A stretch of DNA of 64,000 bases. Origin: Gnetum montanum. Its lineage: Eukaryota; Plantae; Gnetophyta. A model generated the notes under the pieces. That model was not told the DNA's origin. It did not search any database and saw only the letters and a list, made by a program, of their open reading frames with translations. The translations under genes and the position numbers were made by a program. The stretch covers positions 1 to 64,000 of the forward strand of contig MNCI01003135.1 of assembly GCA_015680685.1 (NCBI GenBank), written 5' to 3'. This document shows, piece by piece, positions 1 through 64,000 of the stretch. Position 1 is the stretch's first letter; every line of letters starts with the position of its first letter.

Positions 1-845
1 CCTAGGAGGTAATCGCTGAAGATGTATGTCATGGCTCATTGGTACATCACTCCAGCATTTTTTAATCCAAAAGGCATCATGGTGTAATAAAAGGTCCCCC
101 AGGATGTCATGAATGTTGTTGTTAGCTAGTGCTCTAGGTTGATGCGTATTTGATTGTAGCCTGAGAAGCCATCCATGAAGGACAAAAGTACGTGTCCAGC
201 GGTTGTATCCACCAATTGATCAATACTCGGAAATGGGAAATTATCTTTGATTATAGCTTTATTCAAGTCCCAGAAGTCTATGTAGATGCATATTCCCCTG
301 GTCTTTTTAGGAACCACTACAATGTTAGATACCCAATCTGAGTAATCAACCACGCGAATAAAACCAACCTAGTACAGTTTAGTGATTTCATCATGTACTG
401 CTAGCGTGAATTTTGGCTTGATCTTTCGTGCTTTCTGTTTGACGACTTTGATATGGGGATCTAGGATTATGTTGTGTGGAATTAACCTTGGGTCTAGTCC
501 AGGCATATCCTCATACAACCATGCAAACACCATGATATTATTCTGGAGGACCTATTTTATGTCATCATGTACCTTTTGGCCTAATAGAGAACTAACCTTG
601 AGAGTTTTAGTCTCACCCCTATGCATAACCACAGAGACCTCGTTGAGTGGATCTTCGGTTACATCTCCAGCTTCCAGATCTAGCGTGCGCATCGATTGCT
701 TTGGTTAGTCTGGAGATGTTTCCGACACGGCTATGATTGCATCATTAAGGACTGGGTTAGCTTCTATTAGTGTGGGATCAAGCTGTCTAATGATTTTACC
801 ATGTAAGCTTGTTAAAACTAGCGGTGCAGATAAAATCTCGTCCAT
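1..845 (-). pseudogene. pol: Reverse transcriptase (Tat/Ogre type), stop-interrupted
   Basis: One frame from ATG 845: MDEILSAPL...VFAWLYEDMPGLDP...GFIRVVDYSDWVSNIVVVPKK...DFWDLNKA...SFMDGFSGYNQIRI...TTFMTSWGTFYYTMMPFGLKNAG. Confidence 0.95.
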
Positions 846-1342
846 CTATCAATTATCCTGCAAAATTGTCAAATACGAGAGTAATTAGAAAGATGACTAA
901 GTTTATGCGATTAGTGTTTAACGAACAATGCTTAGTTTAGTGTATGGGACGTGACGTGACATTACTGAGCGTAAAGCCAATTGAATTTTAAATTTCATGA
1001 ACAGTCTGTAATTAATGAGACCTGATTACAAGGAGATAAGTTATAGTAGTTTAGGGTCATTTTGGATTGTAATGCGTGTGATATATGACGTAATTAATGC
1101 CTCGATCCTCAGGTTCTAGCTCATACTGACACCAACATTTGGACAAGTCTTGCTGAAATCGGGTATCAAGTCTGTTAAATTTTGCATATAAGTAAGCGGG
1201 TTTCATTTAGAATAGGCTATTTGCTATTGCAAATTTGAATTCTTAGTTGTTACAGAGAGAAAGAAGGAAGAGTAGAAGATTGGGGTGCGTCATTTGTAAA
1301 GGCGTAAAGGGGTGAAAGTGTGAAGGCGTTAGAACTGCAACA

Positions 1343-4300
1343 ATGGCGTCGAATCTGAGAGGGAAGAACGCCAAATTGGCTAGGATTGACGAGGTGCAAG
1401 GGAGCCTGCAGCGTACCTCGCAGGTAGTGGTCGAAGTGAGAGACCCTACGCCTTTGAATCAGTAGGCTAGCCCTTGCTCATTCGTGTTACTTTTGTGGTG
1501 TTTATTCTTGTAGCGTCGCCTGTGTAAATTTAAAATTTTAGACTATGGACCTCGCGTTAAAATGAGGTTTTATACACTAGGACTATGTCTATCGTCGTAC
1601 TTAGGGACAAACCTTGCACTGTTGCAAGGGTTTAGTCGGTTTTGGCATGAATAGCTAAGTGTAATTTGTAGATTTTCTATATTTTAAGCATGCAAATCTA
1701 AATCTAGACATTGATGTATTTATTATTGTCTCTGTACAGCATCATGTTAAGACCTGTCTTAATTATCTTGGATATAGTCAAGGTTTTATGCTGCATAAAC
1801 CCAATCGTACCTAATGTTCCTCTCCTACAGACTCGGTTGTATGGGAAGGCCATATGGTTTCGAAAGGATGCGCTGGAGTTTCTACAGTTTTTACTACGTA
1901 ACTACAGCATTATTGTATGGTCACACCTGTCAGGAGATATCGTTGGCACCATTTTGGAGCACTTGCTAGTGGGTTCTACGTAGGGAATTCTAGCTTTCTT
2001 GACAGATGGGAATATTGACATTGGTCATCCCCAGGATCGCGAACTTAGTGCCAGAGGGTTAAAGTTCTTAAGTTGGATCTGGGAAATGGCTCAGTTTAGA
2101 TGCTACCAAGCATACAACACTTTGTTCGTGGCCCGTCACGTCTCGACTTATTTCCAGAACCCACCAGGCACAATGTATTATTTAGGGGGGTAAGTGGTTT
2201 TATTGCTGGTATTGTCATTATATGTCTATTGTCTTAGTTTTGTATAGTGTAAGATAAGCATATGTGGTACGGTACAGGTTTTTTATCCATGAGAACAAGT
2301 TAGTAGGCTATGGTGATACCTTAAATTGGACTGAAACGACAATAAAGGTGTTTACCTCTACTAGCAATGTATGCGTTGGTGTAATGGGGCCGATCAGCTT
2401 CGACATTCATGAATACCCCACCCGTTATGCTGATGCTTTCAAGAATTTCCAGAATCTCGGGTGGCTACATGAAGATTGGACTTTGGATCTGCCCCTTATC
2501 GTTGCGGACGTGCAGGGGAAACTTCCTCCATTTCCTTTGCCATTTGGACCTGGTAAAATTGTTGTGTATTCTATTGTTGCGTGGTGTAATTGTGAATTGT
2601 GAATGTCGTGTAATAGTATTTTATGACATGTGTCTTGCATTGTTCAGTCAAGGAATCCCTGGAGATTACCCTTACAATTTTTGGCTGCAAGGTGAATACC
2701 CTTCTCTTCCACTACGACAACATCAAGGAGGCACAACGATGGCTCAGCCATGCGGCGGCTCCAGTTGCGGTGGTCACCAAGCTACACCAAGTGAGGCTAA
2801 TGCACTTATTTTTGGTTGTAACCCCTAATTTCCCCGTCAGTGAAATGTTAACCCTAGTCAACTCGTTTAGCGAAAGAGCTGAGCGGTTTTGTACACGCGT
2901 GCATCACATACGTGTAAGTTTTGATATTGATGCTTAGCTTTTCGCAGAACTTTTCGGCATCCCCTCCAATGGCCTTCCCATAGAGGAAAAGGCGAAGAGG
3001 AGCCTTGCCTATCAGGAGTGGCTAGGAGCCAAGAAGGAGACTAAGGGAATCCCTTGTGAGAAGATCAAACCAGAGATCGCCAAGACGATTTATCCCCTAT
3101 TCCAGGCCCAAGCTTTCCCCAAAACACTCTCGTAGGGGAGGTTCTTTTCCATAGAACAGACCCGTATCATGCGGAAGGTTATGGAGGAAGGGACCTATTT
3201 TGTCTGGGTAAGCTATTTTGCTAAGGGATTACGCACTGAGATGATTAGGCTTCGCCAGAAGCTTGATTCTCATTTCAACGTGCATTACGCCTTCTTCATA
3301 GCTTGCCTTTGACATTTTGCCGAATTTTTGGTTATCCAAAGGAATGGGGTCTGGGTGGAGCAAGACCGAAATCAGCTATCCAAACCTTGGATTACCGACA
3401 TTTTCGACACTACCCATGGACAGGATCCCCCGGAAGGGATTGGTGAGTCTTTTTCTATAACGATAAGGGATTTGGTGGCATCTCGAGTGCGAGGCCCCGA
3501 CAGCATAGGCGGGGTAATGCCCACTTACACTGGTGATGCCTCGTGAGGGAAACGCTTGGCGATAGAAATTGTAGCGCCCACAACTTGGCGTAAAAGGCTT
3601 CGCTTAACCGAGGCCCCTGTGGAGCCTGGGAGTGGTAGAGGTCGAACCATGCAAGTCAGAGTTCAGTGGAGTAAACCTCCGCCTAGTAAGCATGAAAGAA
3701 ACATAGTGAGAGTTATTGTATTACGCAATTTTTATTCATGATATTTTGAATTGTGTAAATATGTATGTAATTTGAACAGTGAGACCTACGGAGTAGTTGA
3801 CCCGTGAGACAGGGGCAGTAATATTAAGTCATGGGGAAGGGGCCCCAGTTTTGGAAGAAGAGGCCCCAGCTGTTAGGATTAGCGATGCACAGACTCCTAT
3901 GCGTGAGGAGAGGGAGGAGGCGGGAACTATTGACACACTCCCCATTGTAACCGGAAGAGGTGGTAAGCGTATTGGATGTTTTGAGGAGTTTTGTTAACAA
4001 TTAAGATTTTTAACTGAATTACGCTACAGGTGAGGAAGATGCATCCAAATTTGCCTCTCTGAGCAGAACATGGAGAGAGTTTCCTGACAAATTCACCTTC
4101 ATGGAAGGCGTTGTCAACAATATGATCGAGCGCCTCGAGCACATCGATCCTGGAGCTGGTATGTTATTGCATCAATGGGTTTATTTCATTAGAAAATGAT
4201 AATATTTCATTTATGTTGATAATGTTTACTATCAGAAGCTCGCCTTTGATGGGACCCAACGGAGCCCATTGATTTGAACACAATGGAGCCTCCATCTGAT

Positions 4301-5364
4301 GGGGTGGTCATGCCACATAGCATATATGAGGAGATGCGTAAATGTGCGTTACACTCAACTCGCTCCTTGTGCGAGAGTAAGAGTGTCAATGAAGACCTCT
4401 GGAAAAGGCTACAGAGGTTAGAAAGGGAGAAGGAGTCTCTGGCCAAAGAGTTCAGAGATTTAAAATCGTGATGCGAGTTCCTGTAGGTGCAGGAAACGGG
4501 TGACGAGGACTGGCGCACAACTGTGATTGACTGCTCTAGCTATTGGACTACAATCAGAAACAATGTGCAAACTAGCTAGGAGTTGGTGGAGTAGCGGATG
4601 CAGATAGAGCTATTATCGCAGAAAAGCTAAGACTGGAAGGATTGTTGTGCAAGTGTGCAAGAGTGGGGGTAGAAAGAAAAGGATCACAAGCATTTGTATA
4701 AGTGAGAAAACATCACTTATCATCAACATTATCATGATTCTGCTATCGAAGCTCAATTCTTGCGAGTGTTCCTGGACTTCATTGGCGCATCCTAAGCTTT
4801 CGAAAAGTTTCAGGAGCAGGTGACAGTAAGCGCGTCACTGGAAAGAGAAATGACTCTTCCCGGGGGCGAGACTATTGTCCCTACTTTCTTCCCTGACCCG
4901 CATCACTGGACTAGTGTAGAAAAGGGGAAAGTGAAAGTTGGAGCTGCTTTAGGGAACGACGTATGGTCTGAATTGATTGAGAATGAAATCATGCAGTGCC
5001 TATGGGTTGGTTTAGAAAAGCTCCCGTTTGCTACAGAAGAAAGACCATCACGAGTAAGTTTAAACATTATTGAATTTAATTTTTCCTGATTGTGATGTTA
5101 AGTCTTTGATAACGTATTTTCTGTATATAGGTACAAGAGTTGGAGGGCGAAGGTGAACAGGATGAGGAAAAAGTATAAGAAGAGGAGCGTAATAGCAAAG
5201 AGCGTCCGCTTGTGGAGCCAACGTTGGAGCAAGGGCCTCGTGGGGATGGCATTCCTCACGAAGGAATACTTTCTATGAAGGACGACCCACTTGAGAAGGA
5301 TTTATTAGGCTTGGAACCTGACCTAAGGGATACTGGTGACAGTGGCACTAGGGGAGATGTGTAA
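1343..5364 (+). pseudogene. Antisense 8-exon accessory gene inside element A (NIF/FCP1-like + transposon-accessory-like domain + coiled coil + acidic tail), about 1081 aa, about 16 premature stops
   Basis: Start context AACAATGGC at 1343. Exons 1343-1461, 1740-2189, 2278-2552, 2648-3685, 3780-3962, 4030-4158, 4236-5053, 5131-5364 (3246 nt). Introns are AT-rich GT..AG with phases 2,2,1,1,1,1,0 matching on both sides and no frameshift needed. The exon 1 donor is the least certain (possible micro-exon at 1514-1521). Confidence 0.8.
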
Positions 5365-5565
5365 CTGTAATTTATGCATACTTTTATTGATTTGGATTGA
5401 ACAATGATTATATGAATGTTGACAACATTGGCATTAAGCTTTTTTGTATGGTTTTAAATGCTATTTGTATATTTATTTATTTTTGGTTTTATATCATTAT
5501 TTGCAAAGCGTAAGCAGAATTGTTAAAGACTATTGATAGTTGGTGTTGCTATAGCACGGAATTGC

Positions 5566-5703
5566 TAGTTTAAGGCCATCACGGGCCGCCAGGTAGTGTT
5601 TGTGTAAGATACAAGGTAGTTTTAGGCCATTGTGGGCCATTGCGGGCCGTTACTAGTTTTAGGCCATTGCGGGCCATTACTAGTTTTAGGCCGTTGCGGG
5701 CCA
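5566..5703. repeat. Tandem repeat, about 27 bp unit TAGTTTTAGGCCATTGCGGGCCATTAC, about 4 degenerate copies
   Basis: Directly visible units starting near 5566, 5617, 5654 and 5681. Confidence 0.85.
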
Positions 5704-5995
5704 TCTGCGTAATTTTGTAAGCGTAATTGATAATAATGTAGATTTTTGCATAATTGCACTAAAATGATCAAAGAGTATAAATAGCGTATATAAAGAAATG
5801 TGAATAGCGTAATGAATAGTAAGCGTAAATATGTAAATTGCTAAGTGTAAAAGGAAATATTAGTAAGGACGTGAAGATTATGCGTAAATATCATCCAGAT
5901 CAATCACTAATTCGTAATTGCTTCTTGATGGCCTTTACATTCAGTGATGCGTAAGGGCGGGGAGATTTGCAGCCTGACTCTTCCACATCACCATC

Positions 5996-6800
5996 CTAGA
6001 ATGGCAGGTTGGCCCAGGCTAGACTATCATCATTCGCTTCGGCTTGTTCAAGGATTCGGGGATGGGTTTGATTATCCAATGTTTCTATCTCCAAACCCCA
6101 TTCCTCTTCGATATTGTTGACAGTTCTGGGGGTGATTTCATCACTGCGTATTACAACTTCTTCCCCTGCGTAGGGTAGGTGTATTTCCTGATGGATTAGT
6201 GATGAAACCGCCCTTAGTTGGGCTAACCAAGACCTTCCTAGAATTAACTTGAACCTGGGCATCTCCTTGACGACAAGGAATGTAGCATCCATTGGGAATT
6301 GATCCCCTGCCACGAATTCAATGTGCACCATTCCCTTGACCTGAACCCATGCTCCGTTGAATGACTTTATGCATGTTGTTGTTGTGGGACTGATCTAGTC
6401 GACCAGACCCAACCTATCCACAATGGGATAAGGAATGACATTTGTAGCTGTGCCGTCATCCATGTGCACTCTCCGGATCTGGTATTGACCGACCCGAATG
6501 GTGATAAACATGGGCTCAGTTGTCACTTGACCTTTCTCTGGATCATCTTTGATGGATTTGTCATGAAAGGTCAAGGAGGTAGGTTTAGGTCGCTCAGCAT
6601 CAGAGGGAAACATGACAGCATGTATCACTTCCTCCTCCGCTGGTAAGCTTTCCTCCACAGGTATGGACATCAGCATGCGGACCATGGCCTCATGGTGTTT
6701 TTGAGATGTCATGAGCAGGTCATAGAGGCTCAGCATTGTATTTTTTTGTTTCAAAGCCTGTTTGACCTGGGTGAACACGTCAAGAAGATCCCGTTATTTA
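5996..6800 (-). pseudogene. Aspartic protease region of element A
   Basis: LSLYDLLMTSQKHHEAM (Tat/Ogre pre-protease motif), RRVHMDDGTATNVIP (active-site equivalent), FKLILGRSWL (second protease motif). Confidence 0.85.
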
Positions 6801-8898
6801 CTCGCTTGTTTGTCCCCTTTGTCTTCTTTCATTCACCCTAAGAGACAGATCTCCTTTGGCAGAACAACATCGGTCGGGGAGTTGTTCTTTTTCTTGCCAA
6901 GGGACGGTGGTTGCGTTTTTGTACTCTTGTCTTTCCCAGAAGGCGTAGATGCTGGGATAGAGGCCAAAGGCCTAGGCCTAGCAAAGCCTAGCGTAAGATG
7001 ATTCTTTGCAGCATTACTAGACGCATCCCCTTCCTTCTATTTATTAGGTGATGGTTGGTGACTTGTGTTAGAAGCCTACCCCTACGTAAAAGGGGCAGCT
7101 GATGATTTTGNTATACACATGCAACACTTGGTTTTCCAGATGTGTCAGACTACTGGCATCTAGTTTGGGTGAGCCATCGTCAATCATGCGTTGAATATCG
7201 TCTTTCAACGCCCAACAGTAATCTGTATCATGACCACACAACTAGTGGTAGTCACAGAAATGATCCAGCCTGAAAGACCTCATAACTGGTGGTTCGTCAG
7301 GTAGGGCTAAAGAAGCATTCTTCAACAGTTCACAATGACATTTATGATGCTTCAGAGCTTCATCGGATACCTTCTTGGGTTGAATGTATCCTGCCCCTAA
7401 CAATTGTTTCAATAGTTCTGAATATTTTACAGGCAGGGCTATATTCTTTGAGCGATATTTATGCTCAAAGTTTGGTTTTGGCTAGGGGGGCTTTTTAGGG
7501 GTATCCGTATCTTAGCTGGTGCTGCCTGCACTAGCCGTGGTCTCAGGAGGCACTGTAGGTGCCTTCTTGTTCTTGTTCTTTGTGCCTTCAGCCAGCATAG
7601 CTACTGTCGTTGTCGTCACTTTACCTTTGTCCTTGCCCTTGTTGTGAGCATTTTTGTAGGTGACATACAACGGGTCTTTGGTGGCCTCTGCAGCATCTTG
7701 GATGCTTTTAGTTTGAGCGAAGGCCTGGTGTAAGGAGTTAGGGGAAAGGTAATATAGCTTAGACTTGATAAAGTCATTGACTGCTCCTTTGAAGATGTCT
7801 AGTAAGTGTGGCTCCGCGATTGGCTCACGGATTTCATTCAAAGTAGCACTCCAGTGCTGTATGAACTTTTGGGTTGGTTCGAGCCCATGAGTTGATCTAA
7901 TGTGACTTCCAGCTTTAAGTTGTATTTAAAGCAAGTCACAAATTGTGTCAGAAGCTCTTCGAAGGTTGAGATGGAAGAGCGAGGGAGGGCTCAATACCAA
8001 TCTAAAGCTTTCCTTGTCAAAGACATAGCAAAGACATGGATAATCATGTGAGGCCACTCTTGTAACAACAAGGATTCGGATTTGAAGGTGACCAAGTGAG
8101 CGTTAGGAGCTCCCTCCTCATTATACTTGGTAAAATGAGGTAAGGACATCCCTGGGGGCAACGACAACGATAAAGTCTGCATCGGGCGAGTTGTAGATGT
8201 GGGATGGGGTTGGATCTAAGGGATGAAATGGGGCACAATGGATGCTGGAACCACCGATAGAATGCTGAGCACACATGGTGACAAGACAGCCCCCATGTTA
8301 TTTTGAGGTATTTGCACTTGCAGCGCAAATGGCTATGTAGTGGCTTGCGGGATGACAGGAATATGGGTTTGTGTGGTCATGGAGGTATTAAGATGGGCAA
8401 CTTCTCCATTGAGAGGGAATAAGGGATTTATGTAGGTATGAGGACTAAGAGTGTGATATGAATGTTTAGACTGGGCTGCAAATTCATCATCCTCTTCCTC
8501 CCCATTCTGGGGTTCTAGCATTGCCCGTGTAGCCTACCTCTTAGCCATGACCAACTGTGTTGAATTTCATGGTGATGTTCTGTTAAAGGAATGATGTCAT
8601 AGGCTGTTAGGGTAAAATCCTAACCCCCTTCGTGAATCATCTCAAAATTTTGTTTCACCTCGATTTCGGCTCGGCTGAGAGAAAGCTTCACTTGGATCTT
8701 GATGCAGATGGAGTTATATTCCTCAAGCGTCACGATGGTGAAAACAAGATCTTTGCCCTGCAGTCTCAGTGATCGACACGATGGTCCCTGAGGTCCTGCT
8801 ACACCTGAAGCTGGTCTGGTGACGTCGATGGGGTTCACAGATGTGGCACTCGAGTCAATGGAAATCATGGTGAATGTGGTTGTATATGTGGAATCCAT
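6801..8898 (-). pseudogene. gag: Gag of element A
   Basis: LPHFTKYNEEGAPNAHL...FAMSLTRKALDWY (retrotransposon gag). Tat/Ogre-type knuckle CDYH*LCGHDTDYCWALKDDIQRMIDDG at about 7175-7260. Confidence 0.85.
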
Positions 8899-9128
8899 TA
8901 ATCTAGTGGGTTAACAACGACAAATGACTAGATTTAAAAGGCAGTGGACAAACAAGATCACTATTAAGCTTTCTACCCGATAGGATTCTAAAGGAATCGT
9001 TACTGTGACCGATCTACATCACACGATGTTTCGTAAATTTCCCTAGAGGTATTACGTTCATGTTTTTGGAAACTCGGGTATAGATCGCTTACAAGGCTAC
9101 CCATAAAAATACGAATTGGAGCCTTAGG

Positions 9129-9145
9129 CCCTCCTTCTAGCACCA
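9129..9145 (-). other. Primer-binding site complementary to tRNA-Asn
   Basis: Minus strand TGGTGCTAGAAGGAGGG: 16/17 to the plant tRNA-Asn 3' end (CCCTCCTTCTAGCGCCA, recalled), the mismatch being a CpG deamination. It lies 6 nt from the LTR terminal ...TTACA. Confidence 0.75.
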
Positions 9146-9151
9146 GAAAAC

Positions 9152-10596
9152 TGTAACGACGGAAAATGTTGGTAGCTGGAATACCAAAAAAAATCCGTGT
9201 ACACAGTCTTAACCACGGATCCGTGCGAGGGATGTGCTAGAGAAAACGAATCTGTAGTGCACTGAATGGTCTTGTCGATCAGACAGGGACTTACTAAATC
9301 AGTAAATCTACTATGATTATAGGTTTTTCGTGGAACGATTTGATTCGATAAATCGCGAAAGGAGAGGAAAACGATGTAGATAAATCGCAACAATGACGAC
9401 GTTAACGCAACAAAAGGGAATTAGATTTAAGTGAAATGTGTGATTTCAAGATTTGTACTTTGACCCAAAAAATTGAGTATTTTGTACACAAAGTTACAAT
9501 GGGAAGACTCCAATTATCTTGTGTAGAACATACACAAAATAATAAGAAAAACTGTTCAACAAAGAGTGCAGAATGGAGCTTAGTCTACCTTGTAAGCCAA
9601 AGATGGAGTGCAAGGATGATCAAGCTCGGATGCCTATCAACCAACTATGTTTGATCAATAGATCATGCCAACTTGATCAGATAATCTTTCGATCTCTGAT
9701 CTATCTTCTTCACTTTGGGTAGCCTCTGCTCGAAACTGCCAAGGATCACCGGTGGGAGAACTGTATTTTCGCCAAAAGGTATGATCGCTCTCACTGCCAA
9801 TGCTTGAAGAATGTCTCTTATTTCTACTCAAAGATGATAACTGCCAAAAGTTGAAGATGTTAACTGCTGCTCTACTCCAAAAGGTTGAAAAAAAATCTTC
9901 TCTGGGGGGTCCTTTCTTTCTTCGCCAACTAGAGTATTTATAAGCTGTGACAGCATGCAGAAAAGGCATGACCTTGATGACATGTGTCCAAAACTCCCCG
10001 GATACCATTGACTTGACATACTAGCTATGTCACATCACATTGCGAAGTACGCTATCAACTGCCTCATGATTACGCACAATACGCACATCAGCCTATTGCG
10101 TGTATGAATAGCAAATGCGTAACCGCTTTAGCTGGCTTTACGCTGCATTACATTTGTTTATGCTGCGTTGCGTGGCAGAGTGTAACAAAGCATGGAAATA
10201 ATGAGTCAAGCTATTTTATGCTTGTTTACGTAGCAAAGCGTAGTGAAGCGTAAAGATGGATCAACTTGTTGGTAAATTACGCTTGTCGTACGCGGCGTAG
10301 CGTAACGAGCGTAAGGTGACCAATCTGTAAAAAAGAAAGGAGTCGATCTATCGTGCTTTCTTTGGACTTCCCCTTGGACCTTTTTTGAAGCTCATTACGC
10401 TGCCTTGCGTAATAGAGCGTAAGTTCAACCCTGGTCAAAAAGACTTAGCAGAATATGCAAGAAGTCGCATATTACGCTGTTTAGGCCTTAAGCTTCACCA
10501 AATCTGCTCGTTCTTCCTTCTGGAATTTTTCTGTGCACTTTCACCCAAATCGTGAATCTTCGCCTTAGGCCGATTCACAATTTCTACGGTGTTTGA
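9152..10596 (-). repeat. 5' LTR of element A, with TATAAATA at 9935-9942
   Basis: Ends TGTAACGACGGAAAA and AATTTCTACGGTGTTTGA resemble the ends of the element B LTRs (TGTAGTGATGGAAAA, AATTTCTTTGGGATGTTTCA). Sharp composition change at 10597. Confidence 0.75.
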
Positions 10597-11582
10597 ATAA
10601 GAAAGATTAATACATCACTATTCTAGTAAAGCCACAAAAAGAAAAATAAAAAGACCATGGAAAAATTTATTAGTTTGTAATTTATTCTAATTAATGTGTA
10701 TCCTTTTTGTCTTTAAGTAATCAAATATACACAACTAATGAACTTTCATTTCAATTAAATTATTGTAATTATTATTGATCTTTTCTTCTTTAAGTGATAA
10801 AATTAACACAAAAATACAAAATGAAGAAACTTTTATGTGATCATTTCGTTAATAGGTGGTAAAATAATGTAATTTTTCTTTATATTTTTTGTAATAATCA
10901 TTGAATACCAATAATATAAATTTGAGTTTGTTGTTTGGAGTCTTTATTTAAGTGGACTATATATATATGCATTTCACAATGGAAATAATAACTAAGATGG
11001 ACTCTTCTTCATTGTAGCATTCTAAATTTGATTAGCTCTACTATTTTTAGCATTTATTTTTCATTGTCATTTATCACTTTCTTAACATAATATTTATGTT
11101 TTATTATATATTAATTATTAGCAGAATGAACACAACCCAATCTTGAGTGTTAGACTTGTATTAGTTTGGTAATCACATCAGCAACACACTTGGTATACGC
11201 AATGGTATGTAAGTTTGATAATCTTGGAAGTTAGAATGAATATCTAGGTGCATGATAATAAGATGATAATTGAACATTCATCATCATATGTTAGCTTAGT
11301 ATTTATTTTTTACATTAATGGATTAGTAATTAGAGATAAATTTATTATGTTTTATATAGTTTATAACATGTATGATGCAACATCAATTATTATACTCCTC
11401 ACCAAGACCTAGCCATATATACAAAGAGGGCTCCTATGAGCATAGGTGGGAAGATAGTGATCTATGATCACATAATGATACTCAGCATTATTATTAACCC
11501 ATTCATGAATATTGTGCTTGTAGATCATATGGTTGGGCATTTGATATACTCATCACTCATTATTTGACACTATCACTAAAGA
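10597..11582 (+). mobile_element. 3' part of an old Athila-like 5' LTR (to 11562) plus decayed tRNA-Asp PBS (11565-11582); the target of element A's insertion
   Basis: The LTR end ATATGGTTGGGCAT...CACTCATTA resembles the other Athila LTR ends in this window. TGACACTATCACTAAAGA differs from a TGGCGCCGT(C/T)GCCGGGGA-type PBS only by transitions. Confidence 0.6.
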
Positions 11583-11667
11583 TTGATACTAATAGCTTAG
11601 TTTAGTTAGCATCATAAGTGATTATTACTTGAGCATATATAAATATTCTCTCTTTGATTTTTCTCCA

Positions 11668-12450
11668 ATGGATCTAATTTCTCTAGAATGCCCCTATGAG
11701 GGATTCTCTATTACTTCAAACTTCTTCAAATAATGTTGAAATTTCTACTTCATTTATTGGTACAAAAATTTTTGTTAATTCTTTAAATGCAAATTTACAA
11801 GTTGAAAAAAATAAAATTTTGATGTCTTCTTCTAATAATGTTGATGTAAGAAAGATACTTAATTTTGTTCTTTGTGATGATGTATTTAAGTCATTCATTT
11901 ATTATCTTTCATTGCATCATGTGTTCATTCAAACTTTTGATTGCCTACCTCATAATCAAAGTTTTATCTTACAGTTAGATGATATGATTAAAAAAATGAT
12001 ATCTAGGTCATTCATGTTAGGTAATATTTTTATTTTCTTTCGTTTTATTTAGTTAGATAATGCTTTGATAGTGCAAAGTGCCCTCGATAAAGGGCTCTTA
12101 TGCATAAGCATGTAGTGTTGATTATTCATAAATGGACATCATATTTTGATGTTCAATTTCAAGAATATGCTAAATTTTTATGTTTTTTTAATTTATATAA
12201 TATCACTGATTTTTTAGAAAGCTAAATAGGAAATTGTTAGTCTTCTCATTTCCATTAAGTATATGGAGTCTATTTCTATAACTTTTGATTTTTGTAGATG
12301 TTTTCTATTGAAATAAACATTATTAATTATAAAAATAAATTATTATTGTAAGGTGGAGAAGAAACTTATATCTATCCTATTAAATATTATAATATTCCTA
12401 ATTCTTGCAAATTTTGCCATTGTGAATAAAATTTATTTAATTCTTATCCT
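11668..12450 (+). pseudogene. DUF4283 + zf-CCHC_4-like (L1 ORF1-like) remnant
   Basis: MLGNIFIFFRF, LIIHKWTSYFD, YPIKYYNIPNSCKFCHCE, read across stops and shifts. Confidence 0.5.
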
Positions 12451-13249
12451 TTTCTATTCAAGAAAAAATACTTTGAAGAAAAGAAAAATTGTTTGTAGTT
12501 GAAAATAGAAAAATCAATATGAAGTTAAATATATGAAAAATCAAGTTAATGGAAATTATAAAAATAATTAAATAGAAATGAAGAATTCAGAGAAGACAAA
12601 AGCTTCTATGTATATTTTTCCTAGTAATAGAGAAAGTATTAAGCTCGAACAAATAGCTCATAAGGAAAATTTTTCCTTATCTAACAAGATTATTATTAAC
12701 TCAAATATTAAAATTAGTGTAGATAAGAAGATTATAGTTTATGAAAAGGATTCTTATGATAAGATAAATAATAATTGACAAGATAATGATCTTCCACTAT
12801 TGATACCACTTTCTTGCTTTAAAATAAATATTGATATTAAGTTGTAGCTCTTTATCTTGAATAAATATTGATATTAAGCTATAGTTATTTTTGAAATTGT
12901 TAGTCATTTTCATTGTTCATTTCAATTTTGTCTTTGCTTATGATTTCACTCATCTTACCTATTGTTAGGTAGAAATCCCAAAACGTTTTTGTTCTATGTT
13001 ACTTTACTTGCTTTTTCCATATATTTAATGAGGTATTCCATTATTTAGTTATAAAAATTACTTAAATTAGTTTAATACCACTAAAAGAAAAGGACATTAT
13101 CTTGAGGGGTGATGATTTGTTGTTGAATCATCTATGCAATAAGGGCTTGACCTCAAAGATAAATTCCCTGTATAATGTACTAATCATGCATTATATTATA
13201 GTCTCAAAATTATTGTGGTTATTTTTCTTAGACATGAAGTTAAATATAA

Positions 13250-15200
13250 AATAAATAAATTCCTACATCACATAAGAGTTTAACTTCTATGCCTACTTAT
13301 ATGCTTAATGATGTAGAGGCACTAATCGAAGAGCTTCCCAAGAAGTCTATTACATTTGATCTTTTGTCATTTATTGCATTTAAGCTATCCAAGATTAATT
13401 ATGAGGTAATGTATCTAATCTTTAGAAGTAATAAAGAGGCTATTTTCTTTATAAATTTAATTAGGACTTTAGATTCCTAAAGCTTTGTTTCAAGTATTTG
13501 AGATTTTATTTCAAAAATGTGATGAATGATGGTGAAGTAGATGTAATTGGTATTAGACATGCTAAATTTCTCTACATATTCAAGCACACTATTGATTTCA
13601 ATAAGGTCAAAAAATAATCAAGTTTGGAGTTTTCATGATCATATCTATATGAACTATGAAGTAGTTTGATATTAATTACATTCACTTGCATTATTGTGTG
13701 TGACAAAAATATTCACACTAATTTGAGAGAACTTAGTTTGATGCATTTATAAGTATGGATGGGGACAGAAATTAGTTGGTTTAAATTCAATGAAAATGAA
13801 ATAAAGTAGTAAATAATATTACATTATCATTTTAATGAAATGCATTCTTTCTTTGTACATATATGTTAGATCACATGTAGATATTACCATGATCAAGGCT
13901 CTTGTTAGGATAAGGAATATACAAGTCCTTAGTAATATTTATACTACAATAATGTCTACATTGTAAGAATAAGATACAAATAAAGAATGAGAACAACAAA
14001 TAAAGGGAATTGTAATGGTTCTAAAAAAAACATGATCTAATCCTTCAAACATACTATTGGAGAGTAACACCATGGATCTAGTCATGCATCACTATGTCTT
14101 TAAAAATAAATTCTTTGAATATGAGAATATGGTTAAGTTTTTTTAACTCAATTATCGAAAAGGATATTCCAAAAGAATATATTTATAACTTCTCCATATA
14201 AAAGAGCTTGATGGAATATATTGATGAGTACTTAGAGGCTAAGGTCATGAAGAGGCTAAGAACAAATATGCACCTATTTATAAAATAATTAAGTATTGCC
14301 TCTACAGATGATAAAGTACTTCTATCTCTTATATATTCTTATTATTATGCTATATCCTATTCATGCAAGGCATGATGACATAGGAGGAGCTGATGAAAGT
14401 TTAGCCACCCACTGTGATATCTTGACATTGGTGGATGAATTGAACTAGAATCCAAGAAACTTGGAACTTTGAGGACTATTATGTAGCTCTATCAAAGAGT
14501 AGTTTAAGAAATATGAAATAAGTAGAAAGGGGAAAGTAAGCAAAGAAGGAGCTACTCCTATTGAAGAAATCTAAAGATTCTTTCAGTTACTATAATTGAT
14601 ATCATAGTGTTATAGTTGGATGATTGATATCATAGTGTTATAGTTGGATGAGTAGAGAATAAGTAGTTACAAGAAAAGATGACTTTAATATGCTAATTTA
14701 TAAAAGGTAAAATTTGCAATGAAATTCACATCATAGAGACTTGCATAATTTAGAAAAAATCTTAACACAAATATTAGAGCTAATGAGAAGCTATAAAAAG
14801 AGAAGAATAAGATCCTTAAATCTCTAGAGGGTAAAAAGAAGGTTCATTAGCTACTTCAACAAGAAAAACCATTTGAACATATTATCCAAGTTGCCAAATG
14901 TGTTGCTAATTTTTTTACTACTTTAATAGATAAGAAAATATCTATTCTAGATCCTTGTTTGACCTAGGATCATGTTGTATTGGATTAGATACTTGCTACA
15001 AAATTAAAGGCCATGGTCTTCGCATCTTCTTCTCATACATATTTTTCTTTTGCTCCTTCTAAAGCTTCCATAGTTATTAAGAAAGGATCATTGTTTCCTT
15101 CTTTCTAAGTTACAAAGAAGCTAAATATTGGTGATGACCTCAAACCTCATGAATATGGTGATTTGTTAAATTATTAGCTTGTTAAATAAGATAATGAGTG
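13250..15200 (+). pseudogene. Heavily decayed coding remnant, possibly a retroelement accessory ORF with a coiled-coil-like C-terminal part
   Basis: ORF 13289-13480 and purine-rich K/E codon stretches at 14480-14900. No diagnostic motif. Confidence 0.25.
14595..14651. repeat. Perfect 28 bp tandem duplication
   Basis: ATTGATATCATAGTGTTATAGTTGGATG x2. Confidence 0.95.
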
Positions 15201-16458
15201 ATTCCAATAGGCTATGTTAGTGACGGGTGTTAAATTTCTATGAATTCACATAGTGTTCTATGTATGTTATGTTGTGTTTAGGATTTATTGCATTATTTAC
15301 ATTTATAGAAAATTATCCCCTTTAAAGTTTTCTCAATGAAGTTTATTTTTATCCATTTTGAGGTATGGTTATTATATGAGTGATATAACCAATAAGTCTA
15401 AATATACAAAGTACCATAAACATCAAAACATATGATTTAAAATCTTAACAAATAGATTTACTAACTTGAAGAAATGCATAAAATTTTTACCCAGACTTGC
15501 TAAACATCAAAATTGAAATTAAAGAGGGACTTTCAATTGGAATAGTTAGATATTCCTCATAACCATGGTGTTTTAGAATATATTTCCTTCAGCATAAATA
15601 TAATGTTGAGGGGAAGCAAGCTAGATTGATTGGATTATTTCTAAGGTTTTGTATAATCTAAAATGGTTGAATGAAAATATCATGCCTATAGCAAATTTAT
15701 TAGACAAGGTGAACCTATAATTTTATTAGAAAGTTTTTTTTACATTGAGTTTGAGAAGAAGTGTTAAGAATTTAAGTGTTATATCAACATCAATGTGTGT
15801 TATAGATATCCAAATGTATAATTATAATGGTTTACATGAAATGAATAATCAGATTGTTAAGTGATTTGTTAAGAAGAGATATGACTATTGAATAATACGT
15901 ATCCCCTGGATATGATATACCTAAGGGAAGTCACTATAACAATTTTAGATATACATACATAACACACTTTCATAGTATGGTATATAGACCATAACCATAG
16001 GGTGTATTGTTCATGGCTGTTGTTTGTCATCTTCATATTGTTTTCCATTTTACATTTACTAAGATCTCTATCTCTGTATGCTTATTTATTACATCAGCTT
16101 CATTTTCTTGGTACTCTAACTCTAATCATTGATATACAAGTACATAATTACGTGTTGACATGAAATCTATATTATATTCTTATTTATTATACATTATCCT
16201 CTATTAACCATGGTTATCATAATTGATTAGGTATATCATAACCATGGTTATTATTAGTTGTTGCATTCAAATTTTCCACATTGATGTAACATATCAATGT
16301 TTTATTAGTTGGATTTGATTATCCTCATCCTAAAAACCTTAATTTCTAGCAAGGAATAGTATCACAAATAATGAAAAAAATCCACTATCATGGGCAATCA
16401 CTTATATATGTCTTCATTAAGTCATACTACAAAGCAACAAAGTGTAAGGCTTAGTAGC

Positions 16459-19400
16459 TAGTTCAAGAGTGTTGCACGACAATAGACCCAATAGGACCCA
16501 ATCTACAACTTCCAAGAAAATTTCACTTGGAAAATAAGAGTAACATAATAAAATAAAGAACATATCTCTTATATTAAGATAATTCTCAAAGTACATAGAA
16601 AATACATTTAGATGAGGATTTAAGCTCAACTCACAACTCTCACAAAGATCGTAAAGATCACACTTATCATCTCTTAATCTTTAGTTGCTCATAATAGAGC
16701 CCAAGCTCAAGAAAAAACACTTATAAGAGATTCTTCTAACCTCTCTCAATTATTATCCCTTTTCTTTCATTTAACTTCCTTGCAAAAGCTCTCTTTTTGC
16801 ACAAGCTATCCTCCCCCAACTCTTACAATCTTTCTCTCCTACTCATGATTAGGGTTATTTGACCTTTAGTGTTTGCACTTTGATAGTTGGCACTGTACCA
16901 CTTGGTACTATGGCACTTAGCACTACAACACCTGGAATCATGAATTACATAAATATTTCAACGAAAAGATAAGAACCCTAGAAAAATTTCCTCAACTCAA
17001 ATTGATATTATCCAACTATTTTCCAAGTCTTCTCACCTTATCCATACCTATTTCCACCTTACTTTGGCTATTTCCTAAATTGGAACGGTGTTTTTGAAAG
17101 TTTCCCCATGCATTTGGGTCATCTCTGGCTTCATGTAGACATTTCTTATAAAAGTACTACTCTTGGGAGAGATGTCTCATATTTTTGGTAGAGATCTTCT
17201 ATGGACTTGAGACATATTTACTTCAAGTGAGATGTCTCTAGAAAGATATTTATCCTTTTCATGAGACATCTATCTTAAAGGCGCCAAAAATAAAAATGCT
17301 TGTCTTGATATAGAAAGCCTTTGGATGCCCCACAACAAGTCCTCATAGATCTTGAAACCTCTTTGAATCATCAAAATAAGCAAAAAAAACCTCCAAACAT
17401 GCCAATACATCCATGAATCGTTCCTAGCAAAATAAATGAAGAAAAAACATAGTATGTAGTGGAGAACAAGGGGATCGAAAGAGGTGTTCCTACACTAGCT
17501 CTCCCACCCTTAAAAAATGTCATGCTTCATAACTTTTCATAAGTTGGAAGGCTTCATGTCCCCATTACTCAAGGCCATAACAATATTTATGGCTTAATGC
17601 ATTATAAACATGAGAATAAATATCATTTGAGGTTTTTATTTTGAGCTTTTCTTGCCCATGGAGGTTTGTCATCATGCCTCATCATTCTTCCTTCATCTGA
17701 TCATCTCCTTGGAATGTTTTCCTTGCATCCCCATGATGATTCAAACCTACAACAAATAAAGAATAAGTAAAAGAAATGGGATTACGCTTTCTTAATCCAA
17801 CATCCTTTCTTTGCTTCTTTTTCCTCTTCTTCACCTTCTTCTTCTTGGTGTTTGAAAGACTACCACTTAAATTCCTTTCATCATCACCATGTAAATTGCC
17901 TTCATGCTACACTTCCATTTTACAACCAAGATAATAAAATCCATTAACAAACTTCATAAATTCATCATTTCTATAATCAATAGAAAGAATATCCAAATTT
18001 TGGAAAATCATATCATTATCAATGTCTTCACTTACATTAATAATGACATTCGTACAATGACTATTCCAATAGCCATCATCATTAAATACTTTACCATTAT
18101 TAGTCTTCCTCTTAATAAAAATGGCATGAAAAGTCACAACATGAATCTCAATCTCATCACAATCACCACAATGATCATGATGCTAATCATTAAAAATAAA
18201 TAAACCACTACCAAGTTGAAGTGAGAAACTAGCATCCATCACACTAGCTTCAACATGAGAGATATTACTACAATTAACAAGGTCAAGCTCACTCTTACTT
18301 GTCTCTTCATGGCTTCCGCCATCCATATTTGATTCAACTTGATCTTCAATATCTAGCTGCCCAACCTCATCAAAGCTTGAAGGTTTAAGATTCCAAATAG
18401 GAGTTCCCAAATCCAATGGCTTATCCTCCTCAAAGGAATCATAAACAAGCTCTTTATCACACTTTGGAGGTACCAAATCAAAACATAAACTCTCATCCAT
18501 AGCCTTAGAATTAGATTCATAAATAAGATCATTAAAGAATTTATTCTTTCACATACCTTGGCTAGAAGACTCACCTCTCTCCCATGAGATAGTCTCAAAT
18601 TGACTTAGAATCACCTTTCCCTTGCCATGGGGTGTAGAAAAATTGCATAAATAATGAGTATCATACCTTCTAGTACTACTCCTGATCCTCCTTAAAGAAG
18701 TCCCTTGATCGTTACCACTCTCTTGGCTTTGATCATTTACCGACCATGACTCATTAGGTAGGAACTCTCCTTGATTAGAAACATATGTCATGTTTGAATT
18801 TGAAGATCTCTTGATCCCTTTTATGAAGCTCTTAGTTTCCTTCCTTGAAACCTTTGAGTATTGAGCACTCCTTCACTCAATAATAAATACTTGAGAACTC
18901 CTTTTCCCATTGATCTATACTTCATCAGACCCTTCATCTTCCTTGCCTTATAGACTCCTAGAAGATATTATATTAATTTTCCTCAAAATATTTCCCATGT
19001 TAGTCTTGAATTTCTCTATATCCTTTTCTAAAGTTTCTACAAAATCTTAGTGCTTGTAGACCTTTACTTTGGGAAGAACTTCTTGCATTTGAATCAAAAA
19101 ACTTTTAAATGAGTCCTTAAACTCTTAAAGTTCTTGATATGTCTTCTTCTTTATACCCATACCTAAAGAAACAAGAATGATATCCAAAATAAAACACACA
19201 AATATCCACAATAATGTTCCTTTTATTCAAAGAAAACACCAAGCTTTAACATAGAAGTGTGAAATCCTCCAAACCTTCACTTTGATACCAATTTGGTACA
19301 AGCATGTTGCATCACAACAGATGCCAATAGGATCCAATCCACAACTTCCAAGAAGATCTAGCTTAGAATATTAGAACAACATAATAAGATGGATAAAATA

Positions 19401-20243
19401 TCCATTATATTAAGATAATTCTCAAAATAGATAGAAAATATATCAACGATAAGAAGACAAGCTCAAATCACAACTCTCCCAAGGATCTTAGAGGCCACAT
19501 GTTTCCTGTCTTATCCTCAATTTCTCACAATGGAATCCAAGCTCAAGATAAGACACTTATAAGAGATTTTCCTAGCCTCTCTAAAGTGTTCTTCCTTGTC
19601 TTTCATTCAAATTTATTGCACAAGCTTTCTTCTTGTACAAGATATCCTCTCCCAACTCTCATAAGCTTTCTCTCCTACTCATGATTAGGATTATCTGGCG
19701 TTTGGAATTTGCACTGGCACTAGGCACTATGGAACTTAGCACTTTGGCACTTGCAATGACGAATTACATCAATGTTTATTAGCAATTAGAAGATAATAAC
19801 CTTAGAAAATTTACCTTAACTCAACTTTAGGTTATCTAGCTATTTTCCAAGTCTTCTCACCTTCTCCCAACCTATTTTCATCTTGCTTTGGTTGTTTCCA
19901 TCTTGCTTGGATATTTCTTCAATTGGAACAACATTTTTGAAAGTTTTCCCATTTTTCTAGGTCATCTCTAGCTTCATGTAGATGTCTCCTATGAAATCCT
20001 TGCTCTCGAGAGAGATGTCTACTATTTATAGTAGATGTCTTCTATGGTCCTGAGATGTCTTTACTTCAAGGGAGACATATCTAGAAAGATGTCTATCTTT
20101 TTGGGGAGACATCTTTCCTGAGGGTAACAAAAATAAAAATGCTTTTCTTGATGCTAGAAACCTCTAGATGCCTCCCAAAAAGCTCCCATAGATCCTGGAG
20201 CCTCCTAAACTCATGAAAATAATCCAAAAGAGGTATTCCTACA
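16459..20243 (-). mobile_element. Non-autonomous LTR retrotransposon (LTRs about 16459-17494 and 19294-20243)
   Basis: Two diverged direct repeats, both ending GAGGT(G/A)TTCCTACA. Met-type PBS (plus strand ACTTTGATACCA, 19279-19290). PPT (plus strand CTCTCCCACCCTT) at about 17499-17511. The 1.8 kb interior has an acidic ORF remnant and no pol. Confidence 0.8.
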
Positions 20244-21568
20244 CTAGTAGCAAAGCAATAATGACTCATGTAATGTGATAGCTATGTTTGCTCGTACATG
20301 CATACTTATGCTTGAGACATAGGTTGCCATATATTGCTAATGTGATAGTTTTAAGCCATACATTGCCACATGTATTTGCTATGATCTTAATAGTGATTTG
20401 ATTACCATCTATGATGAGTTTGTGTTAGTATTATAGGCATGAGTTACTAGATGGTTTACTGGTTACATTATGTAAAACTAGTTGTCCTATTCTTATGCTC
20501 TAGTTTTAGTGTTGTAGTCATGGATTTAGAGTGAAGTTAGTGTAAGGATAAAATACATTTTGAGAGATTGTAGGAACAAAAGAAAGGACTATCATCTAAA
20601 GAAAGATATGATCCTACTAGGTAGACTCTTCGACCATTGATCTCCTATGTGTATTTGATATACATTTCTTCAACATTTGCTAGGAGATTGTCCAAACTCT
20701 TTACCTATGAGTAACTAGAGTAATCTATTTTTGCTTTTGCATGCTTCTTTAAATTCTTAATTAGTAAGTAGGGCTTGCTTAATATAGGCATGATATTTTC
20801 AAGAAATATAATTATTCATTATAAATTCTTATTATTTCATCAAGTTTATTTATTGCAATCTGAAATCCTTATGAGATGTATTTTCTTTTATTTTAATTAT
20901 CATGCCTAATAAATACAATGATGAGTTAAAGTATTTAGTTTAACTCATTTTGATAGCAATATGATATGATGGATTTGGACATAGCATCATATGAATATAA
21001 GGCTTAGATTAAGGAAATTTACTATTTTAGGTTATAATTTAAATTTCAGCATTTTTTGATTTCATGGATTAATATTTTACTAATAATTTTTCTACCTCTT
21101 CAAATTAAAGTTATAATATTATAATGGATTTAACATCCCTCAGTTCTCTACATGATTGTAGATGTTGTTCAATTTATTCTTCATTCTCATTAGAACATAC
21201 ACAATGTATTCTAGATCATGTTATATAAGTAGACTCTACCTTTCATTCATTATTTGACTGGCATTTGCTATTAAATGTTCAAAAGTTTAATTAGTTAATG
21301 TTTTTGTGCATAGTAACTACTATTGGACCTTCTTCATCTTCTATGATATTTCTCTCACATTCTATACCTTTTCTATTAATGACCATCTTACTCATCCTAC
21401 TTTACTATGTGGGATGGCTTCTCATTTTAAGGTTTTCTTTCCTTAATGATTAATGTTGGTTTGATATACTTGTACCTATTAACTATTCTTTATGATTATA
21501 ATTTCTTAGGTTAACTTTTATTCAATTCATCTTTTCTTACCATAACTTCTCTCAATCATAATGTAAGA

Positions 21569-21580
21569 GCTCTAATACCA
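21569..21580 (-). other. Isolated tRNA-Met PBS-like site of a decayed (probably copia) remnant
   Basis: GCTCTAATACCA followed by TG; the canonical plus-strand reading is GCTCTGATACCA. Confidence 0.35.
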
Positions 21581-21649
21581 TGTTTGAGTTTGGTATTACA
21601 TCTTATTTTCTTTTCTTCTCATCAATTAAAGGCATAATCTTCATTTCAC

Positions 21650-21780
21650 AAGGTTGGTGTCTTGGGAGGCTTGATAGTAGATTTGTGAAAAGTCTAACCT
21701 CTTAACATTTCCTAAGCTCAAACTAGTGTTTTATGACTCAAGAAGCAAGTACCTTACTAATACTCCAAGTAGTAGTCCCT
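21650..21780 (-). mobile_element. Possible tRNA-derived SINE remnant (Au-like)
   Basis: Minus strand box A-like TGGAGTATTAGTAA and box B-like AGTTTGAGCTT followed by GGAAA, at SINE-like spacing. Confidence 0.3.
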
Positions 21781-24749
21781 AGTTTTATATTTCATTAACA
21801 AGTCTAATTAACCAAGAATCTTGTGTCATATAACTTAACTAAATGATTATATGAATAACCTATTTTTAAGGAAAATATATTATAAACAAGAATGTTTAAT
21901 GAATATAATACACTTAGAGTGTATTCCATAATTATAATAATGATTGTTAATTTATTAATCATATGTAGAAAAAATTGGTTCTTTTAAAGACTACTTTAGT
22001 CTACCCTAACCATCTTTTGGTCTTTTGTACTATTCATATAACATTGCTATTATTGTTCATAGATATCATTTTAGCAACATAACCTTCCAAACAATCTTTT
22101 CTTCTTTTTTTAAAAATCCAAATTATGCAAGCAGAAGTATAGTTCATACTTTAGATTTAAGAATCATAAAATAATTTACATGTATATTGAATTATTATTA
22201 CAAGTCATGTAAATTTAATTTCGAACCAAATGGAAAGTTTCATTCAAGAAAATTGCAAATAACATGCTATCCAAAAAGAAGAAAAAAATTATAAAGGAGA
22301 TATGGTGGTAGGGTGATGGAATGCAACATACTATCCAAAATAAGAAAAAATACTTTGAAGATGATACGAAAGTATAAACCAAGAAAATGAGTTGATGTAT
22401 GAAATGATAGAAAGGAAGAAAAAGTAGTGTAAGATCATTTTTTGTTATTTGATGATGCTTCAAACTATTTAAACATCTATTGAAAAATGATTTTTTATTT
22501 ATTTTATCTTAAACTACAAATTTTTGTGGCTCACAAGAGGTCATAGCTACTTGTGTAATGATGAAAAAATTTAATGCTAGAGGGCCAAAGATCCCTATTA
22601 GAATAACTTAACTCATAGATCCACAAGCCTTGAAAAGGATTTTTGAGTGCCTTAAATGGTTTGAAAGATCAGTTGAGAAATTGAATGTGTATTACCAAGT
22701 ATTAAAAAAATGTAAAAGAGCAAGAAAGTATTCATTAAATGAAATCAAAATCAAAACACAATTGCAAGAAATATAGGAGAAAAATGTAGAAAAACATTGC
22801 TAGAACTTTGTAATTAAATTTTTTAAAATACTATAACAAATGGGTTTAAAAAATATAGAATATAGATTTGGACTTTTATAGCTTACGATTACAATAATGG
22901 ATTTGAATTCTAATGCAGTAGGTTGAATGTGCTCTATAGTCTCCTCTCATAGATCTGGTATCACTTGGTCTAGCTACAAACTAGTTCTTGGAATCTCTAG
23001 TTCTCTACATTATGGAATAATAGTGATGGTTCTCATCGAAAGTATCAGGTTTGATGCATATGCAAAAATGTCAAAAGTTCCTATGATGAAGTGGATCATT
23101 ATTTAAATAGCCCTTGTGTTCTCTATTTGGTTTTTAGTTAATTCTATCATGATTTGCTTATAGATTTCTAGCACCTTTCGTTATACCTAGGATACTTTTG
23201 CATGTAGTATCAACATCAGTATCATAAAGTCATGACACCAACATCATGTTTGTATCATAGCGTTGATACCATAAAGTCATGATGTCAACACCACGTTGGT
23301 ACCATAAAGCCATGATGCTAGTATAGTGTTGGTACCATAGCGTTATGATGCTAGTGTCTTTTGCGAAATAAAGCAATATATCTTCCTTTATTTTTCCACC
23401 AAATTATAAAGAATTTTGGCCATGGATTATAATATGAATTTTTTGGGGGAGTTTCATAGGGTTGTCTTTGTTGGTGTGTTGAGGATTGACCCAAGTGACA
23501 TCAATAAAAAATCTAAAACAATGTAACAAGTTTAGCACCAATGTTTTTCTCTCCACACTCAGTTTGGTAGCTATCAAATTCTATCAAAGAGTGTCCACGA
23601 TTCTGAAGTAACGTCATAATGAAATTTCAAGGGTTTGGGATGAGATTAATGGCTATAGTGATTAATGGAAAGTGGTCATTTTAGCTAATAAGGAATTCTA
23701 AGTTAACATCATTGCAATCATATGACTACAACATGTGTTCTTGCTAAAGGTGTTCATGCTTCATGTTTGAACTTTTGGTTACTCAATGATGTTTTGGAGG
23801 AATCAACAATCCATCCTAGGGCTTCTTTGACTATTAGGCTCTTTCCTTTTTTATTTGGAGTTGTTTATTTTACATTAGGCTTCATTGGCCTCTTGGATTT
23901 CTTGGCATTTTATCACGTTTATTTTTTTCTTTCTGGGTAAAAGCTTCATTGGATTTCATTGTCAAGGTTGAACTTAGTTCAATTTTTTCATAGGATGAGA
24001 TGTTTTACATTCAACAAACTTTATGGTGGATCATGATAGAAGAGATGTCATATGATCATAATGCATGAGTATTAGACATTGGTTTTCATTATTATTTAGG
24101 ATAAGGAAGGGTGTACTTTGTCTATAGGGACATGGCTCAGGAGAGGTAATAGGAGTCACGTGAGGTGAGCATTCTTGATATAGTTAAATAAGCTAACTAA
24201 ATATCATGTACTAAGATCACATAGTAACTTAATGTTTCTATGAATCACACATTTGCAATGACTCCAAGCTTCATACTGCAAGAACAACTCTAAGAGAATA
24301 GAAAACAAATCAAATAAAACATATTATTACAAGAGATTGCATAAGGCCATATGAGATAATAAGTAGGAACAAAAGACACCATAGGTAACAAAATGGTACA
24401 ACACAAGAAATCTATATTTTTTTCCATAGATTTTAGAAAGTTTTGTAGTTCATTTGTTATGCCAAGAAGAAAAGAAAAGAGATAAGAGGTAACATAGTTT
24501 CACATGATGTAGATCATAAGAGTTATTTATGTCCATCATTTGTTCATACATTTAAAGAAGACATACAAAGATCATAGAAAAAACAAGTTAGTGTTAGACA
24601 TAATAAGGTTTGAGATAGTTATGATTGATAAAATTGGCCAATTCAATCCCATCCATGTCCACCAATCTAAAAGATCTATTTCTATAGGATTTTTTCAATC
24701 AAGGAAGGACCCTTCCAGTTGGCCAAGAACTTGTCTATCAAATCATGAT

Positions 24750-25500
24750 GATGATGTTGTTCCTAACTCAATATCATTTAATGTTATAAAGTGCTTATAT
24801 TAGCTACTCTTCCACTGAATCAAGGTTGATGGTAGGAAACTCCTTATTCTTTTCATGATTGTTGAATTCCAATGGAGCTACCCTTAGTTATGGAATCTAT
24901 AATTCAATAAGGAAAACAACCTCAAATGCATAAACTAGGCTATATGAGGTTAAACAAGTTGTGATTTAATAGATAGTTCGATACGCCCAAAGTGCATGGA
25001 AAAGATGCTCATGCCACTTGCATCTACCATTATTAACCCTTTTAAAGAAGGTTTATGATCACCTTATTAGTAGCTTTGGCTTGTCCATTAGCTTGAGATT
25101 AATATGATGATGAAAAGAAATGCTTGATGCTTAGTTCTTAACAAAAGGTTTGCATTTCTTGGTTACTAAATTGCAGTCCATTATTAGTAACTATGGTTAA
25201 GGTTATGTCAAAACGAGCTACTATGTTATCTAGTATAAATCTATAAAATGGTAATGATGTTGTTTTCCATAGAACTATAGCTTCAACCAACTTTGTAAAG
25301 TATTTAGTTGTGGTATGCCCTATAGAAGATTTAGTTGTTACTTGTCCAATAATGTCTATTCCCCATTGTTGGAAAAGCTAGGTGATTTGAGTAATGTGTA
25401 ATTCAATTAGTGACACATGTATTAACCTGCTATGTCATTGGTAAGTATCACAAGTTTTTACCTTCTACAAGAAATTATTTTCAATATAGGCCCAATAGCA
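24750..25500 (-). pseudogene. Integrase remnant of element B
   Basis: KVKTCDTYQ, FQQWGIDIIG, YFTKLVEA, NIVARFD..TIVTNNGLQF, SQANGQAKATNK. Confidence 0.85.
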
Positions 25501-25519
25501 TACTAATCATCTAATCATC

Positions 25520-26600
25520 TATTCTTTAAGCAAGTGTTCCATAAGTTGTAACTTATCCTTAATCCTTGAGATGAACCTATGAATAAACTACAAGCTACCT
25601 TGTAGTCCCTAAAGCTTCCTTAAGGTTAGTCAGTGTTGCCAAGTTGGTTATGGCCTTAACCTTATCAAGATTGAAATGTGTTCTTGATTTAGATACTACA
25701 AGGCCAATCATCTTACTAATTTTAATATCAAAGACATATTTCTTAGGATTGATTCTAACTTCATTTTAACTCATTGTTTAAGAACTAATTCAAAGTGATG
25801 TGCATGATCACTGACCTTTTTGGACTTAACTGCTATGTCATCAACACAATCATTAAGCAACCCTAGCATGTAATCACTAAAGATGTACATCATAGCCTAC
25901 TGATAAGTTGCACCTACATTCTTTAGATCAAATGACATCATGGTGTAACAGAAGGTTTCCTAAGGGGTTATGAAGGTTGTATACAACTAATGCTCTAGGT
26001 TGATCCTAGCTTGGTTGTATCTTGAGAAGCCATCCATAAAGGATAATAAGGCATATCTAGGAGTAGTATTGATGAGTTGGTTAATACTAGGCAAAGAAAA
26101 ATTGTCCTTAATGGTCACCTTATTTAGGTCTCAAAAATCAATACAAATGCATATAGTCCCATTTTTCTTAGGGACTACCACTATGTCAGATACCCATTCC
26201 ACATAATCGATGGCTCAAATGAAACAAGCCTGATCTAGTTTTATGATTTCACCATGGCCCACCAAGGCTAAGATTGGTCTAATTATAAACTTTTTTCTTA
26301 ACTAGTTTGATACTAGGATTGAGTACAGTGTTATGTTGCACTAAGCATGGATCAAGACTTGGAATATTTTCATATGAATAGGCAAAGACCTTAATAATGT
26401 TTTAGAGGAACTTGGTGATGCCTTGAGCCTATTGACGTTCTAGTGAGGAACATAGTTTCAGTGTTTTCTCCTCAGCACTCTATGTCGTGATAGAAACTTC
26501 AACTAGAGAGTCTTTGGTAATGTCACTAACCTCAACATCAAGTGTTTTGACTAGGTTTTCTAGCCATTCCAAATGTTTCTCTATTAAGGCTATGTGACCG
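25520..26600 (-). pseudogene. Reverse transcriptase remnant of element B
   Basis: EWVSDIVVVPKK, SFMDGFSRYNQARINLEH, CVDDIAVKS, GLQGSL*FIHRFISR. Confidence 0.9.
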
Positions 26601-29600
26601 ACAAGACTTTCTAGCTCAAGATCTAGGTAATTAAGGTTAATAAATTGTTCAACATCACAATGAGGTCCAAATAGGTTTAATGGTAAACTAATTTGCTTCT
26701 AGGTATCCATACTCCAATCTTCCATATCAAGCATAAGCACACTAAGTGGCACATGGGTAATAAAATGAGTAAATAAGATGAAAATAATGTAAAATACTTC
26801 ATTAATAGTATATGAATAAGCAAAAATAGACAATGTTTAAATGAGGCTACTAAGGTTACAAGAGATAGATGAAACAAGTGGGATAAAGTAAAGGTCAAAT
26901 AATGTGAAATGAAGGCCAAATTATGGGAGCATTTTGTGTAATAGGGCCAAGTGATGCCCCAGTGACCAAAAAAGAAGCCAAATGACATCATAGGATGAAA
27001 CAATNCGTGACCAAAAAAGAAGCCAAATGACATCATAGGATGAAACAATGAACATTAATAGTGCATAAAAAGGTTAAATCAAGCCAAAATATAGTAAAAC
27101 AAAGAAAAAATAATGAAGGTAAAAAACAAATTATAAAATATGATCAATATTGGTCAATTAGGAATACATTTTTCCAATTTTAAACCTTAGTGGGCCATAG
27201 TAGAGGTCTACATGGCTAATAGGTGATTTTGGGGAGTTGGTGTGATCATTTCAAGGCTATTTGAGGTTTAAAATGACACGTTTTTTTGTGTCTATGGTAT
27301 CTCTAGCTAGGAGTATGTTGGCTAGTGTAATTCAGATAGGCCCCAATGTAGTTGGTGTTAGTAGATGGTTTTCCCAAGTTTCTGATGGTCAATTTTGGAA
27401 TCCCAATGGTTTGTATGGCTAGCACAATGGACTAGGGTTGATGTTTGATGAACTTTGGTGTTATTTTGACTTTCTAGAAGCTACAAATGATTTAGCTACT
27501 AGTGACTATGCTCACTAGAATAAATGCATAGGAAAATTGGTTCTGTATGATCTCAGAGTTGAAATTGATGTTCCATTAGCTTCCTAGGATAATGTATGAT
27601 ATTTAAGAGACTGAATGAATCATTTGGAATTCAAAATAGGCTACTAAATGTGGAATTTTGGAATCAACATGTCATGACTATGCTAGCAAACATAATTGAG
27701 GGTTACTTCAATGTAGTGGATAAAACTTGGACTTTTCATGGTTAAACAAGGCCAAACTATAGCTAGCTTCAGGATTGCAGGGTTTTAGAATTTTCAAATC
27801 ATGTTTTAACCATTTTGATTATTTTCATATTAGTTTAACCATTTTGGAGTAGAGACTATGCTGGCTAGCATAGTATTCACCAATCTCAACATAGTATGAT
27901 GTAAATTCTAGCCTTTGATGAGTTTTTTGTGGTAAATAGACAAGGTTCTTCGGTTCAATTCTAGAGGTTGTTTGATTACTGAGATGATCATTTCCCACTT
28001 GGACTACACTAGCCAACATAGTTGAGCCTAACCTCAGTGTAGATGAAGGAAACCTATCATTTCCAATGTCAAAATGAGGTGAAATTGTAGTTAGACAAGG
28101 CCAAACAAGGTTTTGGATCTTGAAGTTAGGTTTTGAACTATTTGAAGTGTTGTATCACTAGTCAAACTAACCTAGAATTATGATTATGTTAGGACTAGAA
28201 ACTGTAGTGATGGAAAAATTTGATGGTGAAGGGATAAAGATCCCTATTAAAATAGTTTAACTTATAGATCCATAAGTCTTAGAACGGATCTATTAGTGCC
28301 TCAAATGGTTTAGTAGATTACTTAAGATCTTGAACATATTTTACGAGGTATTAAAGAAATGTAAATGGAATGTAAATAAGTCAGAAAATATTCATTAAAT
28401 AAAACCAAAATTGAAACATAATTGCAAGAAATATGGAAGAGAAATTTGACACAACACTAACAAAATTTTGTAATTATATGTTCTAAAATATTATAATAAA
28501 TGGATTCCAAAAATATAGATTTGAGCTGTTACATACTATGATTACAACAAAATATTTGGATTCTAATGTAGGAGGTAGGATTTGCTCTGCTATCTCTTCT
28601 CATGAATCTAATGTCACTTGGTCTAGCTGCAAACTAGTTCTTGGCATCTTCGGTGCTTTACATTATGGAATAATGGTGATCCTCATTGTGGACTCTTGGA
28701 TGTCTACACCACTTGAAGGTCTTAGGTTTTATGAGTATGCAAAAATTCCAAGTTCCTATGATGAAGTGGATCATTGCTTGAATAGGAATTGGGTTCTCTA
28801 TCTAGTTGTTAGTTAATTCTATCATGATTTTCTAATAGAATTCTAGCACCTTCCATTGTTCCTAGGACACTTTTGCATGTAGCATCAACATCAGTATCAT
28901 AAAGTCATAATGCTAGCATCATGTCAATGTCATAATGTCATGACACCAACATTTTGTTGCTACAATAAAGTCATGATGCTAGCATAGTGTAGGTACCATA
29001 GCATTAGTACGATAAATTCATGATGCTAGCATAAGGCTATGACACTAGAGTAGCAATGGTAGCATAAGGTTATGATACTAGAGTAGCATCAGTAGCATAA
29101 GGCTATGATGCTAGAATAGCATCGATACCATAAGGTTATGACACCAGCATCTTTGGGGAAATAAGGCAATTATATTTGCCTTTATTTTTCCACAAAAATA
29201 AAAATAATTTTGGTCATGGATTACAATATGAATTTCTTTGGGATGTTTCAACTCACTCAAATTCACAAAATTGTTATTAATAATGGAAAGACTAACTAAT
29301 TTCAATAGCTTATTGATGGAATAATTGCAACTAGCTACACCATGCAACTACTCACATTATTAATTACTTTAGTTTCTATGTTCTTTTTGGCTATGACTAG
29401 ATGTCTCTCACATCTTCTCATAGTGTAAAATATCATAAGTTGCACTAGTAAAATTCTTAGTGCGGTCTACATCTGATTGTAGACTATTGTATCTCATAAT
29501 AGGTGCTAGTAGTGAAAGTTATCAAAAATGTCATATTGTGATGTTATATGAGTCATAGAGCATTCTAGTAATGTATTTTAAGCATAAGATAGTTGGATGT

Positions 29601-30709
29601 ATGGTGTTGCAACTCACAAAATCTTGTAATTACTACTTTAATTCTAAATTCAAATTTACTTCTTCATCTAGATCCTTAAGAGTTACCTTGAAACACATCC
29701 AAAGGTTCTTATTATTTAGAACATATTTTTTATAAGCTCCCATGATAGTAACATAATTGTGTAGTCTTAAAAATACAACTTGGACAAAGATCTTAGAATA
29801 GTTATGGCTTGCAGTTGTTAACTACAAGTTATTGTAGCCCACATTGCTAGGTAGCTACCTACAAAAATACAAAAATCTCATCAAAATTTAATAAAACTAA
29901 GAAATAGTTCATATCCTAATAATAATTTCTATTATGAAGGACTTTCATATCCTATATTTACATTAGATCATTTAACTATGAAGTAAAATTTCACTTATGA
30001 GGCAAGTATCCAAAAATTTAAATGAACATATATCATGATGTAAGATCATAACTAGTCACTCATATACATGATTAGAAAGAAAAAAAATTACCTATTTTAC
30101 CTACACTAGAACCATTAGAAAAAGCTATCATAAATTTTAGATTCCATGATATCATGTGATAATAGAGGATTGAATTCCTAGTATTATGATGCTATAAGGA
30201 GAGGAAAAACCATAATTGTAAATGGGGAAGGTGGGTCCATCCTCTAGATTGAAGAGATGAGTTAATTACTATAGTCAAGGATGAGGTAATAGCATCTTAT
30301 AGCCTAAGGAAGAATAACAAAAAATCCTTAGTAGGAAAATTCTAGTTTATTTGAATAGATTATTATTAATAAACCTTTAGTTAATGACTATCTTATAGAG
30401 TATTTTCCTCATTTGACTTAGATAGCAAGATAATTGACTCATTCACTTGGTTCATTAGCTTAGAAGACTCAACTGTAAGATCCCTAGTTAGGTAACTATA
30501 AGGCTTGGTTATAGTTGGACTATGTCCTCTCCTTGAGGTATCATTTCTATCAACTTCATTTTTATTTTCATCGAAACACTCTATAATATAACTTAACTTC
30601 CCATAAAAATAACATGAAATAAAAGAAGCATCATTTTTCTTAGTAATAACCTACATCTTTATTTGTTACATCTATGTTCTAGAATGAGAGCAAACCTATC
30701 AACCAAAAG

Positions 30710-31260
30710 TGAAAATTCTATCTTTATGAACAATATTCTTACAAGCTCTACATTTGATATGAATATTTTCATATTTCTCTTTTAGGATGAAGAAGCTCCA
30801 TTTACTTTTAAACTTAATCTAGTTAACCTTATATGCCATTTACAAAGGTTTCTAGATACAAAATCTTATGAGAAGCATTCTATACATGGTAGCTATAATA
30901 TTGTTGGGTTTAATTAATTACCAAAAGCCTCAAGTTACTTGTTGTAGCAAGTTATTCTACTGTAACTCCTTATGATAGTTCTTGAAGAAAGCCTAGTTAG
31001 GGATTCTCTAAAACAAATTAGCATATGATTACATTCCTAGATGCCACCTCGCAAGAGCAAGACCATAAGTGCCAAAGTACAAAGAGTCCTTAAGAATAAT
31101 GTTGTCCCTTATCTTAGTAGTAGCAAAGTTGAAAAGAAGAAATATTACTTATAACATACTAATCTATGCCATAGAATCCTTTCATTCATGTTTAATACAT
31201 TCATAGATCTAGTCAAACATTGGTTTTATACCCAAGAAAAGAAACATTCCTAAAATCTTA
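30710..31260 (-). pseudogene. Second DUF4283 + zf-CCHC_4-like (L1 ORF1-like) remnant
   Basis: KILGMFLFLGIKP, FLLFNFATTKIRDNIILKDSLYFGTYGLALARWH, YENIHIKCRACKNIVHKD. Confidence 0.6.
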
Positions 31261-34200
31261 TGCTAAAAGTTTTTATTCTATTATTAACAAATATTATACT
31301 AAAAATTTACATAAATCATATTCACCCAAATTTCTATCTCCATATTGAGGAACTCATTCCCACTAGTCTAGTGTAGAGTAGTGGATCCTAGAGCCAAATA
31401 GTTCATCCAAGATAAAGTAACATACCTAAATCTTCACTCACCTTCTATTTATAGAAGCAATTATGCTTCATTTATAAATTATATTCATTAATTTTATTTA
31501 TTTTAACTTATGTGACCTAAATGTGCTTATTACAGTTAGATAATTCATATCCATAAAAATCTATTATAACATCACTTTTTGAAAAATTATGCTTTCATAA
31601 GGAAAATTCTGATATCCTGTTCCAAGATGTTAATCAGCTTAATTAGTCATCATGTAGATTCATTGTTTAACATAAATATAATCTATATTATACATTGGAA
31701 CATAAAAGTAATGACAAGAGAATCAAATGGAAAATAAAATAAGAAGTTATCTTCCTCTAATACCTAGAATCCTTAGAGGTAATCTAGCACTACCACCATA
31801 GTTAGGCACTAAGATTGAAAGGGTGATCAATCCCTTCTTGTCTTATGTTGCCTAACTCTTATCACTTGCCAATCTAGCTCTGCAACTCCTTGCTTAGTGC
31901 AACATCTTAGTCTCAAGCTTAAATCTCACAAATCAAACCCATTCCCAAGGGGTAATATGAATAGTTACAACTTCTTATAATCTGTCAACCCTTCTTTTGA
32001 AAGCTAGTTACATTTTTAATAATACAATTACACCATTAACAAGAGATGGGACATTATAATCTACTCACCTTAAGAATCTAGATCATCCTCAAGCTCATCA
32101 TCAATGTCTAGCTATTCTATAGTTACATCCTTGTTACTTTCCTTATTTTTAGCTTCATTATTATCATCATTTTCATATGTACATAACAAACTAGATATTA
32201 ATCTCATAATAATCTCTATTAATAAAAATACTAATTATATATTCATTATCATGATGAACAAAACGATAAGGGTAAGTGTTGAGGATGAACTTCTTATTCT
32301 CCCAATTTTTTTTATCATAGTTTCAAAATTGGATAAGTAATTTAATAATGATTTTATTATGTAGCTTCTTCATTCTCTGATCATTAGGTATAATGGGTTT
32401 AACCGCAACTCTCACATAAGATCTTAGGATTAAATTTTTTCATCTAAAATATAAGATACATAATTCTTATGGAACTTCTTTAATAGATTCACATGGAAGA
32501 GTAAGTGGAGCTTTACATTTTCTAGGAGATTTAGCTAGTATGCTATTTTGCCAATTTTTCCAAGTCCTTAAAAGAACCATAATATCAAGGTTTTAGCTTG
32601 GTATATCTTTCTACCCTTAGGAAACTTCTAGTGAATTTAACTCTTAATAATACCTAGTCTCCTATTTGAAATTTCTTTTTTAAGGTGATGTTGATCTGTA
32701 TACCTATTATTATTCTAGACTACTTGTAAGTTCTATTTTATCCATCCGAAAATGTTTTTCATGATTTTTATTTCTTCTTCCTTGCATTCTACTCTAAGGG
32801 ATGAGTCAACCTAGATTAATGATGTTTAGCAATTACATTTGTAAATGACTTCAAATGGAATTCTATGTATGGAATTTTAGTAATTATTATTATAGGAAAA
32901 CTTAACCAAGTGTAAGTAGTTTTTCCATGTCTTGGATCTTCTCTTGATATAACTTTGTAAATGTCTTCCAATATATTGTTCACTCATTTTGTTTGACCAT
33001 TAGTATCATGGTGATACATCATGTTGAACTTCAATTATATTCCAATTTTTTTCAAAATTAATGAGCACTGAGGTACCCCTATGCCCAACCATATGAATCA
33101 CGACCATTCACATGCAATCCAATAAAATTTAGTAGACGTTAAGTTCCCATGTACACTAGTTCTAGGATGTTAAATCTAATCATGATGATTGTTGTCTTCC
33201 TCACTACATGTGTGGAGCTTAGTTTTATTGTTAAGTGTAATTGAGATGATTTTTATTATTTTATATTTTATTAGTCTATGATTAAAAAGTTGAACCTTAA
33301 TTTATGAACCAATTTAAATAATCTTATGGGCAATTAATAACTAACTATCCTAACATAAGTATTTGATCCCACTTTCTATGCACATCCTAAACATGTATAA
33401 TGTTGCTGGGTTACAAAATGTTAGGTGTTGCTAGGATTACTAAGCATCATGTTCATGGTCAAAGTAGTTGTACTTATGTGCTTAATTAACTACTATTTAA
33501 TCTAGATAGTTCTCTTTAGCTTAATTACTTGGTAGTATTAAATGAAATTACACAAAACATTAAATGCATGAGAAAAATATTTAAGCTAGCCAAGGTGCTG
33601 CAAGGTTTGAATACAAACCTTGTCTTTATTGCCATACATACTATCATTCTTATGTACAATAGTGCTCAAATAAAGATCCATACACTCAATGATTCTTGCT
33701 ATGGGAACTTTTGAAAATATTCTAACTCTGGATAAAAGAAACTACAAGATATCTATATGCTATGACAACAACTTCTTGTAATTCCTATGCCCAAGCACTG
33801 TATTTATAGGTCAACACACATCCTGCAATATTAGATATCTAACATCATTTTTTTGGGCCTTGATATTGGGTATTTGATATCAAATCTAGGAAAAACATAG
33901 TTCATCATACCCTCATGACTGAATAAAAATGTATCCTTGAGTGAACAAGAGGAGGAGCAAGTTTCTTACAAAATATTAGAAAGGTATGGGATTATTGACT
34001 AACTTGCAAACTAACTCAGATGGAATAGACAAACTCTAAGTGTCCAAGTGTATAGATTTATAATCTTTTACAAAATTGGATATTCATGACAATATAAATG
34101 AACACCCTAAACAAAACTAACATCCAACTCCTTTAGGAGCTAAAGGACAAGGAAGAAGATTCAATGATCATGAAGGGTCCTTGTCATATGGTGTTATGGA

Positions 34201-36049
34201 TTCTTCTTTGGTGAAGATAGTCTTATTTCTAGTCCATGCTTCCCACTACAGTCATAAGAAAATCATGGATTAGTGTGAAAGGTCTAACATATAGCTTTTA
34301 GATATGCTATCTCATGGTAGTTCCACTTGGCTAGGTTGTCATTATGGTGGATTAATTTCTTTAGTAGTGTTATCAAGAAGAATGAAAAATAGGGTGAAAT
34401 GGATAAGCAGTACATTATTAAATTTTGAAAAGTCCAAACACAAGGAAATGCTTGAAAATATTTTAAAAAATTTAAAATAATAAAAAGAGGATTTCACCAA
34501 AAAATATTGTGAAGATATACACAATTGGATGCCATTGATGGGGCACATAAAAGGACTTGATTGTAAGAATGTCTAAGGATAAAGAACTTAACTAATTCAA
34601 CCAAAAGTAATGCAAGGGGATCCTCCCCAAAGCAACCACATGGGATTTATTACCTTTGCATAACCTTAACCCAAGGAGTCCATAGGCTCCATAGATGATT
34701 AAGGATTACAAAATGTTAAGTATGAAAAAATGAAAGAAACTACCTAAGAATTTTAACAAATTAAATTAAGAAATCTAATAAGAACATGAAATTAACAGTG
34801 AAGGTGAGTCATGGAAAGCATAGATGGATGATAGAAAAAGTGGAATGGAGCTCTTGATTAAGGTCACATGAAGTCCCTTGTCAATTTTGTGGTTAAATGA
34901 CTTGAAAAAATTTCATCCTTAGTCCAAACCGAAACCAACCATGTTTAGTGTCTTCACATCACATCTCCAAGACCAATCCACCCCCTTAAGACACAAGAGT
35001 GATCCCACAGAACAACCAACATTCCTTATTTAAAAAGAAAAGAGAAGTCGAAAGTGAGAGAGGGCCTTAGTTAGAGGGGATCTTTAGGAATGGGTAACAT
35101 ATCTTTGTAGTCCCATAAACAATTCTTGTAGAATATTCATTTTGTCTAAGAAGTGTGCTTTGAATTCCCATCATTTGTTTTTTTTTTTCCTTTTTTTTCA
35201 ATTTTTTGAATAGGAACCACACCATGCAAAGACTTATTCAACTTCTTATTATTGGTTAACATGAAATGGTAAAAAATCTATGAAAACACACATGCACCTA
35301 AGTAAGTAGAAAGGTAGAAAGATTACCAAGTTCCATTGAAGTCACATCGTGTTCAAACCTTTGAATCTTTTCCAAGTCTAAAAACTACCAAGGTCACAAG
35401 CTCATTAACTTTTTATTAATGGAAAAGGAACCTCATACTTTGCGAACAAGGAAAACCATAGAGTTTTTGAATGGATGGATGTTATGACTCACTACCTATT
35501 TCATAAAAAAGAAACCATGTCCAAGTTATTAGTAACAAGATTCTAAGCTAGAATCTGGACACCAACAATTAAATAACTAGATAGCACATGCCCACATCAA
35601 ACAAACAACATTGTAACCATTTGGAAATAAGACATATTATTATTAAAAAAAAATAAGGAAATGACACCAAAATAAAGAAAAATATACAAGAAACTATAAA
35701 ACATTTAAGAAAAGTAAAACGTACTAACAATGTTGTAAACCAAAAATTAGAAAAAATTAATAATGTAAAAAAAACATCTAAGATAAAGAAAGTGTAAAAC
35801 AAAAAGTTGTAAAAATAACAAGGTATAAAACAAAAAGATGAAAAACTAAGGAGCCACTTATATATTTAGCATGGGTGGCCATCTCCCCCATGACTAACTT
35901 AAAGGGAGGAGATCTAAAAGGTTGAGTGTGGTTGTTCATCTGATGAGGTATTTGTGGCATTGGCTTACTTTAGATCCTGGAAAGGTTTGACTTGTTGTTT
36001 GTTGACCAGTTGCTTTATGTTTGGGCTCTTAGGTTTGTAGATCAACATG

Positions 36050-39000
36050 GCCCTAGAAGGGAAATTTTTGTAAAGGTTTGTTGAGGGACATGTGTGGGGT
36101 TCCGTTATAGGACCTTATCTTCTGGTTGAAATTTGACTTTCCTAATTCTAAATTCATGATACATTTTTTTAAATGCCTTATGTCTCTCTTTAGCTGATAG
36201 GACCACTAATCAATTTTTTTCTAGTAGATTAAGATTTATTAATTATTCATTTTGTGCTAGACTTAAGTCAAGGTCAAGGTCACAAGCTATTTACAGTATA
36301 TAGAGATTAGATTGAATAGGTAAAGCTAGTAATTTTTCTTACACTAGGGAGTTTTCGCATTGAGTGGTACATCAAGAGGGCATTGTTGAGTTTTTTACTC
36401 CAGTATCTCCTATATTTGCTAATAGTTCACATTAGGATCTTTGTGAGTTTCCTATTTGTAATCTTAGCTTGGTTGTTGGCTTGGAGGTGTTACGGTATTT
36501 TTAGTTTATGTTCAACCCCCAAGTGTTCCATAAGCTTTGAAAAGGTAGTGCCTATAATGTGGGATCCATTATCAAAAATTAATGCACATGGCACACTAAA
36601 CCTATTTATAACATTTTTTTGTACAAACCAAGTAACAGTAAAAGATGTATAGTTAGTGATGGCTATTGCTTCTATTAATTTTATATAATAGCCAATAGTA
36701 ACTATGATGTAGGCCTTTCCATTTGACATGGGCATGATGGAATCCATGAACTTAATTTCCTAGATGTCAAAGGATTATAATGGTTGAATCCAATACTAAG
36801 GTTCCTCCATTTAAGTAGTCATTCCACCATCTTGTTGGTAGCATTCATAAGAGTGGAAAAATTATTGAGCATCCCTAAAAATGGTTGGTTAATAATACCC
36901 TATCATTAGGATTTTAAAGGCAATACATCTCCTAGCATAGAAGCCCCCATAAGGACCCTCATGAGCATTTTAAAGAATACACAATTCAACAACATTAAGG
37001 ACATACCAATGAACTAGACCATCAATGCACACCTTGTAGAGCCATCCATTGATCTACATGAAGCATTTCACCTTGTGAAAAAACTATTGTTTCTTTTAGT
37101 GGTCTAATGCTTGTGGCATCTTTTGGGTGAGAAGATAGGTGAGAATGACATTGTGCCATTTAAGCTCAGTGGGCAATTGTTTAGTTACAGCCCCAGAAAA
37201 GAGGATTTCATTAGGAAATAGGTCATATAGTGTACATTCCTCCTTTTGGTTTTCCCATCATAATTAGACAAGTGGTCAATGACTACATTCTCAGTTCCCT
37301 TTCAATCTACCATTGTAAGAACAAATTCTTGTAAACTGACCAACCACCATATGACATGGGGTCTCACCATTGTCTTATTCATCAAGAAGTGAATCATGTT
37401 GTGATCAGTGTGCACAAATACTTTCTATCTAATCACATAATGGCTAAACTTATCTAGAGCAAACACCACTACTATCAGTTCTTTTTCTATGGTGGTGTAG
37501 TTCAGTTGTGCAACCACAATGCTTTGACTTGCATAGTGGATGTAATATGGATGTTTCTTAACATAAAACTATGTAATCATAGCCTCCAAGGCATAATTTG
37601 ATGCATCTATCATAATGTTAGATGTTTTGGACTAGTTAGGATTCTATAGAATTGAATTTTTTATAAGTTTATCCTTCACCTTTTGGAATGCATTTTCACA
37701 TTCCTTGGTCTATAAAAATGAAGCATATTTCTTTGTTAACTTGACCAATGGTTTTGTAGTCTTACAGAAATTCTCTATGAATCGTCGATAATAGCTAGTG
37801 TGTCCAAGGAATGATCAAACATCTTTTGAAATTTCTAATTGGTGGGTAATTCCTTGGATGATACTTATTATTAGTAAGGTTTACCTTAGTTCCTACTTGT
37901 AAGATTCTATGGTCTAATACAATGCCTTCTTGGATCATGAGATAGAACTTTTGCCAAGTAAGCCACAAGTTTATTTTGACACATCCTTTTAGTACTTACT
38001 CAAGGTAGTCCAAGGCTTTCTTGAATGTAGCACTATAAGTGGAGAAGTCATCCATAAAGAATTTCACTCTACTACCAATTTGCTATTGAAATATGCTTAA
38101 GACTATGTTTTGGAAAGTGGCAGCAACATTGCATAGACCAAAAGGCGTTTTGCGATATTCATAGATCCCCTAGTGACTCATGAATGTTGTTTTGGCCTAG
38201 TGCTCTAGTGTAATCTAGGTTTGGTTATAGCCACTATAATGATCCAAAAAACTCTAATAGCAATGCCTAGATATGGTGTTCAACATTTGATTAACAAATG
38301 AAAATTGAAAATGATCCTTGAATATTGCCATATTCAATAGTTAAAAATTGATGCAAACCTACCACTTACGACCTTTCTTTGGCACAATCATAACTAGAGT
38401 AAGCCATCAACTATCTGCAATGGGAATGATAAATGCTATCTTGAGTAGTTTGATTTTCTCCTTGATTATCTACTTCAATTTGTTACTCAATTACCTTTGT
38501 GGTTACCTTTTTGGCTTCATGGCTAGGTCAATATAAATACGATGCTAGCATATCCTAAGATCAATCCCTATAAATTTAGGATATGACCAAGCAAAGGCTT
38601 TTGACCATTTATCAACCAGATTCAATAGCATATGTTTTCTTTCTAGAGAAATATTTGCATTAATTATTACTAGCTTCACATTCTTCAAGAATGCATATTT
38701 CATGCTGGGAGGTAGAGTTTTTAACACAAAGGGCTCTTGTTTAAAGTTTTTAGGAATTTCCAACTCTCCCAAATAGGTATCATCATTTTCATTATCAAAG
38801 AGTTGGTGATGAACTTGCTCTAATTCATCCATGTGTGCAACATAAGTGCATGTAGGGCTCTCAATAGGTTCCATGCATATTGTTCTACTTTCAAGATCAA
38901 TAGTGAACCACTAGGTGTTCTCTTTATTTGTGGCTATTGCATACAAACACCTTTGAATATCTACTTCAAGTGCACACTAACTAAATGTGAAATAGATGCT

Positions 39001-39420
39001 CATTTCAAGGACCATATTTTCTACACATAATTTCACCATCTATCATTGTATGGAATGCATTGAACTTGCTTCTTATTTATCTTTCTAAATGCATTTTCTT
39101 TAGATATCTCTAGGGAAATATCTTTGATGTTCATTCTTGCATCAATAGTGCTTAGCCATGCCCTTCTCATATAGATTGGAAAGTCCCCTTTACAATTGGT
39201 AACATTGATTATTAGGAAATTGTTAGGATAAGACCACCCATAGACAATGGTCACAAGTCTTCTACTAGTCTCAATGGAATAGTAATGGACTAGTCTATCA
39301 ATTCTAACCAGATATTGCTCTTCTTGAGGGATAGTAGGTTTCAGCCAGTATATATCTCATGAGAAATCAAGTTCACACCAAAACCTAAATCAAGAAGAGC
39401 TTTACATGATTCATTCGCAA
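36050..39420 (-). pseudogene. pol: pol of the Athila-like element (PR about 39100-39420, RT about 37700-38600, RNase H about 37250-37650, INT about 36050-37050)
   Basis: ALLDLGFGVNLIS, FLDHYSGYNQ, TPFGLCNVAATFQ, FMDDFSTY, DASNYALEA, NYTTIEKEL, YIKLIEAIA, RFSVPCALIFDNGSH. Confidence 0.9.
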
Positions 39421-41900
39421 CAATCTATAAATAAATGAAAAGACACCTAGGATCAACTAATTTTCTTGAAAGGTTGCCAACCTAGATCCAATTAGATACA
39501 ATATGAGTAAGCATAATAGTATGAATTCTAGGTGGTATTTGATTTGACATGGTCTCAAAGGGATTAGATGTAGAGGGAGATGGAGAAGTAGGGCTACGAA
39601 CCACATGTGTATGTGACGTTTTAGGTGGGTTGTTAGATCAAAAAAGTGGTCTTTTTCATGATTTAGTATCCAAACCACTCAGTTGATGAAGTAGTTGTAG
39701 ATTGATGGCCCTAGTAGCATTGCATTGCTGAGGTTGGGTTAGAAGTTCACCCTACATAGATGGAGCAAGTGGTATCTATGTTGAGGATAGAGGAACAAGT
39801 GCAGGAATAGGAGAAGTATAAGGATAAAATGTGGATTCCATTCTTAAATGTGGAGATTGATTTTGGTAATATTCGTGAGGGTAGTAGTGATGTTGAAAAA
39901 AAGAAACATGACTAGAAGAGTCACATGGAGACAAGGGTTGTTAAATGTAATACCCATATGAATCTAGTTGTTTGTAATGGTATTACTACCTTGGTGGTGG
40001 TAGTGCCCATGACTATGGTTTCTACCATTATTAATACTGCTCATATGATTGTAGTGGAGTGCCACTTGGATAATACTATTATTGCTGATGGAACTACCTG
40101 GGATTGCCTTCAAGATATGACAATTTTCTCGATGCTTGCCTTTTTGCTAGTCATGGATTCAAAACATACATCCTAGAATCCTCTAAGTGTGACATGATGG
40201 AATAACATCCCTTAGTATTTTCATATTAGTAGATATCACACCCATCATCATCATCTTATTTAGTTTCTAAAACTTCCTCTACTATATTAATCTTTCGCTT
40301 ACAACTTTGATTGGCATGTTCAGCTTCTTTTGGCCTTCTACGATCACAATCATAACTTTGTTCTTTTTACTCTTTAGAAACTTTCAGAATAACTTAAAAT
40401 ATTTTATCCATAGAGTCCCACAATAAATATACCTTAGTTGAAATTTCAAAGGTAAATTTTTCAATCAGCAAGGTTTTCTAGTTCACCACCTCATCAAGTG
40501 ATGATCCCTCCTCACTATCACAAAATTGGACCTTTCTTTTGTGAATGTAAGAATTTTGATTGTATTCATCTATGCTTTTGCATTTCCTCAACTCTCCTTC
40601 TTCTTTTGCTACTTACTCAATTATTTATTAAATCTAATGGGCTCTTAGTTCTAACAATCACCCTTAGGTATAGACTCCAAGAGTTCTTGTTTTTCATTAG
40701 AGCCCATCTATGATATGATAATGTTGCTCCTATTGAGAATAACTAGGGCTAGGATATATATGCAATAGAGAATAGTATGAATATATGGTTGCATCCAATG
40801 GTTCATGTATCCCTTTTTTTCATCCTTGAATCTTCCCCCTCAAGTTGGACACTTAAGAGGATGTCTAATATTTGTCATTGAATAGTTTGAGCATTATACT
40901 CAACTATCTAATGGATTCTAGTTCTAAGGACTAGTACTAGCTCTCTTCTTCTTTAATGAGTATCCTGGCAAAGAACTTAAGCTTTTTCTAGTCATTTTTT
41001 ATATTTTACAAGGCACAGGCATCATGGAAATCATAAAGATGATTGTACAAATTTGCATTATATCCCCCTTTATACCTAAGAATATTATTCATATCTAGCC
41101 TCTTGATTTGCCTATCTTTAATATGCCTTGTAGGAACTCTCACTACCTTTGAAACATTGAGCATGCTTCAAGTAATGAGAAAAGTTTCATCAAGGCCATG
41201 ATTCTAGTGTCTAGGATGCCCTCTACTACCCATTCATTCATAGCGATGATCCTCTCTAAAATGCCTACACCCTAAGTCTTATCTTTCCCAATGGTCCCTA
41301 TCATCATCTTAGTCTTGTTAGTTATTTCCATCATGATTATGCCCCCTACAATTGAATTTAGAGCTAGAAGAGGAAGAGGATGATGAAAAAGGTGAGGAAG
41401 AAGGAGGAATAGCACCATCATGGTGCCTACCACCCTCTCTTTAGCAATCATAGCCACGATCTTGTTGCGTACTCACATTCCTACCATGACTCTCCTTCTT
41501 GGATTCCCCTTTATCATTACATCCATTCTTGCTAGAACTAGGATTATGGATCATGGACTCTAGGTTCTAGTTTTGACTTCCTTCATCAAATTCAAAGAGA
41601 GGAGTCTCCTTGAATCAAAAACCCCTAGAGAAGGGTTCTCCAATATCTTGTTGGTACAATAGGAATGGGGAATCACTGGCCCACATTCCCTTCACAAATT
41701 CATGATGTTGCTCTAGTTGTCAATCCGTTAGCTGTTGTGCATCTATGGGATGACAATCCCTACTATCACTATCCTATACAACATGTAGAATGTGAAGCCC
41801 TTGGATGCTCAATCATAGAAGATATTGTTGGAGCATCATAAAAATGGATTGATTAGGTGGTAACAAATTTTTTTCCTCCATGTCTCACTAGCATAACAGT
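39421..41900 (-). pseudogene. gag: Gag region of the Athila-like element, with a long R/D/G-rich N-terminal part
   Basis: Lies between PBS and protease. Low-complexity charged and Pro-rich coding remnants. Confidence 0.5.
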
Positions 41901-43684
41901 TCATTCTAGTATAGGATGAAGGTGAAATTGGATATGTGCTCATCAAGATGAGCATATACCACTCTATATTATTTGGTCACCTACTGATTTACTCTATCAG
42001 AATTGGGCAGACAATCACTCCTATGAGAAGAAGACATCTTGTATTAGAAAATAGGAAATGTAGTATGCTTCTTAAAATTTTTGTAGTTATTTTAATGTAT
42101 GATATGAATTTATGGTTTGTTTTAATGATCTTGAATATTTTTTCACTAAGTCCTAGATAGCACACATAACAAACAAAAGGTCCTTATAAACAATGCCAAT
42201 GACGAGTGACAAGGTACCCCTATGTCCAACCATACAAATCACAAGCATTCACACATGATCCTATGAAATTCCATAAATCTTACATTCCTATATACAGTGG
42301 TTCCAGAATGTAAATTCAATTGTGATGATCATTGTCTTCCAACTACACTTATGGAGCTTAGTTGTATGGTTGCTTAGTTGTATGATTAAGTGTAATTGAG
42401 AAACATGTTTTTTATTATTGTATATTTTATTCATCTATTATTAATAACAACTTGAAACTCAATTTATGAACCACTTTAAATAATCTAATGACTAATTAAC
42501 AACTAACTATCCTAACATAAGTATTTACTCCTACTTTTTTGTACATCTTGAACATGTATAATGCTACTAAGTTACCACGTTTTAAGTATTGTTGGGATTA
42601 CCAAGTGTCATGCACATGATTGAAGAAGTTGTACTTATGTTCTTAATTAACTGCTACTTAATATAGCTATCTTAATTTAGCTTAATTACTCAATAGTATT
42701 AAATGAAATTTCAAAAAATATTAAATGAATGAATAAAATATTTAAGCTAACTAAGGTGCTACAAGGTTAGATTAGAAAGCTCATCTTTATTATTGCACAT
42801 ATTTTCATGCTCAAGTACAATAGTGCTTCAATAAAGATCTATACACTCAATGACTCCTACCATGGGCATTTTGGAAAATACTCTAACTTTGTAGAAAAGA
42901 AACTATAAGATATTTTCTATGCTATGATTAAAAGGTCTTGCAAAGTGTGTGCCCAAGCATTATATTTACAGGCTGGCACACACCCTACAATATCAAATAT
43001 CCAACATTGCTCCGTGGGCCCTGATATCAGGTATCCAATATCAAGGCTCTAATATCAAATATATGATATCATAGAGTTCATCAAAAATTATTTTATAAAA
43101 TTCAAAAATATACTTTAGATATTTATCTAATGTGATTACTTTGGGACATCCATGTAGTCAAAATATCTCTTGTATAAATTTCTGCACTACATCTTTTATT
43201 ATATTTAAATATTTCAAGGAAAGAAAGTGACTCATATTTGATAAATGATCAACAATAACCAAGATTGAAGAATCTCTCTTTTTGGTACATTATAATTCTA
43301 CAATGAAATCCATAGTAACATCTTCCATTTACATGTTGGAACTTCCAAAGGTTATAATAATCCACTTGCCTTATTTTTCTGGACTTTCACTCTTTGAGAA
43401 GTTGAACAACTTCTAATGTAATTAGACATATCATTCTTCATCCCAAACCAAAAATGAAACTTCAATATCATTACATAGGTTTTGATATATCTAAGATGTT
43501 TGGTTTATGGTACTTCATAGGCTTTAAATAATAATTTTTATTTCCAAATACCTTCTAAAATATACAATCTTTATCCCTTCATGAATAGGACTTTTGGGGA
43601 GAAGTGTTAATTACTTTCAAAGGTTATATTACTTCAAATCTACTTAAAATAAGGTTCTTCATATATCTTCTCCTTAATATTTTT

Positions 43685-46600
43685 TAAGGAGTAAGAACTT
43701 AGGATGAGGGTTGAATAATTTTTTCAATTAAAAGGATATAGCCACCAAAATCAAATATAATTTTTACATTGTTCCCTAACCTAGTTACATCCATGCTCAG
43801 AGGGTAGAATACAAGCACACCTCCAAACTTTGTTTCTTCAAAATGTGATTTGAAGGATAACCCAACATTTACAAGATTTGAGGTTTGATTTGGAGTGTGT
43901 TTTCGCTACCAACACACTCAGTTTCATAAGGTTCCAATAAACTCAAAATATGGTTTAGACAATCTTACAACCTTTACAAATGTGATTTTTGCACCAAATT
44001 ATTTTGTTGCTAAAAAAACCACTCAACCCTCCAAGGTCTTGACAAGCATAATGAAGATGCCTTTTTGCAAGAAGCACATCAACCTCATAGGGCTACAAGA
44101 AAGAATAAAAAGATTAAGGAAAAATTATAACTAGATTTATAAAGTCCTTGTAATGAAGCTTATAACATATAACATATAAAATATATAAATTATAGTACGA
44201 TGAAGAAAAATCATAATATTTCTTTTAGTAGCCTTGAAATGATTTGATAATGATAGTACTTGCACACTTTCCAAGAAATTCACTTTCTCTTATACCCTTT
44301 GAGTTTCCAAAAACTCCTTGAAATTCAAGCAATGAATATCAAATAGCTAATATAGACATCTACTTTGAAGATGAGACATCTATATGTGAACACCCCTAAT
44401 GTACAAAAGATGTCTATCTAAAAATTGATACATATACAATGAGACATCTACCTATAAATGTCTAATTTCTTGGATAGATGTTTGCTCTTATAACAAGATG
44501 TCTACCCTCTAGATACACTTCGAGATTTGGAGCATTTCTTTGGCCTTTCAACATTTTGAAAATCTTTGAAACATCTTTGTTTAGCTTGTAGACTTTGTTT
44601 CCATCCATGCTCTCATCTTATTCACTTTATCCATTTTTTTTATTTTCTTGAAATCTGAATGTAGATCTTATTCTTGGTTGTCCATGTGAATTTCTTGTTC
44701 ATGATCCTACAACAATACCATTACATACACATTCTACATTCTCCATTTTTTCTAAGGTTTTAACATACCAAAAGTACAACAATCTCCCCCTTTCTGATGA
44801 TGTCCAAAATTTAAGAAAATAAGTTAGTGCATTTTGTAATATATAAATTTAAATGATAAACATTAAAAGCATTTAATATGTATAAATTCTAATGGTAGCA
44901 AAGGGTATTGTTGGAATAGGGATATAAAGGTTTAAGTCAATGGGTTTCAATCATATGAAACCATAAGAAAAAATAAACTAATAATACCAAGAGGTCTCCA
45001 TAATATATCATGCTACCAAAAACATAGTTGTCCATATACATAAATATAACATTCATCATAAACGATCAACAATAATAGAAACTATCATAAGGTATCCAAC
45101 ATCACATACAAGCATATTGTCATTATCCATACAAATATCCATAACCATATACAAACATCCACAAAATATCCATAAATTCTCTGCCTTTTTGGACATCATC
45201 TAAAAAGGAGGGACCATCAAAGGAACCTATTCACTAATCTTGGCAACATTATTAGACTCATCATCATAGGTAGCTACTACACTAGAAGGCCTATATTTAT
45301 CCTCTTCATCATTGTCACTACTGGTGCTACTGTTAGTGCTCGAGACATGATTTTCATCATCATCTCTCTCAAGATAAAGCTTCATCCAAAACTAAGATGA
45401 TATGGGTTAATGATATGGAGCTTTCTAAAAATATGAGGAAGCACCCTTCCTCTGATATGTGATAGGATTATATAGTCTCCACTTAGAGGAAGTCTCAAGG
45501 ATTCTCTGCATTGCCTATTGCTCAAATTTTTATGGAGCATCATCATGAGGATAAGAACTAGATCCAAGCTTCATAGGATCAAGAAAATGCCCCTAGACAT
45601 GTGTAAGAAATGCATCAAGCTCCTTAAAATTGGATGGATTTCCCAAGTCATACGCTTGAGATGGCCCAACAGCTATCTAGAGACTAGCTAGAGTGAAACA
45701 ATGCTCCTCACTATATGATATGGAAGAAGTGGTCATCTCCATGAACTATTATCCATAGAAACAAAGAGTTGCTCTAGCTGCATCCATTTTGTAATGAAGG
45801 TAAGAGAGGTTTCGACCAATCATCCCAATAGTCCTAGCAAAATGTCTTAGCATCTTCTTAAGAGCTAATTTCATTTTGTCATTGACTGATTTGTACCTCC
45901 TTAAGTAAGGAGAGGCCTAGGGAGGTGATGCAGATCCTATTCCCTTGGTTTTTGGGGCTTGATGCTTACAATGAGGCATTTTTCTCTTTTGAATTTTATC
46001 TTTTCATAAAAATTTCATGTATTTCTAGTGTTTGGCTTCCTTTCAAAAAATTTGTGATGATAGTTCTTTCACCTTCTTCTTTTCACTTAATTCTCCATAC
46101 CTTTTTGTTCTCCTTATCCTTTTGACTTATCTTCCATTTCTTCTTTTCCTTCAAGATATCCTTTCTAGGTGCATTTGGATAAGACCAAGGAGTCTTATGA
46201 AATGACTAGGTAATCATGTGGTGATAATTTAAATTGAAATCCTACTGCTTATTCCCAAATGTACCACAATAATAACATCTTACCTTTTTAGCATAGGTGA
46301 AGTAGTCAAACCTTGAAGCTTCCCTTTATTTGGATGAAGTGCCTATTAATACTTCAACATTTGAAGTCTCCTTTTATTTAGATGATGTTTTGGTTGATGC
46401 TTCTTCTTGTTGATAACATCCTAGCCTACTCTTATAATGTAGACTTCTTTCTTATCCCAAAATTATGCAAAGAGATTCTTTTCATTTGACAAGTCTTTCA
46501 TTTTTTATCTGCAAGTTCTTTTTCAATTTGCTCATAAGACAAGGTTAGTTTTTTTTTCTCAACCCTTAGGTCTAAGTTTTCTTATGATATGTCTAAATAT

Positions 46601-47400
46601 TTTGAATTAATTAGAGATAAATCTTGATCTTTATCCTTTAAAGCCTTCTTTAGGTTTATACAAATATTTTGCAATGACAATAGTTCATTAAACAATAGGT
46701 CATATCTTTCCTCATTAGTTTCAATTATTTGATCATCATCATTGGTTGTGCTATCATCATCTTCTATGAGAGCCATGTAGATGAGATGTGAATCTTGCAT
46801 GATCTCAACTTTTACATCACTTTGTTCTTCATCCTAGTTGGTGTAGAAGTTGTTCTTTTTGGACTCAGCTTCAAATTGATCTTCCTTTTGGATCCTACTA
46901 GGACCTAGACATTTGGACACCATATGGCCTCTTCCATCACACATCCAACCTTCTATAGAAAATGCATCAAAATTTTAATTTTTTAACTTCTTACACTTTT
47001 TCTACCTTTTGCACTAGATTGATTGGGCCCTAGTTAATTGAAGTATTTTCCTTTCCTAGCAAGAATTCATTAAACTCTTATGGATTGAAGGATGAATTCA
47101 TCTTCACTATTTGTTTCATGTTCAACCAACTCCTTCTCCTTGCATGTAGGTTTGAGGGCAATGGACTTTTCCTTTATGGGTCCTTCACTTGTTAGATTCA
47201 TCTCATAAGCAATAAGATAACTTTTGAGCTCTCCAAATTTTAACATCGAAAAGTCTCTAATTTCTTCCATGTCAGTGACTTTTGGGCTTAACATGGGCTG
47301 TAAATTTCTAATAATTTTTATAATCACATAACTAATATGAAAAAACTTATCCCTTATATGCACTAATATGAAAAGCTTTTTCTCATTCAAAAGGCCAATA
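43685..47400 (-). mobile_element. SIRE (Ty1/copia) remnant: gag (about 46100-47400), extra ORF remnant, repeated PPTs, 3' LTR (about 43685-44781)
   Basis: IKIIRNLQPMLSPKVTDMEEIRDFSMLKFGELKSYLIAYE (SIRE gag); two zinc-knuckle remnants (about 46930 and 46270); SIRE PPT signature AATCTCCCCCTTT...GATGATG at 44781-44803 and a second copy near 45180. The LTR left end is approximate. Confidence 0.75.
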
Positions 47401-49149
47401 TAAAATCACATGTTTTTTTAAACTTTCCTTTTCTTGGTGCTAATGATAGCATTTTAAAATTTGCTTGGTAGTTATTTTCAATAATATATTTATTAATAAT
47501 CATACAAATAGTTCTAAAATCATCTAGATGATTTTAGCTTTCTATATGTTACATTGGACTATTGGAAAAGACAAGGCCAACCATCTTATTTATGTGACCT
47601 ATCAGAGTCATAACCTTCTAAAAAATCATCCATATGATTTTCCTGGTATTGATGTATCCTAAATTTTAAGGCTTCAAAGGAATTGTATTTGCAACATCAA
47701 GCTCTTTTCATTTTAGCCTCCTCATAAATCACATGTTTTTCAGAAAGGAATTGCTTGGCTCTACCATGTTCCAGCCTATTGAGTTCAAATAAAATTTTTA
47801 AGAATAATGTAGGTTTTGCTCCTTGTGAAATCTTGCTTTCATTTAGATAATTTAGAATACATGTAGATGAAAATGCTTACTACTAACATGCCAAGGCTTC
47901 TTAAATAGGATTTTTGATTCTAAAGAATGGTTTTAAGGTTGATGTGGCAAGGGTTCTTGGATGTGCTTTTTGGTTTTAAATGGTTCTTTTAAATGCTAAA
48001 ACAACTACATCACATAGAAAATAAAAGCCAAACAAAATCTTGAAGTCACAACATTATCAAATAACATTTTAAAAAATAATAGCTCTCCTCTTAGGTTTTG
48101 GCCTACCAGGATAAATTCTCATGTAATGGTTGAATCGGCTCCACCTTAAAGCTAGCTTTTCTATGACTATCATTGAAGCATTCTAAGCTTAAAACATCCA
48201 ATAGCAACAAACATAAAGAGTTTTTTTCAAAAAAAAAAATGAGTTTCCTATCATAAGACACCATTTTCCTATAATATGAAACAAATAACTTCTTTATAAT
48301 TTCACTTTCTTAGTAATAAAGATCAACAAAAAAACTCTACACTCAAAACACCTAATAATATCTCCCGTTTTGAGATTGAATGAGATCACAATCAAAGATA
48401 AGAACTTTCAGAAAAATTTGAAAATCACACAAAGGCTCATCAAATTCAATTAGCTCATATCAATCAAGAACATGAAAATTAAAAGAAAGACTAGAAAAAT
48501 AATAAATTAAAGAGTAATCTCAATATCATCCAACCATCATTGAGCAAATCAGGTACATAATCACAAAATACACATACAATGCTCACATCAACAAAGAAAC
48601 CAAATAGATCATCAAAACAAGCATAGATAGGAATACAAGAAAAATAAAAGCCCACATATAAAATAATTGAAAAAAATGTAAGCTTAAATCACTTAGCTAT
48701 TAAATATAACATCAACTTCACTAGAAGCATTACAACATAGACATTAGGGGAAACAAAGAGATCACCAATTTTTTTAGTAAAACCAACATATGAAACCATC
48801 GTAAATTAACATATGACATAGATTATACTTTTCATTTTTTTTTTGAAAATGTTTAAAATAGCTTCCCATATCATCAAAAAAGTCAAGATTAAAACACAAA
48901 CATAAGAGCTAACTAAGACACATCAAGAGCTAATAAGTAAGTAATAGATAAAACTTAGGGATGAAGATAAGAGCTTAGAAAAGATTATATTAAATAAAAA
49001 TAGACATACACCTCCTACAACAAATCTCATTAGCTCATAATAAATCTCTAAACTAGTAATAAAGAAAGAGAATTAACTCTATTTAAGTAAAATAATTGCA
49101 CCTCAAATAGCTAAATCTTTCTCTACTTAAAGATTTACTAAAACTATAA

Positions 49150-50136
49150 GCTCTTTGGTTTTTTGTTTATATATATGATAGTTTCATTCTTTGTAGTTTC
49201 ACTTAATCCCAAAAAAATTGATACTTAATTCTAATATGTTTAGTCTTGCAATGAAATGTACAATTATTAAAAATGGAAATATTATTATTATTATCTCAAT
49301 GAATAATAATAGGATCAAAAATATAATATTAAAGAGCTTTAGAACTTTGTGCATCCATAAAATCTATGTGCAGTAGTAAGAAGCACCTACATATTTAGCT
49401 TTAGCTAATGATAATACAATAGATATCTACTTCTTACTCAACTAAGATACCAAGTTGTTAGCATGATAGTGGTAGTTCCTACTTGTAGATTTTTGGTCAT
49501 CTCTATTACCATCCCAATCAATATCTATATAAGCCATTAGCTTAAGTTTTCTACTTCTTAGACACCATAGCCCACAATTTCTTATGTGATTGAAGTAGTA
49601 TAAAATTCTTTTGGCTTATACCAAATAAAATTCTTATAGATCTATTTGAAAATGGGAAATTAAATCTACAACATAATCTATGTCAGGTCTAATTGTTGGC
49701 TTCCAACAATAACTTGATATAGAGTATCTTCAACCTTTTTATGTTCTCATCTTTGGGAAGATGTATATATTTTAGAAGAGTAGCATACGCTTTTTTCTTT
49801 AGTCATGTCAAAGAGTTTAAGCATCTACTAAATAGATTTTATTTGGTAAATAATGTGTCATCTTTAAGCATCTAAAGATATAAGTCTAAAATATGAGATA
49901 CCTCTTCCATCAAAGACATTTAAAATTTTTATTTCATAACATTAATAAACTATGTAGATAATCTTGAGCTTATTCCTCTAAACATGATGTCATCAACATA
50001 AATCTAAGCTATCAAGAAGCCTATGCCATTCTTTTTAATATAAAGATTAGTATCTAAAGGAGTTTTTAAATATTCATTCTGTCATAAACAAAAGTTGAGC
50101 TTATTATGCCACATCTTACAAGCCTATTTTAGACCA
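49150..50136 (-). pseudogene. Ty1/copia RT and RNase H remnant
   Basis: GLK*ACKMWHNKL, IYVDDIMF, DQKSTSR..HANNLVS*LSKK (compare DRKSTSG..LGNNLVSWxSKKQ). Confidence 0.85.
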
Positions 50137-50560
50137 TCATCATTATTCTAGCCTTATCCCAACAAAATGCGGGTGGCTACATGAGTTCTTTTTCATCATT
50201 TACCTATATGAAGAGCTAGATCTTTGTTTATTTATAGTTTCTTCAAATCATCTTCAATCATTTTTTTCATATCTTCTTTAGTGTTCCTTTTAGTGGCTTT
50301 CCTAGAATAGTAATGCAGTAATCTTTGTTTATAGGCATATTGTTTGATCTTCTTTGCACATGTTTAAACAATCTAAGCCTCCATTATTCTAGCTTATCTA
50401 ACTCCAAGTATTCCTATGATGTATATATTGTGTAGTTTTTCTCTTCTAGTAACATTCAACATCCATTAAGCCTTCATATCTCTACCACACTAATATATTG
50501 GTCATGCCACTTTTGTACTCCCTAAAATTTAGCATCATATAAATAGTAGGTCTAATTACT
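50137..50560 (-). mobile_element. RTE-clade LINE 3' fragment, abutting the copia RT
   Basis: Minus-strand end CATGTAGCCACCCGC...TTGGGATAAGGCT plus a short (ATG)n-like tail matches plant RTE 3' termini. Translation MIEDDLKKL*INKDLAL...RTHVA. Confidence 0.7.
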
Positions 50561-53500
50561 ATTGTTTCTCAGACACTTCTTCTAATTCCCTTGTTCTCTT
50601 CCCTATATGTAATTTTTATAGGTTTTGTTCTCTATGAAAATGTCTTTCTCAAGATTTGGGCTCCAAAAGAAGATGTATGAAAGATTCTAAAAACATCTTA
50701 ACTACATAAGAAAAACTTTAGATGAGACATACTAGTTTTGCTAAGATGTCTCATAGATTAGGAAGACTTATTAGCTAAGGCATCCCAAGTTGAGTTGAGA
50801 TGTCTTAGCTATTGTGGAGATCTATTAGGCCAAAATAAGACACCTCACATACAAGTATGATTTGTTAGTGAGATGTCCTAGGAAGGTTAGAAATGATTCA
50901 AATGATTAGAAAACCTCAGATATTGCCCATTCTAATTTGGAAAACAATTAAAATGATGGAATAAAAGATAGAAACATCATGGAATCTTGAAATTGATCTT
51001 GATGAAGGTTTTCTAGGATTTTTTTCTTAATATGTTAATAAATATTGATTTTGTTTCATTCTTGTATTACCATGAAGATGATAATGAGATGTCATAAAAG
51101 TTCATGAGATGAGCTTGAGCAAGATTGTGTAAGAGCACGTTAAGTAAGTGCATATGTAGTTGTAGCTCCAAGGCCAAGTATGTGTTATACTGACCTATGG
51201 ATTCTTGTGTCTTGCATGTGTGTGAAGATCTCAGTCATAGGTTATGGGAGAGATCTCTATTGGTTTCTTCATGCATTAATAATAATCATTGTGTGATTGT
51301 AGAGCCTCATGATCTGTAGCATCATTTGAGTGTTTTGAGAGATTGTTGGATGTTTTATGGGTTTAGAAACCCTGATGTAATCTTCTTTTAATAATTAAAT
51401 ATAACTAGTTTTCCTTTTTTCTAGTGTATCATTTGTCTTTCTATAATATGTAGATTTAGTGGAATTAAAGGTGATTTTTGATGAGTGAACATATTCTAGC
51501 TTACTACTGGTATTGAGGCCTTTAGGTTGATTGTTTCTTGGACTTGATTATGGATTTTGTCAATTTTAGATGGTGCTTAAGAAGAAATGACTACAAGCAT
51601 TGAATAGAGACATGGAAAACATGAAGTTTTCCTTACAAATGATGGTTTCTCAATTAGATGAAATCGATGCAAAGGTAGATCGATGATGAATCATGATTTG
51701 CCAAGCTCTGATATCAGATTCGTGATATGAGGTACGTGATATCATGGCCTAGATAATGATATCAAATACAAAATATCATAATTCCTATGTAAGCTTATAA
51801 ATACACATTTGGGTGCATAGGAAAAAGGGAGTAAGTAAGTGTAGGAATAGAGTTTTTTTTGTCAGTTTTTAGTTAATTTCCTTTCTTTCCTCAGTCCATG
51901 CCTGCAGTGTGATGATTGTAATTATACAAAACCTTTATTCTAGTGTGACATACTTATGCACATGACTAGCAATAAAGATCGAGATTACTCCAATATTGTA
52001 GCATTCACTTAGTTTAATTGTTTAATTATTATTGTTATTTATTGTTTCTCTTAGTTAATATTTCTTTACCACCATTTACTATTCCTATTGTTAAATGTAG
52101 AATGAGTACGACTTAATCATGAACATTTAAGTGTAAATATTTGGTAACCCAGTAGCATATCTAGGAGTGCTTAAGTAATATGCACTTGGTAATCCTAGAG
52201 GTAGTGCATGAGGTCCAAGATGTGCATGGATGATTAAGGATGGATGCTCATCACACTTAGGGTAACTTAGATTTTATTTCACATCATATATCAGTGTAAT
52301 CAAGATTATTTCTCATTGTCTCTAAGAGTGGCATAGTGATAGAAAGATACTCAAGATTATTTCTCAAGGCTAACTTATGCAAGAGTGTCAACCTTGAGAA
52401 GACAAATAGTATCAAACTTATGCAAGAGTGTCAGCCTTGAGGAGACAAATCAAAAAGTGGAAACAAGGGCAACATGAACCCTTGGATAGGGCCTTAGAAA
52501 GATACTATTCATTGTTAAAAAATTTCCCAGGCCATGGATTCTCCTAGGAAAGGCTAATGCACCACATGATGGATGGGCTCCGTAATGAAACAAGGGATAC
52601 CCTAGGGGTGTATGTCTGAGGTCAACTATATGAGCTATGAACCCACATATTTCCAAGAGCTTATTAAGAGGGTAGCAAAAGAAGAAGGAGAAATAGCTAA
52701 ATCGGAGAACATTGAAAGCCCTCAATAGGACCAAAATTTCAAAATAGCAAAGGTCCATGATCATGAAGAGGAGAAATCAACTCACCGTAAGGAGGTAGAA
52801 TCATCTTTGTTGATATTACAATCACTAGATAAAATTGAGTCAAATATCAATAAGATGATGGACTGGGTACATGAAAGATTTACTTGAGCATTGAGTAGGA
52901 ATATTACATCCATATTTCATACAGAAATACAAGGTTCAACCATAGTGGCAAAAACTGCGATCATGGGGGAGGCCACGGTCAAACTGGTCACACCCTTCCT
53001 ACCATCTGAAGCCAAGTGCTTATTCTATTCAGCATCCTATTTTCCCAATTGGGTTAACATCCTCTATCTCACCACATCGTTATCTTTCTTCTAAGTACTA
53101 TCAACCCATGTCCTCTCCCATAAGATCACCACCCCATGTTCCTTGCACTTCTCCTCACCCTCAATATTCTCACCCTTCAACTCCTTCCACATCACCACTA
53201 GTTGTGTTAGAAGGTTTTCCACCATGGTACCAACCCATGAATGTTATTTGTGATACTACTGATGGAGACTCTCCAAAATGTTGAAAGTGTCATTTCTTTA
53301 GGCATAACCATAGAAAGAGACAGCACAGTTCTGAAACCATTGCATCCAGCAAGTTAGCATAAGTCTAGCACTATGATGCATCTCCTCCTTCGAACCCAAC
53401 AGCTCTTGTTACCTTATCCAGGCCACCAATCAACACTCCAACTATGTGACCCAATGAATATAACCATGTAGGAATACATATCGATCCTTGCATACCAACT

Positions 53501-55215
53501 TATGATCATGGGCACTGTACTGAGTCAACTCCTTATCACATGACTACATCTTATAATTTCCCTCACTATGCCTACTTTAATCAAGTGTGTGAACCCCAAT
53601 TTGGGTACATTCTTACCACCAAACCAAAAGATGCCTAGTGGTTTCGATATGACTAGACCCCAATATTTTCAACATGCATGGATCCAAATTTTCCATTTAT
53701 TAATTCTTATCTTGATCAAAGGTTCAATCATGGGGGATATCCCACATTCTAACAAGTAGAATTAGTAAATGTTTTTCCTTTTCTTGGATTTTACAACTTT
53801 TTGTTTTCTAGTTTTTCATTTCTAATTTTTTGTTTTATCTTTTTATGGGTAATCTCATCTACGAATAAAACACTCATGTGACTCATTGGTTGAGGTGTTG
53901 TTCTATGCTATCAAGTCTCGAGTAACTAATTATTTGGACAACGAGCTCACCACATCCACACCACCATTCTATTAATAAGAGGTTCTACTCTAGGTACGAT
54001 GATATTCTTATCATCATGAAAACTTACAAGTAATTTTGTGCTCATTATGTCTAGAGTGAAAAATGATGGACTAGGAGGAAATGATCAAGGTGTAACATCA
54101 AGGGAACTTATGGATTCTGTTTGGTGAAATCTACAAGGTGTTATCATATAGCTTGGTTGCCTGGTTGTACTAAGATCTTTGTAGATTTAACAAAAAATGG
54201 GATTAAGAGTAATAAAGGCACTCAAGGCTATTCTGGAGGTCCCACTAGAAAAACATCCATCCATGCCTAGAGGTTGGTGGTTTTTCCAGTTCATTGTTGG
54301 AAAGGACAAAGTGCCAAAGCAGCTAGAAAGAAAAATAAACAAAGAAAAAAAACAAACACAAAGAAAAGAGCAAGAAAAATGGGCCACAGAGAAATCAAAT
54401 TACTCCTCCCTTGGGAAAAATGCTAAGTGATTGTGTGCCTTGTTATCATGGTGCTCTTATGGTTGCCCATCATTGGATGAAACAAGGTGATGTCACTGAT
54501 TAGAGGAATGGACTTGGTCTTGATTTCTGAACAACAAGCTAATGACACATTAATCAAACTCTACACTCAGGATTCATTGTGCCTAAGGTTAGTCACCTCA
54601 TGTCCCAATCTCTGCAATCCCTTCTGCTATTTGCCTCATCTCGTTGTTCTTGTATTTTTGACTTGTATCTTGTGTAGCATTGAATTTATACCTCATCACA
54701 ATGGTATCTACATATGGTTTTTGGAACTAGTGTGGATTACATTTAACCCTTTTGGTGCCTATGGACATTTTTAGGTGTGGTTACGTAAGGGCATCATAGG
54801 TAGGAACCTACTTTGGGGAGGACCCACTTGTGTAACCTTTGTAATTTGCACCCATTGCACATCATCATCACATCATTTTATACTCTTTAAGTACTCCATT
54901 ACTAATTTTTTTTCTTTCCTTTATCATCATTCTAATTCAAACATTTCTGTGCACCATTACATGTCCTTTTTCCTCATCCTATTCATGAATTTAATTGTTA
55001 AATTCCACCTAATTACACTATTGATGCCTTTAGGTCCTTTCAAAGTTACCCTAGATCTTTCAATTCAACCTTAAATCCTTTATTTTTGGCTTTGGAAATT
55101 CAAAAATTTATTAATTTTCCCAAGTACCCTTTTTTAGAAGGGCCACGATATCGGGTCTGACACGATATCATGTACGCGCTATCGGGTACACGATATTGCA
55201 TCCATAAAAAACTAT

Positions 55216-55218
<3 letters not shown>

Positions 55219-55250
<32 letters not shown>
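55219..55250. repeat. (CA)16 microsatellite
   Basis: Directly visible. Confidence 0.98.
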
Positions 55251-55251
<1 letters not shown>

Positions 55252-55738
55252 CAATGTCATTTTGCACTATTCATGTGAGGGGAGTTGTTCAAATTTTCTT
55301 TCATGAATTTTCTTGCTTGCACAGCTATCCTTCCAACATCCATATCTTACTCATTAACACTTTGATTCTCATTCCAATCAAATCTGTCTAAAATCGGAGT
55401 GTTTATCTTAGTCTTGGAGGAAGGGAATGCTCCAAGTTGTGCATAATTTTTTCAAATTGCATCATTTCCTAAAGGATATTATAAAGAATAAATGACCTTA
55501 AAAATGTTAAACACATTTGCAAAATTAATTTTATCTCTTCACCCACACCATGAAAATTAATTTTTGAAGCCACCTAATTAAATTGGGCCTAATATCAAAA
55601 CTTTTAGGAGACATTTTCATAAAATGTTCCAACTCTGGATCACACTAAATAAGAAATGAATTTATTAAAGGCAAGAAGTAAGGTATAAATCAAATTTCAT
55701 AGATAACCTTACTAATAGTCGACCCCATGTGATTGTAG

Positions 55739-58450
55739 ATGGCCCCTAAAAGAGGAAAATAAGGAGGACCCTCTCAAGGTGCATCCAAATGACAAAGGAG
55801 TGGCAAAGGCTAGGTGTCTCTCGAGGAACATATAGAAAAGGAGGCATAATCATTCAACATCCATCAAGAACCTCTTGTTAATATGAAATTAGGACATGCT
55901 AAAGGAGAAGATAGTGGAGCACCTGAATAGGGACAACATCTCACATTCTCCCTAAAATGTGTTTAGGCAATTCATGAAAGCTCCATGTCAATAGCTATGA
56001 TTGTGGAACTCAACTTTGGAGATTTTGCTAAGTTTTCTCCTAAAGTAGTCTAAGACTAACTTAAGGGGTCCCCACTATGGCCTGTTCTCTCTGAAAGTGG
56101 TGATTGGTACCTGGGAGAGACATACCAATTTTGGCATAATAAAGAAGAAGGCACCACCATTGATATTGGTGGTGTTTCTATGGATTTCTCTACCAAAGTC
56201 ATTTTGGAGGTGTTGAATCTTTCGAATATAGGAAAAAAAGTTGCTCACTTGTCCAATTTCTCTAATTCTAATGCATGAAAGATATGGTTGAAAAGGATGT
56301 ATGGCAAGGAAGACAAAGCATATGGAGAGCTGACACTTGAAGAGAGAATTTACTTTCAAATTAGCACATATCACATCTTCCCCACAAAAGGGTTAAGCGG
56401 AATCTCCACCTATGCAGCTAGAGGAAGTGCTATCTTGATGGGCAAGGTTAATGCCAACCTTACCCATCTATATCTTATAGAAATTTTGAGGTGGTTCGAA
56501 GAGTGCAAGATGGGAAATTTTGCAGTGCCCTTTCCCTATCTCAACAGGAAGCTGTGAAGATATGCTATAATTCTAGGGTACACCAATGACATCCCCAGAA
56601 AGGCCCAAAATGATTCATTTGTTAAATTACTAAAGCCACTAGGCCCAAGGAAAAGTGCTAGTGAGATACTGGATCCTGAACAAGAACAGATGGTGGGGCA
56701 CACTACACCTCAAACTGTAGGTCCTAGCTAGCTTCCAAGCACAAGGCCTAATCAAAAATAGAAAGCAGGGTCCAACACAGGCCAAAAAGACCAACTGCCA
56801 CCACCACTACAGGACTGTCAACCAATAGTGAGCCATCTCAAGGCCATTGCTGAAATAGTTAGTTGGGAAAGTTGTGATGAGGCCAATCTCTTTAGGGTCA
56901 TTGATGATGATGTACAACCCATGGTCTCAATTGATTGTGCATGTGGTGAGGTATAGATCCAAATAGAAGGATGGAAATCACACTAGTTATAGCAAATCTC
57001 TAGGAACGCTACATCATTTTAGGTGCAATTAGAAACTTGTGAAAATTCCATAGTAGTGATCATGCAGCACCAAGATGTAGTAGGAGCCACAAAATTGGTC
57101 ACAAACCACATAAAAGAATCATTCAATGTTCTTGTTGTCTAGTCCCTCAATGACTCCTACGGAGCATGAGGACATTCTAGATCAGTTGCTACAGATAGAA
57201 TAAGTGATGATGTCCCTGTTTGACATCCCTCAAGATGTCACAGCAACTTAGTCAGACCTCATCTCCACAAAGAGAAGTTGTTCATGGAAAATTTGAAGGA
57301 CAAGCATGCAAATGCAGATTTAGAAATAATTTAAGAAAAGCTCATCACTGTGCAAGCTACATATCAAGATCCATCTCAATTCATCCCCACAAACCAACTA
57401 GAGTCCTTCTAGACATAGCAATTGAATAAATTGCTAGTAGAAAATAAAAGACTGGTAGAGGAGAAAGAGAAGGCTGATTGGGATGCTTCCAAGGCACAAG
57501 CTCAAATATTTGCACATGCTAAATCACTTAAGGCCTTACAAGATGAAAATAAATAGCTTAGCATTGACAATCTTGGTTGATCATAGTAGAAAAACAAAAG
57601 AATGTTGTTGAAGAAAATTTTTAGCAACTGTAAGAATAATTAATAAGGGTCAATCAGAACATAAATCACTTGGCTAGAGAAAAAAAACGCTCTCAATGGA
57701 GGAGGTATGCATGATCCATCAAAACATGACAATTGAAATAAGTGCATGGCAAAATGAGTCCAAGGGACATGAAAAACTCAAGGAGCACTTTAGAGATTAT
57801 GTGGGGATTTACAAACAAATGATAGAAAAAGAAATCCATATGGCCAAGGCCCATATCAACACTCTTAGTGCCCAAAATACTAATTGAAAAACCATATTGG
57901 ATACTAATATCTTTGCCCATATAGATACAAAACCTGCCCATACTGAAAAGTTGAGACCTGTAGATACAAGACCTTACAGAGTACATGGAGTTGGTAAACC
58001 TATGGTATGCCACCTTGGCCATGTTGATAGCAAAATGCCTAAGAATAGAACTAGAAAAGTAGGTAGCAACCACCTACACGAAGTATGAAAAAAAATTTGC
58101 TAAGCATAAGAAGATGCTACAAAAATTAGAAAAGGAAAATTTTGAGTTAGAGGTGGTCAAAACTAGCTACTAGGGATAAAAGGATGTCATGGAAAATTTG
58201 GTTAGATAGCCCACAAATTACCAGCAATATAAAGATAAAGCCAGATCCTATGAAGAGGAATGATGGTTGTTTGTGGCTTGTTATGTCAAGGCCAACAAGA
58301 TGTTTCTAAAACTATCATGTCCATGTGAGGTGTTGACTCCATCAAATATTGGAGCATTAGCATGGATGGCATAGAATTGCCAAACCGAAGAGCAAAAGCT
58401 CTAGGCACTCCTTTAGAGACATCAATTTCCAAAACCTGGAGCACAACCAA
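55739..58450 (+). pseudogene. Athila 3' extra ('env-like') ORF: Transposase_32-like domain + long coiled coil
   Basis: MAPKRGK start; YHIFPTKG...ILMGKVNANLTHLYLIEI...AVPFPYL pattern; E/K/Q-rich heptad-like region at 57400-58260. Confidence 0.65.
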
Positions 58451-60413
58451 AGGGGAAGAGACCCATGGAGGAACCACCATTGCTAGGAACCACATGAGTT
58501 CTAAAATTTTTTTGTCTTTTTGTAATTTTGTGTTTGTGTCCCAATTTTGTTGTGTTCAATTCTCCAATGTGGCACAAATAAATTCCTAGTTAGTCAAATA
58601 ATCTCATACCTATCCACTATGTAATCAAGTGAACTTGTTCTCACTTTGTTTGAGTCGAGAATGATTTTTCATTTAGTTGTGGGTGTATGATGAATCATGA
58701 TTTTCTAGGCTTCGCTATCAGATCCACGATATCATGTACATGATATCACGACCTAGATAATGATATCAGATACACAATATCGTGATTCCTGTGTAAGCTT
58801 ATATATACACATTTGGGCACACAAGAAAAGGGGAGTAAGTGTAGGAATAGAGTCTTTTCTCTCAATTTTAAGTTAATTTCTATTCTTTCCCTAGTGCATA
58901 ACCACAGTGTGATGATTGTAATTGTACAGTACCTTAATTCAAGTGTGATGTACTTGGACACGCACATGACCAGCAATAAAGATCGAGATTACTCCATCAA
59001 AGTAGCATTCACTTGGTTTAATTGTTTAATTGTTATTTTTATTTATTATTTCTCTTAGCTAATATTATCAAAGTAGTGGATCTAGGAGCACTCAAGTAAT
59101 ATGCACTTGGTAATCCCAGAGGTAGTACACAAGGTCCAAGATGTGCATGGATGATTAAGGATGGATGCTCATCACACTTAGGCTAAATTAGATTTTATTT
59201 CATATTGTGTATTAGCATAATCAAGATTATTTCTCATTATCTCTAGGAGTAGCATAGTGATAGAAACCATATCAGACACCTCACTCTAAACTAAACCACA
59301 TGTAACAAAGAAAATACTAGTCTAAGTGGGAAGACAATGAACAGTGATCAACGTGTAACTATCTAGATACAATAACTAGTCCATTTGTGGAGTTCAACTA
59401 GATCATTCCTGAACACTCATATTTGAATGGTTGAATATAGGGGTACCTAGCCACTCATCAACAGGAATGCTAGTCTCATTCATATATCAACATGTGGAGA
59501 TGATGAGCATTCATGTTTGGATGGTAATGAATAAGTTTCATAGTCAGATGAAGGAAATGATGATGAAGAACAATCTAGCTATGGCAATGTTGGAACCCAT
59601 CAACCAAGGATTCCAATGGAAGGGAATCCTATTTTCAATATGAGAATTAAAAGAGCTCCATCATTGAATCCCACCTCTTCCAATGGTAAGCTTGATGTTG
59701 AGAATAAAGCAAGGCTTGCTAGAGTATTTTGTAATGTTGCAAGAATTCTATATGTTGATTTGAAAACTTTCAATAATGTAGATGACACTAATGCTTTTTT
59801 AAGTTAGTTGAAAGTACATGATAAGTACTTTCACTTGAAAGTGTTAACAAGTAGTGTCCAATTCTCTACCCACATAAAGATAAATTTATAAAGTCAAAGT
59901 ATTAGGGTATGACTTGTTAAATTTCCGAAGTATGGTCCCAAATATTTCCTAGAAATTGTAAGGTCATACATGAATTAAATGACCTAATTTGAAGATAATA
60001 AAGTTAACATTTGATTTTCTTTGCCATTTCATAACTTTTCATATTCCCTTTTTCTCTCATTTAGACATCTATCACTAGTATCAACTTCATTCTTAATTAT
60101 TAATTCATTTTTATTAGTCATAAATGCAACCAAACCATCATATTAAATCCAATATCAAGATTTCAATCACTCATTTTCTAATAATGAAGAATTTCAGACA
60201 TTTTAGAATTACTAGTATGTCAACAATTCAAGAATAAAATTTTAATAAGAAGAGGTAGAAAATCACTTGAGAATACCTATTACTAAATCTAGATTAGAAA
60301 GTATGGCTTCTAATTGGTAAAAAGAGGAGTTCCAAGGTTATGAAAGACAAAATGATCAACCCATTACAGATTGGAATTTGATGAAATATAGGTTGTGAAG
60401 AAAATTTGAATAG

Positions 60414-61170
60414 TCATGAGCAACAAGTATACCCTATGCTAAACCATATGAATCACAAGGATGCACTAGAGATCTAGTTAAATTTCATAAACTTAGTTCC
60501 TAAATTTGCCCATAGTTCTATATAGTGAGTAAAGGGATCATATGATCATTGTCTTCCTAATTCACACTTGTGTTTCTAGTATGCATGGTTAAATGTGAGT
60601 TAAGGCTTATGATGTTTATTTTTGTAAGAGTTATATATATATATATTCTTATCCTAAGGACTAGGTGCATAAATGAATATTTAATATTTAACTTTTTAAC
60701 TACTTAGCTATCCTAATGACTAATTATCCTAAAACAAGTAATTGATCCCAGTTACCATACATATCCCAAAGTCATGTTACACTACTAGGTTACCAAACAA
60801 CTACTACTAGGTGTTACAAATGGTTGATGTTGGGATTATCGAGCATAACATGCCATGCTTGAAGTGGTCGTACTTACGTATTCACAACTAAATGCATTAA
60901 TTAATTAAGGCTATGAATGTAAAGTACATTAAAGTTACAATGAAAATAAGAAAGATTAAACTATTCTAAGTACTGTAATGAATGTCAAAAATCTCATCTT
61001 TATTGTTGTACACACCAATGCATTTAGGTACATAATGCTCAAATAAATATTTATACAATCTCTTGAATTCACATTGTGGCCAATCAAAGAAGAACATTCT
61101 AACTTTAGAGAAATCAAACTGTAAGAGCTTCACTATGCTCTGAACTTAAGATGCCATAAATGTGGTTGGC
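60414..61170 (-). mobile_element. Solo or truncated Athila-like LTR related to the 33059/42200 LTRs
   Basis: ACCCTATGCTAAACCATATGAATCAC, CATTGTCTTCC and TCAAATAAA...ATACA blocks are collinear with 33059-33800. Confidence 0.75.
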
Positions 61171-61879
61171 ACTTGAATATAACCTACTTAATGGAAATTC
61201 ATCAAATAGTTTAGTAAGAGGTAAGAAAGTATTATGAAGTTGAAATTCCTAAGGTAAGTAACAAAGATGGCAAAGAATTCTATATAGAATTTTTTCATCT
61301 ATTCCGTCAAGTTAAGGTAAAATAAGAGGAGTATGAGTAGCCTTTAATCTTTTTAGTAGATGTCAAAATGGCTTACTAGTAGAAGTTTTCTTTTTATAAG
61401 CCACAAAATCTTGATGAGGCTTATGATTTGATAGTGAAAGTAGAAAACAACACTAAGTAGATTCAGAAACAAGAGCAAACAAAATTCCAAGGGGAAGAAT
61501 AAAGGATCCAAATCTAAGAAGGAATTTAAGCCTAAATTTAATGACAAAGATGGTAGCCATGACAAGATGATAGAGAAGTGCATTGAAAATGAAAAGCCAA
61601 GGACCAAGGTAGGGGAGGCAATGGTTAAGGCAATATCTCATCCAAGATTCAATACCTCAAGCATTGAGAATGGAAACATAAGAAATCGAAATTTTCACTT
61701 CTCAAGGTAATTGAGAGCAAGCATGTACAAATCATGAAGGTAGAGGAGACATATAACCAAGGTCTTTAAAGAGGTAATTCTAATGCTCCTAGTATTAAAG
61801 AAGTTTCTAAATTAAATTCTTGTGCATTAATGAGCAATGTAAATAGAGGAGACCATCTTGCTAAAAAATTTTCTTTTAA

Positions 61880-64000
61880 ATTTGAGCTAGATGTTTGCTT
61901 AGTGGGGAACGGATTAATGTCTTAATTAATAGAGGAACCCAAGACAATGTTATTTCTTTTAGTTTTGTTGCTAGATTAGGTTTGGTAACTAAGCCTCATC
62001 CTATACCCTATAAGATGTAGTGGTTGACTAGAGATTTCTCTCAAGAGGTGAGGAAATAATGTCCTTTGAAATTTAAAATTAGAAGTTTTCATGATGTTGT
62101 AAAGTATGATCTGCTTTCAATACATTGTGTTGATGTAATTCTTGATAGCCCTTGGAATTTTAACAATGATTCTTAGTTTGATAAAGAAAGAAATGTATGG
62201 AGTGTAGCTAGAACTAATGGAATCCTTGAGTTGATTTCCATGATGGCTAAATAAACAAGGTAGAAAAGCATACTTAATACTTCCTTAATCATTTTAGAAG
62301 AGAATGAATACATTAAGAAACATGATGGAATAGGTTTCTGATTCATTTTTTTATCAATAGTTGCTCTAACCATGATGATGTGCAAGTTAAACTTCCAACA
62401 AGTGTGCTAGAATTAAAGAATAAATTTTTCATGGTGTTCAAGGGGGGATTAGATGGACTACCACCAATGAAAAATTTACAACTTTAGATTGATTTCATCC
62501 CTATTGCTACCATTCCAAATAAGAGAGCTTACTATATTGTACCAAATCATAGAGTAGAATTACAAAAGCAAGTAGAAGAGTTGCTTATAAATGGCTTTGT
62601 GAGGGAATCCATTTTACCTTGTGCAATTCCAATGGTGCTAGTTCCAATGAAGGGCAATGGTGAATGAAGGATATACATTGATTTGAGAATTATGAATACA
62701 ATAAGAGTGAGGTATAAGATTCCTATTCCAAGTGATGGATGATATCCTTAATTTCCTTATCAATGTAGAGATTTTTAGAAAAACTGATTTGAAGAGTAGT
62801 TACTATCAAATTAGAATTAGGCTTGGTGATGAATGGAAGAAAAATTTTAAGACACTGGATGGATTGCTTAAGTGATTGGTGATGCAATTTGGACCCACAA
62901 ATGCACCTACTACATTCATGAGGTTAATGCATAATGTATTGAAGAAGTTAATAAGTAAGTGTTGTATCATCCTTTTTAAGATTTTTGATGTATAGCTCTA
63001 ATGAGAAAGAGAACTTGGATCACTTGTAGGTAGTGTGTCTTCAATTAGAGGAGGCTTAGCTAGTTATCAATGTAAAGAAAAGTCATTTCTTCAAAAGGAA
63101 AATCATATATTTTTGTCATCTGATTTCTAAAAACCAAATTCAAATGAAAGATACCAAGGTGAAAGCTATTAGGGATTGGCCAACTCCTAAGAACAGTGAG
63201 GTAAGATCATTCCTTAGTTTAGCATGTTTTTATAGATGATTCATCAAAAACTTCAATGATATTTCTTGAATTATATTTTCTTTGTTGAATAAAAATAAAT
63301 ATTTTAGGTAGGATAATGAATCCCAATGGAGCTCTGACTTTTTCAAAGAAATAATTACCAATGAACTACTGCTTGTGATTCCATATTCCTAGAAGCTTTT
63401 TCAGGATGAGATCGATGCAAGTGGACTTACTATTGGTGGGTTACTTTGACAAGAAGGTAGGCCTATTACTTTCTTTTCTGAATAGTTGAATAAGTTAAGG
63501 CAAAAATATGTTGTATATGAGAAGCACTTGTACACTATTCTTTAGGAAATCAACAATTGGAGGAGTTGTTGCCCAAGGAGTTTACTTTGATGATAGATCA
63601 TAAAACACTACAATTTCTAAACTCTCAAAGGATTTGAATATAAAGCACATGAAGTTAGTTGAACAATTATAGAAGTTTAGTAATGTGTTGAATTGTCCAA
63701 GGTGCATATGATGAATTTCAGTGTACCTTATTTAAAAGGTATGGATGACTTTACTGATTTGTACAAGCATGATGCTAATTTTGGGTAGGTTTTCAGGAGC
63801 CTAAAAGAGCCATTATTGAGTAGGATAGACCATTAGAGGGAATATCATATTCAAGATGAATTATTATTTAAAAATGGAAAGGTATTTGTTTCTAACAATG
63901 ATTTTAGGAAAAAGATTATGTTTGAAAAGCATTATAGTATCATGGAAGGTTATATGAGTAGGGATAAAATATTGGAAATTATGGGTATACACTATTATTT
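61880..64000 (+). pseudogene. pol: Chromovirus pol (PR about 61900-62160, RT about 62450-63250, RNase H about 63380-63680, start of INT)
   Basis: LINRGTQDNVIS, PCAIPMVLVP, KTDLKSSYYQIRIRLGDEWK, MQFGPTNAPTTFMRLM, EIDASGLTIGGLL*QEGRPI. Confidence 0.9.

Follow-up and report, generated by a model that had tools for sequence, protein, structure and literature searches.

A plus-strand reading frame near the start of a 64,000-nucleotide stretch of Gnetum montanum DNA (the window, by which we mean the whole stretch analysed) had been interpreted in a preliminary description as a captured FCP1/NIF-like HAD phosphatase domain that looks catalytically dead. This locus raises the questions of whether such a domain is present, what carries it, and whether its altered active site belongs to one decayed copy or to an entire family.

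A predicted antisense gene in a Ty3/gypsy element

A single decayed Ty3/gypsy element, oriented along the minus strand, makes up the initial 10.6 kb of the window, with the following features.

1 to 857, minus strand: N-terminal part of a Tat/Ogre-like reverse transcriptase (RT), running off the window (RVT_1 match at 3-842, E=1.5e-8)
1343 to 5364, plus strand: predicted nine-exon gene of 1032 codons, antisense to the retrotransposon, between protease and RT
5566 to 5705, no strand assigned: short tandem array of 25-27 nt units, 3' of the antisense gene
6128 to 6769, minus strand: gag-pro protease region (tblastn E=3e-17 to P0093, 539-742), named from its position within the matching polyproteins
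6900 to 8950 (approximate bounds), minus strand: decayed gag region (Retrotrans_gag E=0.057 at ~7874-8035)
9990 to 10620 (approximate bounds), minus strand: probable 5' LTR and primer-binding region, suggested by a drop in GC content and a GCGTAA/TTACGC cluster

The closest relatives of the RT were proteins from the conifers Taxus (59%) and Cryptomeria (56%) and polyproteins from Vitis (grape, 49-56%). Many of these RT relatives carry a second RNase H, a mark of the Tat clade that supports a Tat-like assignment. The gag-protease-RT order and an RT nearest to Tat-type polyproteins indicate a Tat-like Ty3/gypsy element. The 5.3-kb interval between protease and RT gave no pol match, and the absence of an RNase H match from this spacer argues against TatI/II. 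The flanks are AT-rich, with an observed/expected CpG ratio of 0.12.

The opposite strand of the spacer carries the predicted gene, which is composed as follows.

1343 to 1461, 1740 to 2189, 2278 to 2552, 2648 to 2790 and 2938 to 3685, plus strand: predicted exons 1 to 5
3780 to 3962, 4030 to 4158, 4236 to 5053 and 5131 to 5364, plus strand: predicted exons 6 to 9
2190 to 2277, plus strand: predicted intron 2 (GT..AG, 88 nt, GC 0.33, frame kept)
4236 to 5364, plus strand: exons 8 and 9, charged, probably a coiled coil and an acidic tail (Pfam coil, charge profile)

All eight predicted introns have GT..AG borders, and their GC content (0.23-0.42) contrasts with that of the exons (0.44-0.55). 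The frame is continuous without a frameshift and has 15 internal stops in this copy; with the final one included, the model frame contains 16 stops versus 37-62 in the other five frames. The exon ends were picked by eye and frame continuity was thus partly selected, whereas the GC composition is independent of that choice. Exon 8 is the weakest exon (9 stops versus 13 and 18). The peptides quoted in the preliminary description were recovered in one plus-strand frame that starts at ATG 1744 and is interrupted by a single TAG at 1981, and the intron predicted there is intron 2 of the present model.

Scans of exons 3-8 against Pfam and NCBIfam returned no meaningful family (exon 9 was covered by one scan). 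Among the exons that were scanned, none matched a transposase in Pfam, and the antisense gene matched neither PMD nor Transposase_28. In the ESM Atlas, part of exon 5 was without a usable match, and exon 3 was matched by unnamed bacterial clusters only, with low recognition. The Pfam coil matches in exons 8-9 were weak (E=0.15 and 0.77). Exons 3-5 may resemble the extra-ORF domains of the Athila/PMD type.

The whole antisense gene is enclosed by a predicted GT..AG pair on the element strand.

858 to 5938, minus strand: candidate 5081-nt Ogre-type intron

This pair (5938..858) would bring the protease and RT frames together in phase 0, an in-frame joint that is weak evidence alone, as phase 0 occurs in three of six donors and one of six acceptors among those listed. 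An ATG in the RT just past the candidate acceptor (window 845-857, minus strand) could give pol its own translation start.

The gene might instead be a separate nested mobile unit, or a captured host fragment, lodged between protease and RT in this copy. Such an origin would suit the eight introns, which are unusual in a retroelement gene, and is favoured by the weakness of the in-frame intron pair as evidence. It is opposed by the lack of detectable terminal inverted repeats around the gene cassette, by the lack of a transposase match in the scanned exons, and by a stop density (15 of 1032 codons) equal to that of pol (11 of 641, p=0.69). In addition, 28 of the 29 GCGTAA/TTACGC hexamers in the window lie within 969-10472, clustered at 5508-5949 in the spacer and at 10070-10472 in the LTR-like region; they possibly represent a regulatory motif shared by spacer and LTR, or merely reflect younger age. 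We consider a nested unit improbable, and the antisense gene is likely to be integral to the element.

Homology and relatives of the exon 2 domain

The domain at issue occupies most of exon 2.

1744 to 2175, plus strand: NIF/HAD domain (FCP1-homology, DxNG-type), exon 2 residues 1-144, with one stop at 1981

The Pfam NIF model (PF03031), which had been proposed as a check, matched exon 2 with E=0.0046, although the score of 17.1 bits is under the curated cut-off of 21.8. An independent profile was also built: its members were gathered by a motif IV pattern that is absent from the window (at least 122 loci), and the 34 of these loci that also had motif I yielded 22 distinct domains. Exon 2 scored 33.0-33.5 bits against this 22-domain profile. 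By comparison, none of 2000 shuffles exceeded 6.1 bits, the reversed sequence scored -2.7, and no other six-frame chunk of the window scored above 3.0. Similarly, exon 2 reached 31 bits versus 10.1 for the control with a profile of 149 host domains, taken from the 120 top-scoring plant proteins among 406 hits and gathered with a profile that included the exon. The alignment with the host domains is collinear over motifs I-IV and gap-free through N-T-L-x-x-(DD or AR)...N-P, at about 25% identity. Based on these results, the exon 2 domain is almost certainly homologous, if remotely, to the plant FCP1-homology NIF/HAD domain, and the claim of a host-derived HAD fold on a mobile element is upheld at the level of sequence comparison.

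Direct searches were less informative: none of 17 candidates from a sequence search with the exon was a true relative, the PDB sequence search gave no matches, and metagenome contigs yielded 95 pattern matches, none of them related to the exon. A bacterial RTX-repeat calcium-binding protein, the sole match among 1.84 billion, was rejected as a repeat-summed chance match. The fold model obtained with the host alignment has HAD topology at pLDDT 77, a circular result that inherits the host alignment, and the single-sequence model of the domain was uninformative (pLDDT 47). The homology had also been thought to continue across intron 2. This could not be reproduced with a profile built from 108 C-terminal segments of the hosts, to which the spliced and unspliced sequences both scored -1.3 bits, compared with 2.8 bits at the 99th percentile of shuffles.

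Among the same 149 host domains (from the best 120 of 406 hits), motif I reads DxNG in 119 and DxD in none, motif III retains its Lys in 133, and motif IV retains DD in 104. The host profile was nearest to UBLCP1 in the PDB (E=2.6e-9), with Scp1 at 2e-4. The related host family thus appears from its motifs and profile matches to be nearer to UBLCP1 than to FCP1/SCP, with the general acid/base already absent, and this DxNG subfamily may itself be non-catalytic. The observation that motif I of the element keeps only the first Asp holds, and is equally true of the hosts; the proposal that the fold was repurposed after capture is accordingly needed only in part. A fungal DXNXT group of NIF proteins is called pseudophosphatase in the accessible part of one report (PMC13216928), and we infer that it is the same subfamily as the plant DxNG proteins.

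These relationships bear on the suggestion that the domain is a dead CTD phosphatase that binds the phosphorylated CTD of RNA polymerase II. The alignment-driven model matches the folds of Scp1, CTDNEP1, Tim50, Fcp1, and UBLCP1, with the Scp1 family best by E-value (1e-4), and involvement in transcription would be in keeping with an accessory protein. However, UBLCP1 gave the highest TM-score (0.61, 21% identity) and the related hosts are of the DxNG type; among the NCBIfam models listed for exon 2 only TIGR02245 (HAD-IIID) matched, weakly (E=0.013), and no Dullard/SCP or FCP1 model was present. Among the papers listed by the literature search, there was no report of the host DxNG family acting on the CTD. 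A CTD-phosphatase-like function was not supported, and we regard CTD binding as very improbable.

The element domain resembles the DxNG NIF proteins of plants, algae, and fungi (for example, Ginkgo P0170 and Cryptomeria P0193) in its collinear motifs I-IV. It is N-terminal in the element gene, a placement shared by 30 of the 92 single-domain hosts among the best 120 of 406 hits, and differs from the hosts in that they mostly keep the motif III Lys and the motif IV DD. The host DxNG proteins (P0122-P0241) often contain two or three tandem domains, some of which have DxGG or DxSG at motif I and DN, EN, or EH at motif IV; degenerate pockets thus recur in hosts.

The donor of the domain was sought in a phylogeny, as had been advised. 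The tree was computed from 72 rows (a chosen domain subset without UBLCP1) and left the element domain unplaced on a branch of length 7.66. The comparison of intron positions, also suggested earlier, separated the element from its hosts: in seed-plant-like host loci (the set compared, which is without gymnosperm gene structures) the donor directly follows the NP codons in 24 of 26 cases, whereas the intron 2 donor of the element lies 8 2/3 codons past the NP motif and is not at the seed-plant host position. The absence of the host intron would fit capture via mRNA or from an intron-free gene, followed by later intron gain.

FCP1-homology domains were also observed at AT-rich, frameshifted, multi-copy loci (L002, L004, L009, L013, L016, L027, L031, L032, L038, L041, L047, L048, L052, L062, L067, and L075-L078), in some cases twice per locus, and long flanks are common to many of them. 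No pol match was found in their 2.5-kb flanks. They are possibly another plant repeat that captured the same host domain independently and kept DD.

Active-site residues across the family

Part of the stretch was present in eight DNA runs carrying four organism labels from three studies. In four runs, 2207, 2007, 2973, and 2212 contigs aligned to positions 1750-2160 (411 bases); thousands of aligned contigs per run imply a high-copy family, and a single-copy host pseudogene was ruled out by this copy number. Differences from the window copy were tabulated at a threshold of 40%, which gave 38 rows at 36 places and is blind to alleles below 40% and to copies less than 80% alike. The motifs have the following positions.

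1771 to 1782, plus strand: motif I, D-I-V-K in this copy, with Asp and Val unchanged across the family
1918 to 1923, plus strand: motif II W-S, kept (Trp59-Ser60)
2062 to 2064, plus strand: motif III position, residue 107, Lys in this copy only; an Arg codon has >99% of depth in all four runs
2131 to 2136, plus strand: motif IV position, Ala-Arg (A130-R131, codons GCC CGT, gap-free) replacing Asp-Asp

No difference of at least 40% was recorded at 1771-1779 or 2110-2160 in any of the four runs, and the motif IV bin was among the deepest; Asp10, Val12, and Ala130-Arg131 are therefore the majority state in all four. At motif IV no other letter reaches 40% in any run, and the replacement of DD by AR noted previously in this copy was confirmed. 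Motif I reads D-I-V rather than DxD both here and in the family majority, and residue 13, a Lys in this copy, is Gly in most copies, like hosts. The family majority thus has neither DxD nor DD. The stop at 1981 is not common to most copies, as 69-76% of depth differs there.

This copy has A or T where other copies have G or C at 25 of the 36 places, an excess that is a methylation-decay pattern. Sites polymorphic in the family are concentrated at third codon positions (16 of 22, p=2e-4) and are mostly synonymous (14 of 22, p=0.007), compared with 2 of 14 and 4 of 14, respectively, for changes near-private to this copy. The split between the two classes (at 0.85) was set post hoc, and the comparison is confined to one exon; with all 36 places pooled, 18 are at third positions (p=0.03). 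These patterns indicate that the active site was lost family-wide while the frame stayed conserved, in agreement with the earlier view of a missing catalytic apparatus and extending it from this copy to the family. The antisense gene probably has a selected protein function.

According to the accessible text of PMC8069645, the HAD mechanism depends on the second Asp of motif I, the motif III Lys, and the acidic residues of motif IV. As these residues are gone, the acid/base and the Mg site are removed, and the residue pattern makes it very probable that the element domain is without canonical phosphatase activity. An enzyme working by a non-canonical, metal-free route, with Arg replacing Mg, would explain why the nucleophile Asp and the motif II Ser are kept, and an active enzyme exists among motif-predicted pseudophosphatases (PMC13216928, in the part available). 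With the general acid/base, the Lys, and both motif IV acids missing, we find such residual catalysis hardly credible.

The domain could also be a structural remnant, serving as a scaffold or spacer around an empty old active site while function resides in the middle and coiled-coil parts. Its extreme divergence (branch 7.66), the undetectable C-terminal part of the host domain, and the alteration of both motifs III and IV would be expected of such a remnant. Conversely, the pocket residues Asp10 and Trp59-Ser60 and the N-T-L..N-P stretch are kept across the family, and the third-position bias lies within exon 2 itself, which makes a mere remnant unlikely. We lean slightly towards the exon 2 product being a metal-free binding module, rather than an enzyme, that fronts an accessory protein of the element.

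Transcripts and proposed role of the antisense gene

Four RNA runs of one species carrying the family contributed 172, 45, 339, and 71 reads (627 in total), drawn from 2-26% of each run; all came from other copies, none of them 99% alike. No splice joint of the antisense gene was present in the 627 reads of the four runs, and intron 2 was well covered by reads in run X11. At the low depth of these runs no protease-RT splice joint was found either. In runs X11 and X12 the first mates were mainly on the minus strand over 884-2539. Mostly minus first mates correspond to plus-strand RNA in common stranded libraries; the library type of X11 and X12 is not stated. The RNA data neither show nor exclude splicing of the antisense gene. 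Starts of RNA molecules pile up at two positions, 2390 (two runs) and 1276 (one run), and may be library artefacts.

In the explanation that we propose, the antisense gene would be a part of the element and would have spread with it. Its antisense orientation would allow the introns to survive reverse transcription of genomic RNA. A promoter of its own within the spacer would drive transcription of the gene, and splicing would give an mRNA for a protein of ~1030 residues, consisting of a HAD fold, an unnamed middle domain, a coiled coil, and an acidic tail, while the 5.1-kb spacer would be removed from pol mRNA as an Ogre-type intron and retained in genomic RNA. The pocket, formed by Asp, Ser, and two Arg without a Mg site, may hold a phosphate or acidic group without hydrolysis or, alternatively, a partner that it shares with the host DxNG protein. 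The HAD module might then control element transcription or silencing as a decoy or adaptor, a role that is plausible with the balance tipped a little against it. The complete arrangement, an eight-intron antisense gene hidden in a gag-pro/pol intron and bearing a captured HAD domain with arginines replacing the metal site, is a speculative and rather doubtful combination. If true, one locus would give rise to genomic RNA, a spliced pol mRNA, and an opposite-strand mRNA, and the HAD product would be a phosphate reader or a decoy against host control.

Parts of this arrangement are already known in Ty3/gypsy elements, including antisense extra ORFs and captured enzymes (PMC9289625, as far as its available text goes). 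Antisense extra ORFs with coiled coils are described as typical of Tat elements in the available part of PMC4408406, with PMD-coiled coil proteins in gymnosperm lineage III and Ogre, and Transposase_28-coiled coil proteins in Retand. The present element shares with them a Tat-like RT, a long antisense gene, a likely terminal coiled coil, and a spacer tandem array (PMC4408406, PMC11963269; accessible parts). Tat extra ORFs are described there as ORFs, located either 5' of gag or 3' of pol. The element gene, in contrast, sits in the interval from protease to RT, is interrupted by eight predicted introns, and begins with a HAD fold. In Ogre, the spacer between GAG-PROT and RT averages 274 bp and was shown to be spliced (PMC6317226, portions available). 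The candidate spacer is at the same place and its GT..AG pair is able to join the frames, but it is 5081 bp long, predicted, and contains a gene. Five supplementary files of that paper (17,418 characters) contained no NIF/HAD term; a large extra-ORF table is perhaps elsewhere.

Orchid Gypsy elements carry a captured AlkB m6A demethylase (PMC9289625, accessible text), likewise a case in which a Gypsy lineage has fixed a domain from a host enzyme. The orchid AlkB is active and close to its host counterpart, whereas the element HAD domain has its distant relatives at ~25% identity and lacks most catalytic residues; that report, in its accessible text, mentions no HAD/NIF domain. No paper in the open-licence literature was found to describe HAD/NIF cargo, or a spliced gene located between the protease and RT regions. 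The additional genes carried by plant retrotransposons have long been puzzling, and a fold that can be recognised, with a pocket altered in a defined way, in a constrained high-copy family makes an accessory function testable. The unstudied host DxNG family is a possible player in transposon control.

Elsewhere in the window, further decayed gypsy pol remnants were observed at 25039-26554 (minus strand), 37263-38901 (minus strand), and 63060-63524 (plus strand), together with old direct-repeat pairs at 33071-33673/42212-42834, 22554-23456/28203-29250, and 51683-52345/58687-59266, all of them ordinary old LTR elements.
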